NCBI RefSeq assembly: GCF_039541115.1
Contig: NZ_BAABFP010000004.1
Span: forward strand, 186,001-250,000
Length of the DNA stretch: 64,000 bases
Reading direction: 5' to 3'
Source of the DNA: Angustibacter luteus
Lineage (GTDB): Bacteria > Actinomycetota > Actinomycetes > Actinomycetales > Angustibacteraceae
The notes under the pieces are model-generated. The model had not been told where the DNA came from and ran no database searches. It worked only from the letters and a program-made list of their open reading frames with translations. Position 1 is the first letter of the stretch, and every line of letters begins with the position of its first letter. Position numbers and translations under genes: made by a program. Below, piece by piece: positions 1 through 64,000 of this stretch.

Positions 1-1
1 G

Positions 2-1165
2 CTGCTCGAGGAGGACGACGAGGTCTACCACCGCATGGACCACTGGGTGGAGGCCGCGGACTGGATCATCTGGCAGCTGACCGGCCGCTACGTCCGCAAC
101 GCCTGCACCGCCGGGTACAAGGGGATGCGCCAGGACGACCGGTACCCCGACCCAGACTTCCTGGCCGCACTGAACCCCGCCTTCGCCGGCTTCGTCGCGG
201 ACAAGCTCGACCACGAGATCGGCCAGCTGGGCAGCGCGGCCGGCACCCTCAGCGCACGCGCGGCCGCCTGGACCGGCCTGCCGGAGGGCGTCGTCGTCGC
301 GGTGGGCAACGTCGACGCGCACGTGACCGCACCGGCGGCGCAGGCCACCAGCCCGGGCCAGATGGTGGCCATCATGGGCACCTCGACCTGTCACGTGATG
401 AGCCACGACGAGCTGGTCGAGGTCCCCGGGATGTGCGGCGTGGTGGACGGCGGCATCGTGTCCGGCCTGTTCGGCTACGAGGCCGGGCAGTCCGGAGTCG
501 GCGACATCTTCGCCTGGTACGTCAAGAACCAGCTGCCCGGCCGCTACGCCGAGGAGGCCGCCGCTGCCGGGGTCTCCGTGCACCAGTACGTGACCGACCT
601 GGCCTACGCCGAGCCCGTCGGCGCGCACGGGCTCGTGGCGCTGGACTGGCACTCGGGAAACCGATCGGTGCTGGTCGACCACGACCTGTCCGGCGTCGTC
701 GTCGGGCAGACGCTGGCGACCCGCCCCGAGCAGGGCTACCGGGCGCTGCTCGAGGCCACCGCGTTCGGCACCAGGGTCATCGTCGAGACGTTCGCCGCGG
801 CCGGCGTCCCGGTCACCGAGTTCATCGTCGCGGGCGGGTTGCTGACGAACCGCCACCTGATGCAGACCTACGCCGACGTCCTCCGGCTCCCGATCTCCAC
901 CATCGCCAGCGAGCAGGGCCCGGCGCTGGGCTCGGCGATCCACGCTGCCGTCGCGGCCGGCGCCTACCCCGACGTGCGCGCCGCAGCCGCGGCCATGGGC
1001 GCGGTCAACCGGGCGGCGTACGTCCCGAACGAGGCCGACGCGGCGGCGTACGACCGGCTCTACGACGAGTACCGGCAGCTGCACGACTGGTTCGGGCGCA
1101 ACGGGAACCAGGCGATGAAGCGGCTGCGCGCGCTGCGTCACGACGTCCTCGGGAGTGCGCCGTGA
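2..1165 (+). CDS. araB: L-ribulokinase (FGGY kinase), 5'-truncated by window edge
   Basis: Motifs NACTAGYKG, GNVDAH, IMGTSTC, YEAGQSGVGDIFAW, LDWHSGNRS; frame is open from position 2; followed by araD and araA. Confidence 0.93.
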   Translation: MLEEDDEVYHRMDHWVEAADWIIWQLTGRYVRNACTAGYKGMRQDDRYPDPDFLAALNPAFAGFVADKLDHEIGQLGSAAGTLSARAAAWTGLPEGVVVAVGNVDAHVTAPAAQATSPGQMVAIMGTSTCHVMSHDELVEVPGMCGVVDGGIVSGLFGYEAGQSGVGDIFAWYVKNQLPGRYAEEAAAAGVSVHQYVTDLAYAEPVGAHGLVALDWHSGNRSVLVDHDLSGVVVGQTLATRPEQGYRALLEATAFGTRVIVETFAAAGVPVTEFIVAGGLLTNRHLMQTYADVLRLPISTIASEQGPALGSAIHAAVAAGAYPDVRAAAAAMGAVNRAAYVPNEADAAAYDRLYDEYRQLHDWFGRNGNQAMKRLRALRHDVLGSAP

Positions 1166-1887
1166 GTGGGTTCGGCGTCGAGGTGGACGCCGCGGTGGCG
1201 GCCGTCCGCGAGGACGTCGCGGGGCTGCACGCGGAGCTGGTCCGGTACGGGCTCGTGGTCTGGACGGCGGGGAACGTCTCGGGCCGCGTCCCCGGTGCCG
1301 ACCTGTTCGTGATCAAACCCTCCGGCGTTCCGTACGACGAGCTGTCGGCGGACCGGATGATCGTGTGCGACCTGGACGGTGTCGTCGTCCCCGGCACCGC
1401 CGGCAGCGAGCGCTCACCGTCCAGCGACACCGCCGCCCACGCCTACGTCTACCGGAACCTGCCCGAGGTCGGCGGGGTCGTGCACACCCACTCCGCCTAT
1501 GCGGTCGCCTGGGCCGCGCGCGGTGAGGCGATCCCGTGCGTGACCACCGGCATGGCGGACGAGTTCGGCGGGCCGATCCCGGTCGGCCCGTTCGCCGTGA
1601 TCGGCGACGACTCCATCGGGCGCGGCATCGTCGAGACCCTGCGCGGGCACCGGTCCCGGGCCGTGCTCATGCGCAACCACGGGCCCTTCACCATCGGCGT
1701 CACCGCGCGGGACGCCGTCAAGGCGGCGGTGCTCACCGAGGACGTCGCCCGGACCGTGCACCTCGCCCGGCAGGGCGGTGAGCCGCTGCCGATCCCACCG
1801 GACGTGATCGACCGGCTCTACGAGCGCTACCAACACGTCTACGGCCAGGCCACCGACGACCGCCGGTCCGCCGAACGAGAGGGCTGA
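1162..1887 (+). CDS. araD: L-ribulose-5-phosphate 4-epimerase
   Basis: GTG at 1162 overlaps the araB stop (GTGA); class II aldolase motifs [33 protein letters not shown]. Confidence 0.93.
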
Positions 1888-1888
1888 C

Positions 1889-3400
1889 ATGCCAACTCCC
1901 GCCATCGCACCCGGCCTCGACGGCTACGAGGTCTGGTTCGTCACCGGAAGCCAGACGCTGTACGGCGAGGAGACGCTGCGCCAGGTTGCCGCGCAGTCAC
2001 AGCAGATCGCGCAGGGGCTGGACGGCCTGCCGGTGCGGGTGGTCTGGCAGCCGGTGCTCACCGACCCGGACGGCATGCGGCGACTCGCGCTCGAGGCGAA
2101 CGCCCGCGACGAGGTCATCGGCCTGGTCGCCTGGATGCACACGTTCAGCCCAGCCAAGATGTGGATCGCGGGTCTCGACGCGCTGCGCAAACCGTTGCTG
2201 CACCTGCACACCCAGGCCAACGTCGAGCTGCCCTGGGACGAGATCGACTTCGACTTCATGAACCTCAACCAGGCCGCGCACGGGGACCGGGAGTTCGGCT
2301 ACATCCAGACCCGGCTCGGGGTCGCGCGCAAGACGGTCGTGGGGCACGTCTCCAGCGCGCGGGTGCTCGGGCAGGTCGCGGACTGGCAGCGGGCAGCGGC
2401 CGGCTGGGCCGCCGCGCACTCGCTCAAGCTGGCCCGCTTCGGCGACAACATGCGGTTCGTCGCCGTGACCGAGGGGGACAAGACCGAGGCCGAGCTGCGG
2501 TTCGGCGTCCAGGTGAACACCTGGGGGGTCAACGAGCTCGCGGACGCGGTGGCTGCGGCCACCGACGCGGACGTCGACGCGTTGGTCTCCGAGTACCTGG
2601 ACACCTACGAGGTCGCCGCCGAGCTGCTGCCGACCGGCGAGCGCCACCAGTCCTTGCGGGACGGCGCGGCGATCGAGCTCGGACTGCGGTCCTTCCTGGA
2701 GGCCGGCGGCTTCGGTGCGTTCACCACGAGCTTCGAGGACCTCGGCGCGCTGCGGCAGCTGCCCGGTCTCGCGGTGCAGCGGCTGATGGCCGAGGGCTAC
2801 GGCTTCGGCGCGGAGGGCGACTGGAAGACCGCGATCCTGGTGCGGGTCGCGAACGTCATGGGGGCCGGGCTGCCGGGTGGCGCGAGCCTGATGGAGGACT
2901 ACACCTACGACCTGGTCGAGGGTCACGAGCGGGTGCTCGGCGCGCACATGCTCGAGGTGTCCCCGTCGCTGACCACCGCCAGGGCGCGGCTGGAGGTCCA
3001 CCCGCTCGGCATCGGTGGGAAGGACGACCCGGTGCGGCTGGTGTTCACGGCGGACCCGGGGCCGGCCCTGGTTGTTGCGCTGTCCGACATGCGCGACCGC
3101 TTCCGGCTGGTCGCCAACGTGGTGCAGAACGTCGACGCCCCCGACCTACCTCGGCTTCCCGTGGGCCGCGCGGTCTGGACGCCGGCGCCGGACTTCCCCA
3201 CCGCTGCGGCGTGCTGGCTCGCCGCGGGCGGGGCGCACCACACGGTCATGACCACCGCGGTCGGCATCGAGGTGTGGCGCGACTTCGCCGAGATCGCCCG
3301 CACGGAGCTGCTCGTGATCGACGACGCCACCACCGTGCACGGGTTCGCTCGCGAGCTGCGCTGGAACCAGGCCTACTACCGCCTAGCCGCCGGCATCTAG
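1889..3400 (+). CDS. araA: L-arabinose isomerase
   Basis: [64 protein letters not shown]. Confidence 0.96.
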
Positions 3401-3417
3401 CCCCACCCCCACCCCCG

Positions 3418-3570
3418 GTGATCATGCACGTTCGCCCCCATCCGTCGTGCCCCTCCCCCCACCCCCCCCCGTGATCATGCACGTTCGCCCCGGTCCGGCG
3501 TCCTCGCTCAGCCGGCCCGGAGGGCGAACGTGCATGATCACCGCGGGGTGGGGCGAACGTGCATGATCAC
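3418..3570. repeat. REP/BIME-like cluster: four copies of GTGATCATGCACGTTCGCCC(C)
   Basis: Direct copies at 3418-3438 and 3471-3491, inverted copies at 3522-3541 and 3550-3570; lies between convergent araA and tet genes. Confidence 0.85.
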
Positions 3571-5597
3571 CACGGGTTGCGGTTAGGGCGGGTTGGGGGC
3601 CAGGTGCGTCCCACCCGGCGGGCCGTCGTTCGCAGGTAGGCGTCCCGGTGGGTGGGGTCGTCGTCCGTCCGTGGCCGGGTGGGCGGTCGGCCCGCGATCG
3701 GCTGGTAGCAGTCGAAGGATGTGGTGAGGTTGCCCTCGCCGCGGGTCAGGTCCGGCACCTGCTGGTGCAGGTCGTGCACCTGCGCCGCTGGAATCGTGCC
3801 CTCGATCAGCAGGCCCCCGTGGCGGCTCGTCGTCGCCAGCGGAACCGCGCGATGCGTCGGCAGGACGGCGAGCGCCACCTGCTGGGACTCGGTGGGCAGC
3901 TCCAGCTCGAACCGGTGCAGCGGCTCACAGACGACCGTGCCGGCTTGCTGCAGCGCGGTCATCAGGACGAGTCGGGAGAGGTAGCGGAAGTCCGCTGCGG
4001 TGCTGGAGATGCTCTTCGTGAAGGCAGCGTGCCCGAGGCTCTGCCGGGCCCAGTAGCCGCTGTGCGTCATGGTCACGACGCAGTCGAGGATCTGCCAGCC
4101 GTGCGGTCCCTGTTCCACCGTGGCCGCAACCGTGTCCTGGACCGCCGTGAAGAACGCGGCGGGCATCGACCCACGCTCGACCTCGAGGCCGAACCGGACG
4201 CCGGAGCCGACCGGCGCGGGGTCGACGCGCAGCCCCACTCCGGCCAGGAACGGGTTGGAGCGCCAGCCGAGCTGCTCGACGCAGTGACCGCTGCCGACCA
4301 CCTGCTCGACGCACAGCGGCGTGGAGCGGCGGAACTCGACCCGGACGTCGTACTCGGACTCGAGCAGTCCGGCGAGCACCTCCTTCTGCACCTCGCCGTA
4401 CAGCGAGACGGACAGCTCGCCGCGGGCGTCGTCCTGCCGCACGTCGATCAACGGGTCCTGCTCAGCCAGCTGCTGCAGGCCCTGGTACAGCCGGATCCGG
4501 TCGGCCTCGTCGATGGCGCTGATCACCGTCTCCAGGGACGGTCGGGCGAACTCGTGCCGGGGGCGGACGCCGGCCGGCGCCGGCCCGATCCGATCGCCGA
4601 CTCGGGCCGACTCCAGCCCGCGCAACCGGCCGATCTGCCCGGCCCGCAGGCAGTCCGCCACGGCGTGCGTTCCGTCGGCGAACACCGTGATGGCGGTGAC
4701 CTTCTCGGGGCGGCCGTGACCGAGGTCGAGGTGGTCCCGCGTGCGGATCGTGCCCCCGGCCAGGTGCACGTAGACGAGCTTCTCGGCGGCGCTGCCCCGC
4801 TCCACCTTGAACACCACGCCCCGCGCCTCGCCACTGTCGTCCGTGTCGACGACGGGAAGGAAGCGGATGAGCGCGTCGAGAAGCTCATCCACCCCGGCGC
4901 CGGTGATGGCCGAGCCGAACAGCACCGGCGTCGCTGCGCCCTCCCGGAACTGCCGCACGAGCCGTGCCATCAGGTCGTCGTCCGTGATGCGTTGCGGCCC
5001 ACCGGTTGCCGCGTCGAGCACCTCGTCGTCCCGGGCCGCGACGACCTCCTCGACCTCGTCGTGCCAGCGCGCCGCGTGTGGGTCGCGGGCCACCACGGTG
5101 GCTGCTCGGGTGCCGGCGCCGACGACGTCCTGCAGGGTGACGCTGGCGGGGGCCAGGCGGGCCCGCAGCTGCCCGACCACGTGGCTCGGGCGCGCGCCGC
5201 GACGGTCGATCTTGTTGACGAACACCACCGTGGGGATGCGAAGTCGTTGCAGCGCACGGAAGAGGACGACCGTCTGCGCCTGCACGCCCTCGACCGCCGA
5301 GACGACCAAGACCGCCCCGTCGAGCACCGCCAGCGAGCGCTCCACCTCCGCGATGAAGTCGGAGTGCCCCGGGGTGTCGAGCAGGTTGACGGTCACGCCA
5401 CGGGTCACGAAGGACGCGACGGCGGCGCGGATGGTGATGCCACGGCGGCGCTCGAGCACCATCGTGTCGGTCTGGGTGGTGCCGGCCAGGACACTGCCCG
5501 GCTCGTCGAGGACACCCACCTCGTAGAGCAGCCGCTCCGTCAGGCTGGTCTTGCCAGCGTCAACATGCGCGACGATCCCAAGATTCAACGTACGCAC
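3567..5597 (-). CDS. TetM/TetO/OtrA-family ribosome-protection GTPase (EF-G paralog)
   Basis: NLGIVAHVDAGKTSLTE, TQTDT..LERRRGITI, DTPGH, NKID, YGEVQKEV, GLEVERGSMP, STAADFR; 676 aa. Confidence 0.88.
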   Translation of the reverse strand: MRTLNLGIVAHVDAGKTSLTERLLYEVGVLDEPGSVLAGTTQTDTMVLERRRGITIRAAVASFVTRGVTVNLLDTPGHSDFIAEVERSLAVLDGAVLVVSAVEGVQAQTVVLFRALQRLRIPTVVFVNKIDRRGARPSHVVGQLRARLAPASVTLQDVVGAGTRAATVVARDPHAARWHDEVEEVVAARDDEVLDAATGGPQRITDDDLMARLVRQFREGAATPVLFGSAITGAGVDELLDALIRFLPVVDTDDSGEARGVVFKVERGSAAEKLVYVHLAGGTIRTRDHLDLGHGRPEKVTAITVFADGTHAVADCLRAGQIGRLRGLESARVGDRIGPAPAGVRPRHEFARPSLETVISAIDEADRIRLYQGLQQLAEQDPLIDVRQDDARGELSVSLYGEVQKEVLAGLLESEYDVRVEFRRSTPLCVEQVVGSGHCVEQLGWRSNPFLAGVGLRVDPAPVGSGVRFGLEVERGSMPAAFFTAVQDTVAATVEQGPHGWQILDCVVTMTHSGYWARQSLGHAAFTKSISSTAADFRYLSRLVLMTALQQAGTVVCEPLHRFELELPTESQQVALAVLPTHRAVPLATTSRHGGLLIEGTIPAAQVHDLHQQVPDLTRGEGNLTTSFDCYQPIAGRPPTRPRTDDDPTHRDAYLRTTARRVGRTWPPTRPNRNPW

Positions 5598-5658
5598 GAG
5601 CCTTCACGTCCATCCCACTGGTGGTGACAACCGGTCGGGGCGTGAAAGCTGCTCGCAT
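5560..5658 (-). CDS. Putative 32-aa leader peptide overlapping the tet start out of frame
   Basis: AGGAG (5664-5668), 5 nt, then ATG; MRAAFTPRPVVTTSGMDVKARAYVESWDRRAC*. Confidence 0.45.
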   Translation of the reverse strand: MRAAFTPRPVVTTSGMDVKARAYVESWDRRAC

Positions 5659-5753
5659 CGGAACTCCTGGCGCTCGGGGGTGATCGTCGTCCGCCACCGA
5701 GGGCACCACAGCGAGGGTGGGCGGCGCCACTGGATTTCTGGCCGACCGTGGCC

Positions 5754-6254
5754 CTACCCGTCCAGGACGAGCCACTGCCGGCCGTCGACGAGCTCGCGCG
5801 CCGCGTCCAGGTGTCCTGCGTGGCAGGCGGTCTCGGTGATCACGTGCAGCAGGACCTCGTCACGGTCGGCCAACCTCCAGTCGCCCGGGCCTTGCGGCCA
5901 CCACCGCGGCGCGGCACCCGGCGACGTAGCGGCGATCACGTCGTCCGCGAGCGCGATCTCGGCCCGGTAGCGGTCCAGTACGGCGTGCGACGGCACCGCG
6001 GCGTCCACCTGCCAGGCGTCGTCGTCCCGCTCGATCGCAGCGACGACGTCCGGGTCGCCGGCAACAACCCCGCGGAACCAGAACCGCTCCACGTCGAGGG
6101 CGAGGTGCTGCACCAGGCCGAGGCAGGACCACCCCGACGGCAGGACGGGACGGCGCAACGCGTCGTCGTCCAGACCCTCGAGGATGCCCAGGACGTGCCG
6201 GCGCTGGCCCTCCAGCCAGCTCTGCAGGGTGTCGGTCTTCGTGGTGGCGCTCAT
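5754..6254 (-). CDS. DinB/DUF664-family protein
   Basis: RRPVLPSGWSCLGLVQHLALDVERFWF and HVITETACHAGHLDAARE (DinB His motif). Confidence 0.85.
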   Translation of the reverse strand: MSATTKTDTLQSWLEGQRRHVLGILEGLDDDALRRPVLPSGWSCLGLVQHLALDVERFWFRGVVAGDPDVVAAIERDDDAWQVDAAVPSHAVLDRYRAEIALADDVIAATSPGAAPRWWPQGPGDWRLADRDEVLLHVITETACHAGHLDAARELVDGRQWLVLDG

Positions 6255-6276
6255 GACGCTCCTCGGTGGTCGCGGG

Positions 6277-6383
6277 GGATCGGATCACCTGGGACGTCGG
6301 AACCGTCGGCCCCTTCTCGACACCCGGATCTGATGGGATGTCGAGAAGCTGGTGCCGGCTCCGACGTCCCCGGTGAACGATCC
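6277..6383. promoter_or_regulatory. Two divergent ECF42-type promoters (TGTCGA-N17-CGAC) forming a ~107-bp imperfect inverted repeat
   Basis: Plus strand: TGTCGA 6339-6344, CGAC 6362-6365. Minus strand: TGTCGA 6322-6317 with the same spacing. Flanks a DGPF/YciI gene. Confidence 0.6.
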
Positions 6384-6406
6384 ACATCGACCCAGGAGGT
6401 CTAGTC

Positions 6407-6799
6407 GTGAAGTACGTGATCCTGATCCACGCCAACCCCGAGCCGTGGGGGCACCCGACGTCCCTCTACACCGAGGAGGGCCGCGCCATCTCCGCCGAGC
6501 AGCACGACGAGATGGACCGGCAGTTCGACGCGCTCCTCACGGAGATCTCCGGCTCCGGCGAGCTGGTCAGCGCCGAGGCGCTGGGCGACCCCGCGACGTC
6601 CCGGCTGTTCCGGTGGACGGCGACGGACCGGCTGGTGACCGACGGCCCCTATGCGGAGACGAAGGAACAGCTGGCCGGCTTCTTCATCATCGACGTCGAG
6701 TCCCGCGAGCGCGCCGACGAGATCGCCGTGCAGTTCGCCGGGCCTGGCAGCATGGTCGAGCTGCGGCCGGCCATGTGGTCCGGCGGCGACGACCAGTGA
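6407..6799 (+). CDS. YciI/DGPF-family protein
   Basis: MKYVILI, TDGPYAETKEQLAGFFIIDV, VELRP; SD AGGAGG upstream. Confidence 0.9.
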   Translation: MKYVILIHANPEPWGHPTSLYTEEGRAISAEQHDEMDRQFDALLTEISGSGELVSAEALGDPATSRLFRWTATDRLVTDGPYAETKEQLAGFFIIDVESRERADEIAVQFAGPGSMVELRPAMWSGGDDQ

Positions 6800-6806
6800 G
6801 CCGCCG

Positions 6807-7031
6807 TCAGCGCCCGACGTCCCGGACGTCGTAGCCGGGCTTGAGCTCGCGGTTCACGAACGCGCCCTTGGACGTGCTCTGCAGCAACGCCTGGAACACC
6901 TCGGCCGGGACGTCGAGGTAGGCGTAGGTGGCCCCACCGACGAAGCGGACGTGCAGCTCGCGGCGCTCGGCGTCGAAGCCGACCGCCGCGATGCTGCTGG
7001 ACAGCACGGAGATCATGTCGGGCCTCGGCAT
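6807..7031 (-). CDS. KTSC-domain protein
   Basis: VLSSSIAAVGFD..ELHVRF..G..YAY.DVP..VF..LL.S.SKG.FVN. Confidence 0.88.
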   Translation of the reverse strand: MPRPDMISVLSSSIAAVGFDAERRELHVRFVGGATYAYLDVPAEVFQALLQSTSKGAFVNRELKPGYDVRDVGR

Positions 7032-7041
7032 CGACGGCTCC

Positions 7042-8241
7042 TCAGTCGCCGGGCCGGCGCGTCCGGCGCAGGGCGAGCTCGGCCAGCAGGGCCGCGCAGT
7101 CAGGCAGGACGCTGTCGTCGAAGTCGGCGAGCGGTGAGTGGTTGTCCGGCGCGGTCTCGTGGTCCGTGCCCGCGCGGACGGCGCTGACCATCAGGTACGC
7201 GCCGGGGACCTCCTGCAGCACAAAGGACATGTCCTCGCCGCCAGGGTCCGGGTTGGCCCACTCCCGGTAGCGGTCGGCACCGAACAGCGACGTCACCGTG
7301 TCGACGGCGAACGCGTACTCAGCGGGCTCGTTGACGGTGGCGGGGTAGCCGGGCACGTACCTGACCTCGGCGGTCATGCCGTGCGCGGCGGCGATGCCCT
7401 CGGCCACGGTGCGGCTGGCGGTCTCAACCTTGACCCGGGCGGCCGCGGAGAACGTGCGGACCGTGGCGGCCAGGTCGGCCGTCGACGGGATGATGTTCTC
7501 CGCGGTCCCGCTGGTGATCTGCCCGACGGTGACGACGACCGGGTCGAAGATGTCGAACTGCCGGGTCACCATCAGCTGCAGGCCGAGGACGATCTCGGCG
7601 GCGACCGGCACGGGGTCCTTGGCGCGGAACGGGGCTGAGCCGTGACCGCCCTCGCCCTGGACGCGGACGTGCAGCTCGTCGACGGCCGCGAAGAGCGCGC
7701 CGGGGCGCCCGACGAACAGTCCGATGGGATCGCCCGAGGAGTACACGTGCAACGCGTACGCCGCCTCGACCCGGCGTCCGGCGGCGTCCAGCAGCCCTTC
7801 CGCGATCATCGGCTCGGCGCCACCCGGCCCCTCCTCGCCGGGCTGGAACATCAGCACGACGTCCCCGGCCAGCTCGTCACGCATCGCGTGCAGGATCCGC
7901 GCGGCACCGACGAGCGCGGCCATGTGCAGGTCGTGGCCGCAGGCGTGCATGAGGCCAGGGTGTTGCGAGACATAGGGAAGGTCGACCTGCTCGGCCACCG
8001 GCAGCGCGTCCATGTCGCCGCGCAGCAGCACTGGCGGCCCGTCACCGGTGCCCCGGATCACCGCCGTGATGGACGACAGACCCTGCCCGGTGGTCAGCTC
8101 GAGTTCAAGCGGGGTCAGCGCCTCGAGCAGCAGGGCCTGCGTCGTCGGCAGGTCCAGGCCCAGCTCGGGCACCTGGTGCAGCCGGCGACGCAGGTCCACC
8201 AGCTCGGTAGCCATCGCCTGGGCGTGTTCCGTCGTCCGCAT
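7042..8241 (-). CDS. M20-family amidohydrolase (hippurate hydrolase-like)
   Basis: RRRLHQVPELG, LLRGDMDALP, MHACGHDLH, FQPGEEG, GGHGS, GGEDMSF, NHSP. Confidence 0.9.
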   Translation of the reverse strand: MRTTEHAQAMATELVDLRRRLHQVPELGLDLPTTQALLLEALTPLELELTTGQGLSSITAVIRGTGDGPPVLLRGDMDALPVAEQVDLPYVSQHPGLMHACGHDLHMAALVGAARILHAMRDELAGDVVLMFQPGEEGPGGAEPMIAEGLLDAAGRRVEAAYALHVYSSGDPIGLFVGRPGALFAAVDELHVRVQGEGGHGSAPFRAKDPVPVAAEIVLGLQLMVTRQFDIFDPVVVTVGQITSGTAENIIPSTADLAATVRTFSAAARVKVETASRTVAEGIAAAHGMTAEVRYVPGYPATVNEPAEYAFAVDTVTSLFGADRYREWANPDPGGEDMSFVLQEVPGAYLMVSAVRAGTDHETAPDNHSPLADFDDSVLPDCAALLAELALRRTRRPGD

Positions 8242-8360
8242 GTGCGCAACCTACGGGACCTTCGGCCCGGGCACGAGGAGGTGCCGTGCAGCACCGTGGG
8301 AGTGAGCCAGCAGCGCAGGTCGCGTCTGTCGGCAAGCGCACTGCTCTGAAGGAGAAACTC

Positions 8361-8948
8361 ATGAAGCGCAAGACCTTTGACGTGCTGGTCAGCGTCACCG
8401 GCCTCTTCCTCGCCCTCGTCCTCGTCGTGTCGGGATCGCTGCTCGCCTGGGCGAGCCACTTCGTCAGCGACCAGGTGACGACCCAGCTCTCCGCGCAGAA
8501 GATCTTCTTCCCGCCGGCGGGCAGTCCGGCCACCGAGGGAGCCGAGTTCGCCCAGATGCGGCAGTACTCCGGCCAGCAGCTCACGACCGGGGCGCAGGCT
8601 CAGGTCTACGCCAACGACTTCATCGCCGTGCACCTCGAGGAGGCCGGCGGCGGCAAGACGTACGCCGAGCTGAGCTCGGCCGCCCAGGCCGCCCCGGACG
8701 ACGCCAAGCTGCAGGCCCAGGTCGCCACGATGTTCAAGGGCGAGACCCTGCGGGGACTGCTGCTGAACGCCTACGCCTTCGGCACCATGGGGATGATCGC
8801 CGGGATCGCCGCCATCGCCGCCTTCATCGCGGCGGCCGTCATGCTGGCGCTCGGGGTCCTCGGGCTGGTGCACGCCCGCCGGGTGGACTCGGACGTCGAG
8901 CTGTTGCGTGAGCGCACCTCCAGCGACCCGGTCCCCTCGAACGCCTGA
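8361..8948 (+). CDS. Conserved actinobacterial membrane protein, function unknown
   Basis: SD AAGGAG before ATG 8361; N- and C-terminal hydrophobic helices; GETLRGLLLNAYAF. Confidence 0.75.
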   Translation: MKRKTFDVLVSVTGLFLALVLVVSGSLLAWASHFVSDQVTTQLSAQKIFFPPAGSPATEGAEFAQMRQYSGQQLTTGAQAQVYANDFIAVHLEEAGGGKTYAELSSAAQAAPDDAKLQAQVATMFKGETLRGLLLNAYAFGTMGMIAGIAAIAAFIAAAVMLALGVLGLVHARRVDSDVELLRERTSSDPVPSNA

Positions 8949-8964
8949 CCGGTCCCGCAGCCCC

Positions 8965-9003
8965 GAACCCCGCACCGCGCACACAGCGCGCGGTGCGGGG
9001 TTC
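8965..9003 (+). terminator. Intrinsic terminator-like hairpin
   Basis: GAACCCCGCACCGCGC / GCGCGGTGCGGGGTTC stem just after the stop at 8948. Confidence 0.7.
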
Positions 9004-9058
9004 TCGCGTAGCGTCTCGGACCAAGGCACACCCTGGTTGGCCGGAGAGGACGTGGACC

Positions 9059-9454
9059 GTGCGGGTTCGGACGATGGCAGCAGCAGTGGCACTGGCGCTC
9101 GCCGCGCTCTGGCTGGGCGCGCCGGCGGCGCAGGCGGAAGGGCGCGACCTCTACATCACCACCACGGACGCCGGCCACCCCGCCGCCTTCGCCTGGTTCT
9201 ACCCCCACGGCGAGCACTGGGGGGTCTGCGACGACCAGAAGGATGGCAAGCGCGCCATCGTGTACCTGAAGAACGTGCGGACCGGCACCGTGTACACCCT
9301 GTTCGATGACAACGGCTACAACAACACCTGCAGCCGGTCCCCGGTCAACTTCAACCTCGCCGAGGGGACGCCCGTCGCGCTGCGGGTGTGCCTGCGCGAC
9401 GGTGCGCTCGGCCCGTTCTCCTCCTGCAGCGCGTGGACCCGCAGCACGGCGTGA
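9059..9454 (+). CDS. Small secreted protein with four Cys
   Basis: SD GGAGAGGA, GTG 9059; signal peptide ending AQA|E; GVCDDQKDGK, NTCS, RVCLRDG, SSCSAW. Confidence 0.7.
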   Translation: MRVRTMAAAVALALAALWLGAPAAQAEGRDLYITTTDAGHPAAFAWFYPHGEHWGVCDDQKDGKRAIVYLKNVRTGTVYTLFDDNGYNNTCSRSPVNFNLAEGTPVALRVCLRDGALGPFSSCSAWTRSTA

Positions 9455-9507
9455 CCCGGTAGGTCCTCGCGCGGGCCGAGGACTGCTCGGGCGAGTACGT
9501 TTCGGGC

Positions 9508-10284
9508 ATGGCTACCACTGCTGACAAGGCCCGCGAGCTCCTCCGCCTGCACACGGACCCCGAGCTCCTGCTCGTGGTCAACGTCTGGGACGTCATCACC
9601 GCACGGGTGGTCGCCGACACTCCTGGGACGAAGGCGCTGGCCACGGCCAGCCACTCGATCGCCGCGGCGTACGGCTACCCGGACGGCGAGCAGATCCCGC
9701 GCGACCTGATGATCGAGGCCGTGGGGCGGATCGCCGCCGCGGTGGACCTGCCGGTCTCGGCAGACCTCGAAGCCGGGTACGGCGACGCCGGCGAGACGGT
9801 CAGCCGGGCCATCGACGTCGGCATCGTGGGCGCGAACCTCGAGGACCAGGTCAAGCCGCTGCCCGACGCCGTCCGCGCCGTCGAGGCCGCCGTCGCCGCG
9901 GGCGAGCGCGCAGGGGTGCCCTTCGTGCTGAACGCCCGTACCGACGCCTTCCTCAAGGCCGGTGACCAGGACCCGGCGGCGGTGCTCGCCGACGCCGTCG
10001 AGCGTGGCCGGGCCTACCTCGACGCCGGGGCGTCCACCTTCTTCGCGCCCGGAAAGCTCGACGAGGCAACGGTCGGCGCGCTGGTCGAGGCGCTCGGCCC
10101 GCAGAAGGTCAACCTGATCGCCGTCCCCGGTTCCCTGAGCCTGGAGACGTTGCAGCGGCTGGGGGTCGCCCGCGTGTCGTACGGGCCGTGGAGCCAGAAC
10201 GTCGCGCTCACTGCGTTGGCCAACCTCGCCGAGTCCGTCTACGCCGGTGGCGCGCTGCCGGACGGCACGCGCAAGCTCAACTGA
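9508..10284 (+). CDS. Isocitrate lyase/PEP-mutase family protein
   Basis: VNVWDV, ATASHSIAA..GYPDGE, PVSADLEAGYG, GANLED, LNARTD, GVARVSYGP. Confidence 0.88.
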   Translation: MATTADKARELLRLHTDPELLLVVNVWDVITARVVADTPGTKALATASHSIAAAYGYPDGEQIPRDLMIEAVGRIAAAVDLPVSADLEAGYGDAGETVSRAIDVGIVGANLEDQVKPLPDAVRAVEAAVAAGERAGVPFVLNARTDAFLKAGDQDPAAVLADAVERGRAYLDAGASTFFAPGKLDEATVGALVEALGPQKVNLIAVPGSLSLETLQRLGVARVSYGPWSQNVALTALANLAESVYAGGALPDGTRKLN

Positions 10285-11224
10285 GCCCTCCGTCTCGACT
10301 GCGAGCCAGGTCGGCCTTGGTCAGGACGGCTCGCGTGGCCAGGTCGACGTCTACCACCGGCCCGCCCTCCTGACCACTGCGATCGATGGCACAGACCACG
10401 ACCTCGACGGTCGCGCCGAGCCCTCGGAGGGCGCAAGCAGCATCCCGAACCGCTCCGCCGGTCGTGAGGACGTCCTCGATCAGCGTCACCCGGCGGCCTT
10501 GCACCTCGGCGCCTTCGGCCAGGCGACGGGTACCGTACTCCTTGGCTTGCTTCCGCACGAAGAGTGCCGGCAGCCCCGTCAGGGAGCTGACCATCGTGGC
10601 GATCGGGACCCCTCCCAGCTCGAGTCCGCCGAGGAGGTCAGTGTTCGCCGGCAGGAGCGGGACCATCCCCTCGGCGACGGCGCGGAGCAGGTCCGGCTGC
10701 GACTCGAAGAGGTACTTGTCGAAGTACTCGCTGGCGATCTGCCCGGACCGCAGGGTGAACGACCCCTGCAGGCGGCACGCAGCGTCGATCCTGCGAGCGA
10801 GGTGAAGGCGGTCCGTGCGCACAGCCTCGGTGCGTTCGAGCAGGGCCCTGAGGCGGTCGAGGTCGGCGCTGACCAGGGCGCCGTCCCGCTCGAACTCCTC
10901 GTCGGTCATGCCCGGGGCACGACGCAGCGTGAACACCACCTCGCACCCGTCGCCGTCCGCGATCGCACGCATCGGCACGTAGACCGTCTCGCCCGTTGGC
11001 GTGAGGACCTCGTGGTCGAGGACGCCGAACTCGTTGCGGGGCGCGAACGCGACAGACGCCTGTCCCTGCTCGGTCGCCACCAGCCACACGCCGTCAACCT
11101 GCTCCACCGAGCCGCCCAGGCCCTGTGCCCACTGCGGCAGGTTGGTCGGGTCGCAGGCGAAGCCGTAGACGGCTGACACCGACCGGTCGATGTGCACGCT
11201 CAGGTGGCGCGAGCCCGTCGTCAT
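10277..11224 (-). CDS. SRPBCC-domain / orotate phosphoribosyltransferase fusion
   Basis: N-terminal SRHLSVHIDR..VY.F..DPTNLPQWAQGL..FAPRNEFGVLDH (SRPBCC); C-terminal FTLRSG..SEYFDKY, GLELGGVP, VRKQAKEYGT, LIEDVLTTGG (PyrE). Confidence 0.8.
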   Translation of the reverse strand: MTTGSRHLSVHIDRSVSAVYGFACDPTNLPQWAQGLGGSVEQVDGVWLVATEQGQASVAFAPRNEFGVLDHEVLTPTGETVYVPMRAIADGDGCEVVFTLRRAPGMTDEEFERDGALVSADLDRLRALLERTEAVRTDRLHLARRIDAACRLQGSFTLRSGQIASEYFDKYLFESQPDLLRAVAEGMVPLLPANTDLLGGLELGGVPIATMVSSLTGLPALFVRKQAKEYGTRRLAEGAEVQGRRVTLIEDVLTTGGAVRDAACALRGLGATVEVVVCAIDRSGQEGGPVVDVDLATRAVLTKADLARSRDGGLS

Positions 11225-11261
11225 CCGGCCATCCTGGCACTCGGTCAGCGCCAGGGCGACG

Positions 11262-11744
11262 TCATCCGATCGCGCTCGTTCCAGCCGGGACGTCGTAGAG
11301 CAGGCGCCGCACGCCCGCCCGGGACGCCATCAGGGCCAGCACCAGCAGCGTCACCGGGATGAAGCCGCCCAGGCTGACCGCATCACCGAAGACGAGGTCC
11401 ACCAGCTCGAGGACGACGAGCTTGCTACCGGCGGCGACCACCCACAGCGACACCGCGGCAACCACTTTCGCGCGTCGGGTCGTGGCGTCCTTGAGCCGCA
11501 CCAGGATCCGGTTCTTCAGCAGGATCACCAGCTCGAGGGCGAGCTTGAGCAGGGCCGCCGTCAGGAGCGACAGGCTGAAGCTCTCGCTGATCACGGCGGG
11601 GACGTACTCGATCGCCAGGTTGAGGACCACGACGTAGACGAAAAGGTCGACGACGTGGCTCGGGCGCGCGCGCAGCCATCGGCGCGCCCCGCCCTGCCGT
11701 GGGCGGGGTTCGTCCGGCGAAGCCTGGCTCGGCGCGCTGCTCAC
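11262..11744 (-). CDS. Hypothetical membrane protein
   Basis: GTG at 11744 overlaps the GNAT stop; four hydrophobic segments. Confidence 0.7.
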   Translation of the reverse strand: MSSAPSQASPDEPRPRQGGARRWLRARPSHVVDLFVYVVVLNLAIEYVPAVISESFSLSLLTAALLKLALELVILLKNRILVRLKDATTRRAKVVAAVSLWVVAAGSKLVVLELVDLVFGDAVSLGGFIPVTLLVLALMASRAGVRRLLYDVPAGTSAIG

Positions 11745-12268
11745 AGCCCGACGGTCGCCGAGCGCAGGATCCCCATCAGCACGATGTCCTCGTAGGCACC
11801 TCGGACCCACGCGTGCTCGCGCTGTCGTCCTTCGATGACGAAACCCGCCTTCTCGTACGCGCGGATCGCGGCAGCATTCGAGGCGATCGCCTGGAGGTGG
11901 ACCCGCCGGAGGTTGCGCCGCACGAAGCCGAACTCGACGAGCTGGACGATCGCGGCCGTGCCGATGCCACGCCCCCGGGCATCCACGGCCAGGTTGATCC
12001 CGGCTTCGGCGTGGCGGGCGAACGAGTCGACGTTGAAGAGCGACGCTCCGCCGACGGCCACCCCGTCGACGTCGACCACGAAGGACACGGACTCATCGAC
12101 GCTGTCGGCGGCGCGGGCCAGCCGAGCGTCGAACTGGGCGCGGGTCAGGGGACGCGGCGCTTCGGCATTCCGCTCCTCCCAGGTACCCAGGTCCCTGGCG
12201 ATCTCGAACAGGACGTCGAGGTCGTCGTCCGTACGGGCTCGCAACGACACGTGGGGCGTCTCCGGCAT
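11741..12268 (-). CDS. RimJ/RimL-type GNAT acetyltransferase
   Basis: ARGRGIGT, NLRRVHL, NAAAIRAYEKAGFVIEG. Confidence 0.88.
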   Translation of the reverse strand: MPETPHVSLRARTDDDLDVLFEIARDLGTWEERNAEAPRPLTRAQFDARLARAADSVDESVSFVVDVDGVAVGGASLFNVDSFARHAEAGINLAVDARGRGIGTAAIVQLVEFGFVRRNLRRVHLQAIASNAAAIRAYEKAGFVIEGRQREHAWVRGAYEDIVLMGILRSATVGL

Positions 12269-12304
12269 TGCCCGACTCTAACGTCGAACGTGACGACGCG
12301 GCCG

Positions 12305-13606
12305 TCAGTCGGGGTCGGACGCCGGGGCCTTGCGACGGATGTCGTAGTGCAGCACCAGGAACGGGAACCCGAAGACCCAGAAGGCGTGCTCGGCCCGAAG
12401 GTGGCCGTCGCTGACGTAGACGTCGAGCTCCTCGCTGAACCCGGGCACGCTCAGCGTGGTCAGGTCGCGGGAGTCGGGGTCGATGTACGAGAGGTAGTGG
12501 CCCGCCTGCGGCACGTCGGTGCGGCTGGTCAGCACCAATCCGCCGCCGGGACGCTCGCGCGGGGCCAACGTGGCCGTGAAGCTCGCCTGCGGCAGCGGGA
12601 AGCCCACGCTGACGTACCCGCGATCGCCGCTGCGGTACGTCGTGTAGATGCCGACGTAGATGGGCTCGTCGTTGTCGGCGAAGGACCGGATCCAGCCACG
12701 GATGTCCAGGGGCTGCCCGTCCTCGCCCGCGGCCGACGTGATGGTGTCGATCCGGCTGCGCACCCCGCGCAGCGCCTCCCGCTGGTTCATCGGGATGCTG
12801 GCCTGCCCGAGTGGCTTGGCCAGGACTGAGCGATAGAGCAGGTAGCCCGGCCGCACCCACTGCCGCCACCGCGGCACGATGTCGAGGGTGAACCGGGTCG
12901 TGTGCTCGTAGAACTCGCGGACGAGCGGATCCACGCGACTCGGGTCGAACTCCGGGCCCGCCAAGGCATCGATCGAGGCCACGATGCCGACGTCGGGTGC
13001 GGACGGCGTGTAGCTGCCGCCGAGCGTGGCGGCCAGGTCGCGCACGTAGCCCGTCCCGACGTAGCGGGTGCGCGACTCCAGCGGCACGACGAACGGCAGG
13101 TCCGCAGCGCTCGCCCGCTCGGCGAGCAGGTTCACCTGGGCGTCCCGGAAGAGCACCGCCGACAGGACCCGGAACATCAGCACCGTGGTGGCGGCGACGA
13201 CGGCGCCTGAGGCTCCGCGTCGCCCCAGCGTCGCGCCGACGGCCGTCCCGACGACGGGGCCGAGCGCCACCTTCTGCGGGCGCAGACCCAGCGTGCCCGC
13301 CACCGCTCCCGAGGCCGTCCCGACCGCGAGAGGTCCCGCACCGGCGCGCTCGGCCAGCCAACCGGCCGGTGCGGCGATCGCCGCGCTCGCCGCGATCCGG
13401 CTCCACAGCGCCGGGATCTCGTTCGGCCGCTGGCGGGAACGGGCGACGGCATCGACCGCTGCCAGACCGACCGCACCGAGAGCGCCGCCGGTGATCGCCC
13501 AGCGCTTGCCCCCGCGGGCGGCCAGGGTCAGCCCGGCCAGCCCGCCGAGGACGGCGGAGAACGCCACGCCACTGCGCCGATCGGCAGCGCCCTGCTGGCC
13601 AGCCAT
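12305..13606 (-). CDS. Hypothetical membrane protein with a conserved C-terminal soluble domain
   Basis: ATG 13606 preceded by TAGGTT -10; hydrophobic N half; [29 protein letters not shown]. Confidence 0.7.
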
Positions 13607-13665
13607 GCGCGGCAACCTACCTGAGGTCCGCGCCAGGATCTGCACTACCCGGTCATACTGAGTGC

Positions 13666-13935
13666 GTGAGTGCGGATGACCTTGAAGCCCTGTCCATGAC
13701 GTACGACCTGGCGGAGGCCGCCTTCCTCGAGGTCGTCCGGGCCGACGGAGCGCGGACGGCGGCCGCGGCGACCGCCCGGCGAGTGGCGAGCGCGGCAAGC
13801 GCGTTCAACGCAGCGGCCCATCGCAAGCTTCATGCCGGCGAGGACGACGCGTGGATGGCCCTGGATCTGCTCACCGAGCGGACCGAGCTGCTCAGCGAGC
13901 TGTGGGAGGGCATCGCGTCCGCCTACGACGCGTGA
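13666..13935 (+). CDS. Hypothetical 89-aa helical protein
   Basis: Fills the gap between opposite-strand genes; CATACT 6 nt before the GTG. Confidence 0.55.
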
Positions 13936-13993
13936 CCCTGTGAGCGTGCCTGCTCGCCCCGTGCCCGCGTGCGCCGGCGAGTAGCAACAGCCC

Positions 13994-16615
13994 TCAGGAC
14001 TGGGCCATGTCCACGAAGCGTGAGTAGTGACCCTGGAACGCGACGGTGATGGTGTCGGTCGGGCCGTTGCGGTGCTTGGCCACGATGAAGTCGGCCTCGC
14101 CGGCGCGCGGCGACTCCTTCTCGTAGGCGTCCTCGCGGTGCAGCAGGATCACCATGTCGGCATCCTGCTCGATGCTGCCCGATTCGCGAAGGTCACTCAT
14201 CTGCGGACGCTTGTCGGTGCGCTGCTCAGGGCCACGGTTCAGCTGGCTGATCGCGATGACCGGGACCTCGAGCTCCTTGGCCAGCAGCTTCAGCGCACGG
14301 GAGAACTCCGAGACCTCCTGCTGGCGGGACTCGACGCGCTTGCCGCTGGACATCAGCTGCAGGTAGTCGATGATCACGACCTTGAGGTCGTGTCGCTGCT
14401 TGAGCCGGCGACACTTGGCCCGGATCTCCATCAGCGACATGTTGGGGCTGTCGTCGATGAACAGCGGGGCATCGGACAGCTCGCCCATCGTGCGGGCCAT
14501 CTTCGTCCAGTCGCTGTCCTCCAACCGGCCCTGGCGCAGCTTCTGCAGCGGGATGCGCGCCTCGGCGCTGAGCATGCGCATCGTGATCTCGGTGCGGCTC
14601 ATCTCGAGCGAGAAGATCACCGAGGTCAGGCCGTTCTTGATGGACGCCGACCGGGCGATGTCGAGGCCCATCGTCGAGTTGTGCGTGGGGATCATCGACG
14701 CTCCGGCGAGGTACAGGTGATCCGCCGCCGCGACCTCGATACACCGGACCGGCACGGAGTCGATCGGCACGACGTCCGTGATGAACCGTGATCCGCGCCG
14801 GGTGAACTGTCGAACCCCACGCTCCTTGTGCAGCAGGCGCTTGCGCTCGAGCCAGAAGACCTCGTCGTCGGTGCTGAACGAGACGGTGAAAGCGGTCGAT
14901 GAGTCGGGACGACGCCCACGCACCGCCTTGTGCGAGACACCACAGCGGTACCCGAGGCTCACGACGAGCTCCCGCACCCCCTCGGCCAGGCGCTCATTCG
15001 TGCTGGTGAACTGGACGAGGCCCGTCGGGGCCACGGTGCCGTCGGTGTCGAGGAGGCCGGCGAGCAGATCGCGACGCTGACGCTCACTGCCGCGCAGGTA
15101 CTCAGCGGGAATGTGCTTGTTGCCGAGAACGCCGATGGTCCGCAGCCGACCCTGAACCGTGCCGAGCTTCCAGTGGCAAGCCTGGCACCGAACCAGACCA
15201 ACAGTCTCGGTGCCGCAGTCCGGGCACCTCGGCTCGGGCATCGGAGGACTGACCAGCCGCGCCCGACCGCCGCAGCTGCGGCTACACGCCTTGACCTGAG
15301 ACGTCTGGGGTGTGAACGACGCCCCGCAGACGACGCACAGCCGCTCGGGCACCTCCACCTCGGTCGGCAGTCGCAGCTGGTAGCGAAGGTGCGTAGCCGT
15401 GGCCGTCACGGCGAGGCCGTCCTGCTCCAGGCGCAGCACGATCTCGGGGTCGGCGCTGGTCAGCGTCGCCGCGAGCGTGGTGCCGTCGCCGAGCCAGGCG
15501 CCCAGCGTGTACGGCTCAAGCAGGAACACCTGCTCGGCCAGCTGCAGTGGCCGCGTGGTGCTCACGCTGTGGTTCAAGCGCCCGTCGGCGGTCTCGCAGC
15601 GAAGCGTGGCCCCGATGTCGGCAGTGGTCCGCACCCCCGGCAGCACGCGCTGCCGACCGTCCCGACGGTGCTTGGCCGCCTGCGCGCTCCGCCGCGACGC
15701 CCTTGTGTCGGTCAGCCACTGGTGCTGCTCGTCGGCGACCAGCATCGAACCGTCCGAGAAGTGCACCTCGTAGCAGGGCCGCCCCGTCATGACCTCGGTC
15801 GCGCCCACCACTCGGGTCGGCACACCGTCCGCGCCGATGACCTCGTCGCCGACCTCGACCTCACCCATCGTCGTCCAGCCGGACGGCGTCGCCAGCGGGG
15901 TGTCGAGCGCGAGCGCCTTGCCGATCGCCGGCCGGGCCGCCAGGACGATCATCTGACCCGGGTGCAGACCGTTCGTCAGCCGGTCGAGGTCGGAGAAGCC
16001 GGTCGGGACGCCGATCATGCCCTCGCCGCGGTGCCCAGCCGCCTCGATCTCGTCCACCGTCGGCTCGATGATCTGGCCGATCGGCAGGTAGTCCTCGCTG
16101 GTGCGCCGCTCGGTGACGGCGTACACCTCGGCCTGGGCGGCGTTGACGATGTCGTCGACGTCCCCGCCGGTCGTCGCGTAGCCGAGCTGGACGATCTTCG
16201 TCCCCGCGTCGACCAGCCGGCGCAGCACCGCCCGCTCACGCACGATCCGGGCGTAGAAGCCCGCGTTCGCCGCCGTCGGCACCGACGAGATGAGCGTGTG
16301 CAGGTACGGCGCGCCGCCGACCCGCGCGTGGTCGCCGCGCTTGTTCAGCTCGTCGGAGACCGTGACCGCATCAGCCGGCTCGCCGCGCCCGTACAGGTCC
16401 AGGATCGCGTCGTAGATCAGCTCGTGCGCCGGACGGTAGAAGTCGTTCCCCCGGAGGACCTCGACGACGTCCGCGATCGCGTCCTTGCTCAGCATCATCC
16501 CGCCGAGCACGGACTGCTCCGCCGCGACATCCTGCGGAGGGGTGCGGTCGAACGACTCGCCAGGCCCGCTCGGCGGCCCGTAGCTCGACGGCGCGTCAAC
16601 GTCCGTGATCGACAC
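13994..16615 (-). CDS. dnaB: Replicative DNA helicase, intein-containing
   Basis: PPQDVAAEQSVLG, GVPTGFSDLD, AARPAIGK|S (Walker A split by intein), FSLEMS, IIDYLQL, DLRESGSIEQDAD, KHRNGPT. Confidence 0.97.
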   Translation of the reverse strand: MSITDVDAPSSYGPPSGPGESFDRTPPQDVAAEQSVLGGMMLSKDAIADVVEVLRGNDFYRPAHELIYDAILDLYGRGEPADAVTVSDELNKRGDHARVGGAPYLHTLISSVPTAANAGFYARIVRERAVLRRLVDAGTKIVQLGYATTGGDVDDIVNAAQAEVYAVTERRTSEDYLPIGQIIEPTVDEIEAAGHRGEGMIGVPTGFSDLDRLTNGLHPGQMIVLAARPAIGKALALDTPLATPSGWTTMGEVEVGDEVIGADGVPTRVVGATEVMTGRPCYEVHFSDGSMLVADEQHQWLTDTRASRRSAQAAKHRRDGRQRVLPGVRTTADIGATLRCETADGRLNHSVSTTRPLQLAEQVFLLEPYTLGAWLGDGTTLAATLTSADPEIVLRLEQDGLAVTATATHLRYQLRLPTEVEVPERLCVVCGASFTPQTSQVKACSRSCGGRARLVSPPMPEPRCPDCGTETVGLVRCQACHWKLGTVQGRLRTIGVLGNKHIPAEYLRGSERQRRDLLAGLLDTDGTVAPTGLVQFTSTNERLAEGVRELVVSLGYRCGVSHKAVRGRRPDSSTAFTVSFSTDDEVFWLERKRLLHKERGVRQFTRRGSRFITDVVPIDSVPVRCIEVAAADHLYLAGASMIPTHNSTMGLDIARSASIKNGLTSVIFSLEMSRTEITMRMLSAEARIPLQKLRQGRLEDSDWTKMARTMGELSDAPLFIDDSPNMSLMEIRAKCRRLKQRHDLKVVIIDYLQLMSSGKRVESRQQEVSEFSRALKLLAKELEVPVIAISQLNRGPEQRTDKRPQMSDLRESGSIEQDADMVILLHREDAYEKESPRAGEADFIVAKHRNGPTDTITVAFQGHYSRFVDMAQS
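14678..15916 (-). mobile_element. Class-3 intein (413 aa) with LAGLIDADG homing endonuclease, inserted in the DnaB P-loop
   Basis: Starts ALALDTPL, ends THN|S; WCT triplet (HQW, VRC, PTHN); LGAWLGDG and LAGLLDTDG motifs. Confidence 0.93.
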
Positions 16616-16751
16616 CCTGCTCCCTCCCAGATCTGACCCGCCCGAACCCCGTCCGCGACCCGAGTAACAGTTGATCAGTAGGCACCGACAACGGCTGGTC
16701 TAGAGCTGGCGGGGACACGCTAGGGGTGTCCGGCCACCAGCTCAAACCCCG

Positions 16752-16894
16752 TTGTGCACAACCCCGATGAGAAGGTGTGGACGACCTGTTGACCGCTGCC
16801 CACAGGCTGTGTGGTTCGTTGTGGACGACGCGCCCGGCCAGCGGGGAGGCCGTGCTCATCACCAGCACCAACGTCGTGCACAGCCTGTGGACAA
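16752..16894. promoter_or_regulatory. DnaA-box cluster upstream of dnaB
   Basis: TTGTGCACA 16752, TGTGGACGA 16776, CTGCCCACA 16796, TGTGGACGA 16820, TCGTGCACA 16874, perfect TGTGGACAA 16886. Confidence 0.75.
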
Positions 16895-16912
16895 AAGAAA
16901 GTTCGAGGGATT

Positions 16913-18262
16913 GTGGTCTTCCGCGCGTCACCTTCTCGCCATCCGGACGGCACCTCCCGTGAGGTCCTCCGCCTGGCGGTGCCCGCCTTCCTCGCACTGG
17001 TCGCCGAACCGCTGTTCCTGCTCGCCGACTCGGCCATCGTGGGCCGCCTCGGCACCGTCCAGCTCGCCGGCCTGGGTGTGGCGTCTGCAGCCCTGGCCAC
17101 GACGGCCGGGGTCTTCGTCTTCCTCGCGTACGGCACGACCGCCTCGGTCTCCCGGCGGGCAGGCGCGGGTGACCTGCTCGGAGCGCTGCGGCTCGGCGTG
17201 GACGGCGTGTGGCTGGCCGTGCTCATCGGTCTCGCCGCCGCCACCACCCTGATCCTGCTCGCCCAGCCGATCGCCGACGCGTTCGGGGCCTCCGGCCCCG
17301 CCACCGACCAGGCGGTCACCTACCTGCGGATCAGCGGGATCGGCGTCCCGGCCATGCTCGTCGTGATGGCCGCCACCGGCGTGCTGCGCGGCCTGCAGGA
17401 CACCCGGACCCCGCTGGTCGTCGCCGTCGCCGGCTTCAGCCTGAACATCGTGCTCAACGTGGTGCTCGTCTACGGCCTCGACCTCGGCATCGGTGGTTCG
17501 GCGCTCGGCACGGTCATCGCGCAGACCGCCATGGCGCTCAGCCTGGTCGCCGTCATCGTGCACGCCCTGCACCGCCAGCACGGCAAGGCACTTGCCCTGG
17601 TACTGCGCCCGCACCCTGGCGGCGTGCTAGCCGCGGCCCGCGACGGCGTCCCGCTGCTCGTCCGGACCCTGGCGCTGCGCGCCGTCCTGCTGCTGACGAC
17701 CTGGGTGGCGGCGTCCGGTGGGGACGTGACGCTGGCCGCCTACCAGGTGTCCGCCACGATCTGGACGTTCCTCGTGTTCGCCCTCGACGCGCTCGCGATC
17801 GCCGCGCAGGCGCTCACCGGCTACGCCCTCGGCGCCGGGGACGTCGAGCGGGCCCGCCGCCTCACCGCGCTGATGGTGCGCTGGGGCGTCGGGTGCGGCG
17901 TCGTCCTGGGCCTGGTCGTGCTCGCGCTGCACCAGGTGCTGCCCGTGCTGTTCACCGAGGACCCGCTGGTGCGGCGCGCGCTGGCCGCCGCGCTGGTGGT
18001 GGTGGCGGTGCAGCAGCCGCTGTCCGGGTTCGTGTTCGTGCTGGACGGCGTGCTGATCGGGGCCGGCGACGGGAGGTGGCTCGCCGTGGCCGCGATCGCC
18101 CAGCTCGTGCTCTACGTGCCGGTCGTGGTGCTGATGCAGGCGGCCGACGTGGCGACGTCCGGGCTGTGGTGGGGGTTCGGCGCGTTCATGCTGGCCCGCG
18201 GGCTGCTGCTCGGGTGGCGCGCCCGCGGCGATCGGTGGGCTGTCGCCGGCGCGACCCGCTGA
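16913..18262 (+). CDS. MATE-family efflux transporter (DinF-like)
   Basis: LAVPAFLALVAEPLFLLADSAIVG, FLAYGTT, GVLRGLQDTRTPL, FALDALAIAAQAL, FVLDGVLIGAGD. Confidence 0.92.
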   Translation: MVFRASPSRHPDGTSREVLRLAVPAFLALVAEPLFLLADSAIVGRLGTVQLAGLGVASAALATTAGVFVFLAYGTTASVSRRAGAGDLLGALRLGVDGVWLAVLIGLAAATTLILLAQPIADAFGASGPATDQAVTYLRISGIGVPAMLVVMAATGVLRGLQDTRTPLVVAVAGFSLNIVLNVVLVYGLDLGIGGSALGTVIAQTAMALSLVAVIVHALHRQHGKALALVLRPHPGGVLAAARDGVPLLVRTLALRAVLLLTTWVAASGGDVTLAAYQVSATIWTFLVFALDALAIAAQALTGYALGAGDVERARRLTALMVRWGVGCGVVLGLVVLALHQVLPVLFTEDPLVRRALAAALVVVAVQQPLSGFVFVLDGVLIGAGDGRWLAVAAIAQLVLYVPVVVLMQAADVATSGLWWGFGAFMLARGLLLGWRARGDRWAVAGATR

Positions 18263-18264
18263 CC

Positions 18265-18338
18265 CTTTCCGCCACTCAGGCCGGTTCTGCGGGTCGAAAA
18301 GCGGACTCAGTGGCGGAAAGCGGACTGAGCGGCGGAAG
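18265..18338. repeat. REP-like element: one left arm plus two tandem right arms
   Basis: CTTTCCGCCACTCAG 18265-18279 is inverse to GCGGACTCAGTGGCGGAAA 18301-18319 and GCGGACTGAGCGGCGGAAG 18320-18338. Confidence 0.65.
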
Positions 18339-18350
18339 CGTCGGGTGGGC

Positions 18351-18396
18351 AAACGGCGGAGGGGCCCGCACCCCGGGTGGGATGCGAGCCCCTTCG
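18351..18396 (-). terminator. Terminator of the rpsF-ssb-rpsR-rplI operon
   Basis: Minus strand CGAAGGGGCTCGCATCCC / GGGGTGCGGGCCCCTCCG followed by CCGTTT. Confidence 0.7.
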
Positions 18397-18413
18397 ACGG
18401 GACCGGACGTCGG

Positions 18414-18860
18414 TCAGCCGGCGACGACCTCGAGGGCCACCTTGGCGGCGACCTCGGGGTGCAGACGCACGCTGACGTCGTGACGGCCGACAGCCTTGAT
18501 CGGCTGGCCGAGCTCGATCTTGCGACGGTCGAGCTGCGGGCCACCGCCCGCGACGACGGCCTCAGCCACGTCACCGGTGGTGACGGCGCCGAACAGACGG
18601 CCACTGGCGCCGGCGTGCGCGACCAGCTTGATCGTCTTGCCCTCGAGCTGCGCCTTCACGGACTGCGCCTGCTCGAGCGTGGCGATCTCGCGGGACGAGC
18701 GAGCCTTGCGGATCGCGTCGACCTGCTTCTGGCCACCCTTGGTCCAGGGCGTGCCCAGCGAGCGCGGGATCAGGAAGTTGCGGGCGTAGCCGTCCTTGAC
18801 GTCGACGACGTCGCCGGGCGCACCGAGGCCGGTGACCTCCTGGGTCAGGATGAGCTTCAT
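18414..18860 (-). CDS. rplI: 50S ribosomal protein L9
   Basis: [43 protein letters not shown]. Confidence 0.97.
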
Positions 18861-18876
18861 GTGTCTCGTCCCCCGA

Positions 18877-19113
18877 TCAGCGAGCAGAGCTCGAGTAGGG
18901 GAGCAGCGCCATCTCGCGAGCGTTCTTGATCGCGCTGGCGAGCTGTCGCTGCTGCTGGACGGTGACACCAGTCACCCGGCGCGCGCGGATCTTGCCGCGG
19001 TCCGAGATGAACTTGCGCAGGAGCGCAGTGTCCTTGTAGTCGATGTACTCGACCTTCGCCGCCTTCAGCGGGTTGGCCTTCTTCTTCGGCTTGCGCACAA
19101 CGGGCTTTGCCAT
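18877..19113 (-). CDS. rpsR: 30S ribosomal protein S18 (Cys-free form)
   Basis: [39 protein letters not shown]. Confidence 0.97.
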
Positions 19114-19229
19114 CGTGGAGCTCCCCTTTCGTGGAGCCCGGACCGCGTGCGATGTCGGTCCGGGATGGTCGGTTCGGATCTGTCAGGTACCCGGTCTGAC
19201 CGGGCCAATCACGTGCTCGTCCTCGAGGA

Positions 19230-19844
19230 TCAGAACGGCGGGTCGTCGTTGAAGCCGCCGCCGGAGTTGCCGCCCCCACCGGAGCCACCACCCCAGCCAC
19301 CCTGGCCACCGGCGGCAGCGCCACCGGAGGAGGAGCCACCGGACGGGCCGGTCGCCCACGGGTCGTCAGCCGGCTGGCCGCCACCCTGGCCGCCACCGGA
19401 GCCACCGCTCCAGCCACCGCCGGAGCTGCCGCCCTGGCCGCCGCCACCCTGGTTGCCGCCGAACCCGCCACCGCCGCCGCGCTGGGCCTTGGTGACCTTG
19501 GCGGTTGCGCGACGCAGCGTCGGGCCGATCTCGTCCACCTGCATCTCGACCACGGTGCGCTTCTCGCCCTCCTTGGTCTCGTAGCTGCGGGACTGCAGCC
19601 GACCCTGGGCGATCACCGCGGTGCCGCGGGTGAGCGACTCGGCGACGTTCTCGGCCGCCTCACGCCACACGGAGCACCGCATGAACAGCGTCTCGCCGTC
19701 CTTCCACTCGTTCGACTGGCGGTCGAACGTGCGGGGCGTCGACGCGATCGTGAAGTTCGCGACGGCCGCACCGGAGGGGGTGAAGCGCAGCTCGGGATCG
19801 CCGGTGAGGTTCCCGACGATCGTGATGATGGTGTCGCCTGCCAT
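19230..19844 (-). CDS. ssb: Single-stranded DNA-binding protein
   Basis: [25 protein letters not shown], Gly-rich linker, acidic tip DDPPF. Confidence 0.97.
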
Positions 19845-19894
19845 GGCCTGCCCTTCGAAACTGCGGGGGTGGGGTGTGGTCCGTCAGGGACGGA

Positions 19895-20185
19895 TCAGCG
19901 GATCTCGGGACGGATGAGCTTGGTGCGCAGCACGGACTCGTTGAGCCCCAGCTGGCGGTCGAGCTCCTGCGCGAGGGCCGGCTCGGCGGTCATGTCGACC
20001 ACCGCGTAGATGCCCTCGGACTTCTTGTTGATGTCGTACGCGAGGCGACGACGTCCCCAGACGTCGACGTTCTCGACGCTGCCGCCACCCTTGCGGATGA
20101 CGTTGAGGAACTTGTCGAGGCTCGGCGCGATGGTGCGCTCCTCGAGATCGGGGTCGAGGATCACCATGAGCTCGTAGTGACGCAT
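19895..20185 (-). CDS. rpsF: 30S ribosomal protein S6
   Basis: [33 protein letters not shown]. Confidence 0.97.
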
Positions 20186-20190
20186 GCGTT

Positions 20191-20243
20191 AACCCACCTC
20201 CTCTGGACTCAAGCGGTCACGGTCTCTCCGTGACAGGAGGGTT
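20191..20243 (-). promoter_or_regulatory. S6:S18-binding ribosomal-protein leader RNA
   Basis: Minus strand ACCCTCCT-GTCACGG-AGAGA-CCGTGAC-CGC..AGGAGGTGGGT: anti-SD pairing, inner hairpin and CCG next to the rpsF SD. Confidence 0.7.
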
Positions 20244-20307
20244 GATACGTCGTGCGTCGCGGCACCCGGCTGACCGGATCCACCGGCCTGGGCCCACGAC
20301 GACGGGG

Positions 20308-21915
20308 TCAAGGATACCGGCTGGGTGGCGCGGCGAGCGAATCGTCGTCCACAGGGCTCGGGACGTCCGTTTCGTCAGCCTCGGCCTCGGCCCCGGGCTG
20401 CGCCTCGAAGTCGTCCTCGAAGTCGTCCTTGAGGTCGTCGCCGAGGTCGTCGGACTCGTCACCGAACCGGACGACGACCGCGTCGTCCGCACCGTCGAAC
20501 GGACCGCCCAGCGGATCGTCGTCCCCGAGCCGCCGGACGACGTCCAGCTCCGGACGACGGGCGTCCCGCACCACCATCGCGACCAGCCAGAGCAGGCCCG
20601 CGACCCGGACGACGACGAGCAGCGAGTACCAGGACCCCGGTAGGCCCCGGTTCGCCGAGGTCTGGCTGGCCAGGTACAGCCAGACCCCCATGAAGTACGT
20701 CGCCTCGCAGCCTGCCCAGATCAGGTGGTCGCGCCAGCGCGGCCGGGCCAGTGCCGCCAGCGGCAGCAGCCACAGGGACGCCTGGACCGGCCAGGCCTTG
20801 CCGGTGATCACGACGACCGCCAGCACGACGAAGGCCACCTGGGCCACGCGTGGCCGGCGCTCGGCACCCAGGGTCATGAGGAACCCGACGGCGGCGGCCA
20901 GCACGATGCCCAACAGGGCCAGCGTCGTCACGGTGCCCGGGTCCAGCCGGGTCGCGTCCAGGCCCAGCTTGGTGGTCCAGCGCGGTTTGGGGTCCGACGG
21001 CAGCGACAGCGGCAGCAGCCACAACGACCCGTAGCTCGCCCCGCTGTTCCACCAGGAGCGGTAGGCCACCTTCACGGCGTCCGCGTTGACCACCAGGAAG
21101 GGGAGGAACACGGCCACGACCGTGACCAGGGCAGCGACCGCGGTGGTCAGCCACTCCCGCCACCGACCGGCCCGGAGCGCGACCAGCGCGAGCGCCAGCA
21201 GCAGGACGACGGGGTAGCTGCGCGCCGTGATCGCCAGGCCGAGCAGCACCCCGGCGAGCAGGGGTCTCGAGCGCCCCCAGGCGAGCAGGGCGGCCGCGGC
21301 GAGCGTGATGCCGAGCAGGTCGAACGAGACGAGGGCGGACAGCGCCAGCAGTGGGCTGAGGGCGACGAGCGAGGCGTCCCAGGGTCTGCGTCGTCCGGTG
21401 CTGGCGACGGTGAGCAGCACCAACGAGATCAGGAGGACGGCGATCACGCCGGTGGACAGGTCGAAGTACCAGCGGTCGCGCTCGATCGCCGGCCCGTGCG
21501 GGGTGAGCGTGCCGACCGCCCAGGTCAGCAGGCCGGTCAGCGGCGGTTGGGCGAGGCCCGTCGCCCCCGGCGAGTGCCCGTAGGGCATGACGCCCTGGGC
21601 GATGCCGCTGGTCTCGTAGAGCAGGGGCAGGTCGCTGTAGCAGCCGTGGAAGAACTGGTCGGGCGTGGTCCAGCCCTGCTCGCGGCAGTGCTGCTTCTCG
21701 ACGACGCCGACGAACAGCACGAGCATGGCGAGCACGACCAGGACGCGGGCCGCCGTCCACCAGCCGCTCCGGCCGCCGCGCACGCGGTCGCCGGACGGGC
21801 CGCCGATCACCGGCGAGAAGCGCCGTACGGTCGGGTCCTCGCGGGACGGCGCGACGATCACGCCGACGTCGTCGGTCCCGGACGGCGCGGTGCTGGCCTC
21901 GAGGGCGGTGTCCAC
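20308..21915 (-). CDS. GT87/DUF2029 membrane glycosyltransferase
   Basis: HGCYSDLPLLY, many TM helices, ASLWLLPLAALARPRWRD, DDPLGGPFDG; conserved position between ponA and rpsF. Confidence 0.85.
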   Translation of the reverse strand: MDTALEASTAPSGTDDVGVIVAPSREDPTVRRFSPVIGGPSGDRVRGGRSGWWTAARVLVVLAMLVLFVGVVEKQHCREQGWTTPDQFFHGCYSDLPLLYETSGIAQGVMPYGHSPGATGLAQPPLTGLLTWAVGTLTPHGPAIERDRWYFDLSTGVIAVLLISLVLLTVASTGRRRPWDASLVALSPLLALSALVSFDLLGITLAAAALLAWGRSRPLLAGVLLGLAITARSYPVVLLLALALVALRAGRWREWLTTAVAALVTVVAVFLPFLVVNADAVKVAYRSWWNSGASYGSLWLLPLSLPSDPKPRWTTKLGLDATRLDPGTVTTLALLGIVLAAAVGFLMTLGAERRPRVAQVAFVVLAVVVITGKAWPVQASLWLLPLAALARPRWRDHLIWAGCEATYFMGVWLYLASQTSANRGLPGSWYSLLVVVRVAGLLWLVAMVVRDARRPELDVVRRLGDDDPLGGPFDGADDAVVVRFGDESDDLGDDLKDDFEDDFEAQPGAEAEADETDVPSPVDDDSLAAPPSRYP

Positions 21916-21934
21916 CGGGCGATCATGCCTTACC

Positions 21935-24082
21935 TCAGCCGCCGGAGCCGTTCTTTGCGTCCTGCCCGTTGCCGGTCGGGGTGGCGGTGCCGGTCGGCGT
22001 CGGCGGGGTCGTCGGCAGCGTCGGCAGGCTCGGGGTGTCCGAGGGCGTCGGGGTGCTGGGCGCGGTGACCGTGGGGGTCGGCTTCTGGGTTGCGGTCGCT
22101 GTCGGCGTGGAGGTCTGCGTCGGGGTGGCAGTCGCCGTCGCGGTGGGGGTGTTGCTCTTGCCGCCGTAGACCGGCTCCGGGAACTGCTCGACCTTCATGC
22201 CTTCGGTGGCGCCCTTCATGAACGCCGTCCAGATGTGCAGCGGGAAGGACGCACCTTGGACGTTGTTGTTGCCGCCCAGGCCGTTGAGCGAGAGCTGGAC
22301 GACCCGGCCCTCCTTGTCCTTGCCGTTGCGGTAGAGACCGACAGCGGTGGCCAGCTGAGGCGTGTACCCGGCGAACCAGGCGGACTTGGCGTCCTGCGCG
22401 GTCCCGGTCTTGCCCGCCAGGGGACGGTCGATCTGGCTGGCCGCGAAGCTGCCCGTCCCGTGCTTGACCACGTTCTGGAGGGCGTAGGTGAGGTCGGCCA
22501 TGGGGCCGCTCTCGAAGGCGCGGTTCGGCTTCACCTTCACCTTGTAGACCTGCTCGCCGGTGGCGAGGGTGACGCTCTTGACCATGTAGGACGTCGCGTG
22601 CATGCCCTGCGCGGCGAACGTGGCGTACGAGGTGGCCACGTCGATCACGCGCGGCGAGGCGGTACCCAGCACGTTGGCGAAGTTGGTACCGAGGTCGGTG
22701 GTGCCCTCCGGGTACCCGGCGGCGATGGCGGCGTCCCGGGACTTGTCGGGGCCGACCTGCTCGTTGAGCTGGGCGTAGATGGTGTTCACCGAGTGCTCGG
22801 TGGCGAAGATGAGGTCGTGCGTGCCGCCCTCGCCGGCGCTGAAGTTGCTCACCTTCCACGGCTTGCTCTCGCCGGGGATCTTGATCTCCTTCGGTGAGTC
22901 GCCGTTGAACGTCGACTTCAAGGAGACGCCGTCCTCCAGCGCTGCGGCCAGCGTGAACGGCTTGAACGTCGAGCCGGCCTGCATGGTGTCCTGGGTGGCC
23001 GCGTTGCGCTGCCGCTTGACCGCGTCCGCGCCGCCGTACATCGCCACCACCGCACCGTCACCGGGCTTCACGGCGACCAGCCCGACGCCGACGCCCTTGG
23101 TGCCGTTCTTGGGCATCTCGTCCCTGACGGCCTTGACCGCCTGGGCCTGGGCCTTGCGGTCGAACGTGCTCACGATCCGCAGGCCACCACCGTCGATGTC
23201 GGCGTCGGACAGCCCGCCCTTGCTGACCACCTCGCTGCGCACCGCGTTGAGCAGGTAGCCGTTGGTGCCGCCGAAGCGGTTGTCGGTCGAGCGCTTGGCG
23301 ATCTTGGGGAACTTCACCGCGTCGGACTGGGCCTGGGTGGCCCAGCCCTCCTTGACCATCCCGCTGAGCACGTAGTCCATCCGCGCCTGGGCGTTGTCCT
23401 TGTGCGTCACCGGGTCGTACAGGCCCGGCGAGCGGACGATCGAGGCGAGCAGGGCGCTCTGGCTCAACGTCAGCTTGCTGACGTCGACGCCGAAGTAGGC
23501 GCGGCTGGCCGCCTGGACCCCGTAGGCGCCGCGGCCGAAGTAGATCGTGTTGAGGTAGTTCTCCAGGATCTTGTCCTTGGACTCGTTCTTCTCGATCTTC
23601 AGCGCGATGACCAGCTCTTTGGCCTTGCGGGTCGGCGAGCGGTCAGCGGTCAGGAAGTAGTTCTTGACGTACTGCTGGGTGATCGTCGAGCCACCCTGGG
23701 TGGAGCCACCACGGACCTTGACCCACACGGCGCGTCCGTAGCCCTTGGGCGAGAAGCCCTTGTTCTCGTAGAAGCTGCGGTCCTCGGCCGACAGCACGGC
23801 CTTCTGCAGTGACTCGGGCATCTGCGACAGCGGCACCGACTCGCGGTTCACCTCACCGAAGCGGCCGAGCTCGGTCTTGCCGTCCGACCAGTACACGACG
23901 GACGAGTTCTGCAGGACCTGCTTGTTCGGGTCCGGCACCGAGACCGAGTGGTAGAGGACCGCGAAGCCGATCACCAGCAGCAGGAAGCATGCAGCGCCCG
24001 TGCCGAGCACCAGCCGCCACGACGGGATGAACCGTCGCCAGCCGGACTTCAGGGCGCGGGGGTAGTCCACGATGCGTCGCAC
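21935..24082 (-). CDS. Class A penicillin-binding protein (PBP1A/PonA)
   Basis: Transglycosylase AEDRSFY, QGGSTITQQYVKN, YLNTIYFGRGAYG; transpeptidase STFK, SVN, KTG; Pro/Thr tail. Confidence 0.93.
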   Translation of the reverse strand: MRRIVDYPRALKSGWRRFIPSWRLVLGTGAACFLLLVIGFAVLYHSVSVPDPNKQVLQNSSVVYWSDGKTELGRFGEVNRESVPLSQMPESLQKAVLSAEDRSFYENKGFSPKGYGRAVWVKVRGGSTQGGSTITQQYVKNYFLTADRSPTRKAKELVIALKIEKNESKDKILENYLNTIYFGRGAYGVQAASRAYFGVDVSKLTLSQSALLASIVRSPGLYDPVTHKDNAQARMDYVLSGMVKEGWATQAQSDAVKFPKIAKRSTDNRFGGTNGYLLNAVRSEVVSKGGLSDADIDGGGLRIVSTFDRKAQAQAVKAVRDEMPKNGTKGVGVGLVAVKPGDGAVVAMYGGADAVKRQRNAATQDTMQAGSTFKPFTLAAALEDGVSLKSTFNGDSPKEIKIPGESKPWKVSNFSAGEGGTHDLIFATEHSVNTIYAQLNEQVGPDKSRDAAIAAGYPEGTTDLGTNFANVLGTASPRVIDVATSYATFAAQGMHATSYMVKSVTLATGEQVYKVKVKPNRAFESGPMADLTYALQNVVKHGTGSFAASQIDRPLAGKTGTAQDAKSAWFAGYTPQLATAVGLYRNGKDKEGRVVQLSLNGLGGNNNVQGASFPLHIWTAFMKGATEGMKVEQFPEPVYGGKSNTPTATATATPTQTSTPTATATQKPTPTVTAPSTPTPSDTPSLPTLPTTPPTPTGTATPTGNGQDAKNGSGG

Positions 24083-24310
24083 GAGGCGTCGTTCTCCAAC
24101 CGGTCAGGGGCAGGCAGGCTCGGCGTCCGGTGTCCGGACACGATGTCCAGTATGGGTGGGACGACGCCTCGGATCCCAACCGAGAAGGCCGTCTTCACGG
24201 CGTCCTCACGAGATCCACGCGCGAACTGCCGGTGCGGTTGACCTGCGGTTCTTCTCGTGTGACCGGGCGCACACCAGCGGGCCGCACTTGCATCGTCCGG
24301 GGCCGTGACC

Positions 24311-24340
24311 TACAGTCCGACATATCGCAGCGATACATCG
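24311..24340 (+). promoter_or_regulatory. -10 element plus palindromic operator upstream of padR-ino1
   Basis: TACAGT 24311-24316, then CGACATATCG-CAG-CGATACATCG (8/10 inverted repeat). Confidence 0.6.
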
Positions 24341-24377
24341 CGGCGTTGTGTCGAAACCGAGAACCGAGGGGTGCAGC

Positions 24378-24932
24378 GTGGCCAAGCGTGCCGACGTCCT
24401 CGATCTCGCCGTGCTCGGTCTCCTGCACGACAGCCCCCTGCACGGGTACGAGCTGCGCAAGCGGCTCGCCACCGTACTGGGTCCGTTCCGGGTGCTCAGC
24501 TACGGCACGTTGTACCCCTGTCTCAAACACCTGTCCGAGCAGGGCTGGATCACCAGCTCGGACGTCGCCCCCGGAGCGGGACGGCGCGCGCGCATCGTCT
24601 ACGAGCTCACCGCGGCGGGCAAGGAGCACTTCGACGCCCTGGTCGACGAGTCCGGCCCCGCGAGCTGGGAGGACGAGAGCTTCGGCGTCCGGTTCGCCTT
24701 CTTCGCCCGCACGCCCACCGAGGTGCGGCTGCGGATCCTCGAAGGCCGGCGCAGCCGCCTCGAGGAGCGCCTCGACTCGATCTCGACCTCGGTCGCCCGC
24801 AGCCGCGAGCGCGCCGACCAGTACACGCTCGAGCTGCAGCGGCACGGGCTCGAGTCGGTCCAGCGCGAGGTGCGCTGGCTGAACGAGCTCATCTCCCACG
24901 AGCGGGGCGAGACCCCGCCGCGGGACACCTGA
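24378..24932 (+). CDS. PadR-family transcriptional regulator
   Basis: [38 protein letters not shown]; upstream of ino1. Confidence 0.92.
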
Positions 24933-25006
24933 ACCGCACCACCCGCACGAACCCAGCACCATCACCTGTCAGAGCACCACCGATCAACCACATGAAGGAG
25001 CACCGA

Positions 25007-26086
25007 ATGGCATCCGTTCGCGTAGCCATCGTCGGCGCCGGCAACTGCGCCGCGTCGCTCGTCCAGGGCGTGCACTACTACCGGGACGCCGACGCCAGTG
25101 GCAGCGTGCCGGGCCTGATGCACGTCATGTTCGGCGACTACCACGTCCGCGACATCGAGTTCGTCGCCGCGTTCGACGTCGACGCCAAGAAGGTCGGCTT
25201 CGACCTGTCCGAGGCGCTCGTGTCCAGCGAGAACAACACGATCAAGTTCTGCGACGTCCCGCCGCTCGGTGTGTCCGTGCAGCGTGGCCCGACCATGGAC
25301 GGCCTCGGCAAGTACTACCTCGAGACCATCGAGCAGTCGGACGCCGAGCCCGTCGACGTCGTCCAGGCCCTCAAGGACTCCGGCGCCGACGTGCTGGTCT
25401 CCTACCTGCCGGTCGGCTCCGAGCTGGCCGACAAGTTCTACGCGCAGTGCGCGATCGACGCGGGCGTCGCCTTCGTCAACGCCCTGCCCGTCTTCATCGC
25501 CTCCGACCCCGAGTGGGCGAAGAAGTTCGAGGACGCCGGCGTCCCGATCATCGGTGACGACATCAAGTCCCAGGTCGGCGCGACGATCACCCACCGCGTC
25601 ATGGCCAAGCTGTTCCAGGACCGCGGCGTCGTGCTGGACCGCACGTACCAGCTGAACGTCGGCGGCAACATGGACTTCAAGAACATGCTGGAGCGCGACC
25701 GCCTCGAGTCCAAGAAGATCTCGAAGACCCAGGCCGTGACGTCGAACATCGACCACGACCTCGGTGCGAAGAACGTGCACATCGGCCCGTCGGACTACGT
25801 CCAGTGGCTGGACGACCGCAAGTGGGCGTACGTGCGCCTCGAGGGCCGCGCGTTCGGCGACGTCCCGCTGAACCTCGAGTACAAGCTCGAGGTCTGGGAC
25901 TCCCCGAACTCGGCCGGCATCATCATCGACGCCATCCGTGCGGCGAAGATCGCCAAGGACCGCGGCATCGGCGGCGCGCTGCTGTCGGCGTCGTCGTACC
26001 TGATGAAGTCCCCGCCCGTGCAGCGCCCGGACGACGAGGGCCGCGCGAGCGTCGAGGCCTTCATCCGCGGCGAGGTCGAGCGCTGA
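25007..26086 (+). CDS. ino1: Myo-inositol-1-phosphate synthase
   Basis: [68 protein letters not shown]. Confidence 0.96.
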
Positions 26087-26117
26087 CCTTCGGTTGACGC
26101 GACTGGTTCGCTGACAC

Positions 26118-26163
26118 CAGAGAAGTGGGGCACCCGAGATGGTTCGGGTGCCCCACTTCTCTG
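26118..26163 (+). terminator. Terminator hairpin after ino1
   Basis: Perfect 20-bp stem CAGAGAAGTGGGGCACCCGA / TCGGGTGCCCCACTTCTCTG. Confidence 0.8.
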
Positions 26164-26185
26164 CTCTCGCCTATACGGTCACGAC

Positions 26186-26989
26186 ATGCGCCGCCACGTC
26201 ACCGCCGAGCTCGACCTCGAGGTCGCTGCACTCGCCACCCTCGAGCTCCAGGTCGCCGTGGCCACCCGCCCCGACCTCACCCTCGACGAGCAGCTGAGCA
26301 TCACCCTCGACGGCGAGCCGCTGCCGGTGCGTGAGGTCGAGACCCAGCACGGCTCGCGGGTGCACCTGCTGGAGTCCGGGGCGGGTGCCGTCCAGGTGCG
26401 CTACCGCGCGACGATCGACGGCCGGGCACCCGCCGACCCGGCGAGCGACGTCGACGTCGTGACCGCTCGCCGTCCCAGCCGGTACGCGCACTCCGACGCG
26501 CTGCTCGGCTTCGCGCTCAAGGAGTTCGGCCCCCGCCCGGACGTCGCGACGCTGCTGCCGCACGTCGCCTCCTGGGTCGGCACCCACCTGGACTACATCC
26601 CCGGCAGCAGCCGAGGCACGGACGGCGCGACCCAGACGCTGCTCGCCGGCGCCGGCGTCTGCCGCGACTACGCGCACCTGGTGATCGCGCTGCTGCGCGC
26701 GCTCGACGTCCCGGCCCGGCTGGCCGCCGTCTACGCGCCCGGGCTGGCGCCCATGGACTTCCACGCCGTCGCCGAGGCCGTGGTGGACGGGCGCTGGCGG
26801 GTCGTCGACGCCACCTGCCTCGCCCCCCGCTCGACCCTGCTGCGAATCAGCACCGGCCGGGACGCCGCGGACACCGCCTTCCTCACCACCTACGGCGGGG
26901 ACGTCCTGCTGAGCAGGGTCGAGGTCAGTGCGGTGGTCGACGGCGAGCTGCCGACGGACGACGTCCGGGCCCTGGTCTCCCTGGGCTGA
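26186..26989 (+). CDS. Transglutaminase-like protein
   Basis: RPSRYA.SD, GVCRDYAHL, MDFHAVAE, VVDAT, TGRDAADTAF (Cys-His-Asp triad). Confidence 0.9.
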   Translation: MRRHVTAELDLEVAALATLELQVAVATRPDLTLDEQLSITLDGEPLPVREVETQHGSRVHLLESGAGAVQVRYRATIDGRAPADPASDVDVVTARRPSRYAHSDALLGFALKEFGPRPDVATLLPHVASWVGTHLDYIPGSSRGTDGATQTLLAGAGVCRDYAHLVIALLRALDVPARLAAVYAPGLAPMDFHAVAEAVVDGRWRVVDATCLAPRSTLLRISTGRDAADTAFLTTYGGDVLLSRVEVSAVVDGELPTDDVRALVSLG

Positions 26990-27020
26990 GGCCGCGTCGG
27001 CGCCGACATACAGTGAGGGC

Positions 27021-28301
27021 GTGCCCTTCGTCGCGGACCTGCGCACCGTCCTGCGCGGCCGGGACTTCCGCCGGCTGTTCGCGGTGCGGCTCAGCTCCCA
27101 GGCCACGGACGGCATCTTCCAGGTGGCGCTGGCGAGCCTGGTCTTCTTCTCCCCCGAACGGTCCGCCACCCCGCGCGCAGCCGCGGGCGTGTTCGCCGTC
27201 ACCGTGCTGCCGTACACGCTGGTCGGACCGTTCGCCGGCGTCCTGCTCGACCGGTGGCGGCGGCGCCAGGTGCTGCTGTTCGCCAACGTCATCCGGGCGG
27301 CGATGGTGCTCGGTGTCGCGGGGATCCTGCTCGCGTACTCGGTCGGGCCGGCGCTGTACGTCGCGGTGCTGGCCTGCCTGTCGGTCAACCGCTTCTTCCT
27401 GACCGGGCTCGGCGCGAGCCTGCCGCACGTCGTCCCGCGGCACGAGCTCGTGATGGCCAACGCGGTGTCGCCCACCTGCGGCACCCTGGCCGTGCTCGCC
27501 GGTGGCGGGCTCGCGTACGGCGTGCGGCGACTGTTCCCGGACGGCGACCCCGGCGACGCGGCGCTGCTCGTCGTCGCCGCGCTCGGCTACCTCGCCGCCG
27601 CCGCGCTGGTCACCCGGCTCGCCGTCGACAAGCTAGGGCCGGACGCAGACGAGGCAGTCGACGTCCAGGCTCCGACCCCCGGGTGGCACGCAGTGGCCGA
27701 GGGGGCGGCGCACGTGCGGCAGCGACCGAAGGTGTTCCACGCGCTCGTCGTGGTGGGGATCAGCCGGTTCGGCTACGGCCTGACCACCATCGCGACGATC
27801 CTGTTGTGCCGCAACCACTTCAACGACCCGGCGGACGTCGACGCCGGGCTCGAGCTGCTGGCGTCGGTCTTCGCGGCATCGGCCGTCGGTTTCGCGCTCG
27901 CCGCGGTCGCGACGCCGCTGGCCAGCGAGCGCTGGGGCACGAGCGGCTGGATCTGGCGGTGCCTGCTGCTGGGCGCCGTCGCCGAGCTGCTGGTGCTGGC
28001 CCGGCTCACCGTCCCGGTCGCCCTCGTGGCCGCGGCGCTGCTGGGGTTCGCGGTGCAGGGCCTGAAGATCTGCGTCGACGCCACCGTGCAGCGCGACGTG
28101 CACGACGAGTTCCGGGGCCGGGTCTTCGCGGTCTACGACGTGGTGTTCAACGTGGCGTTCGTGGTGGCCGCCAGCTGCGCGGCGCTCGTCGTCCCGCAGG
28201 ACGGGTTCGCGCCGTCCCTCTGGCTGTTCATCGCCGTGCTGTTCACCGTGTCGGCCGCCGGGTACGGGCACGCCAGCCGCCGGCTCGCCCCCACCACCTG
28301 A
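27021..28301 (+). CDS. MFS transporter
   Basis: FRRLFAVRLSSQATDG, GPFAGVLLDRWRRR, DEFRGRVFAVYD; about 12 TM segments. Confidence 0.9.
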   Translation: MPFVADLRTVLRGRDFRRLFAVRLSSQATDGIFQVALASLVFFSPERSATPRAAAGVFAVTVLPYTLVGPFAGVLLDRWRRRQVLLFANVIRAAMVLGVAGILLAYSVGPALYVAVLACLSVNRFFLTGLGASLPHVVPRHELVMANAVSPTCGTLAVLAGGGLAYGVRRLFPDGDPGDAALLVVAALGYLAAAALVTRLAVDKLGPDADEAVDVQAPTPGWHAVAEGAAHVRQRPKVFHALVVVGISRFGYGLTTIATILLCRNHFNDPADVDAGLELLASVFAASAVGFALAAVATPLASERWGTSGWIWRCLLLGAVAELLVLARLTVPVALVAAALLGFAVQGLKICVDATVQRDVHDEFRGRVFAVYDVVFNVAFVVAASCAALVVPQDGFAPSLWLFIAVLFTVSAAGYGHASRRLAPTT

Positions 28302-28407
28302 GCGGGTCGAGGGTTACTGCCACTTCTCGAGGGTCGTTCGCCTCGAGAAGCGGGTCCACGCCCACTGAACGTGATCAACGGCGGGCCGGTCAGGGAGGGC
28401 GGGGCGG

Positions 28408-29811
28408 TCAGGGCGCGGACTCGGGCTGCTCGGCCCACCAGCGCCGGAGCTCGGCGTGGGCGGCGTCCTCGCTCAGCGGTCCCTGGTCCATCCGGACCGC
28501 CAGCAGGTGCTTGTACGCGCGCCCCACGACCGGGCCGGGGCGCAGGTCGAGCGCGGCCATGATCTGCTCGCCGTCCAGGTCGGGACGGATCGAGGCCAGC
28601 TCCTCCTGCTCCTCGAGCCGTGCGATCCGCTCCTCGAGGTCGTCGTAGGTCCGGGACAGCAGGGCGGCGCGGCGGGCGTTGCGGGTCGTCGAGTCCGAGC
28701 GGGTGAGCCGGTGCAGCCTCTGCAGCAGCGGGCCGGCGTCGTGCACGTACCGGCGCACCGCCGAGTCCGTCCACTCGCCGCCCCCGTAGCCGTGGAAGCG
28801 CAGGTGCAGCTCGACCAGCCGGGACACCTGCTTCACGGTGCTCGAGTCGAACCGCAGCGCCTTGAGCCGCTTCGCGGTGAGCTTCGCCCCGACCACCTCG
28901 TGGTGGTGGAACGACACCCCGCCGCCGGACTCGAACCGTCGGGTCGCCGGCTTGCCGATGTCGTGCAGCAGCGCCGCGAGCCGCAGCACCAGGTCCGGCC
29001 CGGGCACCACGTCGTCCTCCAGCGCGATGGCCTGGTCGAGCACGGTCAGCGAGTGCTCGTAGACGTCCTTGTGCCGGTGGTGCTCGTCGATCTCGAGCTG
29101 GAGCGCCGGCAGCTCGGGCAGGAACACGTCGGCGAGCCCGGTGTCCACCAGCAGCCGCAGGCCCACCCGCGGGTTCGGCGAGAGCAGCAGCTTGGTCAGC
29201 TCGTCGCGCACCCGCTCCGCCGACACGATCGACAGCCGGTCCGCCATCGCCGCCATCGCGGTCCGCACCTGCGGGGCGACCTCGAAGCCGAGCTGTGCGG
29301 CGAACCGGGCCGCGCGCATCATCCGCAGCGGGTCGTCGGTGAACGAGGACTCCGGCGTCCCCGGCGTGCGGAGCAGTCCCTGCGCCAGGTCGGTCAGCCC
29401 GCCGTGCGGGTCCACGAACTCCCCGGAGGGCAGGGCCAGAGCCATCGCGTTGACCGTGAAGTCCCGGCGCACCAGGTCGTCGTCCAGGCTCGTGCCGTAC
29501 GCGACGGCCGGCTTGCGGGAGTCGGCCTCGTACGCCTCGGCCCGGTACGTCGTCACCTCGACGACGTCGCCGCCGTGCCGGGCGCCGATGGTGCCGAAGG
29601 CGCGACCGACGTCCCAGGTGGCGTCCGCCCAGCCGGCCAGGACCCGCTCGGTCTGCTCCGGCGTCGCGTCGGTCGTGAAGTCCAGGTCGTTCACCCGCCG
29701 CTTCAGGATCAGGTCGCGCACCGACCCACCGACCAGGGCGAGGTCGAAGCCCGCGGCGGCGAAGCGCTCGCCGAGCGACTGGGCCACGAGGGGGATCTGG
29801 GGGCTGGACAC
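28408..29811 (-). CDS. CCA-adding tRNA nucleotidyltransferase with HD domain
   Basis: LVGGSVRD, DLDFTT, RRDFTVNAMA, DDPLRMMRAARF, VSAERVRDE, HHRHKDVYEH, LLHDIGKP. Confidence 0.93.
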   Translation of the reverse strand: MSSPQIPLVAQSLGERFAAAGFDLALVGGSVRDLILKRRVNDLDFTTDATPEQTERVLAGWADATWDVGRAFGTIGARHGGDVVEVTTYRAEAYEADSRKPAVAYGTSLDDDLVRRDFTVNAMALALPSGEFVDPHGGLTDLAQGLLRTPGTPESSFTDDPLRMMRAARFAAQLGFEVAPQVRTAMAAMADRLSIVSAERVRDELTKLLLSPNPRVGLRLLVDTGLADVFLPELPALQLEIDEHHRHKDVYEHSLTVLDQAIALEDDVVPGPDLVLRLAALLHDIGKPATRRFESGGGVSFHHHEVVGAKLTAKRLKALRFDSSTVKQVSRLVELHLRFHGYGGGEWTDSAVRRYVHDAGPLLQRLHRLTRSDSTTRNARRAALLSRTYDDLEERIARLEEQEELASIRPDLDGEQIMAALDLRPGPVVGRAYKHLLAVRMDQGPLSEDAAHAELRRWWAEQPESAP

Positions 29812-29871
29812 GTTGGCCAAGCCTAGGCCAGGCGGATCGGTCCGCCGTGCTCCGCTCGTTAGAGTGACGAC

Positions 29872-30348
29872 GTGCCCCATCCCGAGCCGCGCCCTCATCG
29901 ACGCCTGCCGTCGGTCGAGGAGACATCGGCGGGCGGGCTGGTCGTGGACCAGACCGGCGAGGGCCCCAAGGCGGCGTTGATCGCCCGGCGCAACCGGGCC
30001 GGCCGCGTCGAGTGGTGCCTGCCCAAGGGCCACCTCGAAGGCGACGAGACGCTCGAGCAGGCCGCGGTCCGCGAGGTCGCCGAGGAGACGGGCATCCGGG
30101 GCCGGGTCGTCGCCCCGTTGGGCACCATCGACTACTGGTTCTCGGTCCCGGACAAGCGGATCCACAAGGTCGTCCACCACTACCTCATGGAGCGGGTCGG
30201 CGGCCGGCTGACCATCGAGGACGATCCCGACGCGGAGGCCATCGACGTCGCGTGGGTTCCGGTCGACGAGCTCGAGGCGCGGCTGACCTTCCCGAACGAG
30301 AGGCGGATCGCCGACGCGGCCGCCCGCCGGCTCGCCGGTCGTCCATGA
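29872..30348 (+). CDS. NUDIX hydrolase
   Basis: Nudix box [25 protein letters not shown]. Confidence 0.92.
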
Positions 30349-32561
30349 GCGCGCGTCGACTCCTGGCCGTCACGGCCGCCGGGCTCGTCACGGGCCTGGT
30401 CAGCACGCTCACCTCCCTGGTGACCGCGCCGGGCGCACTCGTGGCGCACGCCGAGACGCTGCCCGCCCGCATCGTCGTCACCTCGGTGTCGCCCGCGCTG
30501 GTGCAGCAGGGCGACACCGTGCACGTGACCGGCCGGATCACCAACCAGGGCAAGACCGCGATCGAGCAGGTGTCCGTCCGGATGCGCGCCGTCGGTGGGC
30601 GGCTCGGCACCCGGGACGACGTCGACAGCTGGCTGGACGGTCGGGACCCCCGCGAGGGCGTCCCGGTGAACCCGACCGCCGAGCTGCCCGCCCCGCTGGC
30701 GGCCGGGAAGAGCGCGACGTTCACCCTCGACGTCCCGGCCCAGGCGCTCGGTCTGCGCGGCGGAGCCTTCGGCGCCTACCCCATCGCGCTCGACGCCCGC
30801 GCCACCGACAGCGACGGCGCCCGCGACCAGGTCGCGCTCCTGCGCAGCACCCTGCAGTGGCAGCCCCCGGCCCGTGAGTACGTCAAGCAGCAGATCGGCT
30901 GGCTGGTCCCGTTCACCGGCCTGCCCGCGGCGACCGCCAACGTCGTGCCCACGATGGAACAGGTGCAGGCGGCCCTCGCGCCCGGACGCCGGTTGGCGCG
31001 ACTGCTCGACGCGGCCTCGTCCCCCGGGGTGGCCTGGGCCGTCGACCCCGCGCTGCTCGCCACCCTGCAGGCGGCCGCCGAGGGCACGCTGCCCAGCACG
31101 AACACGTCCACCAGTACCCCGACGGGCACCCCGACCGGCACCACCAGCCCGACGACGATCACGTCAGCCACCCCCTCGTCCACCCCCTCGTCCACCCCGT
31201 CGTCCACCCCGTCATCCACCGCGGCGTCCCACCCGGCCCGCGCGGCCGCCGCGGACTTCTTGGCCCGGATGCGCGCGGCCGCCGCGGGCCGCGAGATCAT
31301 CGAGCTGCCCTACGCCGACCCGGACCTCCAGGTCATCAGCAACGCGAGCGCCATGACGCTCGTCACGGCCGCTCGGGCGGCGGGGGCCGGAACGATCAGC
31401 GAGCTGCTCGGCGTCACGCCGCGGGTCGACCTCGGCCTGCCGACGGACGGGTACGCCGACGACCGGCTGATCGGTGACCTGGCGGGGCAGGACGTGACGC
31501 GACTGGTGCTGGACGAGCGGAGCCGACCCCTGGTCGATGCGCTCTCGTACACCCCGGACGCGATGACCCAGAGCCTGCCCGCGGGGGCCACCGCGGTGCT
31601 GTGGGACGCGCAGCTGTCCCGCCTGGCGACCACCGCCTCCAGCCGGGACGCCGCCTCGACCGACCGCTTCCTGGCCGAGACCGCGGCCATGACCAGCGAG
31701 CGCCCGGGGCTGGCCCGACGGATGCTGGTCACGGTGCCGCCCACGGCCGTGCTGGACGTCGCCGCCTTCAAGGCCCTCGTCGGCACGGTGTCCACCGCGC
31801 CATGGCTCACGGTGATCTCCGTCGGGTCGATGTTCGACCCTCCACCGGAGCGAGCGGACGCCTCGCAGCTGCCCCGCCACCAGGTCGACGCCCCGACGAC
31901 CCCCGCGAACGAGGGCATCACCACGTTGGACGTCGGCACCGCGCTCGGGCTGCGATCGCAGCTGGCGGCGCTCGGCGAGGTCGTGGCCGAGCCGGCCGAG
32001 CTGACCGCGGACCTGCAGCGCTCGACGCTCGACCTGGTCTCCTCGGTGTGGCGTGGCCACCGCAAGCCGCTCGCCGTCCACCAGGCGACGTCGACCCAGG
32101 CGGTGCACGCGGTGACCTCGAAGGTCAGCGTGCTCAAGACGACGATCACGTTCCTGCGCAGCTCCGGCGAGCTCCAGCTGACCATCCGGAACGACCTGCG
32201 GCTCAAGGTGACGAACCTGCGGCTGCGGGTGGTCGCACCGAGCCCGCGGCTCGTCGTGTCGCAGGAGATCTCGGACCCCATCGACGTCGCCCCCGGCACC
32301 CGGACGAGCATCCGGGTGCCCGTGCGCGCGCTGGCCAGCGGGCAGGTCGAGCTGCAGGCGCAGCTCATCTCGCCGAGCGGTGGGGCGGTGGGAGACCCGG
32401 TGGCGGTGCAGGTGCGCGTGCGTCCCACGGACAGCTGGGTGCTCAGCGTGTTCGCGGTGATCGTCGGGCTCGTCGTCCTGGTGGGGCTGGTCCGGGCGCT
32501 GCGCCGACCGCGCCGCCGGGCCCGCACCATCGACGTCCCGGACGAGGGTGAGGCGTCGTGA
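30345..32561 (+). CDS. DUF6049-type secreted, membrane-anchored protein
   Basis: ATGA overlap with NUDIX; signal peptide, [16 protein letters not shown]-terminal TM helix plus RRPRRR; conserved position before murJ. Confidence 0.8.
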
Positions 32562-34195
32562 GCGACTCCAGCCTGATGCGGGCGACCACGGTGATGGCGT
32601 CCGGCACGTTCGTCTCGCGCCTGCTGGGGCTCGTCCGGGTCCAGCTCCTGACGGGTCTGCTCGGGGTCAGCGGCGCCCTGGCCGCAGACGGCTTCGCCAC
32701 GGCCAACACGGTGCCCAACCAGCTGTACAACCTGATCGCGGGCGGCCTGCTCAACGCCGTCCTGGTCCCGCAGATCGTCCAAGCGACCAAGCACAGCGAC
32801 GGTGGTCAGGCGTTCCTCGACCGGTTGCTGACCATCTCGCTGCTGGGCATGGCCGTCGTCACGCTGGTGGCCACCCTGCTGTCGCCGCTGGTGCCGCTCG
32901 TCTTCGGGCCCTCGACCGGTCCCGGCTGGGACGCGTCGACCATCGCCCTGGTCGTCGCCTTCGCCTACTGGTGCCTGCCGCAGGTGTTCTTCTACGGCGT
33001 CTACACCGTGCTCGGCCAGGTGCTGAACGCCCGCGGCCGGTTCGGTGCCTACATGTGGGCCCCGGTCGCCAACAACGTGGTCGCGATCGCCGGCCTGGTC
33101 GTGATGTTCGTGTGGATCGGCGGCTTCAACAAGATCACCAACCCGCATCCCCCGTCGACGTGGACGGCCGGCCAGATCGCGGTGCTCGCCGGGTCCGCGA
33201 CCCTCGGCGTCGTCGTCCAGGCCCTGGTCGTGATGGTGCCGCTGCGCCGGATGGGGTTCCGCTACCGCCCTCGCTTCGGCTTCCGCGGGGTGGGCCTCGG
33301 TGGGGCCGGCCGGGTCGCCGCGTGGACCTTCGCGGGCGCCCTGATGGGCCAGCTCGGGTTCATCGTGACCTCGCGGGCGGTCAACGCGGGCGGGTCGCTC
33401 GGGGGTCCGGGCCAGAACGCGTACGGCAGCGCGTTCCTGCTGTTCATGCTGCCGCACTCGCTGATCACGGTCTCGCTGGTGACGGCCCTGTTCACGCGGA
33501 TGAGCCACGCGGCGCACGAGCGCGACACCCGCGCGGTCCGGCGGGACCTGTCCGTGGGACTGCGGCTCACCGGCGTGGCCTCGGTGCTCGCGCTGGTCGG
33601 CATGCTGGCGGTCGGCGACGAGCTGACCCGGGTGCTGTTCTTCAAGAACTCGGCCGCGGAGACGTTCGCGATCGCGGCCGCGACCACCGCGATGATGCTC
33701 GGCCTGGTGTCGTTCAGCGCGCAGTACCTCTTCCAGCGCGCGTTCTACGCCTACCAGGACGCCCGGACGCCGTTCCTGATCCAGATCCCGGTCGTCCTGG
33801 TGATCGCGGCGACCAGCTTCGCGTCGGCTCGCGAGCTCGACCCGGACCGCGTCGTGGTGGGCATCGGGGTGGGCATGGCGGCCGGGTACACCGTCGGCGC
33901 CGTCCAGTCGGCGGTGGTCCTGCGCCGGCGACTGGGCGGGCTGGACGGCGCGCGCGTCCTGCGCACGTACGTGCGGTTGGTCTGCGCCGGGCTCCCGGCC
34001 GTCGCCGTCGGCCAGGGCGTGTCCGCGGTGGTGCACGTGCTGCTCGGCCACAGCGTCGGCGCGTCCTTGGTGGCCCTGGTGCTAGGGGGGTCCCTGGTGC
34101 TGGTGGTGTACGTCGGCGTGCTCCGCCTGCTGCGCGTCGACGAGCTCGACGAGCTGGCCGAGCCGCTGCTGCGTCGGCTGCCCGGACGTCACTGA
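32558..34195 (+). CDS. murJ: Lipid II flippase MurJ/MviN
   Basis: MASGTFVSRLLG, ANTVPN, GGLLNAVLVPQIV, LPQVFFYG, WAPVANN, FMLPHS, RAFYAYQDARTP. Confidence 0.94.
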   Translation: MSDSSLMRATTVMASGTFVSRLLGLVRVQLLTGLLGVSGALAADGFATANTVPNQLYNLIAGGLLNAVLVPQIVQATKHSDGGQAFLDRLLTISLLGMAVVTLVATLLSPLVPLVFGPSTGPGWDASTIALVVAFAYWCLPQVFFYGVYTVLGQVLNARGRFGAYMWAPVANNVVAIAGLVVMFVWIGGFNKITNPHPPSTWTAGQIAVLAGSATLGVVVQALVVMVPLRRMGFRYRPRFGFRGVGLGGAGRVAAWTFAGALMGQLGFIVTSRAVNAGGSLGGPGQNAYGSAFLLFMLPHSLITVSLVTALFTRMSHAAHERDTRAVRRDLSVGLRLTGVASVLALVGMLAVGDELTRVLFFKNSAAETFAIAAATTAMMLGLVSFSAQYLFQRAFYAYQDARTPFLIQIPVVLVIAATSFASARELDPDRVVVGIGVGMAAGYTVGAVQSAVVLRRRLGGLDGARVLRTYVRLVCAGLPAVAVGQGVSAVVHVLLGHSVGASLVALVLGGSLVLVVYVGVLRLLRVDELDELAEPLLRRLPGRH

Positions 34196-34241
34196 GGCCG
34201 ATCGGCTCAAGTCGGGCACCGCGGCACCCGAAGTCGTGAAC

Positions 34242-34655
34242 ATGGCAAGGACCTTCTGGAGCGGCACCCCCCGTGACGAGGGCGGCATCGTCCTGGGCTG
34301 GCTCACCAAGGTCGCGGTCGTCCTCGCGATCGTCGGCGTCATCGCGTTCGACGTGATCTCCGTGGTGACCGCCCGGCTGTCCGTCGAGGACGCCGGCCAG
34401 CAGGCCGCCCTCACCGCGAGCGACGTCTGGTCCCGCACGCACGACGTGCAGGCCACGCTCAAGGCGGCCGAGGACTCGGCCACCGAGTCGAACCCCCTCA
34501 ACGTCGTGGACACCGCGACGTTCCGGGTGGACGCCGACGGCACCGTGCACCTGCGCGTGACGCGCGACGCCCCGACCCTGGTGGCGCACTACGTGAAGCC
34601 GCTGCGCGAGATGTCCGAGGTGCACGCCGACAGCTACGGCCGGTCCGGCGCGTGA
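34242..34655 (+). CDS. Small membrane protein with a prepilin/TadE-like N-terminus
   Basis: RDEGG followed by a hydrophobic helix IVLGWLTKVAVVLAIVGVIAFD; start could be 34236. Confidence 0.6.
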   Translation: MARTFWSGTPRDEGGIVLGWLTKVAVVLAIVGVIAFDVISVVTARLSVEDAGQQAALTASDVWSRTHDVQATLKAAEDSATESNPLNVVDTATFRVDADGTVHLRVTRDAPTLVAHYVKPLREMSEVHADSYGRSGA

Positions 34656-35827
34656 ACCGCGGCCGCGCCTGCGAGCCCGGCCCGCGCAGCACGCGGATCG
34701 CCGGACTCGCAGTCGTCGGCACCGTGACGGCCCTGGTCGCCGCGCTCGCCCTGCCCGTCGCCCCGGCGTCCGCCCAACCGAACCTCGCCCAGCTTCGGGC
34801 GCAGGCGAAGTCCCTGCAGAAGCAGCTGGACCGGCTGACCATCCAGCAGAGCCTCGCCGTCGAGCGGTACGACGCCGCCCAGGACGCCCTGCTGCAGGCC
34901 ACCACCGGTGAGATCGACGCCGGCATCCAGGTGGACGACGGCCAGAAGGTCGCCCAGGAGAGCGCGGACGACGCCGCCCGGCGGATCCGCGCGATCTACC
35001 AGAGCGGCGGGCCCGTCGGCCTGACCGCCACCATGCTCGGCAGCAGCTCGCTCAGCGACGTGCTGATCCGCTGGCACGCCATCGAGGGCATCGTTCGCTC
35101 GGACACCGAGCGCACCGACGTCCAGCAGGTCGCGGTCGCCCGGCAGCGTCAGGTCGCCGCAGCGGCCAGCCGCAACCGGGTCCGCACCGCCGTCCGGCAG
35201 GAGGTCGCCGACCAGGCGGCCGCCGCCGTCACCGACGCCATCACCCGCCAGCGCGAGCTGCTGGCCCGCACGGACGCCCGCGTCGTCGAGCTGGCCGAGC
35301 AGGAGGAGCAGCGGCGCGAGGCCGAGGCGCTCGCCAACGCGGCCCGGGCCGCGATGGAGGCCGGCCTCGGTGGCGTCAGCGACGCGGCCGGGCACGGGCT
35401 GGAGGGTGGCACGGCCGGCAGTCAGACCCTGCCGGACGTCCCCGCCCCGAACCCGGTCGCGGCCGCCGCCATCGCCGCCGCGGCGACCCGGCTCGGCCTG
35501 CCCTACGTGTGGGGCGCGACCGGGCCGAGCAGCTTCGACTGCTCCGGGCTGATGCAGTGGGCCTACGCCCAGGCGGGCGTCCCGCTACCGCGCACCTCGC
35601 GCGCCCAGTACGCGGCCTTGCCGCACGTCCCGCTGTCCCAGCTCGCGCCGGGCGACCTCGTCTTCTACGCCACGAACGTCAACAACCCGGCGTCCATCCA
35701 CCACGTCGGGATGTACGTCGGCAACGGCCTGTCGCTCTACGCACCCGAGACGGGCAGCGTGGTGAAGATCGGCCCGGTCGCCTACGGCACCATCATCGGC
35801 GCCGCCCGGCCCACCCTGGGACGCTGA
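34652..35827 (+). CDS. NlpC/P60 peptidoglycan endopeptidase with coiled-coil N-domain
   Basis: Signal peptide, coiled coil, GLPYVWGATGPSSFDCSGLMQWAY, PGDLVF, HHVGMY. Confidence 0.92.
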   Translation: MNRGRACEPGPRSTRIAGLAVVGTVTALVAALALPVAPASAQPNLAQLRAQAKSLQKQLDRLTIQQSLAVERYDAAQDALLQATTGEIDAGIQVDDGQKVAQESADDAARRIRAIYQSGGPVGLTATMLGSSSLSDVLIRWHAIEGIVRSDTERTDVQQVAVARQRQVAAAASRNRVRTAVRQEVADQAAAAVTDAITRQRELLARTDARVVELAEQEEQRREAEALANAARAAMEAGLGGVSDAAGHGLEGGTAGSQTLPDVPAPNPVAAAAIAAAATRLGLPYVWGATGPSSFDCSGLMQWAYAQAGVPLPRTSRAQYAALPHVPLSQLAPGDLVFYATNVNNPASIHHVGMYVGNGLSLYAPETGSVVKIGPVAYGTIIGAARPTLGR

Positions 35828-35938
35828 CCGACACCGTCCCGAGTTGGGTGCCCCAGCACGGGCGCACCCGTACCATGTGCAGGCAGCGGCCACCGGGTCG
35901 CCTCGCGGTCAGCGCCGCGACGAGCGGGGAGGTCGACG

Positions 35939-37645
35939 CTGGACAAGGTCGGACCAGGCAGCGTTCTCGGCGGACGCTACGTGCTCAAGCGACGGCTCGA
36001 CGACGCAGCGCAGACGTCCACCTGGCAGGCGCACGACGAGACCCTCGAGCGTTCCGTGCACCTGCGCGCCATCGCCGCGGACCACCCCAACGTCGAGGCC
36101 GTGCTGGACGCCGCCCGGCGGGCCGCCGCGGTGGAGGACGCCCGCCTGGTCCGGATCCTGGACGTCGGGGTGGACGACGAGGCGACCTTCGTGGTGAGCG
36201 AGTGGCTGACCGCGCCGTCCCTGGAGGAGCAGCTCGCCGAGGGCGGTCCACTGGCACCCGGCCCGGCCCGGGTGGTCGTCGGCGAGTCCGCGCTGGCCCT
36301 GGAGGCGGCTCGGCACCGCGGTCTGCACCACCTGAGGCTGACGCCTGGGCGGGTGCACCTGCTGGACGACGGCACCGTCAAGGTCACCGAGCTCGCGACC
36401 GCGGCGGCCCTGGACGGCGCCGAGGTCGCCGAGACCGACTCGGGCGGCGAGGACGCCACCCGCCAGGACGCCCACGACCTGATCGCCCTCGCGTACGCCG
36501 TGCTCACCGCGCACTGGCCGCTCACCGAGGGCAGTGACCTGCCTCCCGCGCCCCAGGTGGCCGGCAAGCCGGTCGCGCCCGGGCAGATCGTCACCGGCGT
36601 CCCGGCGGACCTCGACACCCTGTGCGCACAGACCTTCGCGGGAGCCGGCGCGCCCGACTCCCCCAGCGACCTCGCCGGCCAGATCGCCCCCTGGGGCCGG
36701 CAGCGCACCGAGGACCGGTCCGGCGGCGCGTTCCCGCACGCGCTGGCCCCGGTGCCCCGCTCCGGGCTGCCCACCGCACCGCCACCCGCCGCACCTCGGA
36801 CGACGGCGCCGCAGCCCGTGGTGGCCCCGGTGGTTCCGCCGGCCGCACCGCCCGCACCGCCCGCACCGCCCGCACCGCCCGCACCGCCCGCACCCCAGCC
36901 CGCACCCCAGCCCGTCCCCGCCGCCGCCACGAGCGAGCCGGCCGTGCTGGGCGGCTTCGGCCTCGCCTACGCGGACGACGAGCCGCCGACCGCACCCCGC
37001 CCCGAGGGCGCCCGGTCCGAGCGCCACCCGGCCGTGGTGCTGGCGCTGGTCGGTGGCTTCATCGTGATCTTCCTGCTGCTCGCCTACTGCGGCCTGCGCG
37101 GGCTGGGCGACAACGCCTTCGTGCCGAACGCGAAGCCCTCCACGACGGCCACGACGCCCGCCACGACGCCCCCGACCGAGACGACGACGCCGGACGAGAC
37201 GAGCACCCCCACGGCGACCGGCGGCCCGATCACGGTGACCGGGACCAGCGGCTTCGACCCGCAGGGCGACGGGAACGAGAAGGACTCCATCGCCGGCAAG
37301 GCGACGGATGGGAACGCCTCGACGTCCTGGACGTCGGACACGTACAAGTCGGCGGAGTTCGGTGGCCTCAAGAAGGGGGTCGGACTGCTCCTCGACCTCG
37401 GGGGCGAGCACCAGGTCACGTCCGTCCAAGTCAAGCTGGGCGCCGACGGCGGGGCCGTGGAGTTGCGCGACGTCAACGGCGAGAAGCTGGGCCAGAAGCT
37501 CGCCCAGGCCGACGACGCGAGCGGCACCATCACCCTCGAGCCCACCCAGCCGGTGACGGCGTCCCAGCTCGTCCTCTGGTTCACCTCGCTCCCGCAGGCC
37601 GACGGCGGCTACCGCGCCGTCGTCGACGAGGTGACGGTGAAGTGA
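35939..37645 (+). CDS. Membrane-anchored pseudokinase (MviN kinase-homology-like) with extracellular beta domain
   Basis: VLGGRYVL, WQAHDETLERSV, RILDV, VVSEW; lacks the HRD and DFG motifs; Pro-rich linker, TM helix, FDPQGDG..ATDGN..W..Y..FGGLKKGVGL; probable CTG start at 35939 (otherwise GTG 35981). Confidence 0.8.
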   Translation: MDKVGPGSVLGGRYVLKRRLDDAAQTSTWQAHDETLERSVHLRAIAADHPNVEAVLDAARRAAAVEDARLVRILDVGVDDEATFVVSEWLTAPSLEEQLAEGGPLAPGPARVVVGESALALEAARHRGLHHLRLTPGRVHLLDDGTVKVTELATAAALDGAEVAETDSGGEDATRQDAHDLIALAYAVLTAHWPLTEGSDLPPAPQVAGKPVAPGQIVTGVPADLDTLCAQTFAGAGAPDSPSDLAGQIAPWGRQRTEDRSGGAFPHALAPVPRSGLPTAPPPAAPRTTAPQPVVAPVVPPAAPPAPPAPPAPPAPPAPQPAPQPVPAAATSEPAVLGGFGLAYADDEPPTAPRPEGARSERHPAVVLALVGGFIVIFLLLAYCGLRGLGDNAFVPNAKPSTTATTPATTPPTETTTPDETSTPTATGGPITVTGTSGFDPQGDGNEKDSIAGKATDGNASTSWTSDTYKSAEFGGLKKGVGLLLDLGGEHQVTSVQVKLGADGGAVELRDVNGEKLGQKLAQADDASGTITLEPTQPVTASQLVLWFTSLPQADGGYRAVVDEVTVK

Positions 37646-38259
37646 GCGAGCGCTCCGACGCCGACCTGCTGGCCGCGCACGTCGCGGGCGACGCCGATGC
37701 CTTCGGTGAGCTCGTCCACCGGCACCAGAGCCGGCTGTGGGCGGTCGCGGTCCGCACGCTCGGCGACCGTGAGGAGGCGGCCGACGCCCTGCAGGACGCG
37801 CTGGTCTCCGCCTTCCGCCGGGCGGGGAGCTACCGCGGTGAGGCCGCGGTCACCACCTGGCTGCACCGGATCGTCGTCAACGCGTGCCTGGACCGGGTGC
37901 GGCGGCGCGCGGCTCGACCCGCCGTCCCGCTCCCCGAGCAGGAGCCCGCCGACCACCGCGACGCCCACGCGAGCACCGAGACCGCGCTCGACGTGCGCGC
38001 GGCCCTCGCGACGCTGCCCGAGCACCAGCGGATGGCCCTGGTGCTCGTCGACATGCACGGCCTCCCGGTCAGCGAGGCCGCCGCCGTGCTGGGCGTCGCC
38101 GAGGGGACCGTCAAGTCCCGCTGCGCCCGCGGCCGCGCCGCCCTGCTGCCCCTGCTGGCCCCTGGTGGGAACCGATCGGCCGGTTCCGACGTCCCAGGAA
38201 TGGACCCCCCTGCTGAGACGAAGGAAGCTGCTGTGCCGACCGAAGGAGAGCGTGCGTGA
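37642..38259 (+). CDS. sigM: ECF sigma factor SigM
   Basis: SDADLLAAHVAGD..AFGELVHRH, AVTTWLHRIVVNACLD, GTVKSRCARGR; synteny before trxB. Confidence 0.9.
   Translation: MSERSDADLLAAHVAGDADAFGELVHRHQSRLWAVAVRTLGDREEAADALQDALVSAFRRAGSYRGEAAVTTWLHRIVVNACLDRVRRRAARPAVPLPEQEPADHRDAHASTETALDVRAALATLPEHQRMALVLVDMHGLPVSEAAAVLGVAEGTVKSRCARGRAALLPLLAPGGNRSAGSDVPGMDPPAETKEAAVPTEGERA
38168..38194 (+). promoter_or_regulatory. SigM-type promoter inside the sigM 3' end
   Basis: GGAAC-N17-CGTC upstream of the anti-sigma gene. Confidence 0.55.
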
Positions 38260-39077
38260 GCCACCCCGCACTCGACGCCTTCGGTGACCTCGCTGAGGCC
38301 GCCCGCGACCCGCACGTCGCCGGCTGCGCACAGTGCCAGACCGAGCTCGCCACCCAGCAGCAGATCCACGACCTGCTCACCTCGCTGCCGGACCCGGGGC
38401 CGATCCCGCCCGACGTCGTCCACCGCATCGAATCCACCCTGCGCGAGCTCGCCAGCGGTGACCAGAGCCCGGAGTCCAGCAGCGTGACCCACCTCGCCAC
38501 CCCCGCCGACGAGACCGCCGCCGACCTGGACGCGAGCGAGGCGAGCACCTCGGCCGCGACGGTCGTCCCGCTGCAGTCCGCGCCGTCCGCGCGCCGTCGT
38601 CGGCCTTTCCTGGTGGCCGCCGCGGCCGCGCTGGTCCTGGTCGGCGGGGGCGCGCTGGTCAGCCAGCTCGTCCCGAACAGCGCCGACAACGCCACCAGCT
38701 CGGCCGGCGCCGCGATGCAGGACAAGGGCAGCAGCGACTCCTCCGGCGAGGCGACGGTGCGAGCGCTCGCCTCCGGCACCGCGTACACCCGGGCGAAGCT
38801 CGCCCAGCAGGTGCAGGAGCAGCTGGGGGCGGCTCCGGCGAGCTCGGCGGTCGCTCCCCAGGGGCTGCTCGCGACCCCGCAGGGCGTGGCCGGCTGCCTG
38901 TCCGCCCTGGGCGCGCCGAACGTGACCCCGCTGCTGGTCGACGTCGCCACCTTCGAGGGCAAGCCGGCCGCCGTCCTGGTGCTGCCCGGTGACGGCGGCG
39001 GCCGCGAGATCTGGGTCGTGTCGACGACCTGCCGTCCCGACCAGGACGGCATGAAGTACTTCACCACCACTCGCTGA
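38256..39077 (+). CDS. Anti-sigma factor (ZAS type)
   Basis: HVAGCAQC (HxxxCxxC), single TM helix, extracellular Cys pair. Confidence 0.82.
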
Positions 39078-39166
39078 CCGCGCCGTTCCCGTCGGGGAAC
39101 AACCCGGCCGTACGATGGCTTGAATCAGGTGCACCACGCACCCGCACCACCATTGGAAGGCGTTAC

Positions 39167-40144
39167 GTGAGCGACGACGTCCGCGACGTGATCATCATCG
39201 GCTCCGGGCCCGCCGGCTACACCGCAGCGGTGTACGCAGCACGGGCGAACCTCAACCCGCTGGTCTTCGAAGGGTCCGTCACGTTCGGTGGCGCCCTGAT
39301 GAACACCACCGAGGTCGAGAACTACCCCGGCTTCCGCGACGGCATCCTGGGCCCCGAGCTCATGGAGAGCATGCGCGCGCAGGCCGAGCGCTTCGGCGCC
39401 GAGCTCGTCACGGACGACGTCGTCGAGGCGCACCTGGACGGTCCGGTGAAGACCGTGGTGACCGGCCGCGGCACCACGCACCAGGCCCGCGCCGTCATCC
39501 TGGCCACCGGCTCCGCCTACCGCGAGATCGGCCTGGAGAACGAGAAGCGGCTGTCCGGCCGCGGGGTCTCCTGGTGCGCGACGTGCGACGGCTTCTTCTT
39601 CCGCGACCAGGACATCGTGGTCGTCGGTGGCGGCGACTCGGCGATGGAGGAGGCGACGTTCCTGACCAAGTTCGCCAAGTCCGTCACTGTCGTGCACCGC
39701 CGCGACGAGCTGCGCGCCTCGAAGGTCATGCAGGACCGTGCGGTCGCCAACGACAAGATCAGCTTCCGCTGGAACAGCGAGGTCACGGACGTGCTCGGCG
39801 ACGCCAAGGTGTCGGCGCTGCAGGTGCGTGACACGGTGACCGGCGACGAGGACCAGCTGGACGTGACCGGCCTGTTCGTGGCCATCGGTCACGACCCGCG
39901 CACCGAGCTGTTCGCCGACCAGATCGACCTGACCCCCGAAGGGTTCGTCTCCGTCGACGGGCGCAGCTCGCGCACCTCGCTGCCCGGCGTCTTCGCCTGC
40001 GGTGACGTGGTGGACCACGAGTACATGCAGGCGGTCACGGCCGCCGGGTCGGGTTGTGTCGCGGCGCTGGACGCCGAGCGCTACCTGGCCGACCTCGCCG
40101 ACCACGCGGTTCCCGAGCGCGAGGAAGTTTCCGCCGGCGTCTGA
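39167..40144 (+). CDS. trxB: Thioredoxin reductase
   Basis: [34 protein letters not shown]. Confidence 0.97.
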
Positions 40145-40225
40145 CTGTCGGCCCCACCACCTATCGTCGTTCCCCAGCCAGCCCAGCCCAGCACTACGAG
40201 CAGCACCGACCGAGAGGAATCCGCC

Positions 40226-40549
40226 ATGGCGGCCCGCGAGACCACCGACGCGACCTTCGACCAGGACGTCCTGGCCAACGACAAGCCCGTGCTGGTCGAC
40301 TTCTGGGCTCCCTGGTGCGGCCCGTGCCGTGCGGTGTCCCCGATCCTGGACGAGATCGCTGGCGAGCACGCCGACCGCATCGACATCGTCAAGATCAACA
40401 CGGACGAGAACCCGCAGGTCGCGGCCCGGTACGGCGTCACCGGCCTGCCGACGATGAACGTCTACGTCAAGGGCGAGCTGGTGAAGTCGATCACCGGCGC
40501 CAAGCCCAAGCCGATGATCGTGCGTGAGCTCGCCGACTTCATCGGCTGA
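40226..40549 (+). CDS. trxA: Thioredoxin
   Basis: VDFWAPWCGPC. Confidence 0.96.
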   Translation: MAARETTDATFDQDVLANDKPVLVDFWAPWCGPCRAVSPILDEIAGEHADRIDIVKINTDENPQVAARYGVTGLPTMNVYVKGELVKSITGAKPKPMIVRELADFIG

Positions 40550-40621
40550 GCCATCCCCGCGTCGCCCGGCTACCATCGGGCGAATGCTGTGCGCGACCTA
40601 CGAGCGAGCAGGGGGTTGACG

Positions 40622-41770
40622 ATGGCGCTGCCCTCGATGCGCGTCGGCGACGTGGGGCCGCAGGTCACGGCGGTTCGCGAGCGCCTGGTGGCGACCGGTG
40701 ACCTCCCCGGCTCGGCCGCCACCGCGGACACCTTCGACACCGAGGTGGAGCGTGCGGTCCGCGCCTTCCAGCAGCGTCGAGGCATGCTGGTGGACGGCGT
40801 GGTTGGCTCGCAGACCTACCGCGCGCTGGACGGCGCGCGCTGGCTGCTCGGCGACCGCATCCTCATGCACACGCCCGGTCACCTGATGGCCGGCGACGAC
40901 GTGGGAGCGCTCCAGGAGCGCCTGCTCGGTCTCGGGTACCCGTGCGGGCGGGTCGACGGGGTCTTCGGGTCGAGCACGGACGCCGCGCTGCGCGACTTCC
41001 AGCGCGGGGTGGGGCTGCGCCCGGACGGGTTGGCCGGTCCGCACACGCTGCGGGGGCTCAACCAGCTGTCCCGGGCGGTCACCGGTGGCGCACCGCACGC
41101 GCTGCGCGAGGCGGACCGCGTCCGTTCCGCGGGCACGAACCTGCGCGGGCGCGTCGTCGTCCTCGACCCCGGGCACTCCTCGCTCGACCCCGGGGGCGTC
41201 GCCGGCGACCTGCGCGAGGCCGACATCACGCTCGACCTGGCCCGTCGGGTCGAGGGTCGGCTGGCCGCCGTGGGAGTGCACGTCGTGCTCACCCGCGGGC
41301 TGACCGGCGACCCCAGCCAGCTCGAGCGGGCTGATCTGGCCAACTCGCTGAACGCCGACCTCGTGCTGTCCCTGCACTGCGAGTCGCTGCAGAACGCCCC
41401 GCAGGCGCACGGGGTGGCCACCTACTTCTACGGCAGCCCGAACCAGGGCGGTGCCTGGTCGGCGACCGGCGAGCAGCTCGCGTCCCTGGTGCAGCGCGAG
41501 ATCGTGGCCCGTACCGACCTCCTCGACTGCCGCACCCACCCGCGCACCTGGGACATCCTGCGGCACACCGTGATGCCCGCCGTCCGGGTCGAGGTCGGTC
41601 ACCTGAGCCATCCCGGTGACGCCGCGCGCCTCGGTGACCCGGCCTTCCGGGACACCGTCGCCGAAGCCGTGGTCGTGTCCGTCCAGCGGGTGTACCTCGG
41701 TGAGACGGACGACAGCACCACCGGCACGCTGAACGTCGCCGACGTGATGGCGCGCGCCCACCAGTTCTGA
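40622..41770 (+). CDS. CwlM-like N-acetylmuramoyl-L-alanine amidase (two PG-binding domains plus Amidase_3)
   Basis: AVRAFQ..RG..VDG.VG (twice), VVLDPGH, LSLHCE, RVEVGHL, C-terminal TTGTL. Confidence 0.88.
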   Translation: MALPSMRVGDVGPQVTAVRERLVATGDLPGSAATADTFDTEVERAVRAFQQRRGMLVDGVVGSQTYRALDGARWLLGDRILMHTPGHLMAGDDVGALQERLLGLGYPCGRVDGVFGSSTDAALRDFQRGVGLRPDGLAGPHTLRGLNQLSRAVTGGAPHALREADRVRSAGTNLRGRVVVLDPGHSSLDPGGVAGDLREADITLDLARRVEGRLAAVGVHVVLTRGLTGDPSQLERADLANSLNADLVLSLHCESLQNAPQAHGVATYFYGSPNQGGAWSATGEQLASLVQREIVARTDLLDCRTHPRTWDILRHTVMPAVRVEVGHLSHPGDAARLGDPAFRDTVAEAVVVSVQRVYLGETDDSTTGTLNVADVMARAHQF

Positions 41771-41817
41771 GTCCTGTTCACGCGCCAGAGTCGTTGTGCC
41801 GCAACGGTTTCGGGCGG

Positions 41818-42462
41818 TCAGGTGCCGGTGAGTGCCGGCTGCCGAACGCTGCCGAGTAGCCGCTCGATGGCCTGCTCGACGTCCTCCCGCCAGGACAGCG
41901 TGGTCCGCAGGTCGAGGCGCAGGCGCGGGTGCCGGTAGTGCGGCCGCACGGTCTTGAAGCCGACGCTGCGCAGGAAGTCCGCGGGGAGCAGGCAGCCCGG
42001 CGCAGCCGCGTACCGCTCCCCCTCGGGCGGGTCCCCGTGCTCCAGCCCGAACGCCTCGATCGCACGGACTCCCCGCCGGGTCAGGTCCTTCGCGACGCCC
42101 TGGACCAGCATGCGGCCGATGCCGCCCCCGGTGAACTCGTCGACGACCCGCCCGGTCATCAGCAGCACCGCGTCACCACTGACCGGCGCGGTCGGGAAGG
42201 CCACCGCTCGGGGCACGAGGTGGGCCGGTGCGTAGAGCAGGTAGCCCGCCGGCTGGTCGTCCACGTAGGCGATCCGCCCGACCGAGCCCCACTCCAGCAG
42301 GGCGGCGGACAGCCACGCCTCCTTCTCGAACGCCGTGTCGCCGGCTCGCTCGGCCTGCCCAGCCGCGACCGGTGAGAGCTCCCAGAAGACGCAGGACCGG
42401 CACGGTGTCGGCAGGTCCGACAACGAGTCCAGGGTGAGCGGTTCGAGGCGGCGTCCGCTCAC
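41818..42462 (-). CDS. GNAT-like protein (Rv3916c type)
   Basis: CRSCVFWE, EKEAW..LLEWGSVG, GGGIGRMLVQ, RGVRAIEAFG, HPRLRLDL. Confidence 0.82.
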   Translation of the reverse strand: MSGRRLEPLTLDSLSDLPTPCRSCVFWELSPVAAGQAERAGDTAFEKEAWLSAALLEWGSVGRIAYVDDQPAGYLLYAPAHLVPRAVAFPTAPVSGDAVLLMTGRVVDEFTGGGIGRMLVQGVAKDLTRRGVRAIEAFGLEHGDPPEGERYAAAPGCLLPADFLRSVGFKTVRPHYRHPRLRLDLRTTLSWREDVEQAIERLLGSVRQPALTGT

Positions 42463-42486
42463 TCGTGCACCCGCCTCACGTGCGGG

Positions 42487-42789
42487 TCACCCCACGCCTT
42501 CCGGCAGTGCGCTGCGCAGGTCCGGCGACGACCTGCGCTGTCGCCCGGGGACGCCCACCAGCGTCAGGTCGACGTCCGAGGGCAGATCGATGCGCTGCGG
42601 CACCGGCGCCTCATAGGTTCCTTCGTGGGCCGGCCGCCGGCGGGGGGTGACCCAGGCGGCGACGTACCCCAGCAGCAGTCCCAGCATCAGCCCTCCGGCA
42701 GCCTTCCTCAGGAGGGCGGCCGGAGTCCGATCCGGCTGAGGGCCTTCCGCGCGCATGCGACCTCCCGATGGCTGCGGCGTCTCAGGCAT
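42487..42789 (-). CDS. Small membrane hypothetical protein
   Basis: One TM helix followed by TPRRR; fills the gap downstream of parB. Confidence 0.5.
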   Translation of the reverse strand: MPETPQPSGGRMRAEGPQPDRTPAALLRKAAGGLMLGLLLGYVAAWVTPRRRPAHEGTYEAPVPQRIDLPSDVDLTLVGVPGRQRRSSPDLRSALPEGVG

Positions 42790-42858
42790 CGTACGGCGCG
42801 GGCTCGCCGGGCCGGAAGGCCCAGGAGGATGGCGTCCGTGCCGCGGTCGGCGACCGGC

Positions 42859-43941
42859 CTAGTCTCGGGGCCGGTCCCCCGCGACGAAGGCGGCGTCACC
42901 AGGCGCGAGCAGGGCGACGATTCGGTTCAGGTCCTCGACACTCGCGAACTCGACGCTGAGCCGGCCCTTGCGGCGTCCGAGCGAGATCTGCACCCGGGTG
43001 TCGAACCGGTCGGAGAGCCGGTCGGCGAGCTCGTCCAGCTCGCCGTGCCGGGCGCCGGCGCGTGGCCGCTTCGGCCGGGCCTGCGGTTCGTCGTCCCCAC
43101 CGAGGGCGACGATCTCCTCCACCGAACGGACCGACAGCCCCTCAGCCACGATCCGCTGGGCGAGGCGCTCCATCGCTGCCCCGTCGGGCAGGCCGAGCAG
43201 AGCCCGAGCGTGGCCGGCCGAGAGCACCCCGGCGGCGACGCGACGCTGCACCAGCGGCGGCAGCTTCAGCAGGCGCAGCGTGTTGGAGATCTGCGGGCGG
43301 GAACGGCCGATCCGGGTGGCCAGCTCGTCGTGGGTGCAGCCGAAGTCCTCCAGGAGTTGGCTGTAGGCCGCGGCCTCCTCGAGCGGGTTCAGCTGGCTGC
43401 GGTGCAGGTTCTCCAGCAGCGCATCCCGCAGCAGGTCGTTGTCCGCGGTCTCCCGGATGATCGCCGGCACTGTCTCCAGGCCGGCTGCCTGGCTGGCCCG
43501 CCAGCGCCGCTCGCCCATGATCAGCTCGTAGCGGTCCTGCTCCCCCTCGAGGGGGCGGACCACGACCGGCTGCAGGACGCCGATCTCCCGCACGGAGTGC
43601 ACGAGCTCGGCCATGTCCTCCTCATCGAAGACCGAGCGAGGCTGCTTGGGGTTGGGCTGGATCGAGGTGACGGGCACCTCGGCGAACCTGGCTCCGGGTA
43701 CGGGGAGCAGCTCCGCCCCAGATGTTTCACGGGAAACATCGACCTCAGGAGCCTCCGGGGTGACGTCGCTGCGCTCGGCGTCGGGCTCCTGCTCGCCGCC
43801 GGTCTCCGCTGTCTCGGCAGCCGGGGCCGCCTCGCGACCCGGGAAGAACACGTCGACCGGACGGTCGTTGCCCGTGGCGGCCGGGCTGGAGGGGATCAGG
43901 GCGCCCAGGCCGCGACCCAGACCCCGTCGCTTCTCACTCAC
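42859..43941 (-). CDS. parB: Chromosome partitioning protein ParB
   Basis: [57 protein letters not shown]. Confidence 0.96.
43723..43738. promoter_or_regulatory. parS site inside parB
   Basis: TGTTTCACGGGAAACA within the extended palindrome GATG...CATC. Confidence 0.85.
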
Positions 43942-45122
43942 GCGTCAGTTCCCTTTCGTCGTCCCCGGTCGGCGAGCTCCTTGGCCGCCTCGAGGTAGGT
44001 CAGCGCCCCACTGGAACCGGGATCGTAGGTCATCACCGTCTGGCCGTGGCTCGGCGCCTCGGAGATCCGCACCGAACGGGGGATGCTCGTGCGCAGGACG
44101 ACCTCGGGGAAGTGCTCGCGCACCTGCTCGGCGACCTCGGCCGACAGCCGGGTCCGCGCGTCGTACATGGTGAGCAGGATCGTGGAGACGTGCAGGTCCG
44201 GGTTGAGGTGCGCCTTGATCAGCTCGATGTTGCGGAGGAGCTGGGACAGCCCTTCCAGTGCGTAGTACTCGCACTGGATGGGGATGAAGACCTCTCGGGC
44301 GGCGACAAAGGCGTTGACGGTGAGCAGGCCCAGGGACGGCGGGCAGTCCACGAGGACGTAGTCGATGCGCTCCTCGCCTGCGTCGACCCGCGCCTGCAGG
44401 TAGGTGTTCAGGGCGCGCAGGAGGCGGGACTCGCGGGCGACCAGCGAGACGAGCTCGATCTCCGCGCCGGCGAGGTCGATGGTCGCGGGCGCGCACCACA
44501 GGTTGGGGACGTCCGGGCACTCCTGCACCGCGTCGGCCAGGGCCATGCCATCCACCAGCACGTCGTAGATGCTGTTGACCTCACTGTGGTGTGGGATGCC
44601 CAGCGCGGTGGACGCATTGCCCTGCGGGTCGATGTCGATGACCAGGACGCGCAAGCCTGACATCGCCAACGCGGCCGCCAGGTTCACCGTGGTCGTCGTC
44701 TTGCCGACGCCACCCTTCTGGTTCGCGACCGTCAGGACCCGCGTGTGGTCCGGCACCGGCAGCTTCTGCCCGTGCAGCACGAGCCGACGACGCGCGTCGT
44801 GAGCGACTTCCTGCGCCAGCGGAGTGTCGTCATCCGGCGTGGGCAGCGAGCTGGCGAGCTCGTCAGCGATCAGGCCCGCAGCCGCCTGGGCCGCCCGCTC
44901 GGCGTCCTCGGTCGCCAGCTCGGCGGTCAGGTCATCGTGGGCGTTGACCCCTGGGTCGGCAGGCAGCTGGGCGGATGTTTCCCGTGAAACATCGGGCCAG
45001 CCCAGCGACGACGTGCGCACGTCCACCGGGAGGTCGGAGGCCGAGGGGACGGCGGACTGGTCAGCTGGCCAGCCAAGTCCTGAGGTCGACGGCGGGGTCG
45101 CCGTCGTCGGCTCGGTGGTCAC
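43938..45122 (-). CDS. parA: Chromosome partitioning ATPase ParA
   Basis: [50 protein letters not shown]; start position uncertain. Confidence 0.95.
44976..44991. promoter_or_regulatory. parS site in the parA 5' region
   Basis: TGTTTCCCGTGAAACA. Confidence 0.85.
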
Positions 45123-45218
45123 GCGGGGCCTCCACGAGGTTGGGGTCGAGGTTCAGTGTCCCCCATGAGGAGGACGGCTGGGTCGCGGGGCGGGAGCCGT
45201 CATGCCCGACCGCTGTGC

Positions 45219-45938
45219 CTACCGGCGGGGACGCGCTCGCCGGGCCTTCTTGGGCGTGGACGATGCTGGGCTCAGTCCCGTCAGCTCCCCCGGTCCGCGG
45301 TCGAGCCGGACGACGACCGTGGGCTCGACGAGGAGACCTTCACCGACGGTGATGACACTGGCGGCACACCCGGCGCGGGTCAGGAGGGCTGCCGCCGCGT
45401 CCACCTCGTCCTGAGCCGAGCTGCCCTTGATGGCCACCATCGACCCGCCCGGCTCCAGCAGTGGGAGGCCCCAGCGGGCAAGGCGTTCCAGCGGGGCGAC
45501 GGCCCGAGCCGTGACGAAGGCCGCGGTCAGCTCCCCGGCCACCTCTTCGGCCCTCGCCCGACGGACGACCACCCGGTCCAGGCCCATGGCCTCGAGAACG
45601 CTCGTCAGCCACGTGACTCGCCGCAGCAGCGGTTCCACCAGGGTGACCTGCAGGTCCGGGCGGCGAATCGCCAGGCACACCCCCGGCAGGCCCGCGCCCG
45701 AGCCGATGTCGATGACGGCCGCCCCTGCCGGGAGCAGGTCCGAGATCACCGCACAGTTGAGGACATGTCGCTCCCACAGCCGCGGGACCTCGCGAGGGCC
45801 GATCAGACCGTGCCTGACCCCCGTCGTCGCCAGGTGGCCGACGAACTCCTCCGCGAGGGGGAGCTGGTCGGCGAACACCGTGCCGGCGACGGCGGGAGTC
45901 GGGGGCAGATCGACCGGAGACGCATCCTCAGGTTTCAC
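45219..45938 (-). CDS. rsmG: 16S rRNA m7G527 methyltransferase
   Basis: GLIGPREVPRLWERHVLNC, DIGSGAGLPG, VEPLLRR, TARAVAPL. Confidence 0.94.
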   Translation of the reverse strand: MKPEDASPVDLPPTPAVAGTVFADQLPLAEEFVGHLATTGVRHGLIGPREVPRLWERHVLNCAVISDLLPAGAAVIDIGSGAGLPGVCLAIRRPDLQVTLVEPLLRRVTWLTSVLEAMGLDRVVVRRARAEEVAGELTAAFVTARAVAPLERLARWGLPLLEPGGSMVAIKGSSAQDEVDAAAALLTRAGCAASVITVGEGLLVEPTVVVRLDRGPGELTGLSPASSTPKKARRARPRR

Positions 45939-45963
45939 GTGGAACGCGGTTTCACGTGAAACG
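45931..45963. promoter_or_regulatory. Tandem parS pair over the rsmG start
   Basis: GGTTTCACGTGGAACG 45931-45946 and GGTTTCACGTGAAACG 45948-45963. Confidence 0.88.
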
Positions 45964-45965
45964 GG

Positions 45966-46622
45966 TCAGGAGGGCAGGACGACGACGTGGCGGTTCGGCT
46001 CGACGCCCTCCGACTCGGTCTGCAGGCCGAGGGCTGCCACCGCGTCATGGACCACCTTGCGCTCAAACGGGCTCATCGGCTCCAGCGCCAGCGGCTCGGC
46101 CGAGGTGCGGACCTGCTCGACGGCCTCACCGGCACGCGCGACGAGGGCCTCGCGGCGGGCAGCGCGGTGACCCGCGACGTCCAACATCAGGCGGCTGCGC
46201 TCGCCGGTCTGAGCCAGCACGGCCAGACGCGTCAGCTCCTGCAGGGCCTCCAGGACCTCACCATCGCGGCCCACCAGCCGCCGCGGCACCCGACCCTCTT
46301 CGGAGTCGACGATCGCCACCGCCGCACGGTCGCCGTCGATGTCGACGTCGATGTCGCCGTCCAGGTCGGCGACGTCCAGCAGCTTCTCGAGGTAGTCGGC
46401 CGCGACGTCGCCCTCACGCTCCAGACGGTCTGCCGCGTCAGTCGATGTTTCACGGGAAACATCGGACTCCCGGCTCTCCGCGTCAGAGACCTGCGATGAG
46501 GCCGCAATGGGGTCCACGTCGGCGTCCGCGGCCAGCGTCTCGGTGTCGATGGACGGCACGGAATCAAGGGGCGCCGTGTCAACGGGAGCGGTCTCGACGG
46601 GAGCGGTGTCGTGCTCGGTCAT
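45966..46622 (-). CDS. jag: Jag/KhpB (R3H) RNA-binding protein
   Basis: EGDVAADYLEKLLD, LEALQELTRLAV, PMSPFERKVVHD, SEGVEPNRHVVV. Confidence 0.92.
   Translation of the reverse strand: MTEHDTAPVETAPVDTAPLDSVPSIDTETLAADADVDPIAASSQVSDAESRESDVSRETSTDAADRLEREGDVAADYLEKLLDVADLDGDIDVDIDGDRAAVAIVDSEEGRVPRRLVGRDGEVLEALQELTRLAVLAQTGERSRLMLDVAGHRAARREALVARAGEAVEQVRTSAEPLALEPMSPFERKVVHDAVAALGLQTESEGVEPNRHVVVLPS
46446..46461. promoter_or_regulatory. parS site inside jag
   Basis: TGTTTCACGGGAAACA. Confidence 0.85.
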
Positions 46623-46707
46623 GGGGTTCTCCTCTGGGAATCGGTCAGTGACCGTGCCGCGTGGGTGCGGCGGGGATGGTGAGGGACTTGCGGACGTCCG
46701 CGGGGCC

Positions 46708-47826
46708 TCAGCCCTTGGACTTGGGCTTCTTGCGGGCCGGGGTCTTCGCGGTGCCGTTCAGGCCTGGCTTCGCCTCGGGCGTGCCAGGCGACGGTGCCTC
46801 GGTCGGCGGCGTCGCTGCGACGTCCGCGTCTGTGGCCGAGGTCGACGGGTCGGCCGTCGTCTCCGCAGCGGAGGCCTGCGCGCCGTCCGCCGTCGTCGCC
46901 TTCGTCGTCCGCTTGTTGCGCGGCTGCCGCTTGGGCTGCACCCGCTGACCGATCGGCGCAGCAGGAGCCTCAGGCTCGGCGGTGGCCACGTCCGAGTCGC
47001 CGTGGTGGTGCTTGCGCTTGCGCTCGAGCATCGCCTTCTCGGCGAGCGAGCCCGGGGCAGGCATCCGCCGGATCACGTAGAACTGCTGACCCATCGACCA
47101 GAGGTTCGTGGTCAGCCAGTAGATGAGGACACCGATCGGGAAGTTGACGCCTGACACCGCGAACACCAGCGGCAGGACGTACATCAGCATCTTCTGCTGC
47201 TTGGCAAACGGGTTGTCCAGCGCGGCGGCCGGCATGTTCTTCATCATCAGCTGACGCTGCGTGGTGAACGTGGTGGCCGACATCGCGATGATCAGGATGA
47301 CCGTGACGATCTTGACGCTCATGTTGCCGTCGGCGTTCAGGAACGTCGCCGACAGCGGCGCGCCGAAGATCGTGGAGTTGTCCGCCTGGGTCGCGAGCTC
47401 CTTCGTCAGCGGACCGATCGGCTCGGAGTTGCGGACGTACTGGTTGAGCACCCGGAACAGGGCGAAGAAGATCGGCGCCTGCAAGATGATCGGCAGGCAC
47501 GAGGCGAACGGGTTGGTCCCCGACTCCTTGTACAGCGCCATCGTCTCGGAGGTCATCGCCTGCCGGGACTCCGGATCCGTCTTCCCCTTGTACTTCTTCT
47601 GGATCGCCTGCATCTGCGGCTGGATCAGCTGCATGCCGCGTGATGCCTTGATCTGCTTCACGAACAGCGGGATCAGGATGATCCGGATCACGATGACGAG
47701 ACCGACGATGGAGAACGCCCACGTCCACCCGGAGGCCGGGTCCATACCGATGCCGGACAGCAGGCTGTGCCAGCCCACCATGATCCAGGCCACGGCGTAC
47801 TCGAGCGGATAGAGGATTTTGCCCAT
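46708..47826 (-). CDS. yidC: Membrane protein insertase YidC
   Basis: IRIILIPLFVKQ, NPFASCLPIILQAPIF, YWLTTNLWSMGQQ. Confidence 0.95.
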   Translation of the reverse strand: MGKILYPLEYAVAWIMVGWHSLLSGIGMDPASGWTWAFSIVGLVIVIRIILIPLFVKQIKASRGMQLIQPQMQAIQKKYKGKTDPESRQAMTSETMALYKESGTNPFASCLPIILQAPIFFALFRVLNQYVRNSEPIGPLTKELATQADNSTIFGAPLSATFLNADGNMSVKIVTVILIIAMSATTFTTQRQLMMKNMPAAALDNPFAKQQKMLMYVLPLVFAVSGVNFPIGVLIYWLTTNLWSMGQQFYVIRRMPAPGSLAEKAMLERKRKHHHGDSDVATAEPEAPAAPIGQRVQPKRQPRNKRTTKATTADGAQASAAETTADPSTSATDADVAATPPTEAPSPGTPEAKPGLNGTAKTPARKKPKSKG

Positions 47827-47847
47827 GCGGTGAGGTCCTCGTAAGGG

Positions 47848-48204
47848 TCAGGCGGCGGTCTGGTGACCGTCGAGGTGGTGGCATCCCTCGGCTGGTGCCG
47901 GGGATCCCTTCGCTGGAACGTGGTCGACGCCGCCCGGGTTCCACGGGTGGCAGCGAAGCAGGCGCCTGGCAGCGAGCCAGGTGCCCTTGATGGCGCCGTG
48001 CCGACGCAGCGCGGTGACCGCGTACGCCGAGCACGAAGGATAGAAGCGGCAGCGGGGCCCGAACCACGGCGAGACGACCAGCTGGTAGCCGCGCACGAGC
48101 TGGGTGAGCAGCCAGGCAGCCGGGCCGGGACGCTCAGGCGGCGCCTCGGTGCTCAAGTCGGTGCTCATATCGGTGCCCACATCGGTGCTCATATCGCTGC
48201 TCAT
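47848..48204 (-). CDS. yidD: Membrane protein insertion efficiency factor
   Basis: [38 protein letters not shown]. Confidence 0.93.
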
Positions 48205-48614
48205 GAGGGCACGGACGATGTCCGGAGCAGGCGACCCAGCACGTGGTCCACCGACTCGGCCAGGTCCGCTGACGTCGCACCGGCGGCCGGCGGCAGCGCC
48301 CGCACCACCAGCAGCGAGCCGTTCGGCAGCCGATCCAGCCGGCTGGCCAGCACGGCCCGCAGGCGACGCTTGACCTGGCCGCGCACGACAGAGTTACCCA
48401 CGGCCTTGGACACGACGAAGCCGACGCGCACCGGGGTGTGCGTCGGCGAGGTTCGTTGGCTGGTCATGTCCCGGCCACGCAGGTCCTGACTCGGCGAGTG
48501 CTCGGAACCCGGCAGCAGGTGCGCCACCAGGTGGCTGCTGCCCGCTCGACGCCCGCGCCGGACGGCGAGGGTGAAGTCCTCGCGCCGACGCATGCGGTGC
48601 GCTGCGGGCAGCAT
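48201..48614 (-). CDS. rnpA: RNase P protein component
   Basis: [36 protein letters not shown]. Confidence 0.93.
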
Positions 48615-48624
48615 GCCCGCGGCC

Positions 48625-48762
48625 TCAGGCCGAGAGCTCGCTGCGGCCCTTGCGGCGACGCGCGGCGAGGATCGAGCGACCCGCACGCGTGCGCATGCGC
48701 AGGCGGAAGCCGTGGGTCTTGGCCCGACGACGGTTGTTCGGCTGGAACGTACGCTTGCTCAC
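48625..48762 (-). CDS. rpmH: 50S ribosomal protein L34
   Basis: [28 protein letters not shown]. Confidence 0.97.
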
Positions 48763-48904
48763 GGTCTCTCCTACAGTCCCTGGTGCGTCTCCCCGGGAAG
48801 CGTGGGATCGGCCACCATCGGACACCAGCGCGGGTCGACGTCAGGAACGACGAGGACACGGTGCGCGGGCATGCGACAGCGGCCGCCACGAGGGGGACCC
48901 CTCC

Positions 48905-48934
48905 AAGGTACGGGCAGGGCGGTGAGAGGGTCAA
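48905..48934 (-). promoter_or_regulatory. Housekeeping promoter of rpmH
   Basis: TTGACC-N18-TACCTT on the minus strand. Confidence 0.65.
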
Positions 48935-49084
48935 ACCGCCGCCACGCCACCCGGGGGTGGCCAACCCGTCAGTATCGCCCCGGCTCGAAGAAGAGACCCT
49001 TCGACACGCCGAATATGCCACCACGACCTGACTGCTCGTGTACCGTTCCCGCTCAGGCTCCGGGGACTTCCGTACCGCCATTCT

Positions 49085-49117
49085 TTGTCCACAACCTGTG
49101 GATGAACGTGTGGACCG
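49085..49117. promoter_or_regulatory. DnaA boxes in the dnaA promoter
   Basis: TTGTCCACA 49085, TGTGGATGA 49097, TGTGGACCG 49109; TAGAGT -10 at 49124. Confidence 0.8.
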
Positions 49118-49175
49118 TACGCGTAGAGTGGGCGGCTTACGACCACGACGGTGCTGTATTGAGAGGGGCCTCAGG

Positions 49176-50660
49176 GTGCAGGTGACCGAGCCGGACTTGG
49201 CCCGCATCTGGCAGAGCACGGTGGCAGCGCTGGGGGACGCCGGGCTCAACGCCCAGCAGCGAGCATTCCTGCGGCTGGCCAAGCTCGTGGGGCTCATCGA
49301 CGCGACCGCCCTGGTGGCCGTGCCCAACGAGTACACCAAAGAGGTCCTGGAGCAGCGCCTGCGCGCCCAGGTGATCGACGCCCTCGGTGCCCAGCTCGAG
49401 CGCGAGGTCCTGCTCGCGGTGACCGTGGATCCCTCGCTCGCCACCGACCAGCCGCGTCCGGAGCTCACGCTCGAGGACGCCGGCGCCTCGGATCCCGAGC
49501 ACGTGGAGCACCCGGCCGCGAGCGATCACTCCGTCGTCCCGGACCTCTCGGTCACGCTGGACGACGAGCCCGCGCCCACGCCGTCCACGGCCGAGCTGCG
49601 CCCCCGCCCGCGCACCGACCCGGTCGAGGCGGCGCACCTGAACCCGAAGTACGTCTTCGAGACGTTCGTCATCGGCTCGAGCAACCGGTTCGCGCACGCC
49701 GCCGCGGTCGCAGTGGCCGAGGCGCCGGCGAAGGCCTACAACCCCTTGTTCGTCTACGGCGAGTCCGGGCTGGGCAAGACTCACCTGCTGCACGCGATCG
49801 GCCACTACGCGCGCAACCTCTACCCCGGCATCCGGGTGCGCTACGTGAACTCCGAGGAGTTCACCAACGACTTCATCAACTCGATCCGCGACGACAAGGC
49901 GCAGGCGTTCCAGCGCCGGCACCGCGACGTCGACATCCTGCTGATCGACGACATCCAGTTCCTGCAGGGCAAGGTGCAGACGCAGGAGGAGTTCTTCCAC
50001 ACCTTCAACACGCTGCACAACGCGAACAAGCAGGTCGTGATCACCTCGGACCTGCCGCCCAAGCAGCTGTCCGGCTTCGAGGAGCGGATGCGAAGCCGGT
50101 TCGAGTGGGGCCTGATCACCGACGTCCAGCCCCCCGACCTCGAGACCCGGATCGCGATCCTGCGCAAGAAGGCGATCCTCGAGCGGATGACCGCCCCGGA
50201 CGACGTGATGGAGTACATCGCGAGCCGGATCTCGACGAACATCCGCGAGCTCGAGGGCGCGCTGATCCGGGTCACGGCGTTCGCCAGTCTGAACCGGCAG
50301 GCAGTCGACCTGTCGCTGGCCGAGATCGTGCTGAAGGACCTGATCCCCAGCGACGGCAGCCCGGAGATCACCTCCGCCGTGATCATCGGGCAGACCGCGT
50401 CGTACTTCGGTCTGACGATCGACGACCTGCAGGGCTCGTCCCGCTCGCGGGTGCTCGTCAACGCCCGCCAGATCGCCATGTACCTGTGCCGCGAGCTCAC
50501 GGACCTGTCGCTGCCCAAGATCGGGCAGCAGTTCGGCAACCGGGACCACACCACCGTCATGCACGCGGAGCGCAAGATCCGTCAGCTGATGGCCGAGCGC
50601 CGCAGCATCTTCAACCAGGTCACCGAGCTGACCAACCGGATCAAGCAGCAGAGCCGCTGA
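49176..50660 (+). CDS. dnaA: Chromosomal replication initiator
   Basis: [54 protein letters not shown]. Confidence 0.98.
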
Positions 50661-51216
50661 ACTGCTCTCTCGTCACAGGGCAAATATCACGCTCTGTAGG
50701 GGTTTGCCCCGTTGTTGCTCCGTTCGAGTGGAGCACCAGGTGTCCGTTTCTTCCCGAATTGGTGGCCCTCCCTCCACAGGATGTGGGTAACTCTGTGGAT
50801 CTGTGGACATCGTGTGACGGGCGTCACAATCGGGGCAGGACGACGTGCGCCGCCGTCGTGGACGCAGCCGTGGATATCCACGGGACAACCTGTGGACGAC
50901 GTGACGTCGGCCGTGGGCAACGAGAAGTTGTCCACGGACGTCCACGGGACCCGGCGCCGCGTTCCACACCTCGTCAACAGGCTGAAAAGTGGGCTGACCT
51001 GCAAGAAGGGCCGTCTTCCACAGGATCCACAAGTGCTAAGACTATGAAGAGAGATACCTACTGGAGAGATCCTCCACGAACGACCACTGAGGGCCGATTC
51101 TGGGGACAACTCCACCGGAGCAGCCCTCGTGGTGTCGCGTGTCGGCTCTGCCGGATAGGGTCAGGCCACTCGTCGGTCGAGGTGACCGCAGCTGGGCAGG
51201 AGAGGGACGGTGGCCG
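50661..51216. other. oriC (dnaA-dnaN intergenic region)
   Basis: More than 12 DnaA-box-like 9-mers (e.g. TGTGGGTAA 50782, TGTGGACAT 50802, TGTGGACGA 50891, TTGTCCACG 50928, TCTTCCACA 51014, GGATCCACA 51023), then an AT-richer trio tract at 51037-51051. Confidence 0.93.
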
Positions 51217-52350
51217 GTGAAGTTCCGCGTGGAGCGTGACGTTCTCGCCGAGGCAGTGACGTGGGCGGCGCGTGGGCTGCCGACCCGCCCGCCCGTGCCG
51301 GTCCTGGCCGGGGTGCTGCTCGAGGCCAAGGACGACGGGACCCTGACGCTCTCGGCGTTCGACTACGAGGTCAGCGCACGGGTCACCGTGGCGGCCGAGG
51401 TCAGCGAGTCCGGGACGGTGCTGGTCTCCGGCCGGCTGCTCGCGGACATCTCGCGCAACCTGCCGGCCCGCCCGGTCGACGTCGTGACCCAGGACTCCAA
51501 GGTCTCGGTGACCTGTGGGTCGTCGCGGTTCACGCTGCTGACGATGCCCGTCGAGGACTACCCGACGCTGCCGAGCATGCCGCAGTCCGCCGGCACCGTG
51601 GCGGGCGACGTCTTCACCACCGCGGTCAGCCAGGTCACCACCGCGGCCGGCCGCGACGACACCCTGCCGATCCTGACCGGCGTCCGGGTCGAGATCGAGG
51701 GCTCGCGGATCACGATGCTGGCCACCGACCGGTACCGGCTGGCCATGCGCACGCTGGACTGGGCGCCGGAGGGAACCGACGCGTCCACCGTCGCTCTCGT
51801 GCCCGCCCGCACGCTGGCGGACACGGCCCGGGCGCTCGGTGCCAGTGGCACGGTCGAGCTCGCGCTCGGCCGCACCGGATCGGGCGACGGTCTGATCGGG
51901 TTCGAGGCTGGGGCCCGCCGGACGACGTCCCGGCTGCTCGACGGCGAGTACCCGAAGGTCGCGTCGATCTTCCCGACCACCAGCGACGCCCGCGTGGTGA
52001 TCGAGACCGCGGTGCTGGTCGAGGCCGTCAAGCGCGTCGCCCTGGTCGCTGAGCGCAACACCCCGGTGCGGCTGAAGTTCAGCGCCGGCGCCGTGGTGAT
52101 CGAGGCGGGCCAGGGTGACGACGCCCAGGCGAGCGAGCAGCTCGACGCCCTGCTCGACGGTGACGACATCGAGATCGCGTTCAACCCGCAGTACCTGCTC
52201 GACGGGCTCGGCGCGCTGCACCACCCGTACGCGCGGTTGGCGTTCACCCAGTCGACCAAGCCGGCTCTGCTCACGGGGCAGGCCGAGCCGGACGGCGAGT
52301 CGGACGACAGCTTCCAGTACGTGCTCATGCCTGTCCGGCTGGCCGGCTGA
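51217..52350 (+). CDS. dnaN: DNA polymerase III beta clamp
   Basis: KFRVERDVLAEAV, FDYEVS, DDTLPILTGV, ATDRYRLA, IAFNPQYLLDGL, YVLMPVR. Confidence 0.97.
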   Translation: MKFRVERDVLAEAVTWAARGLPTRPPVPVLAGVLLEAKDDGTLTLSAFDYEVSARVTVAAEVSESGTVLVSGRLLADISRNLPARPVDVVTQDSKVSVTCGSSRFTLLTMPVEDYPTLPSMPQSAGTVAGDVFTTAVSQVTTAAGRDDTLPILTGVRVEIEGSRITMLATDRYRLAMRTLDWAPEGTDASTVALVPARTLADTARALGASGTVELALGRTGSGDGLIGFEAGARRTTSRLLDGEYPKVASIFPTTSDARVVIETAVLVEAVKRVALVAERNTPVRLKFSAGAVVIEAGQGDDAQASEQLDALLDGDDIEIAFNPQYLLDGLGALHHPYARLAFTQSTKPALLTGQAEPDGESDDSFQYVLMPVRLAG

Positions 52351-52434
52351 CCTCACCCCCGTGCGGCACGGTCCGCACGGACGCGGCAGGCTGACCTCCG
52401 AAGCGAACGTCCTGATGAGAGCGAGGGGTCGCAC

Positions 52435-53364
52435 ATGAAGATCGGGTTGATCGGCCTGGGCAAGATGGGCGGCAACATGCGGACCCGCCTGCGAGCCGCC
52501 GGCCACGAGGTCGTCGGGTACGACCGCAACGCCGACATCAGCGACGCGACCTCGCTCGAGGCGATGGTCGGTGAGCTCGAGGCACCCCGGGTGGTCTGGG
52601 TGATGGTGCCGGCCGGCGAGCCGACCCGGCAGACGGTGGAGCAGCTCGGCGAGCTGCTGTCCGAGGGCGACCTCGTCATCGACGGCGGCAACTCGAAGTG
52701 GCTGGACGACGCCAAGAACGCCGCCCACCTGCACGAGCGCAACATCGGCTTCGTGGACTGCGGTGTGTCCGGCGGCATCTGGGGCGCCGAGCTCGGCTAC
52801 GGGCTGATGTGCGGCGGCACCGCGGACAACGTCGCGATCGCCATGCCGATCTTCGACGCGCTGCGGCCCGAGGGTCCGCGCGAGGAGGGCTTCGTGCACG
52901 CCGGCGAGGTCGGTGCCGGGCACTACACGAAGATGGTGCACAACGGCATCGAGTACGGCCTGATGCAGGCCTACGCCGAGGGCTACGAGCTGCTGCTCAA
53001 GAAGGACCTCGTCACCGACGTGCCCGGCGCCTTCAAGGCGTGGAGCCGCGGCACCGTCGTCCGGTCCTGGCTGCTCGACCTGATGGTGCGCGCGCTCGAG
53101 CAGGACCCTGAGCTCGACGAGATCCGCGGCTACGTGGACGACACCGGCGAGGGCCGCTGGACCGTGCAGGAGGGCGTCGAGAACGCCGTCCCGATGCCCG
53201 TCATTTCGGGGGCGCTGTTCGCTCGCTTCGTCTCGCGCCAGGACGACTCCCCCGCGATGAAGGCCGTCGCCGCGCTGCGCAACCAGTTCGGTGGCCACGC
53301 GGTGAAGGCCGTCGAGGTCGGTCCGTCCGCCCCCGGCTCGCCGTCGTCCGCCGAAACGCCCTGA
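52435..53364 (+). CDS. gnd: 6-phosphogluconate dehydrogenase (short, NAD-type)
   Basis: [48 protein letters not shown]. Confidence 0.92.
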
Positions 53365-53374
53365 CCGCGCGCAC

Positions 53375-54523
53375 GTGTACGTCGCCCACCTGTCGCTGAC
53401 CGACTTCCGCAGCTACCCCGCCGCCGAGCTGCCGCTCGACGCGGGCGTCACGGCGCTGGTCGGTCCCAACGGGCAGGGCAAGACCAACCTCGTCGAGGCC
53501 ATCGGCTACGTCGCGACCCTGGGCAGCCACCGGGTCGCCAACGACGCGCCGCTGGTCCGGTTCGGCGCGGAGCGGGCGATCGTGCGTGCCTCCGTCGTCC
53601 GGGACGACCGGCCGACCCTGATCGAGCTCGAGCTCACCCCCGGCCGGGCCAACCGGGCGCGGATCAACCGTGGCCCGGTGCCGCGTCCGCGCGAGGTACT
53701 CGGCCTGCTGCGCACGGTCCTCTTCGCGCCCGAGGACCTCGCGCTCGTCAAGGGCGACCCCGGCGAGCGCCGCCGGTTCATGGACGACCTGCTGGTGGCT
53801 CGGGCGCCGCGGTTCGCCGGCGTGCGGCAGGACTACGAGCGGGTGGTCAAGCAGCGCAGCGCCCTGCTGAAGTCGGCCGGCGCCGCGATCCGGCGTGGCC
53901 AGGGCGACGTGCGCACCCTCGACGTGTGGGACCAGCACCTGGCCACCGCGGGCGCCGAGCTCCTCGCCGGCCGGCTCCGGCTGCTCGGCGAGCTGGGTCA
54001 GCCGGTGCGGACGGCGTACGAGCAGGTCAGCAACGGGCAGGGCGAGGCGACGTTCACCTACAAGTCCTCGCTGGGTGACGAGCTGGTCGACGAGGTCGCG
54101 GATGCGCCGGCCGGCGGCCGGGAGTTGCTGCAGGCGCGGCTGCTCGAGCAGACCAGCCGGATGCGCAGCACCGAGCTCGAGCGCGGGGTGTGCCTGGTGG
54201 GCCCGCACCGCGACGACCTCGTGCTCCAGCTGGGGCCGATGCCGGCGAAGGGGTACGCCAGCCACGGGGAGTCGTGGTCCTACGCGCTCGCGCTGCGGCT
54301 CGCGTCGTACGAGCTGCTGCGGCACGAGGGCGGCGGTGACCCGGTGCTCGTGCTGGACGACGTGTTCGCCGAGCTCGACACCGGCCGCCGCGAGCGGCTG
54401 GCCGAGCTGGTCGCCGACGCCGAGCAGGTGCTGGTCACCGCGGCGGTGCCCGGCGACGTCCCGGAGGCGCTGCAGGGTGCCCGGGTGGATGTGATGGGCG
54501 GCGAGGTCACTCGTGTCCGGTGA
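53375..54523 (+). CDS. recF: DNA replication/repair protein RecF
   Basis: [46 protein letters not shown]. Confidence 0.97.
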
Positions 54524-55100
54524 CCGCCCTGATGCCGATGGCCCGGACGACGCGAGCCCGGCGGACGACGTCCCGGAGCAGCTCTCGGTGGAGGACGAGC
54601 TCGAGCGCGCGATGGACGCCGCCCGTGAGGCACTGGCCCGGGCCAAGGCCGGCGCGGCCGCGCGCGGACTGCGGCCCGGCGCTCCCGGCCGGGTGCGCCG
54701 CAAGCGGGTCGCCGGTGAGGCGCGCAGCTCGGCGGGCGCCGACGAGCGCGACCCGCAGTCGTTCGGCACCGGGATGGAGCGGCTGGTCGCGGACCGGGGC
54801 TGGAACGTGGACGTCGCGGTCGGCGGGGTGATGGGCCGCTGGTCCCGCGTGGTGGGCGACCAGGTGGCCGAGCACTGCACGCCGGAGTCGTTCAACGAAG
54901 GCGTGCTGGTGGTCCGGGCGGACTCCACGGTGTGGGCCACGCAGGTCCGGCTGCTGCTGCCGACGGTGCAGCGGCGCCTGGCGGAGGAGCTCGGCGAGGG
55001 GGTCGTGGAGCAGATCCGGGTGCTCGGGCCGACGTCCCCGACCTGGCGCAAGGGCGCCCGCACGGTGCGCGGCCGGGGGCCGCGCGACACCTACGGGTGA
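54513..55100 (+). CDS. DciA/DUF721 helicase-operator protein
   Basis: [37 protein letters not shown]. Confidence 0.9.
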
Positions 55101-55104
55101 CCGA

Positions 55105-55149
55105 TTCGCCACAGGTGATCCACAATGCTTGTCCACATCCTGTGGACAG
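55105..55149. promoter_or_regulatory. DnaA-box cluster between dciA and gyrB
   Basis: TTCGCCACA 55105, TGATCCACA 55116, perfect TTGTCCACA 55129, TGTGGACAG 55141. Confidence 0.75.
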
Positions 55150-55408
55150 CGAATTTTGCGCCGGCGCTGCGCGCCGGGACTGCGGGGCCACGACCGGCCA
55201 CGAGCGCGTGTGAGGGCCCGGTTGTCGAGGGGGGAGTCATCTGCCCCCGTGCGGGACTGTCCTAGGAGGCATCAGGCGCCCACAAACACGCGCTCCATCG
55301 TGGTGCTCGGGCCCCGTTCAGGTAGACTGATACAGATCCACGCTGAGTCCGACCGAGCCCTTCCCTGTGCTCACACCAGGTCGGCAGACCACAAGGAGCC
55401 CCGCCCTC

Positions 55409-57520
55409 GTGACGGATGCCACGCCAGAGCCCGCCGCCGCCCAGCAGCCGGATGCCGAGCAGTCCGCCACGATCGACCGGGATGAGCTCGTCCCCCTGGA
55501 CACCGAGCGGGCTGCCCCCAGCCTCGCCGAGTCCGGCGGCACGTACGACGCCAGCGCGATCACCGTGCTCGAGGGTCTCGAGGCGGTCCGCAAGCGGCCC
55601 GGCATGTACATCGGCTCAACCGGTCCGCGCGGTCTCCACCACCTCGTCACCGAGGTGGTGGACAACTCTGTGGACGAGGCGCTCGCGGGCTACGCGACGC
55701 GGATCGACATCACCCTGCAGGCCGACGGCAGCGTCAAGGTCGTGGACGACGGCCGCGGCATCCCGACCGACATCATGCCGGGCGAGGGGCGCCCGGCCGT
55801 CGAGGTCGTGCTGACCGTGCTGCACGCCGGTGGCAAGTTCGGCGGCAGCGGCTACTCGGTCTCCGGTGGGCTGCACGGCGTCGGCATCTCCGTCGTCAAC
55901 GCGCTGTCCACCCGGCTGGAGGTCGAGGTCGCCCAGCTCGGGCACGTGTTCCGGCAGACCTACGTGGACGGCGTCCCGCAGGAGCCGCTCGCGAAGGGCG
56001 AGGCGACGGACCGCACCGGCACCACGGTGACGTTCTACCCGAATGCCGAGATCTTCGAGACGGTCGAGTTCGACTACGAGACGCTGCGCGCCCGCTTCCA
56101 GCAGTACGCGTTCCTCAACAAGGGCCTGACCCTCACGCTGACCGACGAGCGTCCCGAGCACGAGGACGAGGCGGCCGACCAGCTGGACGACGGCACCGAG
56201 CACGAGAAGGCCGCGCCCCGGCACGTCGAGTACCGCTACGACGAGGGCCTGGTCGACTACGTCAAGCACCTCAACGCGAGCAAGCGCGCGGACGTCGTGC
56301 ACCCCGACGTCATCGACTTCGAGTCCGAGGACGTCGAGCGCCGGCTGTCCGTCGAGATCGCGATGCAGTGGACGAACGCGTACTCCGACAGCGTGCACAC
56401 CTACGCGAACACGATCAACACGCACGAGGGCGGCACCCACGAAGAGGGCTTCCGCGCGGCCCTGACCAGCCTGATCAACCGGTACGCCCGCGAGAAGGGC
56501 CACCTGAAGGAGAAGGACGACAACCTCTCCGGCGAGGACATCCGCGAGGGCCTGACCGCGGTGGTCTCGATCAAGCTCGGCGAGCCGCAGTTCGAGGGAC
56601 AGACGAAGACCAAGCTCGGCAACACCGAGGCCAAGGGTTTCGTGCAGCGCATCGTCACCGACTCGCTCGGCGACTGGCTGGAGCGCCACCCCGGCGAGGC
56701 CCGCGAGATCATCCGCAAGTCGGTGCAGGCGGCAGCCGCGCGGGTAGCGGCCCGCAAGGCGCGCGATGCGACCCGGCGCAAGGGCTTGCTCGAGTCGAGC
56801 TCGCTGCCCGGCAAGCTGAGCGACTGCCAGTCCAACGACCCGAGCAAGTGCGAGATCTTCATCGTCGAGGGTGACTCCGCCGGCGGCTCGGCCAAGGGTG
56901 GTCGCGACCCGATGACCCAGGCCATCCTGCCGATCCGCGGCAAGATCCTGAACGTCGAGAAGGCCCGCATCGACCGGGTCATGGCGAACACCGAGGTGCA
57001 GGCCCTGATCTCCGCGTTCGGCGCGGGCATCGGCGACGACTTCGACGCCGAGAAGCTCAGGTACCACAAGATCGTGCTGATGGCCGACGCCGACGTCGAC
57101 GGCCAGCACATCCGCACGCTGCTGCTGACGCTGCTGTTCCGGTTCATGCGTCCGCTGATCGACGGTGGTTTCGTCTACCTCGCACAGCCGCCGCTGTACC
57201 GGCTGAAGTGGAGCCAGGGCGTGCACGACTTCGTGTACTCCGACCGCGAGCGCGACGCCGTGATCAAGGCGGGGCTCGAGGCCGGGCGCAAGCTGCCGAA
57301 GGACAACGGCGTGCAGCGCTACAAGGGTCTGGGTGAGATGAACGCCCACGAGCTGTGGGAGACCACCATGGACCCGGACCACCGCGTGCTCCTGCAGGTG
57401 ACGATGGAGAACGCCGCCGAGGCCGAGCAGATCTTCGCCGAGCTCATGGGCGAGGACGTCGAGCCGCGCCGGTTGTTCATCCAGCGCAACGCCAAGGACG
57501 TGCGCTTCCTCGACATCTAG
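55409..57520 (+). CDS. gyrB: DNA gyrase subunit B
   Basis: [61 protein letters not shown] before GTG 55409. Confidence 0.97.
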
Positions 57521-57598
57521 ACCCGAGCGGCGGCTGGTCGACCCAGCCGCCGCCCGACGTCGTCCAGCTGAGTCCCACCCGATCTTCGAAGGACATCC

Positions 57599-60193
57599 GT
57601 GAGCGAGCAGCCCCCCAGCACCCCGGTCGATTCGCCGGCCCACGAGGTCGACCTGCGGGTCGAGATGCAGCGGTCCTACCTGGACTACGCGATGAGCGTC
57701 ATCGTGAGCCGGGCGCTGCCCGACGTCCGGGACGGGCTGAAGCCCGTGCACCGTCGCGTGCTGTACGCGATGTACGACGGGGGCTACCGGCCGGACCGCG
57801 GCTACAACAAGTGCAGCCGCGTCGTCGGTGACGTGATGGGTCAGTACCACCCGCACGGTGACTCCTCGATCTACGACACCTTGGTGCGGCTGGCCCAGCC
57901 GTGGTCGATGCGGTACCCGCTGGTCGACGGCCAGGGCAACTTCGGCTCGCCGGGCAACGACCCCGCCGCCGCCATGCGGTACACCGAGTGCCGGATGGCG
58001 CCGCTGGCGATGGAGATGGTGCGCGACATCGACGAGGAGACCGTCGACTTCTCGCCCAACTACGACGGCAAGACGCAGGAGCCGAACATCCTGCCGGCGC
58101 GGTTCCCGAACCTGCTGGTCAACGGCAGCAACGGGATCGCGGTCGGCATGGCCACGAACATCCCGCCGCACAACCTGCGCGAGGTCGCGTCCGGCGTCCA
58201 GTGGTTCCTGGAGAACCCCGAGGCCGACCGCGAGACGCTGCTGAACGAGCTGATGGCGCGGGTGACCGGCCCGGACTTCCCGACCGGCGCGCTGATCATG
58301 GGCAAGCGCGGCATCGAGGACGCGTACCGCACGGGCCGCGGCTCGATCACGATGCGCGCGATCGTCGTGGTGGAGGAGATCCAGAACCGGCAGTGCCTGG
58401 TCATCACCGACCTGCCGTACCAGGTGAACCCCGACAACCTCGCGCTGAAGATCGCCGAGCTGGTCAAGGACGGCAAGATCGGCGGGATCGCCGACGTGCG
58501 CGACGAGTCGTCGTCCCGCACCGGCCAGCGGCTGGTCATCGTGCTGCGCCGCGACGCCGTCGCGAAGGTCGTGCTCAACAACCTCTACAAGCACACCCAG
58601 CTGCAGGACAACTTCAGCGCCAACATGCTCGCGCTGGTGGACGGCGTGCCGCGCACCCTGCCGCTGGACGGTTTCGTGCGGCACTGGGTGGACCACCAGA
58701 TCGAGGTCATCCAGCGCCGGACGCGCTACCGCCTGCGCAAGGCCGAGGAAGAGGCGCACATCCTGCGCGGCCTGCTCAAGGCGCTCGACGCCCTCGACGA
58801 GGTCATCGCGCTGATCCGCGCCTCGGCCACGGTCGAGGTGGCGCGCGACGGGCTGATGGAGCTGCTCGACATCGACGAGCTGCAGGCCCGCGCGATCCTC
58901 GACATGCAGCTGCGCCGGCTCGCCGCCCTGGAGCGGCAGAAGCTGATCGACCGCTTCGAGGAGCTGCAGGCCCTGATCGCCGAGTACAACGCGATCCTGG
59001 CCTCGCCGTCCCGGCAGCGCGAGATCGTCGGCGAGGAGCTCGGTGCGATCGTCGACAAGTTCGGTGACGAGCGCAAGACCGAGATCCGGCCGTTCGACGG
59101 CGACATGTCCATGGAGGACCTGATCGCCGAGGAGGACGTGGTCGTCACGATCACCCGCGGCGGCTACGCCAAGCGCACCCGGGTCGACCAGTACCGCTCG
59201 CAGCGGCGCGGCGGCAAGGGCGTGCGCGGTGCGACGCTGCGCGGCGACGACCTGGTGGAGCACTTCTTCACCACCACGACGCACCACTGGCTGCTGTTCT
59301 TCACCAACCTCGGCCGGGTCTACCGGGCGAAGGCGTACGAGCTGCCCGAGGGTGGGCGCGACGCCAAGGGTCAGCACGTGGCGAACCTGCTCGCGTTCCA
59401 GCCTGGCGAGCAGATCGCCCAGGTGCTGGACCTGCGGGACTACCAGGCCGAGCCGTACCTGGTCCTGGCCACGAAGGCCGGCCTGGTGAAGAAGACCCGG
59501 CTCACGGACTACGACTCCAACCGCAGCGGTGGGCTGATCGCGATCAACCTGCGCGAGAACGGTGTCGGGGACGACGGCGGTGCGGTCGGCGACGAGCTGG
59601 TGTCCGCGCGACTGGCGTCGGCGGACGACGACCTGCTGCTGGTCTCGCGCAAGGGCCAGTCCGTGCGGTTCAAGGCGGCGGACGACGCGCTGCGCCCGAT
59701 GGGCCGCGCGACGTCCGGTGTGACGGGCATGAAGTTCCGGGACGGTGACTTCCTGCTGGCCATGGACGTCGTGCACGACGACCAGGACCTCGACGTGTTC
59801 GTGGTGTTCGAGAACGGCCTCGCGAAGCGGACGCCGGTCGGCGAGTACCGCGTGCAGGGTCGCGGCGGGCTGGGGATCAAGGTCGCCAAGCTGTCCGACA
59901 AGGGCGGTGACCTGGTCGGTGCGCTGCTGGTCAGCGACGAGGACGAGGTGCTCGTCGTGATGGAGAAGGGCAAGATCGTCCGGTCGAAGGTGGACGGCGT
60001 CCGGTCGACCGGCCGGGACACCCAGGGTGTCCGGTTTGCCACCCCCGACAGTGGGGACTCGATCATCGGAATCGCGCGCTCGGTCGAGCGTGAGGTCGAA
60101 GATGGCGTACCGTCGGACGACGAAACGGTTGCATCCGCAGCCGACGAGTCGGTCGCCGGGGCGGCCGATGAGGACACCGGAGGCGAGCAGTGA
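57599..60193 (+). CDS. gyrA: DNA gyrase subunit A
   Basis: [38 protein letters not shown], GyrA-box QRRGGKG. Confidence 0.97.
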
Positions 60194-60696
60194 GTTCACC
60201 GGAGCAGGCTTACGGTGCGGGGACGCGTCCCTTCGCCGCTGGCGGGCAGACGGCAGCTGGCTCGACGTCGACGGCTGAGCGACCTGCGGTGCAGGCGCCG
60301 GCCGGCGCGGCCCGACCCGCTCCGCGGGGTCCGCGCAAGGTGCGGCTGACGCTGGCAAAGCTCGACCCGTGGTCGGTCATGAAGCTCGGCTTCCTGATCT
60401 CCGTGGCCATCGGCATCGCCTTCGTCGTGCTCGTCGCCGTGCTGTGGACGATCCTCGACTCGATGGGCGTCTTCAGCGACATCGACCGGACCGTCAGCAC
60501 CGTTCTCGGGTCGTCGTCCGGCACGACGTTCGACCTGATGGACTACGTCGGGTTCGGCCGGGTCATCTCGCTCGCGACCGTCATCGCCGTCATCGACGTG
60601 TTCCTGCTGACGGCGCTCGCGACCCTCTCGGCGTTCCTGTACAACGTCTGCTCGCAGCTCGTCGGCGGCGTGCAGATGACGCTCACCGACGACTGA
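60190..60696 (+). CDS. DUF3566 membrane protein
   Basis: [21 protein letters not shown]...LVGGVQMTL; conserved position after gyrA. Confidence 0.88.
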
Positions 60697-60782
60697 GTTC
60701 GTGGCCGGCTTCGCCGGCTGATCCGATTTGGGCGCGGCGTGCTCGGCGGGGTACCCTCGTCCGGCGCACTGTTGTGTCGCTG

Positions 60783-60856
60783 GGGCCTATAGCTCAGTCG
60801 GTTAGAGCGCTTCCCTGATAAGGAAGAGGTCACTGGTTCGAGTCCAGTTAGGCCCA
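60783..60856 (+). tRNA. tRNA-Ile(GAT)
   Basis: GGGCCTA/TAGGCCC acceptor stem, anticodon loop CTGATAA, GGTTCGAGTCC T-arm; CCA not encoded. Confidence 0.96.
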
Positions 60857-60890
60857 CGTCTGTCTCGTTCTGCTGCTGCCGGAGGTTCGC

Positions 60891-61007
60891 GTGAAGAAGC
60901 TGCTTCTCCTGACGGCTGCCGCTGTCGGCGCGTTCGCCGTGTGGCGCAAGGTCGAGGCCGACAAGGCCGAGCAGAACCTCTGGGCAGAGGCGACCGACTC
61001 GGTCTGA
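60891..61007 (+). CDS. DLW-39-family small membrane protein (38 aa, absent from the ORF track)
   Basis: SD GGAGG; VKKLLLLTAAAVGAFAVWRKVEADKAEQNLWAEATDSV*; lies between tRNA-Ile and tRNA-Ala. Confidence 0.85.
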   Translation: MKKLLLLTAAAVGAFAVWRKVEADKAEQNLWAEATDSV

Positions 61008-61041
61008 CCCACCCTGCCGGGCCCGCCCGGTGGTGTTACCC

Positions 61042-61114
61042 GGGGCCATGGCGCAATTGGTAGCGCACCTGCTTTGCAAGCAGGGGGTTAGGGGTTCGAG
61101 TCCCCTTGGCTCCA
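61042..61114 (+). tRNA. tRNA-Ala(TGC)
   Basis: GGGGCCA/TGGCTCC stem with G3-U70, anticodon loop TTTGCAA, GGTTCGAGTCC. Confidence 0.96.
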
Positions 61115-61198
61115 CCCCTCGTGCAAACGATGGTCAACCCATGACTTCTTCAATTTGGTCATCCCCCGTGCTGATTGTGGACCGCGATCGGGATGGTG

Positions 61199-62422
61199 TT
61201 AGGCGTTGGCGGGCACGTCGATCGACCTCGAGTAGATCAGGAAGTTGTCGATATCTTTCTTCCTGATCATGACCTTGCCCTTGCGGGGCTTGCCGTCAGG
61301 TTGCTTGAAGTCCGTCTGGAAGTCCCCGAGGACGATGCCGACGTTGGCCTGATTGACTTCGAGGATCTTCACGCGGACGAATCGCACCGCCTCCTTGAAC
61401 CTCCCAGCGTAGGAGAGTGGGTCATAATCGCTGCCTCGCCCGACGTGCCCGACCGACCGGCGCCAATCGTTCCACGCGATCGTCGACATGTTGGCGTTGT
61501 CCCGCCCGTGCCATGTCTCGTGCTCGTAGATGACGTACCAAAAGCGCCCCGTCTCCGTGAGGCAGCGGTAGAAGTCAGCCGCATCGTTGCCGGGTGAGTC
61601 GTTGACAGCAACATTGGAGGCCTTGAGGTCGCCGTAGTGCTCGAGCATGCCGTGATTGAGAAACCGAAGGTCATAGTCGTACTCGCCCTTGCGTTTCTCC
61701 TTCTGGACCTCGACGTGGTCGCGCAGGTTGTGCTCGGAAAGGAAGCGGCTCAGTCGGAACTCGACGTAGAAGCCCGCCCACTCGTTCTGGAATTTGTCCC
61801 GCCAGTTTGCGGCGTGCATCTCCTGCGCCGCCGCCAGACCCTCGATCCTCGCCCCGTTCAGAAGCACATCGCTAAACCGGTCGAACACTTCGATATGCGG
61901 GTTCCTCTCCTTGTAGCCCGCCTGTATGTACGTCGCGAACTGGTCAGCACGCACGCTGGTGAGCCGGTTGCCGCTCTTGTCCTCGCGCGAGAACTGCCCG
62001 ACCGTCTGCGCCTGGTACAGGTCGTTCGACGAAACGTGGGCGGAGGAATTGTTCGCCTTGCGGGTGACGTACGTGTCAGGGTCGAAGTCGACGAGGATCG
62101 TGACAGGTCCGTAGTGGTAGATCCCGACGAACCGCACGGTCAATCCGTCCTCTTCTGCTCGGCTGTAGACGTCCAGCCAGGTCTTCGGGATCTGGATCCG
62201 CTTTTTGTACGCCGGCCAGGGAACGCCCAGGTAGGTGACCTGCTTGCTCAGGATGATTTGACCCTCGATGGACACGACCCAGACACCGGCGTACTTCTGG
62301 AGCGTCGCGCTAGGTAGCGCCGCGAGCAGGAGCTCGGCTCGACCGCGGCTGGAGAGGGTGGTGTCGACATCCTGAAGCAGGGCGCCACTCGGCCCGATCT
62401 GATCGACAACGACGTTTCCCAC
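61199..62422 (-). CDS. Putative type II restriction endonuclease, AluI-like (PD-(D/E)xK fold)
   Basis: EWAGFYVE..YDYDL..YGDLKASN..SPGND nuclease-like core; N-terminal KQVTYLG..KKRIQIP; directly downstream of a C5 MTase; lower GC; resembles R.AluI from memory. Confidence 0.7.
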   Translation of the reverse strand: MGNVVVDQIGPSGALLQDVDTTLSSRGRAELLLAALPSATLQKYAGVWVVSIEGQIILSKQVTYLGVPWPAYKKRIQIPKTWLDVYSRAEEDGLTVRFVGIYHYGPVTILVDFDPDTYVTRKANNSSAHVSSNDLYQAQTVGQFSREDKSGNRLTSVRADQFATYIQAGYKERNPHIEVFDRFSDVLLNGARIEGLAAAQEMHAANWRDKFQNEWAGFYVEFRLSRFLSEHNLRDHVEVQKEKRKGEYDYDLRFLNHGMLEHYGDLKASNVAVNDSPGNDAADFYRCLTETGRFWYVIYEHETWHGRDNANMSTIAWNDWRRSVGHVGRGSDYDPLSYAGRFKEAVRFVRVKILEVNQANVGIVLGDFQTDFKQPDGKPRKGKVMIRKKDIDNFLIYSRSIDVPANA

Positions 62423-62553
62423 GCCACCATTGGTATCAGCCGGTGTCCCTAGGGTCGAGCGAGCGCAATGCCCTAGCCCATTCGGCGGATGGGGCCCAAA
62501 GGGCGCGTCTTGGCTGGCAGCCTCAGGGCACGGCTGCTCTGGGTGGGAGGGGC

Positions 62554-63963
62554 TTAGCCAACTGCCGCCTCCGGTGCGACAGCCCTGGCCTCGTGAGCTT
62601 TCGCGCCGTCGGCCAACGCATCGCCTGTCGGATTGAGAGGCGATGCGAGGACGGCGCGCACAAGGCGACGGGGCAAGTCGGACGCATCGCGCTCAACGTG
62701 TGTGCGGAAGACATGCCAGGCCGCCCCCACTGCGACACCATTACCTACCTGCTTGTACGACGCGGAATCCCGTTGGCCAGCGAAGGAGAGGCTTCGACTG
62801 AAACCCTGCAGGCGCGCGGCCTCGTGAGGAGTGAGCCGGCGGCGGCGGCTGCCCATGACCGAGGTTTGCGTAATGGCCACGAGAGCGGGAAGGTACGTGG
62901 GCGCCTTTGCGCGGATCCCAGAGGGGCGGAAGTGCATGACCGTTTCCCAGAGCGAGGCGGTGTCCTGGGCCTGCCACTCGAGCTTGCGACGGGAATCTGG
63001 GAACGAGGCGAAGGTGGGGTTCGCATGCTTCCATTCGCGGATCACGTCTCGGTGGTCGTCGTAGAAGCGGGCGTTCTTGATCAAGATCTGGGACTTCCAC
63101 CGGGGCAGTGCTTCCAACTCGAGCGGATCTAGGCCACGCTCCGGAATCCAAGCGTCGGCCCACAGGGGGAAGCCGGGGAGGCGGACGCCGCGGGCTGTCC
63201 ACATTCTCTGGACAAGGTCATCCCAGACGTTCACCCAAGCAGTCTCGTCAGCCGTGAGCTGGTACTTCTGGATGTTGTCGATATCGACGTCGTCATCCAG
63301 GATCCACTCGGCGTTCCAGTCCGCCGCGTTCCACCCATCGACAGGGCCGCGGACCACGGTCGGCGGAACGTCGACCTCCGCCAGCGCCCGTTGGGGGCCA
63401 ACGTAGGTGCCCAGGATGAAGACGCGGTCCCGGACTTGCGGTGTTCCTCCAAGAGAGGGGGGGAGAAAGTGCGGCGAGAACACAGACGGGGTCGACGACA
63501 CGCGGTAGCCGATCTCTCGCAACGTCTGGATGATCACGTCCCATTCGTGCGTGTGACGGGGACCCGCGATGTTCCGCACGTTCTCGAGCAGCACAACCGC
63601 CGGCGTTCGGTCCTCGAGTATGCGGGCGATGTTCCAGAAGAGCGTTCCTCGCGCCTCGTCCATACCACGCTGGCGCCCGGACTTCGAGAACGGCTGGCAC
63701 GGAAAGCCGGCCGCGAGCACGTCATGGGGCGGAACGTCGACCGGGCCGTCATCGGGAGTCGCCATGGTGATGTCGGTGTTGACGATGGGGCGCCTGGACG
63801 CCGGCAGCGGGTCCACCCAGTTGCGTAAGTAGGTCTGGCGCGCCTCGCGGTCGATCTCCGAGACGTAGACGCAGCGTCCGCCGGCGTGGTCGAGCATGGC
63901 GTGGAAGCCGCCGATGCCTGCGAAGAGATCTGCGTACTTGAACGCTGCAGAGTCCTTCGCCAT
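62554..63963 (-). CDS. DNA (cytosine-5) methyltransferase, M.AluI-like
   Basis: Motifs DLFAGIGG, GFPCQPFS, ENV, QVRDRVFI, RLQGF, KQVGNGV; long variable region with SRRKLEWQAQD..MHFRPSGIRAK..YLPALVAITQTS as recalled for M.AluI. Confidence 0.9.
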   Translation of the reverse strand: MAKDSAAFKYADLFAGIGGFHAMLDHAGGRCVYVSEIDREARQTYLRNWVDPLPASRRPIVNTDITMATPDDGPVDVPPHDVLAAGFPCQPFSKSGRQRGMDEARGTLFWNIARILEDRTPAVVLLENVRNIAGPRHTHEWDVIIQTLREIGYRVSSTPSVFSPHFLPPSLGGTPQVRDRVFILGTYVGPQRALAEVDVPPTVVRGPVDGWNAADWNAEWILDDDVDIDNIQKYQLTADETAWVNVWDDLVQRMWTARGVRLPGFPLWADAWIPERGLDPLELEALPRWKSQILIKNARFYDDHRDVIREWKHANPTFASFPDSRRKLEWQAQDTASLWETVMHFRPSGIRAKAPTYLPALVAITQTSVMGSRRRRLTPHEAARLQGFSRSLSFAGQRDSASYKQVGNGVAVGAAWHVFRTHVERDASDLPRRLVRAVLASPLNPTGDALADGAKAHEARAVAPEAAVG

Positions 63964-63970
63964 GCCAGCA

Positions 63971-63998
63971 AGCTTAGCTGAACCGACAGCTAAGTCAA
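63971..63998 (-). promoter_or_regulatory. Leaderless promoter of the methyltransferase containing three AGCT sites
   Basis: TTGACT (63998-63993), N16, TAAGCT (63976-63971), 7 nt, ATG; inverted repeat CTTAGCTG/CAGCTAAG. Confidence 0.7.
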
Positions 63999-64000
63999 GC

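Follow-up and report, generated by a model that had tools for sequence, protein, structure and literature searches.

A candidate nested promoter pair and two in-frame starts at a DNA cytosine methyltransferase gene of Angustibacter luteus

Two promoter-like elements and two in-frame starts precede the C5 cytosine methyltransferase (MTase) gene of a restriction-modification (R-M) cassette in Angustibacter luteus. We consider it somewhat probable that they work as a nested pair, in which an inner promoter carrying AGCT sites would be damped by methylation and yield a short enzyme, and an outer promoter of the PafBC type would be induced by DNA damage and yield a long one. Coordinates refer to the analyzed stretch of 64,000 nucleotides (the window); positions above 64000 continue this numbering past its end, and positions on contig C4 are obtained by adding 186000.

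The cassette and its inner promoter

The cassette consists of vsr, C5 methyltransferase and MTaX1 endonuclease genes, lies next to tRNA-Ala and tRNA-Ile downstream of gyrA, and has its control region at the end of the window. Its G+C content (about 61 to 68%) is lower than that of the host genome (72%). The genes and the elements of the inner promoter are as follows.

61199..62422, minus strand: candidate partner restriction endonuclease (REase), 407 amino acids, MTaX1 domain (PF20296; PADLOC REase_II PDLC03409, 6e-160)
62554..63963, minus strand: C5 cytosine methyltransferase, short form, 469 amino acids (PF00145), predicted to be AGCT specific
63971..63976, minus strand: inner -10 TAAGCT, holding AGCT copy 1, 7 nt ahead of the likely leaderless start (sequence and conservation)
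63976..63979, unstranded: AGCT copy 2, which shares the first T of the inner -10
63988..63991, unstranded: AGCT copy 3, in the spacer, adjoining the -35
63993..63998, minus strand: inner -35 TTGACT, whose first T belongs to AGCT copy 4 (sequence and conservation)
63998..64001, unstranded: AGCT copy 4, its final base just past the window end (genome sequence)
63973..63994, unstranded: 8-bp inverted repeat with a 6-nt gap
64586-64107, minus strand, beyond the window: vsr gene, which has a leaderless-type start of its own (TAAGTT-N7-GTG) without AGCT

The MTase is assigned to the C5 DNA methyltransferases by PF00145 together with FxGxG and PC motifs, and its best PADLOC profile is DruM2 (PDLC00034, 5e-254), followed by MTase_II (PDLC03220, 4e-126). 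The adjacency of MTase, REase, and Vsr genes marks a Type II R-M cassette with Vsr. A Druantia type II locus was rejected, the neighbors being vsr and REase_II and not the DruE helicase and other dru genes expected beside DruM. Elsewhere, the family pairs with DruE-like, Z1/DUF4420, and HNH partners, so that the partner nuclease differs between homologues: a DruE-like cluster touches 7 homologue loci, and the REase of the present cassette recurs at 11 of 78 genome loci. An MTase homologue is present in 38 of the 401 genomes searched within the order, and another, 88% identical, lies inside an unannotated 29-kb phage record (MT835579.1:21928-23277). No controller gene was seen within the cassette. 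A terminator hairpin between MTase and REase was unsupported (z = -0.62). An AT-rich stretch (TACCAAT, TACGAAT, or TAGAAAT) occurs 5 to 6 nt before the REase start, here at 62423-62445 and also at loci L001, L009, L011, and L014, which suggests that the REase may have a weak leaderless promoter of its own that lacks AGCT.

The original prediction, made from the window alone, described a minus-strand promoter, TTGACT-N16-TAAGCT-N7-ATG, before the MTase. The sequence agrees exactly, with the -35 at 63998-63993, a 16-nt spacer, the -10 at 63976-63971, and the ATG at 63963. The three AGCT sites reported there (63971, 63976, and 63988) are at those positions, the arms of the proposed inverted repeat, CTTAGCTG-N6-CAGCTAAG, are perfect (63994-63973), and a fourth AGCT, suspected to abut the -35, proved real once sequence past the window end was read (63998-64001). 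The count of four AGCT across the 2.8 kb occupied by the MTase and REase genes also holds (62331, 62596, 62981, and 63257). The 37 bp in question are upstream sequence as described, but not solely so, since they also serve as codons 16 to 27 of a longer in-frame open reading frame (ORF) that begins at 64044. A generic sigma-70 scan returned no promoter in the region at its threshold of 9/12, the inner promoter scoring 8 by our count. A search of RNA runs gave no RNA holder, which says nothing about expression.

Across the genome AGCT is frequent, at about 4.3 per kb. A 40-bp stretch with four copies is found at 5 places including this one; the other four look like coding-sequence runs. Homologue loci were gathered from genomes and metagenomes and thinned at 95% identity; those with no motif-I anchor, with fewer than 380 residues (truncated), or with less than 230 nt upstream were dropped, leaving 131; unpublished genomes contribute to none of the promoter counts. 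Of the 56 near homologues, 39 have at least three AGCT within 45 bp, and 35 have a -35-like site, which is found in 0 of the 68 far homologues. Among the 37 near loci with the inverted-repeat pattern, 19 have perfect arms and the rest match at 5 to 7 of 8 positions. A cruciform role for the repeat was discarded as unneeded, its symmetry coming mostly from two AGCT sites, each a palindrome.

An arrangement of this kind could also be an operator for the MTase protein itself or for another host protein, with binding repressing the promoter and methyl transfer being irrelevant. Such a role would fit the inverted repeat and the intervals of 10, 12, and 5 bp between the four sites, and there are known MTases whose binding represses (PMC3874152). 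However, those MTases carry an N-terminal helix-turn-helix, whereas Pfam gives PF00145 alone here; moreover, 21 of 51 far homologues have just one AGCT within 45 bp upstream, and the arm symmetry is imperfect in 18 of the 37 loci. We regard an operator as unlikely, although it is the best placed of the alternatives to methylation-damped nested promoters.

The outer promoter and the long form

The inner promoter had been presented as a single, self-regulated one. Its conservation is borne out, but that picture is incomplete, as a second promoter, of PafBC type, and an upstream start lie past the window end.

63964-64044, minus strand, ATG at 64044 beyond the window: 27-codon in-frame N-terminal extension containing an LxLxF peptide and giving a 496-amino-acid long form (homologue alignment)
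64059-64054, minus strand, beyond the window: Shine-Dalgarno-like AGAGGA before the long start (sequence)
64144-64123, minus strand, beyond the window, within the 3' end of vsr: outer promoter, with -26 TGTCGG, 10 nt, and a weak -10 TGGAGT; no AGCT (motif)

PafBC-dependent promoters follow the consensus tGTCgg(N10)tA(N3)T and have no -35 (PMC8635444). The outer promoter conforms in having a GTC element at -26 exactly 10 nt before the -10 and no -35; its TGGAGT departs from tAnnnT by missing the consensus A at the second position. Among the 56 near homologues, 36 have exact TGTCRG upstream, always at spacing 10 and with T at position 6 of the -10; a coding control window gave 1 of 56. In far homologues, TGTCRG sits exactly 10 nt before the leaderless -10 itself in 35 of 68 (0 to 3 at other spacings), and 24 of these 35 are hybrids of the form TGTCRG-N10-TAAGCT; the host background for TGTCRG at spacing 10 is 41 of 484. 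Far homologues thus often fuse both inputs into one promoter, and the close clade splits them between two.

The host is equipped for this type of control. Canonical TGTCRG-N10-TAnnnT occurs 44 times in its genome, versus 1 to 3 times at other spacings, and precedes repair and replication genes read by eye as recA, uvrA/B/C, polA, dnaE, mfd, radA, and dnaX, as well as dnaN, whose identity was confirmed. Tandem adjacent WYL genes (pafB/pafC-like) are present, one of which matches PafBC structures (E = 2e-66), so that the host encodes PafB and PafC candidates along with the motif at repair genes. The weak TG/CA class of -10, to which the outer promoter is similar, shows no genome-wide enrichment at spacing 10 (98, versus 9 to 95 at other spacings); it includes leaderless starts of genes read by eye as ligA, adnA, lhr, and recO.

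Several further occurrences of the motif were recorded in the host. The canonical promoter of dnaN (51140-51220) lies about 55 nt before its start, and the longer dnaN ORF start at 51139 is probably wrong. Another canonical motif, at about 40146 (G000:C4:226146, plus strand), precedes a thioredoxin-like gene (name read by eye). A canonical PafBC-type promoter precedes each of five related ORFs of 330 to 460 amino acids (contigs C2, C5, and C8); most of the five carry "RGLP" near residue 70, and they may be a damage-induced HNH/DUF222-like family. The host's second C5 methyltransferase (L193, G000:C8 near 605664) also follows a PafBC-type promoter whose -10 is weak, and its Shine-Dalgarno, AGAGGA, is similar.

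A PafBC-type motif precedes 11 of 26 other actinobacterial C5 MTases, several of which are related to each other, compared with 0 of 26 control windows and 66 of 2,816 host genes. This set excludes one unanchored locus and one unpublished genome, and one member (L213) is probably a distant member of the present family. The frequency of the motif in it suggests that a link between R-M and the damage response may be general in Actinomycetota.

For most close homologues the annotated length is 496 to 500 residues, not 469. Of the 42 homologues with at least 72% identity, 30 have an ATG or GTG exactly 81 nt upstream of the inner start, mostly behind a purine-rich, Shine-Dalgarno-like site; in 29 of these 30, codon 28 is retained as a second ATG. 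Codons 5 to 9 of the extension (L, P, L, x, F) vary synonymously, which argues for selection at the level of the protein. The codons that spell the -35 and AGCT sites, within 16 to 25, behave otherwise: codon 16 is CTT in 22/22 rows with Leu, GAC occupies 26/27 rows with Asp, and GCT (25/25, copy 3), TCA (25/25, copy 2), and GCT (27/27, copy 2) are fixed. These codons are AT-rich and rare at the G+C content of the host, so their fixation points to selection on the DNA. With a spacer of 7 nt, the TAA of the -10 falls out of frame, whereas in far homologues, most of which have a 6-nt spacer, it is an in-frame stop. An open upstream frame is weak evidence in itself, since it is also open in 71 of 104 host controls, as GC-rich DNA would have it.

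Outer promoter and Shine-Dalgarno-plus-start extension occur together at 39 of the 56 near loci, the extension without the promoter at 2, the promoter without the extension at 7, and neither at 8. Read-through from vsr was dropped as the source of the long form, the outer promoter being found also at loci that lack an upstream vsr. A strong hairpin in the leader was unsupported (z = -0.54); a short 5-pair stem in the long-form leader (L159:4066-4096, past the window end) is weakly conserved, with two-sided changes in 2 of 5 pairs.

Slightly less likely again than an operator is that the gene makes one product, either because the long ORF is real and the inner promoter a relic or because the upstream ATG is idle and the short start is served by both promoters. 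A single product would allow for the poor conservation of the extension sequence in several subclades and for the seven near loci at which the outer promoter stands without a scored extension. Against it, both starts are kept (ATG or GTG at -81 in 30/42, mostly with a Shine-Dalgarno-like site; ATG at codon 28 in 29/30), the inner start has no Shine-Dalgarno of its own, and inner elements are fixed at the DNA level while outer codons are held at the protein level.

The extension may be no more than a cost of having translation cross the inner promoter. A peptide of the form LxLx[LFW] occurs in frame in 30 of 72 homologues with a 7-nt spacer, against 3 and 2 in the other two frames and 4 of 104 host controls, which raised binding to the beta sliding clamp as a lead. 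The hexapeptide clamp-binding motif, Q-phi-x-L-x-L, counts Q among its key positions (bioRxiv 10.64898/2026.05.27.728225), but neither this form nor Q-phi-x-L-F is present in the MTase studied here, whose LxLxF lacks the Q. Strict Q forms were found in 4 of the 72 homologues (0 and 1 off frame). Some distant homologues have Q-form hexapeptides (QLSLPL in L195, QLSLNL in L238, and QLPLDL in L020), one of them identical to the Hda motif. Enrichment of the clamp motif was weak (7 of 110 proteins versus 3.3 in shuffles, most from one clade; 0 of 74 in a sister set), and independent-pair tests on the tree were nonsignificant. Many homologue extensions have no such motif. Prediction of a complex between extension residues 1 to 32 and host DnaN gave a score of 0.02 (mark, 0.32), no evidence either way. 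Clamp-like motifs at the C terminus, seen in few proteins, were set aside, as they showed no enrichment over shuffles. Clamp binding by the extension is therefore a doubtful lead; DNMT1, which binds PCNA (PMC9690074), is the parallel we propose for a clamp-docked long MTase.

Conservation of TAAGCT and the probable target of the enzyme

The original prediction had named conserved upstream AGCT in homologues as a check, and this is what the homologues have. TAAGCT is the -10, placed 5 to 8 nt before an in-frame ATG or GTG, at 95 of 131 MTase loci; 29 have another TANNNT, and 7 have none. It persists after stricter thinning (54 of 83 at 80% identity and 12 of 23 at 65%) and is scattered across the whole homologue tree. 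By comparison, TAAGCT is the -10 in 1 of the 26 other actinobacterial C5 MTases, of the same class, and in 0 of 484 leaderless-like host promoters (a set from which a GC3 filter removed the present MTase gene), 472 of which have no AGCT in the 45 bp upstream. Across the 4.16-Mb host genome, TAAGCT-N7-ATG occurs once, at the inner promoter, and TAGGCT-N7-ATG 17 times; the corresponding counts in 14 genomes of the family are 3 and 128.

The region resembling a target recognition domain (TRD) is alike in homologues with TAAGCT and in the 36 of 131 without it, so that a feedback site appears to be common but dispensable, and a change of specificity in the latter group is unsupported. One clade (L119, L125, L126, L129, L131, and L134) has lost TAAGCT entirely and kept the TRD-like region. 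The variants TAAGTT and TAAACT occur in two groups of loci (L025, L059, L074, and L241; L082, L152, and L239); such variants would result if a methylated C of AGCT were deaminated, on one strand or the other. In two MTases from outside this family, L215 (24% identical to the present MTase) and L214, the -10 of a PafBC-type promoter includes AGCT (TAAGCT and CAAGCT), and their targets may contain AGCT.

That AGCT is the target was approached through site avoidance, scored by synonymous-codon shuffling for 16 palindromes. Across 70 MTase genes, AGCT was seen 207 times and expected 277 times (0.75), the lowest z of the 16, although four AT-rich palindromes have lower observed/expected ratios; the relatedness of the loci overstates these z values. 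Host control genes are at 1.05 and 1.10 of expectation. Among partner genes, 11 MTaX1 REases hold 25 AGCT versus 38 expected (0.65) and 4 DruE-like genes hold 21 versus 37 (0.56), and there is no avoidance in vsr (1.03), Z1 (0.95), or DUF4420 (0.89) genes. The avoidance of AGCT is modest and supports it indirectly; we consider AGCT, methylated as AG-m5C-T, very probably the target.

The present MTase presumably resembles M.AluI. The name AluI is absent from the homologue lists, cluster look-ups, plasmids, phages, PDB, and Atlas, the PDB matches of the MTase being generic. M.AluI is likewise a C5 MTase with a long variable region, and its target is the AG-m5C-T predicted here (PMC11879396); it differs in that the best profile of the present enzyme is Druantia DruM2. 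M.AluI prefers GG-AGCT-CC contexts (PMC11879396), and three of the four promoter AGCT sites have AT-rich flanks. It is speculation that such sites are methylated late and act as a timer.

If TAAGCT were an inherited -10 variant with no regulatory role, the enzyme could have another target. The loci are related by descent, and L214 and L215, of another family, also have AGCT in the -10, both of which would suit simple inheritance. This is nonetheless quite improbable: TAAGCT persists between proteins that are 52 to 60% identical and whose flanking DNA is otherwise unrelated, it is nearly absent from other promoters, and as many as three or four further AGCT sites occur in the close clade.

Mechanism, precedents, and significance

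From the elements, their conservation and co-occurrence, and the PafBC equipment of the host, we infer the following sequence of events for the nested promoters. On entry into a naive host, the unmethylated, near-consensus inner promoter would produce a leaderless mRNA and a burst of short enzyme. Methylation of the four AGCT in and beside both hexamers, or bound enzyme, would then lower the inner promoter. DNA damage, including cuts by the cassette's own nuclease, would allow PafBC to activate the AGCT-free outer promoter, whose transcript would read through the damped inner promoter and encode the enzyme with 27 additional residues. This long form would remethylate repair tracts, so that protection would rise where repair synthesis leaves unmethylated sites, at a time when the inner promoter is off. 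To call the inner promoter a switch may overstate its damping, since the effect in the AhdI system is only about 50% in vitro.

The opposite sign of control, in which methylation activates the inner promoter to give positive feedback and a bistable epigenetic switch, is hardly credible: a multi-site array could behave in a switch-like manner, but protection would be delayed on entering a new host, AhdI and CfrBI act negatively on their MTase promoters in the sources consulted, and both inner hexamers are already near consensus.

Feedback through a cognate site is known from AhdI, CfrBI, and LlaDII. In AhdI, the site overlaps the -10 of the MTase promoter, and methylation autoregulates it negatively, with a drop of about half in vitro (PMC2275141); in the present promoter, conserved AGCT, the predicted cognate site, overlaps both the inner -10 and the inner -35. 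AhdI has one site, adenine methylation (inferred in PMC2275141), and a C protein, whereas the present locus has four sites at both hexamers, a C5 enzyme, a likely leaderless start, and no controller seen, and adds a damage-type second promoter with a second start. CfrBI and LlaDII also use a cognate site in the MTase promoter (PMC12707154; bioRxiv 10.64898/2025.12.04.692298). CfrBI resembles the present system in being controller independent and in having its site within inverted repeats, but it has one site and divergent, competing promoters, whereas the cassette genes here are co-oriented and the partner nuclease varies. Described PafBC promoters share the spacing and the lack of a -35; the present one differs from them in preceding an R-M methyltransferase and in its weak -10, and those of far homologues in having AGCT inside the -10.

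No paper was found on autoregulation of an AluI-type MTase, on R-M MTases with two starts, or on clamp-binding bacterial MTases. Wiring of feedback together with a damage promoter was likewise found in no paper, by search terms that did not include PafBC. Term searches within a few papers for PafBC showed no link to R-M MTases; published regulon tables might already include a methyltransferase. A still broader scheme, in which R-M MTases in Actinobacteria are wired into the PafBC regulon, with a free, self-silencing "establishment" form and a damage-induced, clamp-docked "maintenance" form, is if anything a shade less probable than clamp binding itself.

A 2025 review describes promoter-methylation control of R-M systems as rarely used and, in the portion consulted, names three cases (PMC12707154). 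If the nested promoters work as proposed, this MTase family would be a widespread further case, serving several nuclease and Druantia-like partners. The same review describes restriction alleviation after damage for Type I systems, by ClpXP proteolysis or failed nuclease assembly (PMC12707154), which likewise keeps the cell's own nuclease off the chromosome while repair proceeds but acts without MTase induction; with a PafBC-type MTase promoter, Type II systems would have restriction alleviation in a transcriptional form. Finally, a conserved promoter hexamer offers a possible means of guessing the target of an MTase from its own promoter.
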